The position numbers and the translations under genes are program-made. Shown piece after piece: positions 1 through 64,000 of a DNA stretch of 64,000 nt; position 1 is the first letter of the stretch, and every line of letters begins with the position of its first letter. Under the pieces are notes generated by a model, which saw only the letters and a program-made list of their open reading frames with translations, had not been told where the DNA came from and did no database searches. Origin of the DNA: Octopus vulgaris. Taxonomy: Eukaryota. Location of the stretch: contig OX597816.1 in NCBI GenBank assembly GCA_951406725.2, forward strand, positions 131,750,001 through 131,814,000, read 5' to 3'.

Positions 1-54
1 CACAAATTAACCTTTTTACCATATTTCCTCATTGACACACTCACTCACTCATGC

Positions 55-61
55 ATTCACA

Positions 62-152
<91 letters not shown>
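55..152. repeat. (CA)n microsatellite
   Basis: Near-perfect CA run. Confidence 0.95.
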
Positions 153-154
<2 letters not shown>

Positions 155-429
155 CCCCTCCTTCTCACAAGCACACACACAATAATGCCATCAAGTTAAG
201 GCAGTTTTATTTTCACAGAGGTTTCATACGTATATATATATTAAGAGATGCAATAAGACCAAAATCACTTGGTCAGGTGGTCTCGATGTTAGGGTGGCAG
301 GAGTTATCTTCCACTTGCAATAGATATTCAGTGCAGAAAGCGCACTGAATAAACCAGCTGGAGGAGACGTCTTCCTGGGGTTAAAACAGCACTATCATCA
401 TCTCTTAGAAAACAGAGTAAAGAAAAAGA

Positions 430-1589
430 GTAAATAAAATTGCCATTGGCTTCAAACACGCCCTCCAGACGACTTTGGAATCTCTTGCAATTCTTCTGGA
501 TGATCTCCTTGTTTAAGTTGGTGAATGCTGCCACAATCCTTGCCTTCAGTTCATCTTTGGTGTTACTAAGAGTTGTTGGTCTCTTGTTCAACTATGCCCT
601 ACACATAATAATCAAGGAGTTTGCAGTCTGGTGGCCAGATGTTAAGGGTGATGTGGTTGCAGAAATTGTCTGACAACCATGACTGGGTTCTCCTGCTTGT
701 GTGGCATGGTGCAGAGTTGTGTTGCCAGACATAGGGTCTTCCGGCAGCCATCCGCTTGACCCAGGGCAGCACTATCTCCTCCAGACACTACCTCCATGTT
801 GAATGTGAAGCTGTGTGGGAGGATGAATGGAGGTATAACATCACCATCACTAGTGATCACTCCAAACACCATGATGTTGACTGGATGTTTGATTTTTATC
901 TCTCTTGGTACATATTTTGTGGACATAGCACAAACCAACAGTTATTCTGTATATTTACCATCAGATCCTGGCAGAAATGTTTTCTCATTTGAGAAAATCC
1001 AAAACCTGTTCAGTTGGAGAGGATGCTCAAGTTTGTTCAAAAGCTTCGTAGCACAGTCTTTCCTCTTGTCCTTGATGACTTGGGATAAAAATTCGCCCTT
1101 TCTCATCTTGCATGAGGAATACTGATTGTCTTCATGCACTACCTGCCTGATAAGAAACTCAGACCCTCTCATGTGCCTGATGATGGATCTAATTGACTAG
1201 GAGAGATTGTTGTCAGTCATGGCCTGGATCTAACCAACAAATTCAGGAGTTCTTTTCTTATCAGAACGATCAGAGTGAGTATTCTGAGCTGCTGTATCTT
1301 TGTAATCACTGTTAAACTCATCCAACTCTTTCTGAATCCTCTGCACTATCCTCAGATTGATACCCAAACACTCTGAAATGTTTGTATTGGAGGTTCCAGC
1401 ACAAATGTCAAGCAGTACAACATGTCATTTACAAATTTCTGGCAGAGTGAATTGTGTCATGGTGTTGTTTTTCTCACAGTCGGTGCCCAAATGACCCTAC
1501 TATACTGTGTCGTCAACAAAATCAAAAATAAACAATTAAAAATGTAAGTTGAAAATATAAAATGGCAACAATTTACTCATCACATCCTG
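430..1589 (-). mobile_element. Degraded maT/DD37D-type Tc1/mariner transposon
   Basis: Frameshifted transposase pieces in ORFs 942-1172 (FWIFSNEKTF), 642-938 (KHPVNIMVFGVITSDG) and 328-591 (CKRFQSRLEGVFEANG). Terminus CATCCTG|TA at 1583-1591. Same family as 7947-8765. Confidence 0.85.
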
Positions 1590-1636
1590 TATATACATAT
1601 GTGTGTCTAAACAGACACACATACAGGTACATACAA

Positions 1637-1679
<43 letters not shown>

Positions 1680-1789
1680 TATCATCATCATCATTATCAT
1701 CATCCTTTTATACCCATTTTTCCATTTGCATGGGCTTGATGTGTCCTCTCCAGCACAGTTTCTTGCAACAAGTTGTAATGTTTTGTCAG

Positions 1790-2540
1790 CTTCTTCATGA
1801 GGTTAAACCTTCTTAAGATTTCACATTTTCTTTTCATATTTCCATTGTTCTTCCTCTTGCACCTGTTCCTTCCAACTTAGATTCTTTGGCAATTCTTTAC
1901 TCCTCCTTCCCCCATATACATCACATGTCCATACTAGCTCAGTCTCTTTTGTTGCATTCTGTATCTGATTCCTCTTATACCCTTTTTTTCCCTCTCTGCC
2001 CATTCTGCTTCTATCATTTATTCACACTAACATCACACACCAACAGAGAACAATCAGTTTATCTTTCCAGGTTTTGCAAATTCAATGCACATATTTCATT
2101 ACTTTTAACTGTCATGCTGCATCATATTTTGCATATATGCATCATGCAATATGCTTTTCTCTTAAAGTGAATCCCCTTGCTGCCAGCTAAGGTAACAACT
2201 TCCTTTTTCTAAACTATTATAACACTAGTTACTATATTAAACTGCTAATTAGATCACCCAGATAACAGAAATTATCAATTACATGGGTGGTCTCACTGCT
2301 AACTACAGTGATAGAAATAGGGGGTGCACAAGGCTATGGTACCCCACTACATTTCATTTCGCAGAGAGGGTTGGCTTATAATGTTTAGTCTCACTTTCCC
2401 AGCCTTCAGCTTCTTAGACCTTAGTATATCCCTAGCTCCTAACATCCATTTCTATAATCAGCTTACTACTTCCATGCATCTGCTATATATTAAATCCTTC
2501 TTTTCTATCAGCCTGCCCCTGATACCATGTCATCGATTTA
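1790..2540 (-). mobile_element. Highly degraded RTE LINE 3' fragment
   Basis: Patchy similarity to the C-terminal region of the 60383-62550 RTE (ELVWTC/WYGH-like segment; DNFCYLGDLI-like motif near 2250-2280). Confidence 0.5.
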
Positions 2541-3157
2541 CATTGATGTTTACATTGATTATATCTAATCAGAAAGTGAATAACTGTTCCCATGAAGTTT
2601 TCTACATAGATTGAGAAACCAAAATAATAAATTCATAGTTTATCTTCAAACCAGGAATCAGACTTAATCCTAAAAGTCATGTGGTGTTATTAAACTGAAC
2701 AACTGATTAAATCTATTTCCAGAGAACATGTACAGCCCATTCAACAAGCTTACAGCGTTTCTGTCTGCCTGATTTCGTGCTCAAAGTTTGAACCAGCCTG
2801 AAGCTATTGCAGTAAACCCTTCCTGAGCAGTTTCATATGATGGACTCAAACTAGAACCAGACTGTAATGGAAACTTCTTTCTATATGTTCATACTTTTGC
2901 CAAAATATTCATTGATTACATTTTCTAAATCTTCAGTTCTGGATTTCAAGTATCACAGATGCCAGGGAGTAAGATAATTGCATAAGAACCAGACTCCCTT
3001 TACATCCTGGATAATCTACACCAATACATATTTATTCACCAAACTGCAACATCTCTCCCCCAAATACTACTTTCTTCTCTGTACATTTAGCTACTATAAC
3101 TATTTGGAAAAAATTCCTCTAACTTAACTCAGACTATGTACCAATTATTCTCTAAAA

Positions 3158-3646
3158 CAGGGGTCCTCAACCATTGGGCCATGGACCAGTACGGAGTCAT
3201 GAATCATTGGGCACCAGGCCACACAGAAAGAATAAATTTTTAAAATTCTATTTTCTATTTTATTGACAATTGCAATCTGTATGGTGTTTTTGCATTATAT
3301 ATGTATTATGAGAGGGTACCCAAAAGTCACAGAGGGGTCTAAAAGTTTAATAAATTTGTTTTAATTATATTTATTTGTGATTGTAATTCACTCCTAATGT
3401 ACATATATTTTTTGTATGCATATATACATATATATATACTATATGTAGTGCTAAGTTAGCATAAAGTTAAAATAGCATAAATGAATTATTAACACCTTTT
3501 GTGACTTTTGGGCCATCCTTTTTATGTAATTTGAATTATGTATTGTGAATTTTATTGTATTTTGTTATGCAAGTGATCCCCAAATCCAAAGAAAAATTGT
3601 CTTGCATGAAACCAGTCTGTAGTGCAAAAAAGGGTGAGGACTGCTG
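3158..3646 (+). mobile_element. hAT (Charlie/MER1-like) MITE
   Basis: Termini CAGGGGTCCTCAACC and GGGTGAGGACTGCTG. 8-bp TSD CTCTAAAA/ATCTAAAA (7/8 match), similar to the Charlie NTCTAGAN target. Confidence 0.85.
3309..3522. mobile_element. Small Tc1/mariner-type MITE nested in the hAT MITE
   Basis: Inverted core CCCAAAAGTCACA / TGTGACTTTTGGG, TA on both flanks. Confidence 0.55.
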
Positions 3647-4607
3647 ATCTAAAACATAAATGATGAAAGCAAAAGCATTTTACAAAGCACAATGGAATGA
3701 ATTCTGAGTTTTCAGCAATCAACATCACAATCACTAACAAATGCTGCAATATGTATCAGTCAGTATTGGCGATTCCACGTGGTTACTCGACCTGCTAGAA
3801 GTAGCGGCTAAATCTTACTCAAATTATATGCAACTGTTTTGGGAAAAAAATTTAAAAAAGAACATGCTGGATAATGTAGTCTTGGATTCTCTGCACAAAA
3901 GAAAAAGATGGAATGGTTCTGATCTGCATGGATTGGACTGAACTGGGACTAAACAACAACTGTAGTACATACATTCAACAAAATAGTTATAGACATGAAA
4001 AAAGCCCCCAGTATGCTGTGTAAAATGGTTGGCATTAGAAAGGAACCTGGCCATAGAAAACATGCCAAAGCAGATATTGGAATACAAACACAGTCCTCCA
4101 ACTTGTCATGTCCTGCATAGTTCTGTGTGGCACCTTGAGCAAGCGTCTTCTACGATAGCCTCAAGCTGACCAAAGCTTTGCAAATGGATTTGGTAGAAGT
4201 AAACTGAAAGAAGCCTGTTGTATGGTGTGTGTGTGTCTTTGTGTCTGTGTTTGTCCCTTGCTTAACAACTGGCGTTGGTGTGTTTACATCCCTGTAACGA
4301 AGCAGTTTGGCAAAAAAAAAAGATCAATACAATATGTACTAGACTTTAAAAGGAATAAGTACAGGAGGGGTACAGGGGTAAAATTCTTCAAGGCGGTGCT
4401 CCAGCATGGCTGTAGTCTAATGACTGAAACAAGATAAAAATAAAATCTAAATAGTATTTACCTGGCCAATCAACACTAGTGTATCTCTAAATTGGTAAAT
4501 TTTGGCACAAGGCCAACAATTTCGATGAGGATCTAAGTCGGTTATATTAACCCCAGTGTGTAACTGGTACTTATTTTATTGACACCAAAAGGACAAAAGA
4601 TTTTGAA

Positions 4608-4887
4608 ATGATGATGACAATGATGACAATTACAAATGACGACAACAATGATAATGTTGATGATGATGATGATGATAATGATGACAACAACAACAGTGAT
4701 GACAATGAAGATGAGCACGAAGATGACAAGGGTAATAACAACAATAACAATGGTGAAGATGACGATGATGATGATGATGATAATGATAATGACAGTAACA
4801 TCAAAAAACGTACCCCACAAGGCAATATAAAAATAAACAATCCCAATTCTGAAATAACCTTAAACACAATAGTAGTGATGATGGTAG

Positions 4888-4937
<50 letters not shown>

Positions 4938-4958
4938 GTGATGATGCTGATGATGATA

Positions 4959-5005
<47 letters not shown>

Positions 5006-5290
5006 GCAAAGCAACAGCAAACCAAGGCCAGTACCAGGATGATACAGTGTGTGAGGTGGGGGTTTATATAGAAAGGCATAAATGAATGAGTTAATAAATG
5101 AATAAATGAATAAGTAAGTAAATGAATAAATGAATGAATAAATAGATAAATAAATATATATATATATATGAATAAATAAACTCATAGAAAATGAAGAAAC
5201 TGACAAACTTTGTATCTAACTGAAACAGGAACAGTAAAACACTATTATATAGGGTAATTAGCGTCATCAACGTCAACAATAATAACGATG
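4608..5290. repeat. Compound GAT/AAC/AAT and ATGA/ATAA low-complexity array
   Basis: Direct reading; it accounts for the poly-D/N/M/I ORFs. Confidence 0.9.
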
Positions 5291-7425
5291 AAGGCTGCAT
5301 CACACCTCATGCCACAATAACAACCTCAAATAAAATACCCACATTTTTTGTTTCCCCAGCAGAATTCAATGATAACAACCCATGTCAGTATATGAAAAAT
5401 ATCACCTCCAAACATCCATATAAACAATACTCTTGAACACTGCTTACAACTGCATGCTAAAATCATTTTCCCCTCAGCCTATTTAGAGAAACATTACAAA
5501 GAAAAGTAAATCTACTCACAAATAACTGCAATATTATTTCAAGTACTGTGCTATAATGCCCATGACCAGCAATTACATTGCTGCCATGTTAAAAGCAGCC
5601 AGCACACTTTGCAAAAATGATTGGCACTAGGGAGGGCATCCCACAGTAGAAAACCAACCAAATCAGAACCTGATGCAGCTCTCTGGCTTACTAGCTCTGG
5701 TCAAACTGTCCAAGCCACACCAGCATGGAAAACGGACTTTAAAGGAGTAGGAGTAGGAGGAGGAGGACGACGATGAAGAGGAGGAACTGTCACCCTCTGG
5801 TTGGCTCCATCTTGTTAGCTTCTGTTGTTACCACCACCAGAAGTTACGAACAAATAGAAATAGACAAGACAGTAGAGAGAGTGCAGTATGTCCAGATTGT
5901 CATAATGCACCCTTTGTAATTCATCACTACATGTGAGAGTCTGCAGTATGGTTCTCTGTTAAGCAGAGACAAGGTATAATAAAGAAGATGAATCGAAGGG
6001 TTGCAATAAATTTGGACATCAACCCACATGCCATATATATCTTAATCAATCCAATCTGACCTGGGGCAACACAAAAACTAGTATTGAGATAGACTCAGTT
6101 GCTGACAGTCAAAGGTCTCTGACATAGGTACTTCTTTCTACAATATGCACAAAGCCTGAAATTTATGGGGAGGGGCTAAATTGACTCCAGTGCTTGACTG
6201 GTGCTTATTTTATCAACCCTGAAAGGATGACAGGCAAAGCTGACCTTGGCAGGATTTGAGATCAGAACAAAAAGACAGAAAGATAGATAAAATGCTGATA
6301 AATATTTTGTCCAGCGTGCTGACAACTCTAAACTCTGACATAGACAAGGAAAAAGTATCAGTGAGAGAATATGAACTGCCAACTTCTTTATCATTGTCTA
6401 ATATTTTCTTGAATTGACTATTATTCATGACTTATGACTATCTGTAATATTTCAATAACGTGATGTGCTTCTGTTTAATACATTGCAGATCTTGCTTCCA
6501 ATATCAGCCTCTGAATTAACATATTTCAATAAGATTATCAATCTCATGATAACTGCTAGTTGTCCAACCAGTTAATTTAGGCCTTAACAAAACTTCATTC
6601 CTATTCTTCCTTGCTCCATAATCTGGATATCCACCTTCAGCTTTATCACTAATTAAATGGTAGATTATGAGTTAAAAAATACATATGTACAAGAAATAAT
6701 GGTGTATACCAGGAAGATATGGTCAGTGGATACAGAGAACTGGTTTCATATAAAGAGAAACAAGTTGTCAACTATATATTGGACATTATGCAAAAAAAAA
6801 AAAAAAAGAAAAAACCCAAATACAAGTGAGTTGAAAAATCTACTGAGATTAAATGGTACATATGTATGAGGTATGTTGTATTAAGAGATAGAGAAGAAAC
6901 CTTTGGAAGAGTAGTCCAAACAGGTTTGGGAACAGTGTAGCTCAGTGAAGAAATGTTGCAGAATCAAGACTCAGAGAAACACTTTTCAAATTTATACGTC
7001 ATTGTCGTCATCATTGTTGTTATCAGTATTGTCATCGTTGCCATTGTTGTTTCTGTCACTGCCCTCATTGTTGCCATGATTGTCATCATCATCATTTTAA
7101 CACTCACTTTGCCATACTTGTATAAATCAGCGGGAGTTCATTGTGACAGATTTTCTACAACCTTTCTTGTCGCTTCACCTGTTTCCAAGCAAAGTATAAT
7201 TTCCTTGTGGCTAAACATGTTTACGCAGAAGATTTGAAGCAAGTGGCATAGTTTGTATGAGGGTAACATTCATTTACAGCTATTGCATGATGTCAAGACA
7301 AAGAGTCACAAAAACCTACACATTACCCCCATCTATCTAACAGTCTGTCTATCTATCTATCTGTCTGTCTGTCTGTCTGTCTGTCAGTCTGTCAGTCTGT
7401 CAGTTTGTCTGTCTGTCTGTCTGTC

Positions 7426-7495
<70 letters not shown>

Positions 7496-7505
7496 ACAAA
7501 CCATT

Positions 7506-7807
7506 GTGGAGGCACAATGGCCCAGTGGTTAGGGCAGCTGACTCACGGTCGTAGGATCGTAATTTTGATTCCCAGACCGGGCATTGTGAGTGTTTATTGA
7601 GCAAAAACACCTAAAGTTCCAGAAGGCTTCAGCAAGGGGTGGTGGCGATCCCTGCTGTACTCTTTCACCACAACTTTCTCTCACTCTTTCTTCTGTTGGC
7701 CTGCTCACTTAGCCAGTGGGGTGGCGTCATTTGAAGGCTAAAACAATGCAAAGAGCATTGTGACCAGCGATGAGTAGCAGCATCTGATAGCCTGGTCGGT
7801 CACGGTG
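7506..7807 (+). mobile_element. tRNA-derived SINE
   Basis: A box TGGCCCAGTGG and decayed B box. 13-bp TSD ATAACAAACCATT (7493-7505, 7808-7820). Its 3' part recurs at 63228-63345. Confidence 0.85.
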
Positions 7808-7946
7808 ATAACAAACCATTAGTACCAAGTGTTAAGGTATGAGCAGAATTTAGGTTAGTTAAAATATGTTTGTTGCATACTTCAAAACTGCTAAAAGGCA
7901 AATACACTGCAGTTACCATGGAGATAGTAAAAGATGTGAAAACACC

Positions 7947-8765
7947 CAGTAAATTGTCATCCTTTTATAGTTTTAATTTTGCACATGCGCATTGTTTGTT
8001 ATTGATTTTGTCAACTACACAGTGCAGTTGGGCACTGTCTGTAAGTAAAACAGCACCATGATACAATTCACTCTGCCAGAAATTTGGAAATGACATGCTG
8101 TACTGCTTGGCATTTACACTAGAAACTCCAATACAAACGTTTCAAAGTGCTGAGTGTCAATCTCAGAACATGTACCACAAGGGATAAAAATCAAACAGCC
8201 AGTCAATATCATAGTGTTTGGAATGATGGTGACATCTTCTTACATGGCCTCACACTCAACATGGAAGCCTACATCAAGTGCCTGGAGGAGGCAGTACTGC
8301 TCTTCATCAAGAGGATAGCTACTGGACAACCCTATGTCTAACAACAGGACTCTACACCATGCCACACAAGCAGGAGAACCCAGTCATGGCTGTCAGACAA
8401 TTTCTGTGACTACACCACCCCTGACATCTGGCCACCTGACTCCACAGACTGCAACCCCCTTGATTATTATGTGTGGGGCACAGTTGAGTGAGAGACCAAC
8501 AAAACTCTTAGTAACACCAAAGATGAACAGAAGGCAAGGATTATGGCAGCATTCACCAACTCAAAAAAGGGGACCATCCAGAAGAATTGCAGGAGATTCC
8601 AAAGTCATCTGGAGGTCGTGTTTGAAGCCAATGGCAATTTTATTGAATAAATTTACTCTTTAGTATTTCAAGATAATTTTATGTAATTTTGGTAAATATA
8701 TCTGAGATGTCATTGTTATTTTCCTTTTTGCATAAATTTAGACGACAGTTTTTTACTCCACCATG
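7947..8765 (+). mobile_element. Internally deleted maT/DD37D transposon
   Basis: Reverse-complement match to 430-1589. Encodes WPPDSTDCNPLDYYVWG-like motif. Ends CCATG|TA. Confidence 0.8.
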
Positions 8766-9022
8766 TATGTATGTGTATATATACATACATACATACATAT
8801 TTATATATATATTTACAGTTATACATGTGTAATGATAATAGTGAAGATATCTAATGTGGTTCGATGATTTAGCGTCTCTTTGCAGCATATAGGGCGGAAA
8901 AAGTTTTTTCTATGCCCTTAATTACAATTGTATTTATGATTTCACCTTAATCATTTCTTTTTTTTTCTATGCAGGCAACTGATAAAACTTTTGACAATTT
9001 TATGCTTTATATTATAATTATG

Positions 9023-9254
<232 letters not shown>

Positions 9255-10052
9255 ATGCACACACAGAGGCATGTTTTAGTTTTAGTTTCCATCTACAAAA
9301 TCTGTTCACAAGGCTTTGGTAGACTTAGGGCTGTAGTAGAAGACATGCAGTGGAACTGAACCTGAAATCACTAGGTTGGAAAGTGCAAAAAACATTCAGT
9401 GATAATAATAACATGATGATAGGGAGAGAATTCTATTCCATCACATGAACATTTCTCAATGCTGCTATTAGTAACTATAATAAAACTAAAACCATTCCAT
9501 TCAGTCCCTCTGGCATGAAGAGATACCACAGAAATCTCTTGTTTCTCATTTAACTAGAAATAGAATGAATAAAACAATATTAAAAGGGAGAGAGAATGGA
9601 CTGATGTCAGAGTCAAACAAACATGACTAAAGGTTAGACTTTGTACAATACCAAGAAAGGGTCCTGGCTCAAGGGAATGTATGAAATGACTATGTCTTTG
9701 AGTGAATTATAGAAATTCTGCATCATTGACCTTCCCTTTCTTTGTGTTGACTTTACTGTTGTGAGTGTGTATATGTGTTCTGAAGAAGCGAAAGAATTAT
9801 GTACACACAGCTAATTAGTGTTGTTGTAAATGTAAGAAAGAAACCACTTGATTTCAGTCATAAATTGAAACTTGAAAACTTAGAAATACTAATATAACTA
9901 ACTGGCACTCCATCAGTTACGATGACAAGGGTTCCAGCTGATCCAATCAACAGAAAAGCCTGCTCGTGAAATTAATGTGCATATTTTGGAAAAAAAAAAT
10001 CTTTGTGGCATTAGGAAATATGTAGAACATTGTGATATCAGTGAGTGAAATA

Positions 10053-10375
10053 AGCACTTTATTGGTTATGATGATGAGGTTTCCAGTTGATCTAGTCAAC
10101 AGAACAGCCTCTCATGAAATGAACGTGCAAGTGGCAGACCACTTCACAGACATTTGTACCCTTAACGTAGTTCTCAGGGAGATTCAGTATGACACAGAGT
10201 GTGACATGGCTGGCCCTTTGAAATACAGGTACCACTCATTTTTGCCAGCTGAGTGGACTGGAGAAACGTGAAAATAAAGTGTCTTACTCAAGGACATAGC
10301 GCATCACTGAGAATTGAACTCATGACCTTAGGATCATGAGCTGAATACCCTAACTACTAAGCCACGTGCCTTCAC
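10053..10375 (-). mobile_element. tRNA-derived SINE with internal KpnI site (possibly the octopus OK-type family)
   Basis: tRNA head at 10300-10375 on the minus strand, GGTACC in the body. Other copies at 52460-52781, 59485-59755 and partially 9903-9985. Confidence 0.8.
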
Positions 10376-12441
10376 ATATATCAAGTGGAGATTTAAATGG
10401 AAAGCTCAGAACAGAAGTTAGTGAGAAGGCATGAGAAAGAAAGGATGGATGGTACAGACTGACAGAATGAGTGAAAGACAGATACATAGACAGAGAGACA
10501 GAGACACAGAAAAAGAAGGAGAGAGGGAGAGAGAGAGAGAGAGTGAAAGAGAGAAAGTAGAGAAAAAGTGGTAGAGAATAGGAGAAATTTAACAAAATCT
10601 TTTATTACTAGAAAGTTGAATACTGCGAAATGCATGGTACTGTAAGACCTCAAATAGCTCTGATCTAAAACTCTCACATCAAGAATTTCTATAATAATGG
10701 TTTTCCTTAATATTAGTTTCAAATTTTTGGCACAAGGCCAGCAATTTGGGGGGAAGGAATAAGTCGACTACACCAACCCCCAGAACTCAACCGGTATTTA
10801 TTTTATTAACCCTGAAAAAATGAAAGGAAAAGTCACCCTTGGTGGAATTTGAACTCAGAACACAAAGATGGACGAAATGCTGCTAAGTATTTTGCCTGGC
10901 ATGCTAACAATTCATGCCAGCTTGCCACTTTAATGGTTTTCTCAAATACTAATAATAGCAAAATCATTAGCATACCAGGCAAAATGCTTAGCAGTATTTC
11001 ATCTCTCTTTGCATTCTGAGTTCAAATTCCTCCAAGGTTGACTTTGCCTTTCATCATTTCAGAGTCAATAAAACAAGTACCAACTGAGCACATTGGGGTC
11101 GATGTAACCAACGAAATTGCTGGCCTTGTGCCAAAACTTGAAAGCTACATTATTGTCCAACCAAAGCTACTATCAAATTAGAGCAATCTCCACTGATTTG
11201 TCAATCCACCAACTAAAGATACCATTGTCATTATCATTGATCAATATCCATTTTTTTGTGTTTGCATGGGTCAGAGGAAATTCACCGTGGCAGGTTTTCT
11301 GTAATACCAGATGCCTTCTCCTGTTGCTTCACCTGTTTCTGAGCAATGTAACATTTCTCCATGGCCAGACATATTTTTGTAGGAGATTGTAAATAAGGGA
11401 ACTGCTTGTATGTAGGTGACACTTGTTTACAATAATTGCCTACTATGAAGACAAGGGGACACAAACACAAACACTTCAGCCTCCACATATATATGTATAT
11501 ATATATATACAGTAATACACACACACACATGCACACACACACACATGCACACACAGACACATACACACACACACACATGCATACACACAGTGGAGGCACA
11601 TGGCTCAGTGGTTAGAGTGTTGGACACATGATCATAAGATTGTGGTTTCAATTCCTGGACCAGGCGATACATTGTGTTCTTGAGCAAGACATTTCATTTC
11701 ATGTTGCTTCAGTCCACTCAGCTGTAATGGAATGGTATCCCATCCAGATAGGGAATATATATGCCATGGATGCCAGGAAACTAGCCCTTATGAATTGGGA
11801 TGACTCAAGAAGGTAACTTTACGTATCTTTTTGCACACACATGCACTCACACACACACACACACACATGCAGACACACGCACACACACACATACCTATGC
11901 ACACACATGTATGCACATGCACATACCACACACACACATGTATAAATATGGCAGGCTTCTCTCAGTTTCTGCCTACCAAATCCGCTCACATGGCTTTAGT
12001 TGGCCTGGAGCTATGATAGAAGACACCTGCTGAAGGTGCCATGATGTGGAATAGAACCCCAAAATCACAAGAATAGGAAGTAACTTTTTAACAATGATTC
12101 GTCAATCCATCAACCAAAGATGCCAGATATAAGCAAAATATTGGAAGTTAGGCTATACTCAGAGACACACAAAAAAAAAAATACAGAAGAATGTTCAACT
12201 CAAAAGGAGGTGCTCCAGTATGGCCTTAGCTATGGTGGCTAAAACAAATTAAAAAAGTGAAGAATTCTATATGGTGCTGAAGTTCAGTGAAGTTGGTGTT
12301 AAAAGTGATGAATGGTGTTTGAGAATGAACAAAAGAGGTGAAGTAAGAAACTGTTTAGTAATTCTGAAAAATTGTTTTAACACTAAAGATACTCAGTGTT
12401 TCTCTCTCTTTCTCTTTCTCTTTCTCTTTCTCTCTCTTTCT

Positions 12442-12481
<40 letters not shown>

Positions 12482-13000
12482 CCCTCACACACACACACAC
12501 ACATATTACACATATACACAAATCTACTCACGAATATGTACAGCTCAGATTCTCAATATGAGTGTTCTAAGGATAATGTTCATTTGAAAATACCACTGCC
12601 GCTGCCGCTGCCGCCACCACCACCACCACTACAAGAACCGCCACCACCGCCATAGGCACCCCCCCCACAGGCACCACTGCCACTATCAATACCACTACCA
12701 CCACCACCACCACCACCACCACTACCACAGGCACTGCCACCACTACCACCACACTGCCACCACCACTACCACCACCACAGGCACCATCATCATCACCAGC
12801 ATTGCCAACTATATGATATATCACTATTGAAAAATCTAATATTATTACTTCTGCTTGACTTTCTTCCATTTCTTGTCAAACTACCAATCACACGTTGATA
12901 TTTTGTCAATGCCAATGTTAATTTTTGTCATCATTAATGTTAGAGAAAAATTATTCCTATTACGGGTAAGGGGCCAGAAATTTGATGGGAAGAGTAATAG

Positions 13001-13237
13001 TTTAAACCGTTTAGAATTTAATCTGACCATATCTGGCCAAAATATTCTACCTATTTTATGTTCAAACTGACCAGATCCAGACTTTCACACCTATCATACA
13101 ATGCCATATTAAAAATAAGTAATCACATCATAGAAATCTTGAAGCTATGAAATAATTAATTCAAAACATTATTAATTCAAACAAAGTGACTTAATAAGCA
13201 TTATATTTGACAGATTATCTGTATGTTAAAGGGTTAA
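13001..13237. mobile_element. piggyBac-type MITE
   Basis: TTAAACCGTTTAG at the left end and AAAGGGTTAA at the right end (TTAA target, CCC/GGG-type termini). Confidence 0.6.
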
Positions 13238-13292
13238 ATTAAACCCCAGTATGTGACTGGTACTTTATTTTATTGATCTCACAGGGATAAAA

Positions 13293-13598
13293 GTGAAGGC
13301 ACATGGCCTAGTGGTTAGAGGGGTGGATTTACGGTCGAGGAATTGTAGGTTTGAATCTCAGACAGGGTGTTTGTATGTGTTTATGAGTGAAATACCTAAG
13401 CTCCATGCAGTTTTGGCAGAAGGTAATGGCAAACTTCTGCTGACTCTTTCGACACAACTTTCTCTCACTCTTTTCTCCTAAATCTAGCAGCTCACCTGTG
13501 ACAGAATGGTGTCCCATCGAGGTGGGGAACCTAAATGCCAATGAAACCAGGAAACCAACTCTTATGAGTCAGGCATGGCTTGAGAAGGAACAAACAAC
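13293..13598 (+). mobile_element. tRNA-derived SINE nested in an older minus-strand SINE (about 13240-13715)
   Basis: A box TGGCCTAGTGG, B box GGTTTGAATCT. Same family as 47157-47459. CACAGGG duplicated at the flanks. Confidence 0.8.
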
Positions 13599-13734
13599 AC
13601 AGGGGAAAAAGGTAAAGTTGGCCCTGGCAGGATCTGAATTCAGAATGAAAAGAGCTGAATAAATAGCAAGAGGTATTTTGTTCAATCCCCTAACAATTCT
13701 GTAAACCCACTGCCCTGATAAAATTTAAGGATAA

Positions 13735-14172
13735 TCATGTGTGTATAAATATAAACAAACTTACATTTGTTTTTATTAGAAGCATTGAAATGTGTATTGT
13801 ATGATACAAACAAGAATATGATATTTTTCAAACGCATTATTGCTGTACCCTTACAAGGTGAAAGAAGTTGTCAACAAACAGCCATGGGACTTGAACCCAC
13901 ATCCCCCAAGACTCTGGCTGAATGCTTTACCATTAAGCTAAACTGCTCACTGACAATTTCATCCACCGATTTAGATGCTAAATAGCTTATTGAACAACCA
14001 TGTGTGAATAAATATAAACAAACTTATATTTGTTATATATATTAGAAGTATTGAAATGTATATGGAAATGCACTCAGCCAGTGTCTTAGGGATGTGGGTT
14101 CAAATCCCATGGCTGTTTGTTGACAACTTTTTCTGCCTTGTAAGGGTAATTTACCCATTATTTCTGCTGTTT
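13735..14172. mobile_element. Rearranged copy of a tRNA-cloverleaf-carrying inverted-repeat element
   Basis: tRNA-like sequence at 13877-13947 (-) and a partial inverted copy at 14070-14148 (+). Direct repeat 13738-13797/14001-14062. Same family as 48889-49160. Confidence 0.7.
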
Positions 14173-15629
14173 TAAGGATAATATCTGGGTATAAATGGTC
14201 TTAAGGTATTTTAATATCATTTTGTTTGTTTACTTGATACCCTAATGTCATGAAGAAGCAAAGTATTGTGTTACATATCTGGAAAACATTGTTGTCTATA
14301 ATGGCGGTATTGTTGTCATTGTTGTTCTTTAATTCCAGGTCAAGCATACAAGCAGTGAACATCCTGTCCTTTTAAGTTTACACTATCTTATGGTTCCTTT
14401 CCTTATTCATGATAACACGATGTGATTTGAAAGAGCTTCGACTGTTCTACTGATATTTGTAGTATGTTGAGTGACTGCATAGAGGTGGCCTTGGCTCATT
14501 GGATATTGGGCTTCTTTATAGACTCACTACACCAGAGGTAAAACAAATAGGAAAGTAAGGGCAGTTGCTTTTGGTACAGTTTCCTCAGAGGCAGCTATCC
14601 TATGCACAATTGTAACCTCTCATCCCTACTAATTAAAATACGAACCTTCTAGAGCAGGCATTGGTACGCTTTTTCAAGAAATGGGCCACATGAGACTCGG
14701 TTCATCATCAGGCGGCCACACTACTAAAAAATTTCAAGTTAATTTTTCTTTGGTATGCTGTTCAGAAAGTCCCTTGGTCGATAGTTTGCTTATGACTGTT
14801 GTAGAGTATCTCTGCCTTTCAGGTACCGAGAATCTTTGCTATGTGACTGCAGGACATAGAGATAATCTTGCTGGTTTACTGCATAGAAACTCTCTCCCTA
14901 TGACACATCCTATAATGTAGTTTGAAGAGGGAACCCACTTTTTGCACTGAGAAGAAAGACTAAGGGCACATTTGAAGTAAAGTGGCTGGGAAATGGATTC
15001 ATATCTACATATTTCCATGTTTTGCTTAAAGAAGTTAACACATTTCTGTAGCATTGCCTTTCAAGTTTGAGTTCGAATCACAATAACAAGCTTAGCTGTT
15101 ATATCACCACTACAACTACTACTATCACACATTATATCCATCATCCTACCAAACACCACTAACATTATTATTATCATCATTGCTGATACCCTTATCATGA
15201 GCACCATCATCATTATCATCATCATCATTGTTGTGATTCTTATCATAATGAAACTAAAACCAGAGACTTTAAATAGTAGATCTGTGTTATACTTTCTACC
15301 CAACTTCATAGATGACATTGCAATCATGAAATCATGAATGTATGTACAATATTACACTGTTTCACATATGTAAAGTACTTTACCACTTTCTGAACAGAAA
15401 CCAAATGAAACTAGTATTTCATTTGACATCCATGCACTGATGACTCATATGCAATCTTCCTTTTCCGCATATCTTTCTCTGTATACTCAAGTTATTTTAT
15501 GTAGTCATCATCATCATCATCATCATCGTTTAGCGTCCGTTTTCCATGCTAGCATGTAGTTTCAGTAAATAGTAAATAGCAAAATCAATTTAAAACAACA
15601 ACTAAAAATAGTATTTTTTTTTACTAAAA

Positions 15630-16012
15630 GGTGCAGGTATGGCTGAGTGGTTAAGAAGCTTGTTTCTGGACAATGTGACCATGGGTTCAGTTCCACTGCA
15701 TGGCACCTTAGGCAAATGCCTTCTGATTAAAACTTTGTGAGTGGATTTGATAAATGGAAACTGAAAGAAGCCTATTGTGTGTGTGTGTGTATGTGTGTGT
15801 CTTTGTGTTTATGTTTGTTGTCTTCTCACCACCACTTGACAACCAGTGTTGGTTTGTTTACATCCCTATAACTTAGGCAGTTTTGCAAAAGAGACTGATA
15901 AAATAAGTATTAGGCTTAAAAATAAGTACTGGAGTCAATTTATTTGACTAAAACCCTTCAAGGAAGTGCCCCAGCATGGCCACAGTCTAGTGACTGAAAC
16001 AAGGAAAAGAGA
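15630..16012 (+). mobile_element. Major tRNA-derived SINE with internal GT microsatellite
   Basis: Same family as 40607-41011; more than 12 full or partial copies in the window. Confidence 0.85.
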
Positions 16013-16287
16013 AATGTTAACATTGATTTCTTTTGTTTAGACACAAAGTTGATTCTTGTCAGGAAATGTAAGGGACTGAATACAGTTAAGTATATTACTT
16101 ATTTTATGTTTGATAAAAAGAAAAAAGAAGAAAAAGAACAAATGCAAGACAAAATTAACCCTTGCAGGATTTGAACTCAGGAAACAGAGGGACAAGTAAA
16201 AATACTATTGGACTATTCACAGCATTTAATACATCAACTCACTGCATTTGTTGTCAGCTCAGAAGTTAGTATGGCTCAGATGGAAGT

Positions 16288-16565
16288 CATCATCAACATC
16301 AAGGCCGAGTTGGTAGCCAAGTTCAAGGAGGCGATCAATGACCTTCCCTGAGACAATATAAGGAATGCATGTACCAGATTCTAAAGCCATCTTGAGGCCA
16401 TGGTGGAAGCTGAGGGCAGCTACTATGAGTAAACTGTTATCTCCTAGCCATAAGCTAGTGGATATTTTTTCATCTCTTAAAATACTTCTTTTTTTATATT
16501 TGGGATGTGATATTGTGCTTTTATTTCTTTCTATGCAAACTGTCAAATTAAATCTGAACAACCTG
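16288..16565 (+). mobile_element. 3' fragment of a Tc1/maT transposon
   Basis: Translates ..NACTRF*SHLEAMVEAEGSYYE*; ends ACCTG|TA. Confidence 0.7.
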
Positions 16566-16915
16566 TATTTTATGGATGACTAGATAAAAAGGTAGTGTCA
16601 AGCCAGGGCAGGATTTGAAATCAGAAAAAATTCATCAAAATTTATTATATAATTCTGTGATTTTGTTAATTGTCATTGAGAAAAAAAGAAAGCTTTTTTT
16701 ACAAAGAGAAATGGTGTGCATTTAGACACAGATCACAACTGATATTAGAAATTTTTGTTTAACTTGTATTTATTTCATCTGAAAAGAGAGAAAATTTCTA
16801 GGTATTCAACTCAGTGACTGCTGCTCAAATGTGTGTGTGTGAATGCACACATGTGTATGCACATATGACTTTATAAATTTGCTGTGTGATTAAAAGCCTG
16901 GACTCTGCACTGTAA

Positions 16916-16955
16916 ATCAATAAATATACAAGTTAAAACTTGTATATTTATTGAT
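16916..16955. repeat. AT-rich palindrome (19-bp arms, 2-nt spacer)
   Basis: ATCAATAAATATACAAGTT-AA-AACTTGTATATTTATTGAT. Confidence 0.95.
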
Positions 16956-18134
16956 GTAATACATGCATTCAGTGTGTGCGAATGTGTGTATTATGAAACC
17001 TGACACTAAACAAAGAACTTAACTTGGTGATACACTGTTTTAACAAGTGGATAAATCTATACCTTATAAACACATCATACATTCACTTTCACACATATAC
17101 AAACAGCTTCTACTCCATGCGGCTGTCACTTAAAAATGCATATTGTTTTAACCCAGCTCTCACCTCCTCGTGTCTTGGGCTACCACACCTCCTCCTCCTC
17201 CTCCACCACCACCACCATTCTTCTCCCCTCCACTCTCTCTGTAACAATCTGTTTTGGCTCTTTGCTTTCAGATTGTCAACTTATTGCTATCTTTGAATTG
17301 ATAATTTAATCGCTTCATTTGACATTTTGTTTTCCTCACATCATCCCTTCTCTGCTTAAAGAGAACTTCCTGCAGTCATTTTCCAGAGATACGTGCATGC
17401 ATGAAGCTTAGGGCATGTGTAAACCTAATGAAAGAAGCCTTTTCTTAATCCATCTTTCGTCATCATCGCCAAGTCACCAACCGCCCCCTCTGCTATTATC
17501 CACACAATATAAACGAATAAATAATATATAAATGGTAGCTGTTAGCCATATTAAACTTTTGGAGTTTATCTTTGTTGTTATTTTTTAACAATTAGATCTG
17601 GCCAAGCAGATTTACAATCAAAGATATTCTAATCATGACCATCCTATTTTATTTATAGATATGAGTGAGTTTATCTAAAACTACATTATGAAATGTGTCC
17701 ATCTATTTTAAAGTTGGAAATTGTGATTTGAGGAATAGAAAATTTGACTGCTGTTTTCAGTAGATTGAGCTACTGTATAAAGACTGGCTCACTGGTTCAT
17801 TTGTTATCATTGTTAAGCATTTTTAGAGAAAATATGTTGGGAAATGAAATATTATTGTTTAATTTCCCAATGGTGAAGTAACAATTATCAAGTAAGTAAC
17901 ATTTTGACTTCGCAGCTGACATGATTATTTTCAATTGTATTATTGTTGATAGTGTTCTGTGCCTGGAATAAGACTTTGGAATTGCTTCTTTGACTGAGGC
18001 ACTCATTTACGACTAACACATGAAGTCATGACATGGAGATACAAAATATACACACACTCACACACAAATACATACTTATATACATACATACATGCATACA
18101 TACATACATACATACATACATACATACATACATA

Positions 18135-18560
18135 CATGTCACACATATGATTAGCAGCTGTCCATAAATGTCATTGAGGTACTACCTCTCTATGCAATAA
18201 TATTACATTGTTGAAAAACAATATGCAATGACATTAAAAAAAAAAAGAATACATATATAGTGTCCCCCTGTTATTGAATATGTACACAGACATCAACACA
18301 AGGAATACTGGTGGAGCATTCCCGTCAAAACATCTGTGAATTGTAAACAAAACAGCCCAGATATTATTGTCTGGGATAGACAAGAAAAAGTATGTACCAT
18401 CATAGAGGTCAGCTTTCCTTCTGATGTGAATGTCTCATTGGTAATCAAAGAGAGATAACTGCTTTAAAAACTTCAGCTTCTTTATCCAAATTATAAATTC
18501 ACATTAATGCCAATAATTGGTGCTGTTGGTTTTGTGAGTAAAATGCTTCAGTGACAATAT
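18135..18560 (+). mobile_element. Degraded RLE-type non-LTR retroelement C-terminal fragment
   Basis: Translates THMISSCP..RYYL.. and EYWWSIPVKTSVNCKQNSPDIIVWDRQEKVCTIIEVSFP..PIIGAVG (PD-D/E restriction-like endonuclease). Confidence 0.7.
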
Positions 18561-18569
18561 GGATAAGCT

Positions 18570-19053
18570 AGTTGTCCTAAAATATCACTTCACAAACCCT
18601 TTCGATCTTATTGACATAATCCAGAAACAAGCCAAGGCAAGATATCCAGTGCCAGGAATGTGGGAGCACCATGTTCTCAAGCACAAGCAAAAGATTCCCA
18701 AAATGTTCAGTGCCATTCCCCGCATATCTGGTTTTATATCAGAGTCACCTTCTCTTGGAGACATGCTTTAACAAAAGCTGAGCACTGCTTCACTCCTAGT
18801 GGTCTTCCAGCATGCTAGACACCAGCCAGAATTTCTGTGACCCCATGCTATTGTTAGAATGTCGTTTAGCCTATACTAAGTTCATCTGACCTTTTGACAG
18901 GTCTCGTTTTTAGTCCTACTGGGTTTCTAGCAACCCTCCTCACCAAGCAAGCCTAGTGGGATGCCGGTTTAGTTACTGACGACCTGACCATGTGACAGGT
19001 TGTACTAGATTCCATATTGCCAGAAGCACTCATGAGAGACCTCACACGTGACC
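18570..19053 (-). mobile_element. Putative 5' end/UTR of an RTE-clade LINE
   Basis: Starts beside (CATA)n with an HDV-like fold. Carries GAGAAGGTGACTCTGATATAAAACC, resembling RTE 5'UTR motifs as I recall them. Confidence 0.45.
18964..19053 (-). ncRNA. Decayed HDV-like self-cleaving ribozyme
   Basis: P1 GGTCACG/CATGGTC, P2 CTAGT/ACCGG, CC in L3, small P4, J4/2 CTAA. Confidence 0.45.
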
Positions 19054-21627
19054 TGACTATACATACATACATACATACATACATACATACATACATACAT
19101 ACATACATACATACATACATGCATACATCATTCTCTATATCTGACTTAAATGTAGATGTACATAGAGAAAGCCACAAAACTGTTGTACTTTTCTTGTGAA
19201 AACTACTCATGACAATGAGAACTATAAAAGTGTATCAGTAGTAGATAAAAAAATACAGCTAAGTAGTACTAAAGTGCATTAGTAGTAGATGTAAAGTGTC
19301 CAGCAGCAGTGGTGGAATCACTAAATCATGATTTTTGTCTTTGCATGGCATCAGTAGCAAGTATCTGCTATCAACCACATGCTTAGATGAATTTAGCCTT
19401 TATTGATAAACATTGACTAAATAATCACCAGAGTTGCAAACAGTTGGTGGACTGGATAAAAATTTGTCATTAACAACAGGAGCAGTATTGTTTCAGAATA
19501 GGGTTCTGTGTATCTTACTTGACATGGATATATTGTAGAAAGCAGAGAACTGCAGTTTTTGTCTCAAGAAAGCATCTCATATTGACATATAATGCAAAAA
19601 AGCATAGAAGTGTATCTGCAGCAGATAAAAAGTGCCCAGCAGTAGTGATGGAATTACTAAATCATGATTTCTGTATCTTTGCACATAGTCTTCTTTCAAT
19701 TAACATCTACCAAAGGCTTTGGTTGGTCCAAGGCTATTATAGAAGACACTTGCCCAAGGTGCCATACAGTGAGACTACCCAAGACCATGTGCTTGGGAAG
19801 CAAACTCCTCTTTAAACACAGCCAGGCCTGCACCTATGTGTATATTTATATATATCAAAAAATTACTATTTAGAATTAGATAGTTGACAGTTAACCAATG
19901 CTTAGACCTCCCAGTTGAGCATTAAGCTTAATATTGTCATCTGATTTTCTTTTGGTATTAAACGCATTTGAATAATTTACAGTGTACTTCTGAGAGCAGA
20001 CTAAACCAGGAGATCCAGTTAGACTCTTTACTATAAATTACATAATTTTTACACTAGTGTATATTAGTATATTGTGTGGTAATCATTAAATGATTACACA
20101 GTCACCTTAGAATGTTAGATCTTCAGAAGAAAATAGTAACTTAATCCATTGTTAATTACCAACCCCAGTAATGAAGCTGCAAGAACAAATTCCTTAAGGT
20201 AGCTGTAACCATATTGCATTAAACCTGGGGCAGGTATGCATTTGTATCAAACCTTGTTTTCTTGTGTCTCTGTCCTTCATCATGTCATATATGATTCTAA
20301 TTTTGATCAAAGGTTTTCTTGGTTTATCTTTGTTAGGATAACTTTCATTACATCTTATAAGATTACATCAAAACAATCATCTTTTCTCTGCATAGCTCAA
20401 TATTTTCATCGCCCAGTGGATTTCTCAACACCTCTACAATAAAACCTTTTTTAATACAAGCTATTGAGTGAGCCTCTACAAATCACTTGATTGGTTAGAA
20501 AGAGCAGTGGAATCTCTTTCAAATTTCACTTTTCCCCTCACTTATCTGTATCCTTCATATTATTCATATTGTACCCACTCCCTCAGGCCCTGCAGTAATC
20601 ATATCACTTCCAGTCTTTCTATATTGATCTCACTAGGATCAGGGAGAAGGCCTGCAAAAGTCATGTGTGCTGCCCTTTATGCCATACCAGTTGAATAAAA
20701 AGGAAAGGGTTTGATCTAATAATGTACTTGTAAAAAAGAAAGAATTGCCACAGTTGGAACATCTTTGATCATAGATCTGCTCATTCAGAGTTTGCCTTGA
20801 ACTAAACACCATGAACACTCTTGGGGGTTAGCACATTTTAAGCAGAGAACATATTTAACTCATTCCTTTTCTTTTGATGCAGGTCTTATGTGATCACTAA
20901 TCTGGATTCACTCCTAAATAATATAAAATTTCTTCCTTTACATGTGACATATATAATCTGACTGACTTTATACACAGAGAAATCCTACAAAACCTGTTAA
21001 ACATCAAATGAATGGAATTAAGAATGCATCTAAACCAAATAATCAGCTGCTTAAACAAGCGTAGAAACTGTCAAATGTGTTTCAGTAGCTGGTTTATTAC
21101 AAAGGATAATGAATACAAAAATATTTGAAGTGGTTTTTGTTTGGTCTAAAAGTATTAAATCATCATTTATGTCCATATGTTTCATACCTAGATAAACCAA
21201 TAAAAGTTTATTTTTAGATACTTACTCTGTGTTTAGAATTATTTTCTCAATATTTGCAATCAAACTAATTCATCATCCTCATTACCATAATCACTGCCAA
21301 CACCATCCTCCTCATCATCATTTAACATCCAGCTTCGGTGTTGTTACGGGCAACATGATTTGACAAGAGTTGGAGAGTTGCATTATACACCATAGCTGGA
21401 TGCTCTTTAAGACCAACCATTTTACAGAGTGCATAGGGTGTATTTTCCATGGCAATGGTACTAGTGATGGTAACTTCCACAGTTAAAGCCTTGAAGTGGC
21501 CTCTAAAACTCAAACAAACAGAAGAGAGATTGGGTAATGAACCTCAATTCAAGGGGTGAGGAAGGGCAGTAAATTTACTATATCATTGAAGTAACCATAA
21601 AACTTTATGTGTGTGTTTGTGTGTGTA

Positions 21628-21660
<33 letters not shown>

Positions 21661-21954
21661 ATGTGTGCGCATATGTGTGTGTGTGCATGTTTGAGTCTGT
21701 GTGTGTCTGTGTGTGTGTGTGTTTCTCTTTGTTTTGGTATTGCATTCTGGTTGTGAGTGTCACCATCATGCAAGCAGTGTCTTTCATTTCCAGTCTTCCA
21801 TGAAAACATGTCTGGCCAAGAGGAAATATTATTTTTTTCAGAGACAGAGGAAGGTTGGTTACAAGAAGGGTGTCTGACCAAAGAAAATCTGCTTCGAGAA
21901 TTCTATCTGAAGACTGCAAACAATAAAAAGTGGATGTTAAAATGATGACAACTA

Positions 21955-22362
21955 ATTCTTTTTCTTTTATTCTTTTATTTGTTTCACTCATTTGACCGCG
22001 ACCATGCTGGAGCACCACCTTTAGTTGAACAAATCAACCTCCAAGACTTATTCTTTGTAAGCTTAGTGCTTATTCTATCGGTCTCTTTTGCCGAAGCGCT
22101 AAGTTACACAAACATAAACACACGAGCATCGGTTGTCAAGCAATGTTAGGGGTACAAACATAGACACACACACATTTATGTATGACTGGTTTCTCTAAAT
22201 TTCTGTCTACCAAATCCACTCACAAGGCTATAGTAGAAGACACTTGCCCAAGGTGCTCACGAGGCTATAGTAGAAGACACTTGCCCAAGGTGCTACACAG
22301 TGGGACTGAACCAGGAGCCTTATGGTAGGTAAGCAATCTACTTACCACAGCCACCCCTGCAC
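21955..22362 (-). mobile_element. Major tRNA-derived SINE
   Basis: Reverse complement of the 40607-41011 family, with an internal ~35-bp tandem duplication at 22225-22293. Confidence 0.85.
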
Positions 22363-22638
22363 CTAATGATTATTATGATAACAACAACAACAACAACAAC
22401 AACAACAATAATGGTGATGATGATAATAATCCTTTCTACTATAGGTACAAGGCCTGAAACTTATGGGTGAAGGCTAACCAATTACATCAACTCCAGTATT
22501 CAACTGGTGCTTATTTCATCAGCCCCAAAAGGATGAAAGGCAAAGTCAATCTCAGAGGAATTTGAACTCAGAACGTTAAGATGGACAAAATACCACTAAG
22601 CATTTCATTCGCTAACAATTCTGCCAGTTCCCTGCCTA

Positions 22639-22677
<39 letters not shown>

Positions 22678-22678
<1 letters not shown>

Positions 22679-23213
22679 GTACCAGGCAGTGGCTCTCATG
22701 GCTTCTGATCTTAACTGATTGGAAGTGTTATCATGTACATTGTTTTGTCTTAGTATAAAAGATGGGCTACAGCAAATATTCTGCTCAATACCACAGATTT
22801 GCTTGTCAGTTGTTTGACCTAACCAGTTGAGCATGTCCCTTAGTGGCTGACGATATGTGCATCTCTGATCACGATCAGAAGTAGTGGGGGAGCATCATAG
22901 CCATGTGTTGAGAAGGATTCTTTGGGGTTTGAATAATTCACATCTGGAAACATGGGTGTTTCGTTCAACGTCCTTAAACAACCCTTATTCAGGGACCTTT
23001 TGAGCGGGATGGGTTACTCGATCTGAAGAAAATTCTAACTGGGCTCCACCTGCAAGGTCATGTTTATCTTGATATGAGATCACCATGTCGCACATATAGT
23101 TGTGATGCATGTGCCTGGTGTACCCTTATCAGATGGGTAGTCATGATGGGTATACTGGGCTTCGTATATTTTACCCCAGTATCACTTTGATGGCATGCTC
23201 TGCTCGCTCACTC
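22678..23213 (+). mobile_element. Unclassified (TAA)n-inserted interspersed repeat ('element X')
   Basis: Flanked by (TAA)n on both sides. Closely similar copy at 45253-45500 (-); partial copy at 42810-42978. Confidence 0.75.
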
Positions 23214-23709
<496 letters not shown>

Positions 23710-23710
<1 letters not shown>

Positions 23711-24495
23711 TGAGAAGCTCAGGACTCAAAGCAGAAACAGAGGGATTTTTAATTGCAGCACAAGACCAAAGCCTCCCCACCAGAAATTACCAAAAACATG
23801 TAATGAAAAGAAATATTACAAGTAACTGCAGAATATGTGGAGATGGACAAGAAACAATAAATCATATTATCTCTAGCTGCCCAGTCCTGGCTAAGAAGGA
23901 ATATATTCACAGACATGACAGAGTTGGAACCTACATACATTGGAAGCTATGCCAACATTATGGAATAACAACAGAAAAAAGATGGTATAGGCACACACCA
24001 GAAAAGGTCACAGAAAACGAGAAAGCAACCATACTCTGGGATATGCCGATACACACAGATAGAGAAATTAAGGCCAACAGACCAGATATAGTTGTCAGAG
24101 ATCATGAAGAAAAAAATGCTTTCTAATTGATGTATCAATACCGGCAGATGACAACGTGTCTCTAAAAGAAATGGAGAAACTCTCAAAATACAAAGACCTG
24201 GAAATAGAGGTAACTAGAATGTGGAATCTGAAAACAGAAACAATTCCTATCATAGTAGGTGCATTAGGCATGATAAAAAAATATTCAGACAAATACATAA
24301 CAAAAACACCAGGACTTACAAACACATATAACATACAGAAAATTGCACTACTAGGCACTGCACACATCCTACGCAGAACACTTTCCATTCAATAACTGTC
24401 AGAGCATCACAACAAATCACAGCACATACCCAAGGCACACAGAGCTGCGCTCGGTAGTGAAGTGAAAGCACGCTATAAAAATAAAACTACTGAAC
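23710..24495 (+). mobile_element. R4/Dong-clade non-LTR retrotransposon, 5'-truncated (CCHC knuckle + RLE endonuclease + 3'UTR)
   Basis: ORFs 23710-24126 and 24156-24395: CRICGDGQETINHIISSC, RHD, NRPDIVV, EKLSKYKDL, PIIVGALG. One frameshift in the A-run near 24110. Sits within (TAA)n, the known Dong target. Confidence 0.9.
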
Positions 24496-24581
<86 letters not shown>

Positions 24582-24953
24582 TTACTTATAATAGTAAGAT
24601 TAAGAAAGAGGGAATTGTTTGTCATGCAATTTATGGATTTGAAGTATCTATCCACAACTTGTGTAGCAAAAAGGGATTAAACTCCTTTCTAAACAGCTTG
24701 AACATACATGAAGAAAATCTCCTTGAGAATAATACAACCTTTTCTTTTAGATACATACTCAAAAACAAATATTCCCTATAGTTATTATCAACAACAACAA
24801 CAATGATTCACTTAAAGGAATGTGGTTTCTTCTTGTTCAGCAACTAGTTTTTGGTAAAAACTAATAAACAATAAGCAAGAATATGATGAATTACTAACAC
24901 ATGAAAATAAACTATCTTAGAATTTGGTATTGCTGATGTCATTTTAGTAAAGA

Positions 24954-25345
24954 CTAGCAGTATCGCCCAGCGTTGCTCAGGTTTGTTTCGACCCTTTAGA
25001 ATTGTCATTTTTAAAAAGTAAAAATTTTGCATTATGTAGCTTGTTATTCTCTTTAAGTGAACATTTTTCTGGTTTAAATACACTGAAAAATGGCGACACA
25101 GGAGACAAAAAGTCGTAAAAAATAGGGATTTTCATAGAAAAAAAGCACCTTTTTGATGTAAATAATTTTTGGTCTTAACATGGTCCGATTTGAATTTTTT
25201 CTTCTATGGAAGAAAGAGCAAGCCTTCTTCTATCATACTCTCAATTTTGGTCAACTTGCGCCGCAGGGTCTTGGAGGAGATAGTGTTAGTTGAAGGCTAC
25301 CAAACCTGCCATACACAGACAACGTCAGCTTTATATAGAGAGAGA
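24954..25345 (-). mobile_element. Non-autonomous Helitron
   Basis: Minus strand runs A|TCTCTCTCTATATAAAG ... CCTGAGCAACGCTGGG (subterminal hairpin) ..CTAG|T; no TSD. Confidence 0.85.
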
Positions 25346-25789
25346 TTAGCTGAAAATTGTACAGCTGTCCACACAAATGCTGCCTTGCTGTAGATATTTT
25401 TCTGACCAACAACATTAGTTTGATGTTTATAAAACTAATAGTGCCTGTTGAATTGCATCTCACACATACACTATAAATTTGTGTTGCAAAATACCTACTT
25501 ATCTATGTTGTAAGCATGCTGTGTGTGTGCATGCCTGCATGTGTGTGTGTGTATGTGTCTGCGCATGTGCATGCAAGTGTGTGTGCATGCCTGCATGTGT
25601 ATGTGTATGTGTGTGCGCATGTGTGTGTGTGTGTATGTGTGTTCTAAGCATGCTACATTTTTGCATGTTACAAATTTATTACATATATCTGTGTTTGAAA
25701 ATGTGTATATAGATAGTATGTAAATGTGTATATAGAGCAAGAAAGTAAGATAGACATAAATGGGTTTTGTGAGTGGGTGTATACGTACA

Positions 25790-26311
25790 ATATTGTTTTA
25801 AGAAGATGAAGATCTTGTTTTGTGTGTGATGTTGCTTGTTTACTGGGCCTAAGCCACTCATTACACTGCTTCATATTGATGTAAAGGCACCATTCTTCAT
25901 CACCAGTAATGATTCGGTAAAGAAATTGTTGCTTGTGTCCATGAGTTGAGTGGTGATGAGCAAGCAAACCAGCGGAGATTCTGGCTCTGTGATTTTTGTT
26001 ATCACTTAAAGCATGCGGAACCCATACTCCATACTTCCAAACCTTTCCCATCGAGTGAAGATGCTTCTCTATAGCAGTGTGGGAGCATTCCATTTTCTCT
26101 GCCAATTCCCTTATTTGACGAGAATTTTCATGCAAAATTTGGTTTAATTGCTCTTCATCAAACTCAACTAGACAGCCAGAATAAGGTGCGTTTTGAGGTC
26201 AAAATTTCCATTTTTGAACTTAGCATACCAATCATGAGCAGTTCCTTCAGCTATGGCACCCTCTCCATACACAGCACAAATGTTGCAAGCAGCTTTTGCA
26301 GCCTTTGAACC
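25790..26311 (-). mobile_element. mariner transposase 5' half (pseudogene)
   Basis: WYAKFKNGNFDL, WVPHAL, RIITGDEEW motifs (ORF 25668-26135 and upstream). Confidence 0.85.
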
Positions 26312-26640
26312 TTGGTCTGTAGAAAAGACGTAGATAGAAACTCCATAAGATGTACCCAGTGTAAGCTATGGAAACATAAGAGGTGCAGCAATATCAAAGG
26401 AAGGCTAACTGGGAAAATAGTTTTTGTATGTGGCAAATGCTCAGGAGCAATAAACACTGAAAATGTGCAGAGAAAAGCTTCTGTCACATTCCAGGGAGAA
26501 AAACTACAAATAGTTGATAGATTCTGTTACCTAGGTGACCTAGTCAGCAGCAGGGGTGGATGCTCTGAAAGTGTAGCCGCTAGAATAAGAATAGCCTGGA
26601 CAAAGTTCAGAGAGCACTTACCTCTGTTGGTGACAAAGAG
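26312..26640 (+). mobile_element. RTE LINE internal fragment (PHD finger + CYLG motif)
   Basis: ORF 26312-26740: NSIRCTQCKLWKHKRC..CGKC..FCYLGD..RIRIAWTKF. Confidence 0.85.
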
Positions 26641-27260
26641 GGTTAAGCAACCAAATGAAGACTCCCACATTGGTTTGATTGCTTACATAGTTTCTTATTG
26701 TTCTGTATGTGTTGATTCTCTGTTAGTCATATTTAAATAATGTACTACATATTATATATTTCCTTTAAAATGTCTCACCTATGTTATTTCTGTACACTGA
26801 ACGTGGCATTTTCAGTTTGTTGAGATTTGCATGTTTCAACTACCAGACATTAATCTCTTCTAAGTTTGCCTTCAATGACTTAATTCAAGTCCTTAGTATC
26901 CAGTGTATGTATAGTTAAGTGTTACTTTCATAGACACAATACAATGAGCTTAAGACCTTTATACTGTTCCTTATTCTCCTAATAATTAAAATATTCGCGC
27001 ATGTGTGAGTGAGTCAGTGTGTTGAATGTAGTGTAGTATTATTATCTTTTATTTTTTTATCTGTTTCAGTCATTAGACTGTGGTCATGCTGGGGCACCAC
27101 CATAAAATTTTAGTTTAATGAATTGATCTCAGTACTTAATATTTTTAACCCTGGAACTTATTCTATAGGTCTTTTTTGCTGAACTGCTAAGTTACGGGAA
27201 AGTAAGCACACCAACACTGGTTGTCAAACTGTGGTCAGTGGTAGGACACAAACACAGACA

Positions 27261-27361
<101 letters not shown>

Positions 27362-27372
27362 ACTCACACATA

Positions 27373-28564
27373 CAGGGTGCATAAGATATTTGAGGATAGA
27401 TTTCTGTTTATAAAAGAAACAGATATATAATAACAGATAATAACTTTATTTATCAAAAAATGCTATAAGGATAAAAATAAACCTTCTTTTTATAATGTTA
27501 TTCAATAAAGCCACCTTCAACTTCAACACCTGCTTCTATATGAGATCTAAATCATCTACATGCTTGAATCAAGTGGTCCTGGTTCTCTCTCAACAACGCT
27601 CTACATGTAATAGTCCAATGGATTGAGATCTGGGGAATTAAGAGGCCAAATGTTAGGGGCTATGTGATCATGTAAATTTTCAGCCATCCATTCCTGTATT
27701 ACTAGAGCCATGTCTGATAGTACAGAGTCTTACTGAAACACATATGGCCTTCCATTGCATACACTGTCTATCTAGGGTTTAACAATTATTTCCAGGACCT
27801 CAATGTAGGCAACAGAGTTAACTGTAAGGCCTTGTGGAAAGAAGTAAGGTGGCATCACATGTCATTCATTGCTGACAACCCCTAAAACCATGACAGTTGC
27901 AGGAAATTTTGTATGCATAACACTTGGAACTTCAGAAGGGTCTGCATATAACCATCTGTCATTTCTTCTCTTAACTTTTTGATCTTGGTTAAAGTTTTTC
28001 TCGTTTGAAAAAAACCAAATCAAATCTTCTTCTGCTGGATTTTTCAGTATGTTTAAGAGCCTTTTATATCTGATGTAGTGATTTTCTTTCGGTTTTTCTG
28101 ACAAATTGACCATTCCTCATCATATAAGACTTATATCTGATGTCTTCGTGGACAGCATTTCTGATTGTTCCTTCTGATACACGGAAATCTTTTGCAGTTG
28201 ACCTCATGGACTTTCTGGGATTGTAATCAATGGTCTGTTGAACTTGCTGGATAAATTCAGGTGTTCTGATGATTTCAGAGCATTTAGAATGATTTTTATG
28301 CTTTGATATAGGTGATATGTCTCCATATTCAGTCTCAAGCTCCTTACAAACCTTCCAGATGAAAGATCTGGCAACTTTTAAAAATCAAGATATTTCTAAA
28401 TCGCTATGCTCAGCTTTTATAACCACAATAACAGCATGCCTCTTCATTTCTTGAGTAAGCTGAGTCTGCCATTATTATTTTCTGAAACAAAGATTATACA
28501 GAATTAGCAAAAAATGCAGCAATGATCCAAAAAAGGTATGTCCTCAAATACCTTACACACCCTG
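27373..28564 (-). mobile_element. Near full-length maT (DD37D) transposon, inactivated
   Basis: TIRs CAGGGTGCATAAGATATTTGAGGA / CAGGGTGTGTAAGGTATTTGAGGA with TA on both flanks. FFSNEKNF motif; 37 residues counted between the second D and the D of SPDLNPLDY. Confidence 0.92.
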
Positions 28565-29133
28565 TATGTATGTATGTATGTATGTATGTATGTATGTATG
28601 TATGTATGTATGTATGTATGTATGTATGTATGTATGTATGTATGTATGTATGCATGTACGTATATATACACACACACACACATATATATAAATATATACA
28701 CACACATGTATGTATGTATATTGAATATAATGGTTGTTGCATCTTTTTTCCTGTAGCAAAATAATTTGACTACATGTCCTGTGAAGTAAAATGCTTACAG
28801 ACAAAAGAGATAAGGAATTCTTCTAGTTTATATTTTGGCAACACTGTTATCTTAGAATGTTATTCTATCTTCATAAAGGGTGAGACATGTCTATGCTAAA
28901 AAAAATGTAACTGAATGGGAGGTTTTGTTAATGTATATTTTATACTTTTAATTCTGTATTTCCAGTGATTAATTTTGGTCCATTTATTTCATAATTTACG
29001 TTTTTTATTTTTATTTCTATTAATATATTTTATTTTTTATGACTTGTATCTATTTGAATCTATGTGTTGCTGTTTCCAAGAGAATGCTAAAACTAGAATA
29101 TAAGTATAAAACAATCCAGTAGTTCTCTTAAAG

Positions 29134-29265
29134 CCACTCACCTGATGATGTGTGAGTATGCAGCTATTGCTAGACCATATTTATATAATAGTATGTATAA
29201 TATGTGAAACATTCAGAAGCAACTAACAGCTGTTGCTAATGCACAGAAACAATTGTTGTGAATGG
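29134..29265 (+). ncRNA. Type I hammerhead ribozyme motif with long stem II insert (Penelope pLTR-like context about 28950-29420)
   Basis: CCACTCAC-CTGATGA-TGTGTG..TGCACA-GAAAC-AATT-GTT-GTGAATGG. Confidence 0.65.
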
Positions 29266-29943
29266 ATTAAAGCCTGTTCATTCTATTTTCTTGAACTAGA
29301 AATATTTTGTTGCATGAATTCTGCATATACTAACGGATTTCCACATGTACATCCACTAAAAGCAATTATCTTGCTGTATGATAACACATAGTAGCCAATA
29401 CTATTTTGAGAAGCTTCAAAATACACATTATGTGGTTATTACCCAGATGATATTACACACACACACACACGTGCACACACACACATACACACACACACAC
29501 ACAGACACACACTTACACATACACATACACACACAATAGACTTCTTTCAGTTTTCATCGCCCAAATTCTCTCACTGGACTTTGGTTAGCCTGAGGCTATA
29601 AAAGAAGACACTTGCCCAAGGTGCCACATAGTGGAACTGAACCTGAAACCAAGTGGTTGAGGAGCAAACCTCTTGCCACACAGCTATGCTTTGTTTTGAC
29701 ATTGCATGATAGTTGTAAATGAGTCTCTCAATCACACAAGCAGTGTCATTCATTTCAAACCCACTCTAAAAACATGTCCAGCATTGGGAAAATATTACCT
29801 TGCTTAGAGATGGATAAGAATTGATGATAGAAAGGGTATCTGACTGTAGAAAATCTGCCTCAACAAATTCTTTCAGACTCATGCAAACATTGAAAAGAGG
29901 ATATTACACAATGATGATGATGATGATGATGTGGTTGTTGTTT

Positions 29944-29975
<32 letters not shown>

Positions 29976-30249
29976 TATTATTATTATTATCATTCTTATT
30001 ATTATCATCAAAGTGGCAAGCTGGCAGGCTCATTAGTACACTGGGCAAAATGCTCAGTGGTATTTCAGCCATTGCTACGTTCTGAGTTCAAATTCTGCCG
30101 AGGTTGACGTTGCCTTTCAACTTTGCGGGGTCGATAAATTAAGTACCAGTTGAGTACTGGGATCGAATGTCTCCCACACCACAAAATCCAAGCTTTGTGC
30201 CCATAGTAGAAAGGATCATTATTATTATCACTATTATTTTTATCATTAG

Positions 30250-31420
30250 TCTGTGCCAGCATCCTCTGGATAGTGGATTAGGTATGCAATGGATCTTAAC
30301 GTGCAGACATGCACTTAGGTTACACTGCAATGATTTGGGGATGGTGAGTGTGTGTGGGCTCTATTTGTGAGGCTCATCTCCTTGATAAAGCTGCAGTCCT
30401 GGGTGAAGAAAAGACTGAGACTGGACACCTGCCACCAAGAATGTCATCAGGCACTCATAGCCCTCTATCAGTTGGGTAATGGGATAGGTGGATGTTCTGC
30501 TTTAGAAATTTATAGAGAATTATTGACAAGTGCAACGATATTCTCAGGGAGACTCTGGGTGCCAATAAGAATGAACTGGCTAGTCTGTTCTGGAGGACTT
30601 TCTGGTTGGGATCTACCATGGTTAATTTCGAAATGTCCTTGGCCTGGCAGTGCTACTGGTTCGAGATAAACTCTACAGACATGGATGTATTATCAGACAG
30701 GTTTGTCCAAGGTGCATGCAGAGTGATGAAACCATTCTGCATGCTCTTGTCCAGTGTTCCAGGCATTGCTAACATGTGGGGTTATGTTGAACAGCTGCTG
30801 TTATGTGTGCCAAGTCTGTAGTGATGATTGCACCGCCACCCTCCTTCATTCAGGCAGGCACGGCAGTTTTCCTTTGCCTGGTGACTGTGGTGAAAGGGGT
30901 TGTTTGGTGGACAAAGCTGAAAAGCATGAAGACAGATACATTCCTCTTTGGTAGAACTTTCATTGTCTTCTTCAAGTTTCATTTGAGAAGGAAACTGAGA
31001 GTTGAGAGGAAAAGGAAACTGTCCTCGAGTGAGTTTACTGAAAGGTGGGTGAAAGTTGTGAAAATGGCAAGAGTGGATGGTACCTTTCTAAGTGTAGACC
31101 TATGAGTCAGAGAGAAAGAATTGGAGAAAGGACTTGTTCCTGGGGTTTTGGGGAAATCCCCAGGAACAAGTGTGTCCTTGATTATCCCTAGAGGTCTTCC
31201 TGTATCAGGAAGGCCACATCTCTATCATCCTCCCCACTACTGTTTTTTTTAAGCCTTTTTATGCTACACATATCTCCCTTCTTTTTCAGTGAATACCATG
31301 TATACTTTCTTTCTTTCTTCCACTTTTTTTTTATCATTTCATTATATGTAAACTCACACACTTTATGTCTGTCTTAGTATTACCCTTTCATTCTTCGCCC
31401 TTATGACAAATAAATGAAAT
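30250..31420 (+). mobile_element. L1/Tx1-clade non-LTR retrotransposon 3' portion
   Basis: Frameshifted RDKLYRHG..CPRCMQSDETILHALVQC (CX2CX8HX4C, zf-RVT-like). Pyrimidine-rich 3'UTR, AATAAA, then an (ATT/ATC)n tail. Confidence 0.7.
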
Positions 31421-31595
31421 CATTATTATTATTATTGTTGTTATCATCATCATCATCATCATTATCGTCGTCATCATCATCATCATCATCATCATCATTA
31501 TTATTATTTATTATTGCCACCTTCATGCCATCCTAGTCATTAGAATACAATTACACCTTTATACTAAGGGCAAATGTCTATATATGTATATCTGA

Positions 31596-31640
<45 letters not shown>

Positions 31641-32349
31641 ATGTGCACGTGTGTGTGTGTATTATGGTAAGTCACAAGGCACCTGATGATAATCAGTGAA
31701 TATACAAATAAAACATTAATATAGTTTAATAGTAAAGAAAACCCAGACTATGCATAGGAATAACACATTAAAAAGAATTTTTTATACATCTAACACTGAT
31801 TAAAGTTTTTCAACTTACTATATTACAAATATACATACATATATATATATACATACACACACATATGTATACATATATGTGTGTGTGTATATATATATGT
31901 GTATGTGTGTATATATATATATACACATATATATATATATACACACACACATATATATGTGTGTGTGTGTATGTGTGTGAGTGTGTGTGTGAGTGTGTGT
32001 GTGTATGTGTGTGTGTTTGTGAGTCTGTGTGTATAAAATATCTCAACTGTATTTATATTTAGTAAGCAGAATGCTTCCCTGAGGTATCTTTTGTCAGTCA
32101 TATTGTTGCCATTCTTACTCTTAACTGTGTTAACTATGTACAGAACCATAAGTTCTTTTATTTTTCAGTTATTAATATGTGCAAGCATGGCTGTGTGGTT
32201 AAGATGCTTGCTTTGCAACCTTATACTTTTGGGTTCAATTACACAGTGCAGCACCTTGGGCTATTGACTTGTACTTTATCTCCAGCTGATTGATTGCTTT
32301 ATGAATGAATTTGGTAGATGGAACCACATGTGAAAACTCCTCATGTATA

Positions 32350-32399
<50 letters not shown>

Positions 32400-32403
<4 letters not shown>

Positions 32404-32595
32404 ATCCAAAGAAGAACAAACAAGAAAAAACAACAATACAAGGACTTGGTACAAGTACTCTGTTATTGGACTCTCAGGAAAAGAAAGAAAAGAAAGAGGA
32501 TTTTACATTTCAAGTGGAGCTCTTCATCAGAAATATAGAAAAAGTCCAAAGAAGGGAAGATGGAGAAAGAAAATCACCAACAATACACATGTGAT

Positions 32596-32600
<5 letters not shown>
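32400..32600 (-). mobile_element. ~200-bp Penelope pLTR-like element between two (TA)n arrays, with minimal hammerhead at 32502-32533
   Basis: Minus strand TTT-CTGATGA-AGAGCTCCACTT-GAAA-TGTA-AAA, readable as CpG-decayed GCTCGAAACGTA. Confidence 0.65.
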
Positions 32601-32661
<61 letters not shown>

Positions 32662-33468
32662 AAAACCTATCCTCCACAGCAGAATTGATACTGGTGCTGG
32701 TGCCACATAAAAAGGACCCAGTACACTCTGTGGAGTGGTTGGTGTTAGAAAGGGCATCTAGCCATAGAAATCATGCCAGAACAGACAATGAAGCTTGGTG
32801 TGACCCCTGGCCTTTTCAGCTCTGATCAAACCGTCCAACCCATGCCAGCATGGAAAACAGACATTAAATGATGTGAGGATGATGATGATGTTGATGATGA
32901 TGATGCATGTGTGTGTGTGGATGTGTGTGTTGGAGGGAGTAGTAGTTGTGTTTATGTGTGTGTCTTCATTACTGTGTTTGTCCCTTACTACTGCTTGACA
33001 ACTGGTGTTGGTTTGTTTACATCCTCATAACTTAGCAATTTGACAAAAGAAGCTGATAGAATAAGTACCAGATTATATTAGAATAAGTACTGGAGTTGAT
33101 TTGTCTGACCAAAAATATCTTTACTGGACTGCAGTGCCCCAGTATAACCACATTCCAAATGACTGTCACAAGTAAAAACAATAAAGAGCATGTAAAATTA
33201 TGGCTTCCTTAGAGACACAACACAATGACTGTAGTAAAATTTGAACTTATGACTATGCAGTCAAAAATCTGACACTTTCACCTCACTTGCTTCTTTCATT
33301 CATGTTTAACACTTTAGGAAGACTGTGTAATTAATTGAAGCCATCCATTTACAGCTTTCTTGACAATTCACCTTTGGGAACAATCATACTCTCTATCATA
33401 ATTTTTTGCTATTTTGAAATGAATTATATCAACTCAGCTAAACACGCCATTTGGATAATATACATACA

Positions 33469-33567
<99 letters not shown>

Positions 33568-33629
33568 ATACATTTAAACACATAAGAGATGACCATAATA
33601 GGACATCTGACTCACTAGAAAGAGCAGTC

Positions 33630-33687
<58 letters not shown>

Positions 33688-34093
33688 GTATATATATGCA
33701 TGCACATGTGTATCTATGTATGTATGTATAATATATTTGCCAACTAAAAGACATATATATGTGCAAACATACATATATATACATATGTATATATATATGC
33801 GCGTGTGTGTGTGTGTGTATATATACATACATGTGTGTGTGTGTGTGTATGTGCATATAAATAAATAAAGATATTATAAGTGGCCAGCAAACATTAAAGC
33901 CAAAAAGGCGAATTTTTTAATTTATAATTAATTATTAATTATAATTCAAGGTACACGAAGTATCATTGATAAAAATAAGAGTTGAAAGATACTCAAATTA
34001 GCCACCATTTCACTGAAAATACAACAGGCTGACAAAAATCAAAGGACAAGCAAAATTTAAGTTACCATTGCAGCAAATGAGGATCACAGATAT

Positions 34094-34148
34094 CCCTATA
34101 TTACATGATTTCGAACTTTGAGATATTTCCCTTAGCTCATCAGTAGGG
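34094..34148 (-). ncRNA. Type I hammerhead ribozyme motif (in an AT-rich pLTR-like element about 33880-34350)
   Basis: CCCTA-CTGATGA-GCTAAGGGAAATATCTCAAAGTTC-GAAA-TCATGTAA-TA-TAGGG; perfect 5-bp stem I. Confidence 0.75.
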
Positions 34149-34374
34149 TTAGGTCTCACTGTTAGCCATGGGTTAAATATATGCTCACTTCGTCATATTT
34201 GTGAAGATTGTTGAAAGATTCGTGCCAAATTCATACAATGTCACTGTATAATTATACATAAACAAGTAAAGGTATTATTATTCAGCTTATTTGAGTATTT
34301 TTTGACTCTTATTTCTAGCAATACTGGTACTTTGTGTACCCTCAATCATAATTAATAATTATGCATATACATAT

Positions 34375-35665
34375 TGATGTTGATGTCTCCTCAAGCACAG
34401 CAGGTTGCCCTACGATCCAAGGTTAGCACAGCAGGCCGTCCTGCGAGCCATGAACTCACTTCATTTATTAGGTCTTCACTGTCACAGCATATCCCCAGAG
34501 GTCTTGGCTTTCATCATAGCCTCTGTGAGGCCCAACGTTCGAAGGTCTTGCTTGACCACCTCATCCCATGTCTTCCTGGGTCTACCTCTACCCCAGATTC
34601 CTTCAACAGTTTGGGAGTGGCACTTCTTTACACATTTCTTCTCATCCATCCGTAGTACATGACCATACCAACACAAACGTCTCTCCTGCACGCCACATCC
34701 GATGCTTCTCATGTCCAACATTTCTCTCAGGATGCTTACACTCTGTCATGCATGGACACTGACATTACACATCCAGCGGATCATGCTAGCTTCATTTCTT
34801 TCAAGCCTACACATGTCCTCTGCAGTCACAGCCCATGTTTCACTACCGTGAAGCATGGCAGTTCACACACATGCATCGTACAATCTACCTTTCACTCTGA
34901 GCTAGAGACCCTTTGTCACCAGTAGGGGTAGAAGCTTCCTAAACTTTGCCCAGGCTATTCTTATTCTAGTGGTAACACTCTCTGAGCATCCACCCCCACT
35001 ACTAACTTGGTCACCTAGGTAGCTGAAATTATCAACTACTTCTAGCTTCTTCCCCTGGAGTGTGGTGGAATCTGTTTTCTGAGTATCTGTGGCGTCTACT
35101 GCTCCTGTGCATCTGCTGCACACAAAAGCTATCTTCTCAGTTAATTTTCCTTTGATGTTGCTGCACCTTTTATGTGTCCATAGCTTGTGCATCTGCTGCA
35201 CACAAAAGCTATCTTCTCAGTTAATTTTCCTTTGATGTTGCTGCACCTTTTATGTGTCCATAGCTTGTGCATCTGCTGCACACAAAAGCTATCTTCTCGG
35301 TTAATTTTCCTTTGATGTTGCTGCACCTCTTATGTGTCCATAGCTCACACTGGGTACATCATATGGAGTTTCTACCTACACCTTTTCTACAGATCGAGCA
35401 GGGCCACCTACCTAAGGGGGTGTGGGATGAGTTCGCCTTCCTACTTACTAGAACTTTGGTCTTTGCTACATTGTCTCTAAGGCCTTTTGATTCTAAACCT
35501 TACTTCCACACACGAAATTTCTTTTCTAGTTCCGCTAGTGATTCTGCTATAAGGGCCAGGTCATCAGCATAAAGGATCCCCAGTGGCAACCCTGGGAGCT
35601 CCTTTCTTGAATTCCTCTGTTATTGCCTTGAATTCCTTGGTCTTGAATTCCTCTGTTATTGCCTA
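34375..35665 (-). mobile_element. RTE LINE 3' half with an internal 80-bp triplication
   Basis: YADD-region remnants, PHD finger, FSYLGD, RRLCWYGHV..RGRPRKTW (ORF 34482-34721). Confidence 0.9.
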
Positions 35666-35679
35666 ACAAGATTATATGA

Positions 35680-35975
35680 AATAGAATTAAAAATCAAATG
35701 GATATTGTAGTTGTGATGCTCATGCTGGTGGCATGCTGGGCCTCACAGAGGCAATGACAAAAGACCGAGACCTCTGAGATATGCTGTGACCATGAAGACC
35801 CGACAAATGAAGTGAGTTCATGACTCGCAGGATGGCCTGCTGTGCTAACCTTGGATCGTAGGGTGACCCACTGTGCTTGAGGAGACCTATTGAGTCAAGT
35901 ACATCAACATCAACATCAAAATAAAAATCAAATGGAAATTGTAGTTGTGATACTCATGAGTGGTTGGCATTAGGA
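35680..35975 (+). mobile_element. RTE 3' end fragment, inverted relative to 34375-34537
   Basis: 35737-35915 is the reverse complement of 34375-34537. Confidence 0.8.
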
Positions 35976-35980
35976 CAACA

Positions 35981-36032
<52 letters not shown>

Positions 36033-36364
36033 ACCACACGCACACATAGAAAGAGAGAGTCAACAGATGTGACTGAGGGAATCTCAATATAGAAAACACA
36101 TTGTAGCACTCAAATGATTTGAAGTTACACTCTGATATCTTTACCAAGGACCAAGTCAGGAGGGCAAAGAGTGGTTATAAGGGAAACCCAAGTGAACGGA
36201 TATGGAGATAACAATTCAAATAAACTGATAAACACCTTGGGTTTTAATGTACAAAATATACATACATCTATATATGCATATATATTTTGTATATTAAAAC
36301 CAAGGTTTTATCTGTTCATTTGAATCATTCTCTCTCCCTCCCTCTCTCTCTCCCTGTATATATA

Positions 36365-37638
36365 TTAGGTTGTCAAGTATGAAATTTGTAGTAAGGTATA
36401 TGTTAAACTTTGACACTGCTCATTTTGTGCCATTATTACATTTTGACAATCTTTATTTTTTGTAAGAAAGCTGACACATCAATTTATTTATTCCAAGTCA
36501 TTTTGTACTTTATTAAGTATTTATAAATCGTTTTTTTTTTTTTTGCTATTTTTGTTTAGAGATGGATAAGTCAGAAATTCATACATTTTTGAAATATGAG
36601 TTCTTTCTTGGAAATACAGCATCACAGACAGCTCAGAAAATTAATGGAATATTTCATTTGAATATTATTACACAGCAGACAGTAAATTGGTTTGCAAAAT
36701 TTCGTTCTGGTAACTTTGACCTCACAAATGAGCAACACGGTTGACCAGAAACAAAGGTGGATAATGACAAACTGAAAGCCACCATAAAGTCAGATCCATC
36801 TCAAAGTGCCCGTGAATTATCATTGTTGTTTGGTGTTAGCAAGCAATCAATATTGATTCACCTAGTTCAAATCGGTAAAATGAAAAAGTTGGATAAGTGG
36901 GTTCCACATGAATTCAATGATAATCAGAAACAGCAACGTTTGGAAGCCTGCATTATGCTACTCTCTTGTCATAAAAATGAATAATTTTTGAATTGAATTG
37001 TAACATGTGATGAGAAATGGATCCAATACAACAACCATAAATGTTCAGCACAATGGTTGAACAAAGATGAGCTACCAAAACACAGTCCAAAAAGCAAAAT
37101 TCATCAAAAGAAGCTGATGGTGAGTGTTTGGTGGACTGGCACAGGTGTGATCCAATATGATTTCATTAAACCTGGCTCATCAATTACAGCCAACTGGACC
37201 AAATGATGTAGAAACTTACGAACAAAACAGATTAGATTAGTCAACAGATCCACTCCTATTTTATTGCAAGACAATGCCAGACCACACATTGCAAAAATAA
37301 TATTGGCAAAATTACAGGAGTTGGAGTTGGAAGTCCTCCATCATCCACCATACTCACCTGATCTTGTCCCAACTGACCACTTCTTCCAGAATTTGGATAA
37401 CTTTTTGATAGGAAAAAAATTTAATTCTGATGATGCTGTAAAATAGGCCTTCCAAGATTTTATTGCTCCAGATTGCCAGGCTTTTACAGTTCCGGGCTGG
37501 ACAAGCTACCACTGAAATGGCAAAAGTGTATTGACAATATGTGTGCATACTTTGATGAATAAAATTATTCCTTGTATTTATAAAACATTGGCAAACTTTT
37601 TTTTTTCTTTTCTACAAATTTCATACTTAACGACCTAA
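36365..37638 (+). mobile_element. Full-length inactivated mariner (DD34D; Hsmar1/cecropia-like motifs)
   Basis: 27-bp TIRs TTAGGT(T/C)GT(C/T)AAGTATGAAATTTGTAG (25/27). Motifs KKLDKWVPHE, TCDEKW, QDNARPH, YSPDLVPTD; D-34-D counted; several stops. Confidence 0.95.
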
Positions 37639-37924
37639 TCTATATATAAGTGTGTGTGTGTGTCTGTCTGTCTGTCTGCAAATGCACACATATATATGTA
37701 TGTGCATTCACAGAGACACATACATACATACATATATGAACACAAACATGTGCATGTGTTTGTGTGTGTATGTGCATGTATAAATATAGATAGATATATA
37801 TATAAATATATTTACACACATGCACACATATCCGCTAAAAGATTAGATGTACATACAATCAGTAGTAGTAGTAGTGGTAGCGGTAGTAGTGATGGTGGTA
37901 GTGGTGGTAGTAGCAGCAGCAGTG

Positions 37925-37976
<52 letters not shown>

Positions 37977-38321
37977 ATAAGAGAATTAATAATAAATGTA
38001 AAGGTTCCCCCTCCCTAATTATATAAGAAGTGTAATGAGGAGATGATACTTGTGCAGTTTTTCTCATACATCAATCAACTATGTAAGAGAAGTCAAGTGG
38101 TTTCTACTGGGAATAGAAACCAACTTGTAGCTTCATTTGCCAAGAACTTACCAAAAATACATGACTCTGCTTCATCCTTCTTCAGTAATACATTAGTAAT
38201 AGATATGAAAATGGATGGGTGGTTCAAAAGTTTGCTTTGCAACCAAGTGGTTCTGATTTCAATTCCACTCTGTGATACTTTAGGCTTATATCTATTACTA
38301 AATCCTAAGGTAAACCATAAT

Positions 38322-38645
38322 GAAGATGCATAGCTCAGTGGTTAGAGCATCGAGCTCACAATCACAAGGTAGTGAGTTCAGTTCCTGGACCGGGCTGTGT
38401 GTTGTGCTCTTGGGCAAGACACTTTATTTCGCGTTGCTCCAGTTCACTCATCTGTAGAAATGAGTTGTGATGTCACTGGTGCCAAGCTGCATCACCTTTG
38501 GATAACATTGGTAGCATGGAGAGGAGAGGCTGGTATGCATGGGCGACTGTTGGTTTTCCATAAACAATCTTGCTTGGATTTGTGTCTTGGAGGGTAACTT
38601 TCTAGGTGCAGCCCCATGGTCATTCATGATCAAGGTGGAGTCTTC
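38322..38645 (+). mobile_element. tRNA-derived SINE (62687-63023 family) nested in an older SINE
   Basis: A box TAGCTCAGTGG; body aligns to 59821-60160 and 62687-63023. Confidence 0.85.
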
Positions 38646-38741
38646 TCTCCTAGATAAACTATGTGAGTGTAATTTGGCAGATGGAAACTCTCAGAGCTCT
38701 CTCTCTCTCTCTCTCTCTTATGGTATCATGCTATTTTTAAT

Positions 38742-40025
38742 TGGCACACAATGAAGGTAACCTATAGTAACTCTGCTAATTTAGAACAGCTTATGCATCG
38801 CATAAACAATAACAAAATGTGACAAAGGTTCAATTACCTACCTAATGGATCTAGCAAACATATGCATCTAAATACTAACAAAGGAGATGTAAACCACAAT
38901 GAAAAATACTATTTACAGCCAAATTGTTATAGTAGAAATACTTATGATACAGCTAACATGGTGGCAACGTGGGTAAATGGAGTCAGGACTGCCTTATATA
39001 CAAATAAATACGATAAATAAAACAGTCAAATATTCAAATTTTAAAAGAACTCCAAATATAACAGTTTCTTGTCTCATGCAGGGAAAAATCAAAATGTCCA
39101 TTAATGAATCTCTGTATGAGTACAAATCTTGTATATAAATGTACCACGCACACAAGGGGAGGGCCATATGTTTACATTAGGCAAACAACTGATTGATTTA
39201 AGAACTGTTATCATAACCATATCACCAGCTTTAAGACAATCAATAAGAGACATTCAACATCTTTGGCTGATTTTGTATGGTGAATGAAAGAGGATAAAAT
39301 GGAATACAACATAACTTGGTCCATAGTAAGGTATGCGAAACCATACAATGTATTTTCCAGGAGATGCCATCTCTGCTCTGAGGAATCCCTATCTATTCTG
39401 TGGATTAATGAGAAGATCATTAAAAGAATTTCTGAAAGACTGTCAAGATACCTACATACATATAAGTGTACTTTCGCACAATGCAGTGCAAATGAATTTT
39501 GAGTAATTGTTAACATAATTTACTTTAAGGTATGGATGACTTAAGTTTACTGTTAACCTCTCCATTCCTACAAACACCAAGTAGATAGTTAACTTGCTTT
39601 GTGATCATGAGTGCATCAAACCTCACATGTGCATGTGCTCACGTTTCCGTGGATGCTAGTATGTGTGAGTACACTCATGCCATGCAGCTTGCCCAAGGGC
39701 GTTTGTTTATACATCCATATTTATTAACAGCTATTTTTAATAATTTTCTTGCTGTACTGTGTATTCATTTCTCTTTTCTTCATCTGTGATTTTATTTTTG
39801 GTCTTCTATGTAGAAGCTTTTCTTTCTACAAAATAAGAAGTTACATTGCGGAACTGTTACTTCAACAAGTTGTGTCTGTTTAAAACCCAATGAAATACAT
39901 CTGCACTGCTGGATGCTCCTGAACCAGTTGTTGAGTGCCCCACCCATGAGGGATCGATGCTAGATGTGTTGAAACAATTGTCGTAATTAATAAATTTTCG
40001 TATATTCCATTTTCTATTATTCATT

Positions 40026-40030
<5 letters not shown>
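38742..40030 (+). mobile_element. Penelope-like element 3' part (GIY-YIG endonuclease pseudogene + pLTR)
   Basis: MKVTYSNSAN..; CREKSKCPLMNLCMSTNLVYKC..YVYIRQT..FKNCYHNHITSF..TSLADFVW..WSIV..CHLCSEE. GAAACAATTGTC followed by AATAAA at 39971-39994. Ends at (TA)n. Confidence 0.85.
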
Positions 40031-40064
<34 letters not shown>

Positions 40065-40229
40065 AACTGTAGAAATATTGCCAGATCAGATTGGCACCTG
40101 GTGTAGTTGCTGGCTCTCCAGACCTCAGTCAAATCATCCAACCCATACCAGCATGGAAAATAGACTTTAAATGATGACGACAACGACGATGATGATGGTA
40201 TATATATATATACATATATATATATATAC

Positions 40230-40585
40230 GTGGCCATTGCCAGTGCCGCCTTGACTGGCTTCTGTGCCGGTGGCACATAAAAAGCACCATCCGAACGTGG
40301 CCGTTGCCAGCGCCGCCTTGGCTGGCTTCCGTGCCGGTGGCACGTTAAAAGCTCCAACCGATCGTGGCCGATGCCAGACCCCCTGGCACCTGTGCAGGTG
40401 GCACGTAAAAAGCACCCACTACACTCGCGAAGTGGTTGGCGTTAGGAAGGGCATCCAGCTGTAGAAACTCTGCCAGATCAGACTGGAGCCTGGTGCAGCC
40501 CCTGGCTTCCCAGACCCCGGTCGAACCGTCCAACCCATGCTAGCGCGGAAAACGGACGTTAAACGATGATGATGATGATGATGAT
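40230..40585 (+). mobile_element. RTE 3'UTR-only insertion with (GAT)n tail
   Basis: Aligns to 62220-62550. Similar short copies at 5590-5760, 32690-32905, 48684-48830, 49700-49980, 55515-55640 and elsewhere. Confidence 0.85.
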
Positions 40586-40606
40586 ATATATATATATATA
40601 TATATA

Positions 40607-41011
40607 TGGTAAGTAGCTTGTTTACCAACCACAAGGTTCCGGGTTCAGTACCAACCACAAGGTTCCCCACTGCGTGACACCTTGGGCAAGTGTCTTCTAC
40701 TATAGCGTTGGGCCGACCAAAGCCTTGTGAGTGGATTTGGTAGATGGAAACTGAAAGAAGCCCGTCGTATATATGTATATATATATATGTGTGTATGTGT
40801 TTGTGTGTCTGTGTTTGTCTCCCTAGCATTGCTTGACAACCGATGCTGGTGTGTTTATGTACTCATTACTTAGCGGTTCGGCAAAAGAGACCGATAGAAT
40901 AAGTACTGGGCTTACAAAAGAATAAGTCCCGGGGTCGAGTTGTTTGATTAAAGGCGGTGCTCCAGCATGGCCACAGTCAAATGACTGAAACAAGTAAAAG
41001 AGTAAAAGAGT
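40607..41011 (+). mobile_element. Young copy of the major tRNA-derived SINE
   Basis: CpG-rich; B box GGTTCAGT; CCTTGGGCAAGTGTCTT core; GT microsatellite; (AAAAGAGT)n tail. Confidence 0.9.
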
Positions 41012-43294
41012 ATACATATCTGTCTCTCTCAGAGCGAAAAGCTGTATGATGCTTGTGTATGAACAGGAATGCTACATGATAGTGGAATGTAGACCAAGAA
41101 TTCAGAGAATATGTGAAAACTAGAAAGAAACGAAACTTGCATGCTCTGCTGGATGTGCTATGTAAGTGTGCATGTATGACTAATTGCAAATGAGTTTCAG
41201 ATTTAGTGTGCAAGGGAAAAGACTGTGCTGGTATGGTTATGCGATGCATATGGATGAGGACAGCTGCATAAAGAAGTGCTGATCACTAAATGTGGAAGGA
41301 ACCTGAGGAAGACATGGAATGAAATAGTGAAGACCAGCCTCAGGATGTTGCATCTCATGAAGGAGATGATAGAAGACTGAAGTGATAGGAGATTCAATAT
41401 ACTCAAAAAGACTCATCCATCGCAGCAGAAAATAAGGTCACAAAAGCATACTGCTTATGTCCACTCCTACCCCCACCACCACACACATATATCTAATCTG
41501 TCCCTGTAAAACCTCTATTACTCTAACACCCACCCCACCTCTTCTAACTATGGCACCATTTACTCAGTAATTATAATTATATCAGAGTAGGACTACATAT
41601 ATTTTATTCCTCTTTTGTGTTACCAACTATCTCATTCCTTTCAACCACTTCCTTTTGTCACCCATCCTGCAATTCTCAATATCATACCTTATTACTTAAT
41701 TTTGCACTGAATGCCCCTTTTCCCTGCACACCCTTCTCAAATCTGCCACCAGCCTTTGTTAGTCACTCACTGTATCCGCTCCTTGGTACCCCTGACCACT
41801 TTCTCTGTCACAGTGATATTTATTCAAGCTCTTTGAATTTTGAGTTCAAATCCTGAAAAGTTAATTTTTCTTTTCAGCTTTCAGGGTAAATAAATTAATG
41901 TATCAATCAAGTACTAGACTCAATGGAATTAACTAACCTTTATCCTCTCAAAATTGCTGGCCTTATGCTTATATTAGAAGCTACTACCACAGCAGCAGCA
42001 GTAGTAGCAGCAGCAGTAGCAGCAGCAGCACCACCACCACCACCATCTTTATTCATGCAACAATTGTTTGTTTACGTGTAATGTCTCTCTCTCTCTGCTT
42101 ATGTGTGTGAGCATCTTGTTATGTTTGCATGTATGTATAACGTCACTCTCTCTCTCCCTCTCCTTCCCTCTTCTTCATTTTCTTTCTTACTGTCTGTCTC
42201 TCCTCTCTCTCTCTCCCTCTCTCTCTCTCTCTCTTTGCATAAGTGTGTGAGCATCTTGTAATGCTTGTATATATGTCATGCAGGAATAATGCCAGTGATT
42301 TTACCATTTTTGTTCACTGAACATCAAGCTGTGCCCCATGTCTTCAAATATTCCAGACATATTATGAGATTTTAAGTGTAGTGAGGAGAAATTGTTCCTG
42401 TAGTGCCTCATACATAATTGTTACACAGATTATAGAAAACCATTTGGAGACAGTTTCATGTTCTGTACTTAGTGAACCTATTATAACAGAAATTACCTTT
42501 ACCCGCTGCAATTTCAAAGCCTTCTAAATTCCTGCTTTAGGTCCTGGTATTTCTTAAATTTCTTATTCTTTTCTTTCACTCTGGTATCAAACGAACTATT
42601 TGACTGTGTAACAGAATTTTTCATTTTATTTTGTCTTTGGTCAGTAAGTGTTATTTCTTATTTGCTTCTACCTAGAAATCAAAGGAAATGACTACTATTC
42701 TCTTCAAGCTTTGCTTTTGTAACCTGGACATCAATGTCTTGAAACTGACCTCTTTTCCATTACATTTCAGACAGATTCAGCACTGAGTTGCTGAAGCAGA
42801 AATTTCATTATAGCAAATATTCTGCTCAATACCACAGATTTGCTTGCCAGTTGCCTGACCTTAACAACTTGAGCATGTCCGTTAGTAGCTGACAATATGT
42901 GCATTTTTAATCATGAGCAGGAGTAGTAGGGAAGCATCATAGCCATGTGTTGAGAGGAATTTTTGAGGATTTGAATAAATGTAACAAAAGCTAAGTTGAA
43001 AGAAATATTAGCCACTTTTCATACTTTCTAGGGGTAAGCAGAGAGGAAATAACAGTTGCTACTCATGGACAAAAAACATGTTACACAGTGTTATCACATG
43101 AGCTCTAGTAACTTTCTGTAGCACAACAACATCCAATCTTGAATATAACAGTTTCTTGTCTGAGTTTTTAAGTTCCATAAAACTTTTACCTAAATATTTT
43201 TGACAACTTTCATGGTCTCACAATGTATCATAACAAACGTGAAATTCTGTCTGTCCAGGACCCCTGTATCTCAGTCTATATTTTCTCTACATAG

Positions 43295-43380
43295 GCATAT
43301 ACCTTTTTGGAAGCAGGATGAACCTGGGATTGAAAAATCTGCCCTTCGTTCAGTTCTTGAACATCCAGGATTGGGATCAG
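43295..43380 (+). other. Candidate small internal exon (host gene or lncRNA not identified)
   Basis: TTTTCTCTACATAG acceptor and CAG|GTCTGG donor. Two open frames (IYLFGSRMNLGLKNLPFVQFLNIQDWDQ or HIPFWKQDEPG..). Non-repetitive. Confidence 0.25.
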
Positions 43381-43719
43381 GTCTGGATGAGTATTTGTTA
43401 TATTCTAACAGTCAAATATTCAAATTTTAAAAGAACTCCAAAAATTTGTGAACTTACAAGTTTTTCATTTAAACTGAATTTAAATTAATACTACATTAGT
43501 AGAGTACCAATAAATGCTTTATTATTATTGCTCTCTTTAGTTTTGGCTTATAGGTGCAATTAGCCCTCCAAAGGAGCTAATTTAAAAGTTTGCATGAACT
43601 GCAGCTTAATCAACTGATCCACCTGTATTTGCTTTTACCCAAACCCAGGAGCTTTTCAGCACCCCCTCATATATGAGCTGGATGTAGCTGGTTTAAACAG
43701 TAAAGGGTAAACCAGTTCC

Positions 43720-44370
43720 AAGTTTAAATACTTCTGAATGTGGTATTCCTGAAGAAAATTCCATGCATTTTTTTCTTGGTCTGTATTTCTTTCCTGCTTT
43801 CCATATCTTCTTTCTCTTTCATGGAATTAATTATTCTTCCCTCCATTTTTCTCATAGCCCTCAATACTTTTTCCTTACTTTCTGACACATACTTGCACAG
43901 ACATTGTTCTTTCATCACTACACAATCTTCCACACTTATCAAACCTCTTCCATCATCACAGCCTTTCATATTTTTTCTGAAGCATATCATATATCATTAG
44001 CAACTTTCTAGTCTTCCTATCAATATTTGGTAGTTCTTGGGTGTTCCAGTTGATGGTGCCTGCCCTGTATAGGGAGCTTGAGACAGAGGCAGTTTTTAGT
44101 GTTCAGGTGTAATTTTGATATCTCTTTTCTTCTTTCCCTTTCTATATATATATTTTTGGGGGAGTTTCTTCTTTCATTTTTCAGTGCGTGCTTCATTTGG
44201 TTTTGTCTTTTATGCTATCAGCTTCCAAAACTCCTAAATATTTATTCTTAGCTTCCTTATTAATTTCCTTTGTTTTATATTCTCACCTGCAGGAAGCTCA
44301 ATTCTTTCTTTCTCAAACAATTCGCTTCTCTTCATGGCAAGAGTATCACACTTATGGAAACTGAATTCCA
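43720..44370 (-). mobile_element. Degraded R4/Dong-type RT C-terminal fragment
   Basis: MKRSELFEKERIELPAGE, KYLGVLEAD, IDRKTRKLL, GRGLISVEDCV, KKMHG. Confidence 0.75.
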
Positions 44371-44454
44371 ACACCACCACTACCACCTTCATCACTACCA
44401 CCATCGTCATCGTCGTCATCACCGTTGCCATCGTTATCATCATCATTATCATTC

Positions 44455-45180
44455 AGTGGTCTTATTTTTAACATGTGCTTTCACTGCACTACCAAGTGCA
44501 CATATGTGTGCCTTGGGTATATGCTGTGGTTTGTTTTAGTGCTGCTATTTTTATTGTATTAAAATGCTTTACATAGGATATGTATGGTACCTAACAGTGC
44601 TATTTTCTGCATGTTATATATATTTGTAAGTCCTGATATTTTCTCTGTATGTTTTCAGTCATGTATTTCTCAGTATGTTTTTTAATCATGCCTAATATAC
44701 TTATTATAAGGATTATTTTTATCTTCAGGCCCCCACCACATTCTCTGTTTCCAGATCGTTGTATTTCAAGAGTTTCTCCATTTCTTTAGAGATACATTGT
44801 CATCTGTTGGGACTGAGATGTCAGTTAGAAGGCCTACTCCTGACAGCAATATCTGGCATATTAGCCTTGATCTCTCTATTTGTGTGCATTGACATATGTC
44901 AGAGCATAGTTGCTTTGTCATTTTCTGAGACCTTTTCTGGGGGTATGCCTATACCATCTTTTTCCTATTGTCATTCCTTAGTGCTGGCACTGCTTCCTGT
45001 GTATCTAAGTCTCAACTCTGTTATGCCTGTGGACGTATTACTTCTTGGCAAGGACTGGGCAACCAGAAACAATATGATTTATTGTTTCTTCCAACTACCA
45101 CATATTTTGCAGTTATTCATTGTATTTTTTTCATTATTTGCTTTTGGTGGTTCCTTGTGGGGAAGCTATGATTCTCTGCT
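44455..45180 (-). mobile_element. Older copy of the Dong-like element
   Basis: Reverse complement aligns to 23755-24495, including the 3'UTR. Confidence 0.85.
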
Positions 45181-45220
45181 ATTATTATTATGATTATTAT
45201 TATTATTGTTGTTGTTATTG

Positions 45221-45252
<32 letters not shown>

Positions 45253-45500
45253 GAGTGAGAGAGCAGTGCATGCCATCAAAGTGACACTAGGGTAAAATAT
45301 ACGAAATCCAGTATACCCATCATGACTACCCGTCTGATAAGGGTACACCAGGCACATGCATCACAACCATATGTGTGCAACATGGTGATCTCATATCAAG
45401 ATAAACAGTGCATGACCTTGCAGGTAGGGCCCAGTCAGAACTTTCATTAGGTCAAGTAGCCCCCTCAAAAGGTCCCTGAGGGGAGAATTCTCAATGCACA
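45253..45500 (-). mobile_element. Element X partial copy
   Basis: Near-identical to 22985-23213; abuts (TAA)n. Confidence 0.8.
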
Positions 45501-45911
45501 ATACCACATTTTCGGGGGTGACATTTGTGGCAGGCCTTCCAGATTGTTCATCATCTTCCAGGGACATCGTTCTGCTTTTGAAGTGCCTGTGCCACTTGAA
45601 ACATGGCATACAACCCATTGTCTTGTTACTGTAAGCTTGTAAAGCATTCTCAATGTCTCTAGCAGACTTCTCAAGTTTGATGCAAAATTTCATATTGGCT
45701 CATTGTTCCTTCCTGTCCATGTGTCCATGACAAAATTGCAAACCACAACAGGCACATGATCACAAAAACACAAATTTCACAACTTGTGAACTGAACAGTG
45801 ATGTCACTTGGCCCACTGCCTCATGAAGCTTACTCTGCATATGCATCCATGAGCTGCCATCTGTTGGCAAACTGCAGAATTAGTCCATGAACTTTTTGAT
45901 ACGACTTCCTA
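45500..45911 (-). mobile_element. mariner 5' fragment
   Basis: KFCIKLEKSA..CFKWHRHFKS..SLEDDEQSGRP; TIR-like GTCGTATCAAAAAGTTC near 45890-45907. Confidence 0.75.
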
Positions 45912-46375
45912 TGCCCAGTTTAAATATTAAAGGGTTAAAGTGTCATATCAGTAATGGGCCCAAGACTGAGATGAATAGAGAAAGTCAGATATGAGCTCAA
46001 TGACTTAATGTCAATGGTATTTAATAGACAACAACAATATATGTAAGATTGGCCAGTTTTACAGAGTTAAATAGGGTTAAAAATGTAAGAGATAATGTAA
46101 AGCTAAGAGGAATAACCAATGAATTGTCCAAAATTTAGAGTACTTTTTAATTAACTGGTTGAATGAACTGTATTCATGAATTCATAAATGCAGTTTTGTT
46201 GTTATTTTTTTCAAAAATAGAAACTAATATATCTGCAAATCACATTTAATGATGTTTGTACAGAAATATTTGCTTCTCATATGATTTTATTTATTTATCT
46301 GCTTGTTTGTTTGTTTATTGCATTAAAAAAGTAAGCTCCAATAGAAGTGAGCTCTAGGGGTTAATTTTCTGCTAG

Positions 46376-47030
46376 CAGGATGTATTACAAAGCTTTCATT
46401 TCTAGTTGTTCCTATCTTACATCACATATAGGCTTTCCCCTCTGGATTTGTCATGATTGACCTCAATTTTGTCAATGTCAAATTTGTCATTGTCAGCCTC
46501 AGTTTCATTATCCTTAGTCTAAATCATGTTGTTGGCTATCTCAATTTTATCATTGTCAATTTATATATTGTCATTGTAGGATGGAGCAAATTGTTTCTTT
46601 GAACAGACATTGACTAGGCTAAAAATAAAAAAATAAGTCCTGGGGTCAATTTGTTCGACTAAAATACTTCATTGCAGTGCTCCAGCATGGCCACAGTCAA
46701 TTGACTGAAACAAATAAAATAATAAAAGAATAAATAATAAGCATTACATTTGAAAGACAAAACTGAGTGCTACAGGTTTAAATGTTGTCATGGTTAGGAT
46801 AGAGTGAATTTTTTCTTTATTTGATGATTATTTATCACAGAACTGAAAAAGATTGATGATAATGAAACTGAGGTTGACAATAACAAATATGAGGTCAACA
46901 TTAATGAAATTAAAGTTCATAATGACAAATTTGCAGGGGAAACCCCATATACAACTAATTGTCAGACATGCAGATCTAAATCTTACTTGTCCCTTCTTTA
47001 AAGCATTCATTAAAGAATACCTTTCATCAA
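46376..47030. mobile_element. Degraded foldback/MITE-like element with inverted arms, interrupted by a SINE fragment
   Basis: ATTTGTCATTGTCAGCCTCAGTTTCATTATC (about 46482-46512) pairs with GATAATGAAACTGAGGTTGACAATAACAAAT (about 46858-46888). Confidence 0.55.
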
Positions 47031-47156
47031 GGCATGTTGATCCTGTTTATTATTTTCATGTAAAATAAACATAGATTTCTTGTCACTTGTCATAATGTTA
47101 AGTTATATAGGAGAGAAAGTATAATTTATTGAACTTATGATAGTATATCACTGGTT

Positions 47157-47459
47157 GTGGAGGCACATGGCCTAGTGGTTAGAGCAGCGGACTCGTGGTC
47201 GAGGGATCATGGGTTCGAATCTCAGACCTGGCGATGTGTGTGTGTGTATGAGTGAAACACTTAAGCTCCACGTGGCTCCAGCAGAAGGTAATGGTGAACC
47301 TCTGCTGATTCTTTCGCCACAACTTTCTCTCACTCTTTCCTCCTGCATCTTGCAGTTCACCTGTGACGGACTGGTGTCCCGGCCAGGTGGGGAACCTATA
47401 TGCCAAGGAAACCAGGAAACCAGCCCTTATGAGCCAGGCATGGCTCGAGAAGGAACAAA
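47157..47459 (+). mobile_element. tRNA-derived SINE with intact pol III boxes
   Basis: TGGCCTAGTGG and GGTTCGAATCT; TSD TATATCACTGGTT. Confidence 0.9.
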
Positions 47460-47472
47460 TATATCACTGGTT

Positions 47473-47766
47473 AAAGCTGAAGGTGCATAGCCTAGTGGTT
47501 AGAGTGTTAGATTCATGATTGAAAAGTCATAGGTTCAGTTCCAGGACTGGGTGGCACATTGTGGTCTTGAGGAAAGCACTTCATTTCACATTTCTCCAGT
47601 TCCCCTAACTGAAAATGAACATCTGCAGCAGCTAGAGAAAATCCTATTACAGACTGGCATCCTCTCCAGGGAGGAGTCTTTATATGTTTAGTTGCTTAGT
47701 GTACCTCAGAAAGTGGAATTATCTTTGGTCTAATGAACCTGTAGGGTTGAGGCAGATTTAACTTTT
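47473..47766 (+). mobile_element. Older tRNA-derived SINE at the same target site
   Basis: tRNA head; flanked by TATATCACTGGT. Confidence 0.75.
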
Positions 47767-47828
47767 TATATCACTGGTAATTATTTTATTACTTCTCTCT
47801 TTCTCTCTCTCTTTCTCTCTCTCAACAG

Positions 47829-47870
47829 CAGGGTTTCAACTTGGAAGAAAGAAAGATGAAATTACATGCT
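47829..47870 (+). other. Candidate 42-nt exon
   Basis: Long CT tract + CAACAG acceptor; GCT|GTAAGT donor; phase-0 reading QGFNLEERKMKLHA. Confidence 0.35.
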
Positions 47871-48275
47871 GTAAGTCTTTTGGTAAGTTAGCTAATGGAA
47901 GTAGAACAATATTAACAAGCTTAGCAGGCCCTCACAGACTAGTGAGATCAATGGAGTTTGTGGTTGGTGCACTATCTGAACATCTGGTGGTTGATGTCTA
48001 TAGAAATGTAAGTGAGTGTAGAATTTCAGATGGTTGAAAATATGAGAAGGAAGGATTGTAAAAAATGTTAAGTAGGAGATTTTGATGACTGAAGCAAATA
48101 CGAATGATAAGAAGAGGTGTATCAGATAGGCCTCAATGAAGAGTAGTGTATGCAGTTAACAAGTTTTGGGAATCAGAGGCCTTTATAGTCAAGATAGAAG
48201 AGACAAAGAGATGAAACACCATAACTGTGGCAGTGAATGAGTCTTTGTTAATCAGTTGAATGAACTTCTTTTGTA

Positions 48276-48317
<42 letters not shown>

Positions 48318-48319
<2 letters not shown>

Positions 48320-48670
48320 TAAAACGGTAAGATAACAAAAGAAAGAAAGAGACCTCAATAGAGACATAACATAGAAAGCATGTTAGAAAACAGATAGAAC
48401 ATGCTTTCTATGTTATGTCCCAAGAAGATTTTATATATTTTTATATATTTTTTATGTATTTTTATATAATTTTTATGACGAAAAATGCGAGCGATGTATA
48501 AGTACGCAGGCAAGCAGAGTTATAACACAGTAATTTCTCTTTATATAACGGTATCTTTTCATAGCGTTTTCAAATAGCCAGATAACCGAAGAGATGGTGT
48601 TGTGGATTTCCACTTCGGCATCTGAAACTCAGAGTTTTATCTTGACTATCGAGTAATGTAACATATTATT
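48318..48670 (+). mobile_element. (TA)n-flanked pLTR-like element with perfect hairpin and variant hammerhead (48574-48649)
   Basis: AGATAA-CCGAAGA-GATG..CATCT-GAAA-CTCAGAG-TT-TTATCT; 22-bp hairpin at 48363-48419. Confidence 0.65.
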
Positions 48671-48968
48671 GTATATATATATATTGGCGTTAGGAAGGGC
48701 ATCCAGCCGTAGAAACACTGCCAAATCTGACTGCACCTGATGAAGCCTTCTGGCTTCACAGACCCCAGTTAAACCGTCCAACCCATGCTAGCATGGAAAA
48801 CGGACGCTAAATGATGATGATGATGATGATATATATATATATGGAGAGAGAGAGTGGGGGAGGAGGGAGAGAGAGAAGAGAAGAAAGGAATATTTCAAAT
48901 GTATTATAGCCATGAAAACAGCAGAAAGATTGGGTATTTTACTCTTATATGACAAACATTTGTCAGCC

Positions 48969-49038
48969 GACAGCCATGGGACTTGAATCTGCAACCCTCA
49001 GATACTGGCTGAGTACTCTACCATTAAGCTAAACTGCC
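48969..49038 (-). pseudogene. tRNA-like cloverleaf (anticodon AGT, Thr-like) inside an inverted-repeat element (48889-49160)
   Basis: GGCAGTT-TA-GCTTAATGGTAGAGT-A-CTCAG-CCAGTAT-CTGAG-GGTT-GCAGATTCAAGTCCCAT-GGCTGTC; T stem decayed in this copy. Confidence 0.7.
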
Positions 49039-49175
49039 TGCTGACAACTTTTTTCCGTCTTTTGCTGTTTCCATGGCTATAATGCATTTGAAATATTACT
49101 TTCTTGTCTGTATATTACAAAACACATTCAATGCTTCCAAAAACATAAAAACAAAATTTGTTTACAATAAGCTGT

Positions 49176-49227
<52 letters not shown>

Positions 49228-49931
49228 TAGATATATGTGTACACACACACACATTATATATATAGAACTGTATGTACATGTGTGTATGCATGTAAATGTG
49301 TCTCTGGTGTATGCACATGTATATGTATGTATAATGATAAAATCCTTGACATGAATATGTATGCAACATTTTGTAGCTCAGTACCTCTTTCACAGTACCT
49401 CTTTTACCCATACCTACTATTATTTAGTAAAATAATCAGGTATAATACCCATGTTTTTTCATAGTCTCCCAACCAGCATACTCTTTTACTTGTTTCAGTC
49501 ATTTGACTGTGGCCATGCAGGAGCACCGCCTTTAGTCGAACAAATCGACCCCAGGACTTATTCTATCGGTTTCTTTTGCTGAACTGCTAAGTTATGGGGA
49601 TGTAAACACACCAGCATCAGTTGTTAAGCAACGTTGGGGGAACAATGAAATCATAGTCATGTTCAGTGCTGGTAAAAGGCAACTGTGCTGGGAACATGTA
49701 AAAGGCACCTGTGCTGGTGATATATAAAAGGTATCCCTGCCAGTGACATGTAAAAAGCACCCACTACACTCTGTGGAGTGGTTGGTGCTAGGAAGGTCAT
49801 CCAGCCATAGAAACCAAGCCAAAACAGACTGGAGCCTGGTGCAGCTCTCTGGCTTACCTGTTCCAAACAAATTATCTAAACCCATGCCAGCATGGAAAAC
49901 ATGGAGAACAGACGCCAAATAATGATGAATA

Positions 49932-49979
<48 letters not shown>

Positions 49980-50708
49980 TACGCTTGTGTGTATAGATTT
50001 ATGTGTGTGTCTTCATGTTTATGTTTGTCCCCTACCACCACTTGCCAACTAGTGTTGGTTTGTTTATGTCTCCATAACTTATCAGATTGGTAAAGCATCC
50101 AATAGAATAAGTATAAAATTTTAACATATAAACACTGAGGTCGATTTGCTCGACTAAACCCTTCAAGGCAGTGCTCCAGCATGACTGCAGTTCAATGACT
50201 GGAACAAGTAAAACCTAAAAGATTACTGCCAATAATTCTTATTTATGTTTGAAATAATTTGGTTCACATTATTATTTCTTGTATTATTTTTATCCATGTA
50301 GAAAAATTTCTGTATTTATTTTTCAAGATTGTATTCTCATTTTTAGCTTTTCTCCTCTTCCAGGAATATATTTGTATCAAATTATTTTTATGTTGAGATC
50401 TGCAGACATAAGTAAGAGATAGACAGGTGGCTTTCATGTTATCAAATCTGAGTTTAGCTTAGAGCTTTGAAGAATACACTTGGGTAATCACAAAATATCA
50501 TGCCAGCTAAAGAACTAGTAGTGCAGCAAAACATCGTCTGGAACTCTGCAGTTTCAAAACTAGTTCAACTAGAATCCTATGAAATCAGAAGTTTGAAAAT
50601 AGTTTTATCTTGATTGTTTTCTTACTGCTATGATTTCTGGTGGGAATGGAGTTGTGTGAGTGTGTGTGTGTGTGTATACATACAAACACATGCACACCTA
50701 TATATGTG

Positions 50709-50762
<54 letters not shown>

Positions 50763-50830
50763 CGCACATGTGTGTGTGTGTATATATATATATATATTTA
50801 TATATATATACATACATATATACACACATA

Positions 50831-51064
50831 CCTATTTCTTTATTGCCCACAGGGAGCTAAACATAGAGGGGACAAACAAGGACAGACAAAGGGATTAAGT
50901 CGATTACATCAATCCCCAGTGCGTAGCTGGTATTTATTTAATCGACCCTGAAAGGATGAAAGGCAAAGTCAACCTCAGCGGAATTTGAACTCAGAACGTT
51001 ACGGCAGACGAAATACCACTAAGCATTTTGCTCGGCGTGCTAACATTTCTGCTAGCTTGCCGCC
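50831..51064 (-). mobile_element. tRNA-derived SINE with GACTTTGCCTTTCATCCTTTC..GGGTCGAT..AAATAAGTACCAG-type core
   Basis: Multiple copies: 6130-6335, 10727-10932, 10955-11145, 22430-22640, 30013-30215, 41830-41980. Confidence 0.85.
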
Positions 51065-51065
51065 C

Positions 51066-51118
<53 letters not shown>

Positions 51119-51192
51119 TCTCTCTCTCTCTCTCTAAATATATATATAATATTTGTATATAAATATACATAGATACATATACATACTTCATA

Positions 51193-51249
<57 letters not shown>

Positions 51250-51567
51250 TTAGTGTCATTATTGTATAACATTCATCTTCCACTCTGACATGGGTTGGAT
51301 GATTTGACAGGATCTGACAAGACAGAGAATTGCATCAAGCTCATATGTCTGTTTTGCTAAGGTTTCTACAGCTGGATGCCTTTCCATACACTAACCACTC
51401 TACAGAGTGTAAAGGGTGTTTTTTATGTTGCACCAGCACTAGTGAGGTTACCAAGTAACTTGCAAGACAGAACTCCTTGCTTGAGTGGTTGTATAGTATT
51501 CAGTGGGGTGGCCTTATACTAGGTGGCAGCAGGATAAAGTATGATAGAAATAGAGAAAATATGAATG

Positions 51568-51966
51568 TAGTTTATCTTTTATCTTTTACTTGTTTCTGTA
51601 AGTGGATTGTGGCCATGTTGGGGCACCAACTGGAAGAATTTTTAGTCATAAGAATAACTCCAATACTCATTTTTTTTTCTTCAGCCTGGTACTTATTTGC
51701 CTGGTACTCAGTTGCTTTTGCCACACCACAAAAATATGGGGGCATAAACACATCAACACCAGTTGTCAAGTGATAAACATGAAAACACACACACATATGT
51801 ACATGACTGGCTTTTTTCAGTTTCCATCTACCAGATCCGCTCACAATGCTTTGGTCAACCTGAGGTTATAGTAGAAGACACTTGTCCAATGTGCTCTTCA
51901 GTGGGACTGAACATAGAACTGTGTGGTTGGGAAACAAGCTTCTTACCACACAGCCATACCTGTGCC
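51568..51966 (-). mobile_element. Major tRNA-derived SINE
   Basis: Reverse complement of the 40607-41011 family. Confidence 0.85.
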
Positions 51967-52859
51967 TGTGGAATTTGTGGAAGAATGTGAAGGAAAGGGG
52001 AATGGGTGAAGGAGAAGAAGGTAATTGGTGACAGTATAATAAAAGCATAGATAGAAGAGAAGTTGTGAGATGATGTGAAGTGTGGAGAGGTGAGAGATTG
52101 ATGTACAGTGATAGAAACAAGGGTCTGAGGTATGTAGGGGTGGATATAGTAAGTGATGAATAAAGGTGGTAGAGAGTGTTGGTGACAGATATGAGAGGCT
52201 ATTCAGGAAAAAGAGGCGTTCAATAGAAAATAAAGTGGTAAGAGATGAAATTGAGGATGGATGACAAAAGGAAAAGAGGGATAATTGGTGTCACAAGATA
52301 GATGGATAAAATGTATGTAGTTCTGTTCTCCCATAATTACATCAGATGAGTAAATAGTGGTGTAGTCAAAAGAGTGAGTGGGGTGTTAAAAAGACAAGTT
52401 GTGGGGATGCTTTGACAGAGATAGATTAGATGTTGGGGTATAGATATACTGCTACACGAGCACTTTGTCAGCTATGATGATGAGGGTTCCAACTGATCGC
52501 TCAATGGAGCAGCCTGCCCATGAAATTAACATGCATCTTGCTGAGCACTCTACTGACATGTGTAACCTTAATGTAGTTCACATGGAGGTTCAGTGTGACA
52601 CAAAGTGTGACAAGGCTGGTCTTTTGAAATACAGGTACAACTCATTTTTGTCAGCTGAGTGGACTGGAGCAACATGAAATAAACTATCTTGCTCAAGGAC
52701 ACAACATGCATCTGGGAATTGAACTCATAACCTTATGATTGTGAGCTACATACCCCAACCACTAAGCCACGTGCCTTCACACAGACATAAACATTATGTT
52801 TTTAGGATATACTTTTTGCTTGGATAGATGGGTTTTTCAAAGCAGAGAAAATCATCAAT

Positions 52860-53720
52860 CATTTCAGTCTTTTGTCATCTTCATGAAGTTCAACATCCTA
52901 AGATCGGTTTTTGCTACATCAGCCCATGTCTTCCTGGGTCTCCCCCTTCCACAGGTTCCATCCACATTTAGTGATTGATACTTCTTTATACAGCTGTCCT
53001 CATCCATATGTATCACATAACCATTTCAGCACTTCTCTCTTGCACACTAGATCTGATACCTCTTGCACCCAGTTTTTCTCTCAACATACTTGCACTTTGT
53101 CATGCATACACATTGACATTACCCATCCAGTGGAATATGCTAGTTTCATTTCTTTTTTTCTTTCTAGTTTTTGCATATCCTCTCCATTATGGGCCCACAT
53201 CTCACTAGCATTGCTGTTTGTACACAAGCCTCATACAATCTGCTTTTCCCTTTGAGAGAGAAGCCTTTTGTTCCCAACAGAGGTAATAGCTCTCTGAACC
53301 TTCTTATTCTCTCAGCTATGCTTTCAGAACATCACCCACCACTACAAATTAGGTCACCTAGGTAACAGAAACTATCTACTATATCTAAGGATCCTCCTGG
53401 GCATTCAAGAAAATCTGTTTGCTGTCTGTTCTCAGTATTTATTGCTCCTGCACATTTACCACAAACAAATTCTACTTTCTTTGTTAACCTTCCTGTAATT
53501 CCTTTGTACCTCTTATGTGTTTGCACTGGGAACACTGTAATTTCTTCTTACGCCTTTTCCTGCATATCAAGCAGAACCATTTTCCTGAAGGGATTAGTAT
53601 CATGTCTGTTTTCCAGCTTACTAAAACTTTGGTCTTTGCAAAGTTAACTTTAAAAACCCTTTGATTCCAAGTTTTACTGCCACACCTTCAATTTCTTTTC
53701 TAATTCTACTACAGATACAA
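52860..53720 (-). mobile_element. Degraded RTE LINE 3' part
   Basis: THKRYKGITGRL..FVCGKC..DSFCYLGDLI; RGRPRKTW-like motif. Confidence 0.8.
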
Positions 53721-54152
53721 CTCTCCCATCAGTATCACTACCATCATCATCATCATCACCATCATTGTCATTATCATTATCATCAACGTCATCGTCGTCG
53801 TTGTCACCATCATTATCATTAGAGTCATCATCGTCGTCGTCGTCATCATTATCATCATCATCATCATCATTGTTATCATCATCATAATAATTTAATGTCT
53901 AGTTTTCCATGCTTGTATGGAGCAGAGAGAATTTGTTAAAGCAGATTTTCTACAGCTGTTTCTGCTCCTGGTGCCAGCCCATACTTGTTTCAAAGCAAGG
54001 TTTATATTTCTCCATGTTTTTTTTTTTTTAAATAAGACTGGAAACAAATGCAACCTTACTTCTATGATGATAATAAGCATTTACAACCATCATGTGATGT
54101 CGAGACAAGAGCACACACAAAACACACACATTCACACACACACACACACATG

Positions 54153-55418
54153 TGAAATGTCTGATTTTGAACTGAAAGTTTATTTTACTTTATTTTAATG
54201 AAAAGCAATGCAGTTAATCAAAGTATGCACCTAAATTATCGACACAATTTTGCCATTTTATCAGTAGCTTATTTATGCTGGCAGTGAATAATTCTGGAGA
54301 GCAAGAGGAGATGAAATCACGAAAGCTGTTTTTGCATCTTCTTCAGATTTGAAGTCTTTCCCTGGCAAAAAGTTGTCTAATGCCTGGAAAATGTGATAGT
54401 CAGTTGGTGCAAGGTATGGTGAATATAGTGGATGACAGAGTACTTTCACGTTCAGTTCCTGTAACTTGAGTAGCCTTCTTTGTGCAACAGGTGGTCGAGC
54501 ATTGTCTTGCAAGAGAATTGGCCTGTCTCTACTGACCAATCTCAGTTGTTTAATTGCAAGTTCACTCATCATTTTATCCAGTTGGTTGATGTATACATCT
54601 ACTGTAATTGACTTACCAGGTCTCATGAAGCTGTAGTGGATGGCACCATCACTGGATCACCAAACAGACACCATTAGCTTTTTTTGGTGAATATTTTTTT
54701 TTTGGATTATGTTTTGGCACTTTGTCTCTATCCAACTACCATGCAGAATGCTCGCTATTGTTGAAAAGAATCCATTTTTCATCACATGTAACAATACGAT
54801 GCAAAAATTGTTTGCTTTTATGCTGTGACAGCAAAGAACAGCAAGTTTCAAGACAACGTGTCATTTGATGATCTTTCAGTTCATGTGGTACCCACTTGTC
54901 CAGCTTCTTTACTTTGCCAATTTGTTTCAGATGGTTCAATACAGTTGGAATCCAGAATTCAAACCTTACTGCTAACTCACGCATAGTTTGAAATGTATCC
55001 ACTGCCACTACAGTTTCCAGCTCATTATTATCCACCTTGGTCTCAGGTCTACCATGGGGCTGATTTTCAAGAGTAAAGTCACCAGACTGGAACTTCTCAA
55101 ACCATCGACGTGCAGTGTGCTCATTCGCCACATCTTTCCCAAACACCTCATTGATGTTTTGATCTGTCTGGGATGCATTAGTTCCATGATGGAAATCATA
55201 TTTATAAACAATATGAAATTTTGATCTATTCATGAGTTCACAAAAATTGATTTACAAGAGAAAACTCACAATATAAACAGATACCATGAATTGCATTTCG
55301 AAAAGTGATGATGTAACTCTTCAATGTTGTAAAACAAAGAATTGTCAGGATAAAACATTAGAGTTAACAACTATCAAACTTGATATATAAGAAAATTGGA
55401 CATTTCATTCTTAATGAC

Positions 55419-55420
<2 letters not shown>
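54153..55420 (-). mobile_element. Near full-length inactivated mariner (DD34D)
   Basis: ORFs 54736-55233 and 54273-54626: WVPHEL, TCDEKW, QDNAR, YSPYLAPTDY. One TIR TGGTCATTAAGAATGAAATGTCC with TA flank; the other is partial. Confidence 0.92.
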
Positions 55421-55486
<66 letters not shown>

Positions 55487-56224
55487 CACATACAGGCTTG
55501 TCTTTTCAGGTGGTGATGTCACATAAAAAGCACCCATGTCAGTGTTGTGTAAACACACCTGTGCCAGTGCTGCATGTCAAACCATCCAACCTATGTCGGC
55601 ATGGAAAATGGGAAACAGATGCTAAATGATGATGATGATTATAATATACATACATACATATGTGTGTGTGTGTGTGTGACTATTTATTTACTTATTTTCA
55701 GTGTTGACAGTATTCTTTGAAGTTTCACCAATACTGGCTTCTTAAAATATATTTAAGTTGCTAATGTCCAAAGAAATTCAAAGTAAACTGTTACCAGAGG
55801 CAATAAATATTATTTTGATTCTACAATCAATACTGAGTTCTTCATTCAGTGCATTTTTGTGTGTGTAAGTACAGCTAACCATCATTCAGAATTAAATATT
55901 ATTTGGTAGTAATTCTCATGCTTCCTCTAATTATTTTAGGTGCATACATAATCAACAGGTAGACATAGATATCCTCTTAGCCCTCTCACTTTTGGTCAAA
56001 CAGAATATTAAACATATGATATCTGGAGAGTGAGAGGGAACTGCACTGGCACTTAGCATGTATTCCATTTCAGGAGAGTAGATTGACCAAAGCAACATGA
56101 AATGAAAGGCACAAAGCACTGCCTGGTCCAGGAATAGAATCCCAGAACCTAATAATCATGTACTTAAGTACCATCAAGGTCTCGGGTTCATACATAAGCA
56201 TACAAACCTACAATTATATATACA

Positions 56225-56585
56225 TATAGTGGTAGTATATTGGAATGTACAAATAGTAGACTACATCAAATGCCTAGGGGGATATCTAGAAGTGGTAAAT
56301 AGCTTCCATTACTTAGATGACCAAATCAGCAGTGGAGGAGGATGCTCTGAAAGTGTAGCTGCTAGAATAAGCTCGGGCTGGGAAAAGTTCAGATAGAGGC
56401 TACCTTTGTTGGTAACAAAGCGCCTCTCCATCAGAGTGAAAGGCTGATTGTATGATGCTTGTGTGAGAACAACCATGCTACATGGCAGTGTAACATGGGT
56501 TGTGACTGCAGAGGACATGCAAAGGCTTGAAAGAAATGAAGCTGGATGTTCAATGTCAGTGTGCACATACAACAGAGTGTAAATG
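56225..56585 (+). mobile_element. RTE LINE internal fragment
   Basis: LEVVNSFHYLDDQI..GGCSESVAARI..LYDACVRTTMLHGS. Confidence 0.8.
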
Positions 56586-56590
56586 CCTCT

Positions 56591-56782
56591 GGCTCTGTAG
56601 TACAAATGTCTTACTTTCATAAGTATTGAATTAAAATCTTCCACCAAACCTTTGTCACAATTTATGTTCCCAACACTAGCTTAATGATAACTAAGTTCTT
56701 TTACTAAATTCTTTGTTATATTTAAGATTAATTGAATGAAACACAGAGCATCTCAAAATAAATACGGTAACGAAAGGGTTAA
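56591..56782. mobile_element. piggyBac-type MITE (left end lost)
   Basis: Ends GGTAACGAAAGGG|TTAA; direct repeat of 57101-57291. Confidence 0.75.
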
Positions 56783-57723
56783 TCACGTGCAGAGAGTGAA
56801 TATGTGCTCTTCTTTGCTATCATGTTTCCCCGAATGAAGCCTTTTTTAGACTGAATAGTGACAAGAAATGGGTTCTCTATAAAAATGTCAAGTGTCAAAC
56901 ACACTGGGTAGGGAAAGGAGTAACATCGGCACCCTGGGCTGAAAAAGGTCTTCACCCACATAAGGTGTTGTTATCTGTTTGGTGAGATATGAAGGATTTA
57001 GTCCGCTTTGAACTTTTAAACTCAAAACAAACGATAAGAAAGGAGATCTACTGTGAGCAGCTTGAGCACCTTTCATTACCAACCCAGCTGAAACCAGCTC
57101 CGGTTCTGAGTACAAATGTCTTGTTTTCATAAGTTTTGAATTTAAATCTCCCACCAAACCTTTATCACAGTTTATGTTCCAAACACTAGCTGAATGATAA
57201 CTAAGTTATTTTACTAAATTCTTTGGTATATTTGAAATAAATGAAAGAAACACAGAGCATCTCAAAATAAATACAATAACAAAAGAGTTAAGTCAGTGCT
57301 AGAAGCAAAATGACCATCTTTGATTTCAAAACAAAAGGTGTTCTTCCATCAGGATAATGCTTAGCCACATACAGCAAGGATGACATCCCAAAGGCTGAGG
57401 CAGCTTGAATGGGAAACGATGCTCCACCCGCCATATTCACCAGACATTGCCCCATCTGATTATCATTTATTGTGTAGTTTTTAAAATCATTTGGACAAAA
57501 AAATATGAATTTCTGTAGACAAGGTTAGAACAGTAGTGGAGAAGTATTTTTTGTCACGGACAAGTGAATTTTGGAAGAGAGGCCTTGCAAGTCTACCAAA
57601 TAAGTAGAAGAACATTGTAGAAAATGGAGGAGAGAATATTTTAGATTAAAAAAGAGCTTTGTTTATCTTAAGTTTGAAAAATAAAGCAAGTATAAAAGCC
57701 GCATTATTTATGGGATGACCCAA
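56783..57723 (+). mobile_element. mariner 3' two-thirds, interrupted by a piggyBac MITE (57069-57291)
   Basis: LHPHKVLLSVW..IYCEQLEHL | KSVLEAK..FHQDNA*PH..HPPYSPDIAPSDYHL; TIR ..TTATGGGATGACCCAA|TA. Confidence 0.85.
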
Positions 57724-57971
57724 TATATAATTATCAAAGGAATACTGATGTTCCAGAGAAAAATATTTATTACTTTAAAATGGAATTTAAAAAAAGAACA
57801 AAATACTCATTTGTATAACTCCTCCCACAACTACACTATTATTTCCTCCTCCTCTGTCTATATGATTTTTTCTCTCACTGCATGTGTAGCATTTCTTTTA
57901 CTCATTGCTTACCACCAAGCCTAGCATGTGCATTCATCCTGCATCTCTTATGGTAACTCTTTCTATCTCTG

Positions 57972-58012
<41 letters not shown>

Positions 58013-58594
58013 ACAATGTAAGGTGTAATTGGAAAAATCAACCAACCAACATTTTTACCTGCTATGTCATATGGAAATAAGGAAGAAAGCAGCAATAAAA
58101 TCTCCCACATTGTAGCAATTATACTTCCTGATAAACAGCTGTCTATCAGAGAATTTAATTGCAAGAATTCACAAAGACTCATGGTGATTTGTGCTTGAAA
58201 GTGTCAGATCTGTCATAAGCAAAAATTTAAGATATTGCTACTGTAAATAAAAACAGACAAATCACTGTCACATTATTGAGTCTTTTGATTTCATTGTCTT
58301 AAAGAATATAATGACAACATCATTAAAATAAATATCAACTGTCTGAAATCAAGGACTGAAGTACTAGAAATGAGTTAAGAGAATAATACTTCAAGCAAAT
58401 AATTTCTTTTTCTGGCTGTTGTGATGAGAGTCATGATACTCCCTTGTGAGAAATGACTGAACCAAGCAATTATAAATAGTAGTGGTCAGAGTGAAGTTTG
58501 TATGTTTGTTTTAGTTGAGTTCACAATGAAGTCAGTTGGTTAGTGTGTTTGGAATATAGATTGTTGGTTTGTGAAGAGATTGTTGGATCGTTAC

Positions 58595-59355
58595 TGTTGT
58601 GGCAGATGCCCCCAGGTGAGAATGGGCTGATTTATAGCTCACACAGCCACTGATGTGTAGCAGCAGGACATAACAGTGGCAATGAGGATACCTCCCATTG
58701 TATAACTGTCGCTATAACAATGGTAACAAGGTTACAAATGCTTGTAGGAGTGCCAAAATGGAACACCTATGTTCAAGAACAATGACAGAAAGTTTGAAGG
58801 ATTTGAACTCTAACACAGAACTGAACTACACATGGTGAAAATTAATATACACACAGTGAAAAATATATCTAAATAAAAAGATTCTGAAGAAAAAAAATGC
58901 CTGATATATCTGGAACTCTGCACAGAACTGAACTACATATGGTGAAAAATAATAATAATAATGATGACGATGACGACGAGTCCATTTGAAAGATTTTTTA
59001 AGTCAGGTCGCTCTATGTAGTAGTGCTACCAGTAATAATGTAGACTTGGTACTACCTGTGGCATTTTGAAAGAGAAAAAAAATAAATATTTAATTCTGTG
59101 TGGAATGAGAAAAAATCTAAATAAGAAAAAAATAATTCTAGTTAAAAGAAAAAGTAATGAAAAAATATGTTGTGTTGAAAAAAAAATCTCAAAGCGGGGA
59201 GGTGTTGTGGCAGACGTCTCCAGGTAAGAAGTGGGCTAGTCCACTACTAATAAATTGGGGACTGACACAGTTAGTAATGTCAGCCAGTGAGGTACGCTGT
59301 TCAGGCCAGTCCCGTAGGGATGATGAAACGCATTGTCATAATGCAGGACATAACA
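58595..59355 (+). mobile_element. TRIM-like miniature non-autonomous LTR retrotransposon
   Basis: LTRs TGTTGTGGCAGA..GGACATAACA at 58595-58675 and 59203-59355. PBS TGGCAATGAGGAT, PPT AAAGCGGGGAGG, 5-bp TSD GTTAC. Confidence 0.88.
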
Positions 59356-59820
59356 GTTACATTGTTATTGTAACTGCATCATTATCTTGTTTACTGCTAC
59401 AAGACTGGTACAGTGTATTTAAACCATCCATCACAATATTGTGGCAGTGCCATGATATTGGAGAGAGATGGAGGATACAACGCTGGCACTGTCTGTTATG
59501 ATGAGGCTTCTAACTGATCTGGTCAATGAAATAGCCTGATTGTGAAATTAATGCACAAGTGGTAGTTCTCAGGAAGATTCAGTGTGACACAGAATGTGAA
59601 AAGGGCTGACCATTTAAATTACAGGTACGATGCAGTTGTGCCAGCTGAGTGGACTGGGGCAATGTGAAATAAAATACCTTTGCTCAAGTACATAATGCAC
59701 CACTGAGAATTGAACTGATAACCTTATGATCTTGAGTCAAATACCCTAACCACAGCACAAACACTACTTTCTAAATGCTTACCATAGCACAAGTAAAATA
59801 TTATGCCATAAGTAAAAGCT

Positions 59821-60160
59821 GTCAAGGTGCATGGCTTAGTGGTTAGAGCATCGAGCTTATAATCGTGAGGTTGTGAGCTCGAAGCCCAGACCGGTCTGCG
59901 TGTTGTGTTCTTGAGCAAGACACTTTATTTCACGTTGCTCCAGTTCACTCATCTGTAGAAATGAGTTGCGATGTCACAGGTGCCAAGCTGTATCGGCCTT
60001 TGCTCTTCCCTTGGATAACACTGGTGGCGTGGAGAGGGGAGTCCGGTATGCATGGGCGACTGCTGGTCTTCCATAAACAACCTTGCCTGGCTTCGTGCCT
60101 CAAAGGGTAACATTCTAGCTGCAATCCCATGGTCTGTGTCGTGACCGAAGGGGGTCTCAG
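59821..60160 (+). mobile_element. tRNA-derived SINE
   Basis: A/B boxes; TSD AAGTAAAAGC; aligns to 62687-63023. Confidence 0.9.
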
Positions 60161-60369
60161 AAAGTAAAAGCAAAGCTCTGCTTGAAAAATAATTGTTATT
60201 TCTTCTGCATATAGTGCATTGACATACTTCAATTTCTGGATTTTACTCTGGGACAGAAAGTTGATATTTCTGAAAAAGACTGAAGTCCAAGCAATTTTTA
60301 TTAAAAGAACTATCTCAGAAAGTCTGAAGAAACTGTACTTCTGATTAACATGCAAGCAGCATATTATTT

Positions 60370-61656
60370 ATGATTTACCAAAGACTTGAGGTATTTCGTG
60401 TTGCAAGACGGTGTGTGAGAGAGAATCGTGATGTGGTAGGAGAGAAATGTGTTCGCATGGATGATGGTTCACTTGCGCTAAATGAGGATGCAAAGAGAGA
60501 GGTTTGGAAACACCACTATGAAAGGTTGCTGAATAAAGAAAATGAATGGGATAAAGAGAGTCTGCCGAATGTCAACCCAACAGAGGGACCAGCTATCCGA
60601 ATTGACAGTTCTTTGGTAGTTAAGGCAATTAGGAGCATGAAGACAGGAAAAGCCCCAGGCCCATCAGGAATTACTGCAGTGATGCTCAAAATATCTGGCA
60701 GTGTCGGCTATAGCCTAGTCACCCGTATAGTTAACCAGGTGATACACAAAGGAGTCATACCCAATGACTGGTGTAGCAGCATAATAGTCAACTGCTACAA
60801 AGGTAAAGGTGATGCCCTAGATACGAATAATTACAGAGGTATCAAGTTGTTGGATCAGGTAATGAAGGTTACGGAGAGGGTCATAGCCCAACTGATAAGG
60901 GAGAGAGTCAACTTGGATGAGATGCAGTTTGGTTTCGTGCCAGGAAAAAGCACCACTGATGCCATATTTCTGGTGAGACAGCTGCAGGAGAAATACCTAG
61001 CCAAAGATAAGCCCCTGTACCTGGCTTTCATTGACATGGAGAAAGCCTTCGACAGGGTCCCCCGATCCCTTATCTGGTGGTCAATGAGGAAACTAGGGAT
61101 AGATGAATGGCTGGTGAGAGCTGTGCAAGCCATGTACAGGGATGCTGTAAGTAAGGTTAGGGTTGGCAACGTGTACACTGAAGAATTCCGGGTAGAGGTT
61201 GGGGTCCACCAAGGTTCAGTCCTCAGCCCCCTCCTATTTATCATAGTCCTCCAGGCAATTACAGAGGAATTCAAGACAGGATGCCCCTGGGAGCTCCTAT
61301 ATGCTGATGACCTTGCTCTAATTGCTGAGTCACTATCAGAACTGGAGGAGAAGTTTCAGGTGTGGAAGGAGGGATTAGAATCGAAGGGCCTTAGAGTCAA
61401 CCTAGCTAAAACCAAAGTCCTAATAAGTAGGAAGGTAGACAAATCACAAATGCCTTCAGGTAGATGGCCCTGCTCGATCTGTAGAAAAGGCGTAGGTAGA
61501 AACTCTATAAGATGTACCCAGTGTAAGCTATGGGCACATAAGAGGTGCAGCAATGTCAAAGGAAGGCTAACTGGGAAGATAATTTTTGTATGTGGCAGAT
61601 GCTCCGATGGATGTGTAATGTCAGTGTGCATACTCGACAGAGTGTTAGTACCTTGA
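60370..61656 (+). CDS. RTE reverse transcriptase (truncated ORF; lacks the APE endonuclease) with inserted PHD-type zinc finger
   Basis: KAPGPSGI, NYRGIKLL, QFGF, AFIDMEKAFDRV, GVHQGSVLSPLLF, YADD, GLRVNLAKTK, then C4HC3 at 61471-61602. Confidence 0.9.
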   Translation: MIYQRLEVFRVARRCVRENRDVVGEKCVRMDDGSLALNEDAKREVWKHHYERLLNKENEWDKESLPNVNPTEGPAIRIDSSLVVKAIRSMKTGKAPGPSGITAVMLKISGSVGYSLVTRIVNQVIHKGVIPNDWCSSIIVNCYKGKGDALDTNNYRGIKLLDQVMKVTERVIAQLIRERVNLDEMQFGFVPGKSTTDAIFLVRQLQEKYLAKDKPLYLAFIDMEKAFDRVPRSLIWWSMRKLGIDEWLVRAVQAMYRDAVSKVRVGNVYTEEFRVEVGVHQGSVLSPLLFIIVLQAITEEFKTGCPWELLYADDLALIAESLSELEEKFQVWKEGLESKGLRVNLAKTKVLISRKVDKSQMPSGRWPCSICRKGVGRNSIRCTQCKLWAHKRCSNVKGRLTGKIIFVCGRCSDGCVMSVCILDRVLVP

Positions 61657-62550
61657 GAGAAATGTTGGACCTAAGAAGCATCAGCTGTGGTGTGCAAGAG
61701 AGATGATTGCGCTGGTATGGTCATGTGGAGAGAATGGATGAAGATAGGTGTGTGAAAAAGTGCCAATCCCTAGTAGTTGAGGGAATCCGTGGAAGAGGTA
61801 AACCCAGGAAAACCTGGGACGAGGTGGTGAAGCACGACCTTCGAACTTTAGGTCTCACCGAGGCAATGACTAGCGACCGAGACCTTTGGAAATATGCTGT
61901 GCGTGAGAAGACCCGGCAGGACAAGTGAGTCCAGCCCACTTATGCATGTCTTTCCTCCCTTGGACACACAAAGACCTGTTGAGGCAAGTGAAGTTGAAAT
62001 TGAACCTCATTCGACGACAGGCACCCATGCCAACCTCCCTTCATTGGACACTAAACTCTGCTTGCGAAGACCTGTTGGGGCAAGTGAAATCGGAATCGAA
62101 ATTGAACTGACTCCTGTGCAGGTGGCAAGTGAAGAAACACCATTTCGACCCTGTGCTTGAGGAGATCCATTGAGTCAAGTACACCAACATCAAAATCAAT
62201 AAAAATTGCAGTTGCGATCCCTGTGCCGGTGGCATGTAAAGAGCACCATCTGAATGTGGCTGATGCCAGCGCCGCCTTGACTGGCTTCCGTGCTGGTGGC
62301 ACGTAAAATGCACCAATCTGATCGTGGCCGTTGCCAGACTCGCCTGGCACCTGTGCAGGTGGCATGTAAAAAGCACCCACTATACTCACGGAGTGGATGG
62401 CGTTAGGAAGGGCATCCAGCTGTAGAAACATTGCCAGATAAGACTGGAGCCTGGTGCAGCCTTCTGGCTTCCAGATCCTTGGTCAAACCGTCCAACCCAT
62501 GCTAGCATGGAGAATGGACGTTAAACGATGATGATGATGATGATGATGAT
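60383..62550 (+). mobile_element. Young 5'-truncated RTE-clade LINE with ~330-bp internal deletion, long 3'UTR and (GAT)n tail
   Basis: RT ORF; C-terminal RWYGHV..RGKPRKTW (61707-61928); 3'UTR ending GGACGTTAAAC(GAT)n. Confidence 0.93.
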
Positions 62551-62686
62551 ATGTATGTTAAGCTTTTGTAATATCCTGAAATTTATGATTTCTATTTAAT
62601 ACTGGTTGTTTGTCTTGGAATGATTACAAAAGATATGTTGTTAGTTCTAACCATGCGAATACAGACATAAAACATACACACACACT

Positions 62687-63023
62687 CCGCATGGCTCAGT
62701 GGTTAGAGCGTCGAGCTTACGATCGTGAGGTTGTGAGCTCGAATCCCGGACCGGGCTGCGTGTTGTGTTCTTGAGCAAGGCACTTTATTTCACGTTGCTC
62801 CAGTTCACTCAGCTGTAGAAATGAGCTGCGATGTCACTGGTGCCAAGCTGTATCGACCTTTGTCTTTCCCTTGGATAACACTGGTGGTGTGGAGAGGGGA
62901 GGCTGGTATGCATGGGCGACTGCTGGTCTTCCATAAACAACCTTGCCCGGACTTGTGTCTAGGAGGGTAACTTTCTAGGTGCTATCCCATGGTCATTCAT
63001 GACCGAAGGGGGTCTTTACCCCC
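62687..63023 (+). mobile_element. Young tRNA-derived SINE
   Basis: TGGCTCAGTGG A box, GAGCTCGAATCC B box, CpGs retained. Confidence 0.9.
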
Positions 63024-63065
63024 TTTTATATTTATATCATCTGTATCTATCTATCTATCTATACA

Positions 63066-63097
<32 letters not shown>

Positions 63098-63148
63098 CAC
63101 ATACATATGCATATACATATATGTGTGTGTGTATGTATATATGTATGC

Positions 63149-63231
<83 letters not shown>

Positions 63232-63337
63232 CCTGCTCGCTTAGCCAGTGGGGTGGCGTCATTCGAAGGCTAAAACAGTGCGAACGCATTGTGACCAGCG
63301 ATGTGGCAACATCTGATGGTCTGGTCGGTCACGTGAT

Positions 63338-63372
<35 letters not shown>

Positions 63373-63376
<4 letters not shown>

Positions 63377-63810
63377 TTAATATAAACAACCAGATACAAT
63401 GTGATACAATACAGGAAAGATTCAATTGTTACCAAGTGTGACTTAGGATGCCAGAGCACCTACATTGCTAAAACTAAGAGTTAAAATACTCTTAATGCTG
63501 TAAGAAGAGTGCATACAATATACTCACATGCTGATGGAGAAGCAACCACACCAAGACCACTTCAAGGATCCTCAGACTAGATCTAGTTTCATCTATAACT
63601 GTCGACATCATCAGTGAGGACTGCTTGAATGGTGCATGATCAGCTAATTCCCTCTGCCAGCATATACGTATTTACCATAAAAATTTATGCACAATTTAGC
63701 TAACTGGTAATGCATATACTAACAATTAATATAAACAGCCAAGCACAATGTGATACCATAAAGGAAAAATATAATCATCACTAAGTGTGACTTAGGATGC
63801 TGGAGCACCG
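63373..63810 (-). mobile_element. Hammerhead-bearing element with 349-bp partial tandem unit (retrozyme/Penelope pLTR-like)
   Basis: 86-bp direct repeats at 63375-63460 and 63724-63809; hammerhead between them; abuts (TA)n. Confidence 0.8.
63569..63620 (-). ncRNA. Type I hammerhead ribozyme
   Basis: TCCTCA-CTGATGA-TGTCGACAGTTATAGAT-GAAA-CTAGATCTAG-TC-TGAGGA: 6-bp stem I, palindromic stem III, GUC cleavage triplet. Confidence 0.85.
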
Positions 63811-63824
63811 CCATTTGGGCTCAA

Positions 63825-64000
63825 CTCTCCTCCCCACTTTTCATCTACCTCCTCCCCGACTCCTACTTCTCTTCACTCCTACATCTTTTCACCCCGACTC
63901 TCTTTCCCTCTTCTTCCCTTCTTTCCCTTCTTCCCTCTTCTTCCCTTCTTTCCCTTCTTCCCTCTTCTCCCTCTTCTTCTCTCTTCTTCCCTCTTCCCCT
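63825..64000. repeat. Polypyrimidine (CTTCC/CTCTT) low-complexity tract
   Basis: Direct reading. Confidence 0.9.

Follow-up and report, generated by a model that had tools for sequence, protein, structure and literature searches.

A decayed, retrozyme-like insertion with a type I hammerhead motif beside a (TA)n tract, probably of the non-autonomous PLE type

What kind of element leaves a hammerhead motif between two direct repeats 349 bases apart, beside a (TA)n tract: a retrozyme, the pseudo-LTR (pLTR) of a PLE, or neither? Many animal genomes contain thousands of retrozyme units and of PLE remnants that carry hammerheads. A preliminary description of this locus had proposed a retrozyme with a nearly intact ribozyme. 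We analysed the whole stretch of 64 kb (hereafter the window) together with related contigs from public sequencing runs, and we class the locus as a retrozyme-like insertion of the non-autonomous PLE type that has decayed, rather than as an active retrozyme. It is probably a decayed copy of a non-autonomous, PLE-dependent unit of the retrozyme type, inserted at (TA)n from a template longer than one unit. The parts of the insertion are as follows.

63375..63815, minus strand (read 5' to 3' along it): whole insertion of 441 bases, in which a non-coding unit of 349 bases is present about 1.25 times
63724..63815, minus strand: partial copy on the 5' side, made up of the final 92 bases of the preceding unit and ending in the usual 3' terminus of the family; 82% identical to 63375-63466
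63622..63723, minus strand: linker from the 3' terminus of the unit to the hammerhead, present across the junction in other copies
63375..63466, minus strand: 3' terminal repeat copy, forming the 3' end of the insertion, as defined by the repeat alignment
63344..63373, no strand: (TA)15 microsatellite adjoining the insertion on its 3' side and likely to have been its target

The direct repeats reported earlier, 86 bases long and 349 bases apart without indels, were recovered at 63375-63460 and 63724-63809, with 71 of 86 positions identical (82.6%) and an E value of 4.7e-19 within the 64 kb window; the alignment can be lengthened to 92 bases at 82% identity, and position 63724 is equivalent to 63375 in the register of the repeat. 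Twelve of the 15 differences between the two are transitions and their Jukes-Cantor distance is 0.20 substitutions per site. If the host is an octopus, the calibration for octopus in PMC13282606 would turn the share of each repeat, about 0.10 substitutions per site, into an age of roughly 25-30 million years. The proposed layout of 1.25 monomers ending at (TA)n also held, the 3' end adjoining (TA)15, as did the claim that the insertion is non-coding, none of its six frames holding a reading frame of note. A single match of the longest frame (its one stop taken as X) to a repeated-peptide protein, at an E value of 3.5e-4, was rejected as a coding remnant, and the frame matched no Pfam family. 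The 349-base unit has a GC content of 36.7%. At its right end the insertion passes into a pyrimidine-rich tract that continues up to the end of the window, and no target-site duplication was discernible on inspection of the flanks. The window holds no second copy of the unit, only its 3' motif recurring in another element. Among 13 distinct positions of the repeat listed as often different in other copies, the two repeats agree at 6, and both share a form 11 bases longer than a common variant; these agreements fit a single template for both repeats without proving it.

The hammerhead lies on the minus strand as had been described, with CUGAUGA at 63614-63608, GAAA at 63590-63587, GUC at 63577-63575 and the predicted cut after C63575. 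Stem I, formed by 63621-63615 and 63574-63568, has 7 pairs and is open, as the type I order requires.

63568..63621, minus strand: type I hammerhead with a 7-pair stem I, a core of CUGAUGA and GAAA, and a GUC triplet
63556..63633, minus strand: extension of stem I past a small internal loop, predicted by folding
63591..63607, minus strand: unpaired U and stem II, with G-U at 10.1-11.1 and a G-A mismatch at the fourth pair in the studied copy
63576..63587, minus strand: stem III, a perfect 12-base palindrome giving 4 pairs and a 4-base loop in a monomer and a 12-pair helix in a dimer

Core, triplet and the seven pairs of stem I are whole; stem II is damaged. A structural descriptor, written after the motif had been seen, has its single match in the 64 kb window at the studied hammerhead; among shuffled windows it matched 2 of 200 in its relaxed form and 0 of 200 in its strict form. 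A search of 141 bases against Rfam returned no hammerhead, either at the gathering threshold or with E values up to 10, and the weak matches to miRNA and snoRNA models were rejected as microsatellite or box look-alikes. Elsewhere in the window, at 14711 on the minus strand, CUGAUGA is followed by GAAA 32 bases on, with stems that fail the descriptor.

Of 24 public sequencing runs listed, 20 contain part of the studied stretch; they stand under five organism labels, and none is on record as RNA. Contigs of four runs were aligned to the stretch at 80% likeness, a level at which arrays more than 20% diverged would escape, and what is said here of single pieces draws on the 32 listed of 1,436, of joints on 15 of 77, and of differences on 40 of 191. 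X1 and X14 are DNA runs, the latter under another organism label. X1 contributed 649 contigs, 8 of them at least 99% alike to the stretch, followed by 34, 220 and, below 90%, 387; X14 contributed 607. Likeness was under 95% in 607 of the 649 and in 559 of the 607. Judged by these contigs, the family is an old, dispersed, non-coding repeat with a unit of 340-350 bases. Its 3' end is fixed, unrelated loose letters standing exactly before 63724 in 31 contigs of X1 and 44 of X14 (agreement 0.45 and 0.44). Diverged contigs tile the entire unit as a closed circuit: record 1 (63475-63682) carries motif, hammerhead and linker, record 18 (63560-63804) carries hammerhead, linker and terminus and reaches 80 bases into the terminus, and joints from terminus to motif go back 338, 347 and 349. 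These going-back joints were rejected as evidence of an array, since a single unit gives them too.

The strongest competing explanation is that an autonomous PLE left the locus behind as a plain pLTR remnant, a 5'-truncated copy of 349 bases next to a truncated copy of 92 bases, with no small unit that replicates. Partial tandems, hammerheads in pLTRs, (TA)n targets and inverted copies are all described as normal in autonomous PLEs (PMC8557442, PMC3846280), and genomic PLE hammerheads are reported to be mostly single motifs from truncated copies (PMC4209133). A joint in X1 from 63513 to 63724 may likewise be a partial tandem with a different junction, on which account the junctions of the family would not all be alike. 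Independent truncations, however, would give private junctions, yet 7 of the 16 listed pieces (records 6, 7, 8, 18, 21, 23 and 24; 3 of 8 in X1 and 4 of 8 in X14), diverged to 82-87% identity, bridge the same junction 63723|63724 with at least 31 letters on each side. Because seven diverged contigs among those listed cross it, the unit is a trait of the family and not a one-off truncation. A difference at 63723 itself is carried by 52 contigs in X1 and 48 in X14, up to 87 and 82 letters from contig ends, and 100 bases upstream of the hammerhead the sequence enters the element's own 3' end where a plain pLTR would have a coding end. We therefore hold a plain pLTR remnant to be unlikely.

Support for a PLE-style ribozyme in the family came from the differences between copies. 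In place of the mismatch, other copies carry at 63603 a pairing letter that gives a U-A pair (13 contigs in X1, 246 of 282.5 depth; 12 in X14, 83 of 87), and C11.1 at 63591, which makes a G-C closing pair, is found in 8 contigs of X1 (144 of 247 depth) and 5 of X14 (22 of 69), where it is the minority by depth. In the extension of stem I, an RNA-strand G at 63626 and a C at 63564 replace an A-U pair in other copies, the two letters not being seen together on one contig. Core bases are free of differences among the 40 of 191 listed. PLE hammerheads have been characterised by an unpaired base between 9 and 10.1, by G10.1-C11.1 and by a palindromic stem III (PMC4209133), and of these the unpaired U and the palindrome are present in the studied copy, while G10.1-C11.1 is found in part of the other copies. 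By its letters, then, the family appears once to have had a proper PLE-style ribozyme, of which the studied copy is a damaged one; with a decayed stem II, the folding predictions indicate that the locus is likely inactive as a ribozyme. The palindromic stem III may serve in a dimer, by analogy with the hammerheads of PMC4209133.

The family bears several marks of PLEs, namely the fixed 3' end with unrelated flanks, the inverted joints and the PLE-style ribozyme, and the studied locus adds a microsatellite target. Joints to the opposite strand made up 4 of the 15 listed, none of them at the studied locus; the inverted arrangement is described as typical of PLEs (PMC8557442). As an autonomous PLE with the same terminus was not found in the window, dependence on PLEs rests on the layout and the type of ribozyme. 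A crude motif scan of the 64 kb window found neither a PLE reverse transcriptase (RT) nor a GIY-YIG motif, and no frame with RT plus GIY-YIG is joined to the studied locus, upstream of which come the element's own 3' end and then the pyrimidine-rich tract. That all homologues should be attached to a PLE ORF, a finding named beforehand as speaking against a retrozyme, was not seen.

Mobilisation by machinery other than that of PLEs was weighed next, either by a LINE, such as an RTE-like one nearby, or by duplication at the DNA level, the hammerhead being a passenger and the element perhaps a satellite relic. LINE fragments encoding RT are present in the window, LINEs have been left open as mobilisers of retrozymes (PMC7229834), and a local duplication of 349 bases could in principle make the repeat. 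The insertion, on the other hand, has no tail of its own made of poly(A) or short repeats and is unlike the LINE pieces of the window, and the inverted joints, the junction common to other copies and the PLE-type ribozyme favour PLEs, so that we regard this origin as quite improbable.

Nor does the locus look like an active retrozyme, that is, one transcribed here or from near-identical arrays, self-cleaving after C63575 and closing into a circle of 349 bases; this we consider very improbable. The unit has the size of the retrozymes of mussel (350-390) and axolotl (331 and 353) as given in PMC7229834, its core and GUC triplet are intact, and folding it as a circle gives a stability slightly above that of shuffled sequences (z -1.9; 2 of 100 shuffles did as well). 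Hammerhead-alone z-scores were not significant (-0.18, -1.42 and 0.04). The predicted active fold, however, has -15.4 kcal/mol against -22.6 kcal/mol for the best fold, and in the studied copy the pair probabilities of stems II and III are below 0.01 (about 0.002 for the damaged stem II); stem I and the greater part of its extension, by contrast, are predicted to be well formed. Release of a monomer is reported to need two hammerheads (bioRxiv 10.64898/2026.07.22.740005) and the locus has one, with a unit overlap of 92 bases in place of two units each bearing a hammerhead; having one, it cannot release a monomer alone. According to the same preprint, 1 of 9 predicted intact dimers cleaved in vitro. 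Summed depth over the hammerhead in X1 is 230-256 and the contig of the studied locus has 19.3, a ratio of roughly twelve, summed depth not being equal to copy number. With 8 of 649 contigs at least 99% alike and this depth, no large young array of the studied sequence shows; no tandem array was found, and no high-depth, near-identical contig stood among those listed. Two runs guessed to be of RNA, X9 and X13, have no joint among the 15 of 77 listed, and no inference was drawn from them; record 27 of X9 (63503-63769, 1 difference, depth 2) runs through the cut site and may be DNA, as may record 12 of X13, a piece of the studied locus that runs into its flank.

A chance repeat with a chance hammerhead look-alike or C/D-box-like motif is hardly credible: Rfam has no hammerhead match and its best weak one, to a C/D snoRNA model, scores 17.8 bits where 40 are required, but the E value of the repeat, the rarity of descriptor matches among shuffles and the stem II pairs restored in other copies all speak against it.

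A retrozyme unit is supported by the size of 349 bases, the GC content, the non-coding sequence and the type I hammerhead; against an active retrozyme stand the single hammerhead, the decayed ribozyme, and the array and circle, neither of which was found. Retrozyme and pLTR are also no clean either-or, because a 2026 preprint derives animal retrozymes from pLTRs (bioRxiv 10.64898/2026.07.22.740005).

How a non-autonomous, PLE-dependent unit could have come to lie here may be sketched as follows. A borrowed PLE endonuclease and reverse transcriptase would have nicked the TA tract, and copying would have begun inside the template, at a fixed position that lies 200 bases downstream of where the ribozyme cuts. 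Reverse transcription would then have run past the cut site and through one full unit, stopping 92 bases into the next. As copying of 441 bases from 63375 crosses the cut site once, the template would have been unbroken there. A head-to-tail transcript that escaped cleavage and a circle closed by religation both qualify; we lean towards the transcript, the circle is a serious possibility, and the sequence fits both. The distance of 0.20 substitutions per site between the repeats, and the decay of stem II, would date from after the insertion. PLE enzymes are reported to nick AT-rich DNA and to begin reverse transcription within the RNA, unprocessed RNA being their main substrate and ribozyme cleavage being dispensable in vitro (PMC11167929). 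It had been suggested that a copy longer than one unit is what reverse transcription around an RNA circle would leave. This does not follow, as PLE RT is described to start inside uncleaved linear RNA (PMC11167929), and a copy of more than one unit is no proof of a circle because partial tandems are a normal product of PLEs. Circles as templates for such PLE copies had already been proposed in the discussion of PMC4209133.

An alternative reading goes further and is possible, though on the doubtful side. In it, the family would spread without arrays via circles of 340-350 bases, a PLE enzyme reading the closed RNA circle from one fixed start 200 bases past the cut; the 12-base palindrome would let two separate molecules cleave as a dimer, and 63452-63500 would be the common signal of PLE-dependent mini-elements. 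If true, it would join the internal initiation of PLEs to rolling-circle copying in one system.

Returning to the preferred reading, of a PLE-dependent unit copied from a template longer than itself, the part of the unit shared most widely is a short motif on the 3' side of the hammerhead.

63452..63500, minus strand: motif shared more widely than the rest of the unit; it lies 75-125 bases on the 3' side of the predicted cut and is a candidate enzyme-recognition signal

Summed depth in X1 rises to 20,819 at 63451-63501, about 80 times the 230-256 over the hammerhead, and because of this deeper coverage the motif appears to be common to many more repeat copies or families than the hammerhead. 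In a PLE of the anole, a protein-binding region is reported just downstream of the hammerhead, near the start of reverse transcription (PMC11167929), and as that region is similarly placed, we read the motif as a candidate recognition signal of the enzyme. The AG before CATT at 63498|63497 is kept in four listed groups of loose ends at 63491-63492 whose upstream letters differ, and may mark the 3' splice site of a retained intron; the only GTGAG donor at the studied locus would give 30 bases. The pattern of the 3' motif had 0 matches in metagenomes. That of the hammerhead core was found in 2 viral and at least 118 metagenome stretches, and of 119 loci compared none aligned to the element at an E value of 0.01.

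A second hammerhead-like element was observed at 33945-34350 on the minus strand, with a core at 34143, a stem I of 5 pairs and decayed stems II and III, the core failing the descriptor. It has inverted terminal repeats of about 63 bases (79%) and holds the shared motif twice, inverted, at its ends; core and motif stand on one strand, the decayed core some 100 bases upstream, with a 53-base GT-AG stretch between them. Its arrangement resembles that of a PLE remnant accompanied by a truncated partner in inverted orientation. Its global alignment with the unit was uninformative.

The window is rich in other repeats. A frame of 435 codons at 60349-61656 encodes RT and a PHD-like finger and is a LINE fragment, to which further fragments at 26309-26740, 34902-35572 and 61356-61670 are related; the match of this nearby RT is an amphioxus protein (54%). 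Downstream of it, at 62220-62377, a unit of 63 bases is repeated 2.4 times at 73%, and a zf-RVT domain fragment at 23710-24126 is the C-terminal part of another non-LTR element. The repeat at 62690-63015 and 60006-60157 has a tRNA-like head, shares 129 bases at 89% and is probably a SINE. Between two (TA)n tracts, the 115-base piece 63229-63343 ends in a doubled 8-base palindrome and is probably the 3' part of another SINE-like repeat. An Rfam tRNA match at 13876-13947 on the minus strand (37.5 bits) is probably a tRNA-derived repeat, with a similar tRNA 3' half near 14090-14120 and flanks repeated about 260 bases apart. Remnants of Mariner-type transposases with the Mos1 HTH domain occur at 54273-55251 and 25668-26198.

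That retrozymes are derivatives of PLEs is already in print, and the studied family adds a member to that kind. It also offers material for the question of whether PLE copies of more than one unit arise from RNA circles or from linear tandem transcripts, as, given a short unit, a fixed 3' end and a conserved junction, the answer can be counted from a genome assembly; the motif of 50 bases found in so many copies is a concrete candidate for the binding site of the PLE enzyme. A cephalopod host, at which the microsatellites and the LINE and SINE-like repeats of the window may hint, would extend retrozyme-type units to cephalopods. No report of retrozymes in this group was found in the literature searched, most subscription journals, Repbase and supplements lying outside it; the main text of the Octopus vulgaris repeat paper, its supplements aside, mentions neither 'retrozyme' nor 'hammerhead', and supplementary PLE family lists with hammerheads may include the studied family.

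Among known systems, the non-LTR retrozymes of metazoans are described with units of 150-450 bases (Cervera and de la Pena 2020, PMC7229834). The studied unit resembles them, as characterised there, in its size of 349 bases, a GC content below 45%, its non-coding sequence, the type I hammerhead and the head-to-tail overlap. They occur, however, as dimers to multimers, whereas the studied insertion has one hammerhead in 1.25 units; the family is moreover old and dispersed, has the bulge of a PLE-style ribozyme and is known here from DNA sequence alone. A recent preprint presents animal retrozymes as non-autonomous PLE derivatives that include solo monomers (Li, Clavereau and Pollet 2026, bioRxiv 10.64898/2026.07.22.740005). 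The insertion fits its 'monomer' class, a lone full-length unit that is pLTR-like and likely incapable of transposition, and falls outside the two-unit definition of an active retrozyme applied there to a sample of 31 vertebrates and 4 invertebrates.

Pseudo-LTRs with hammerheads are reported for PLEs by Cervera and de la Pena 2014 (PMC4209133), Craig et al. 2021 (PMC8557442) and Frangieh et al. 2024 (PMC11167929). With these, as described, the studied family has in common a hammerhead upstream of a fixed 3' end, a partial tandem, inverted truncated partners and an AT-rich or (TA)n target, as well as the bulged base before stem II and the palindromic stem III. In contrast to pLTRs, the unit has no RT-GIY-YIG frame, and upstream of the ribozyme it returns to its own 3' end after about 100 bases; compared with minimal PLE hammerheads its stem III is longer (4 pairs). 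The non-autonomous elements of Chlamys, which are reported to share their 3' ends with their helpers (PMC8557442), differ in being green algal, mostly without canonical hammerheads and recently active. Those of the MRC1 type are, like the studied family, non-autonomous and PLE-dependent, with pLTR-like and head-to-tail insertions (PMC8557442).
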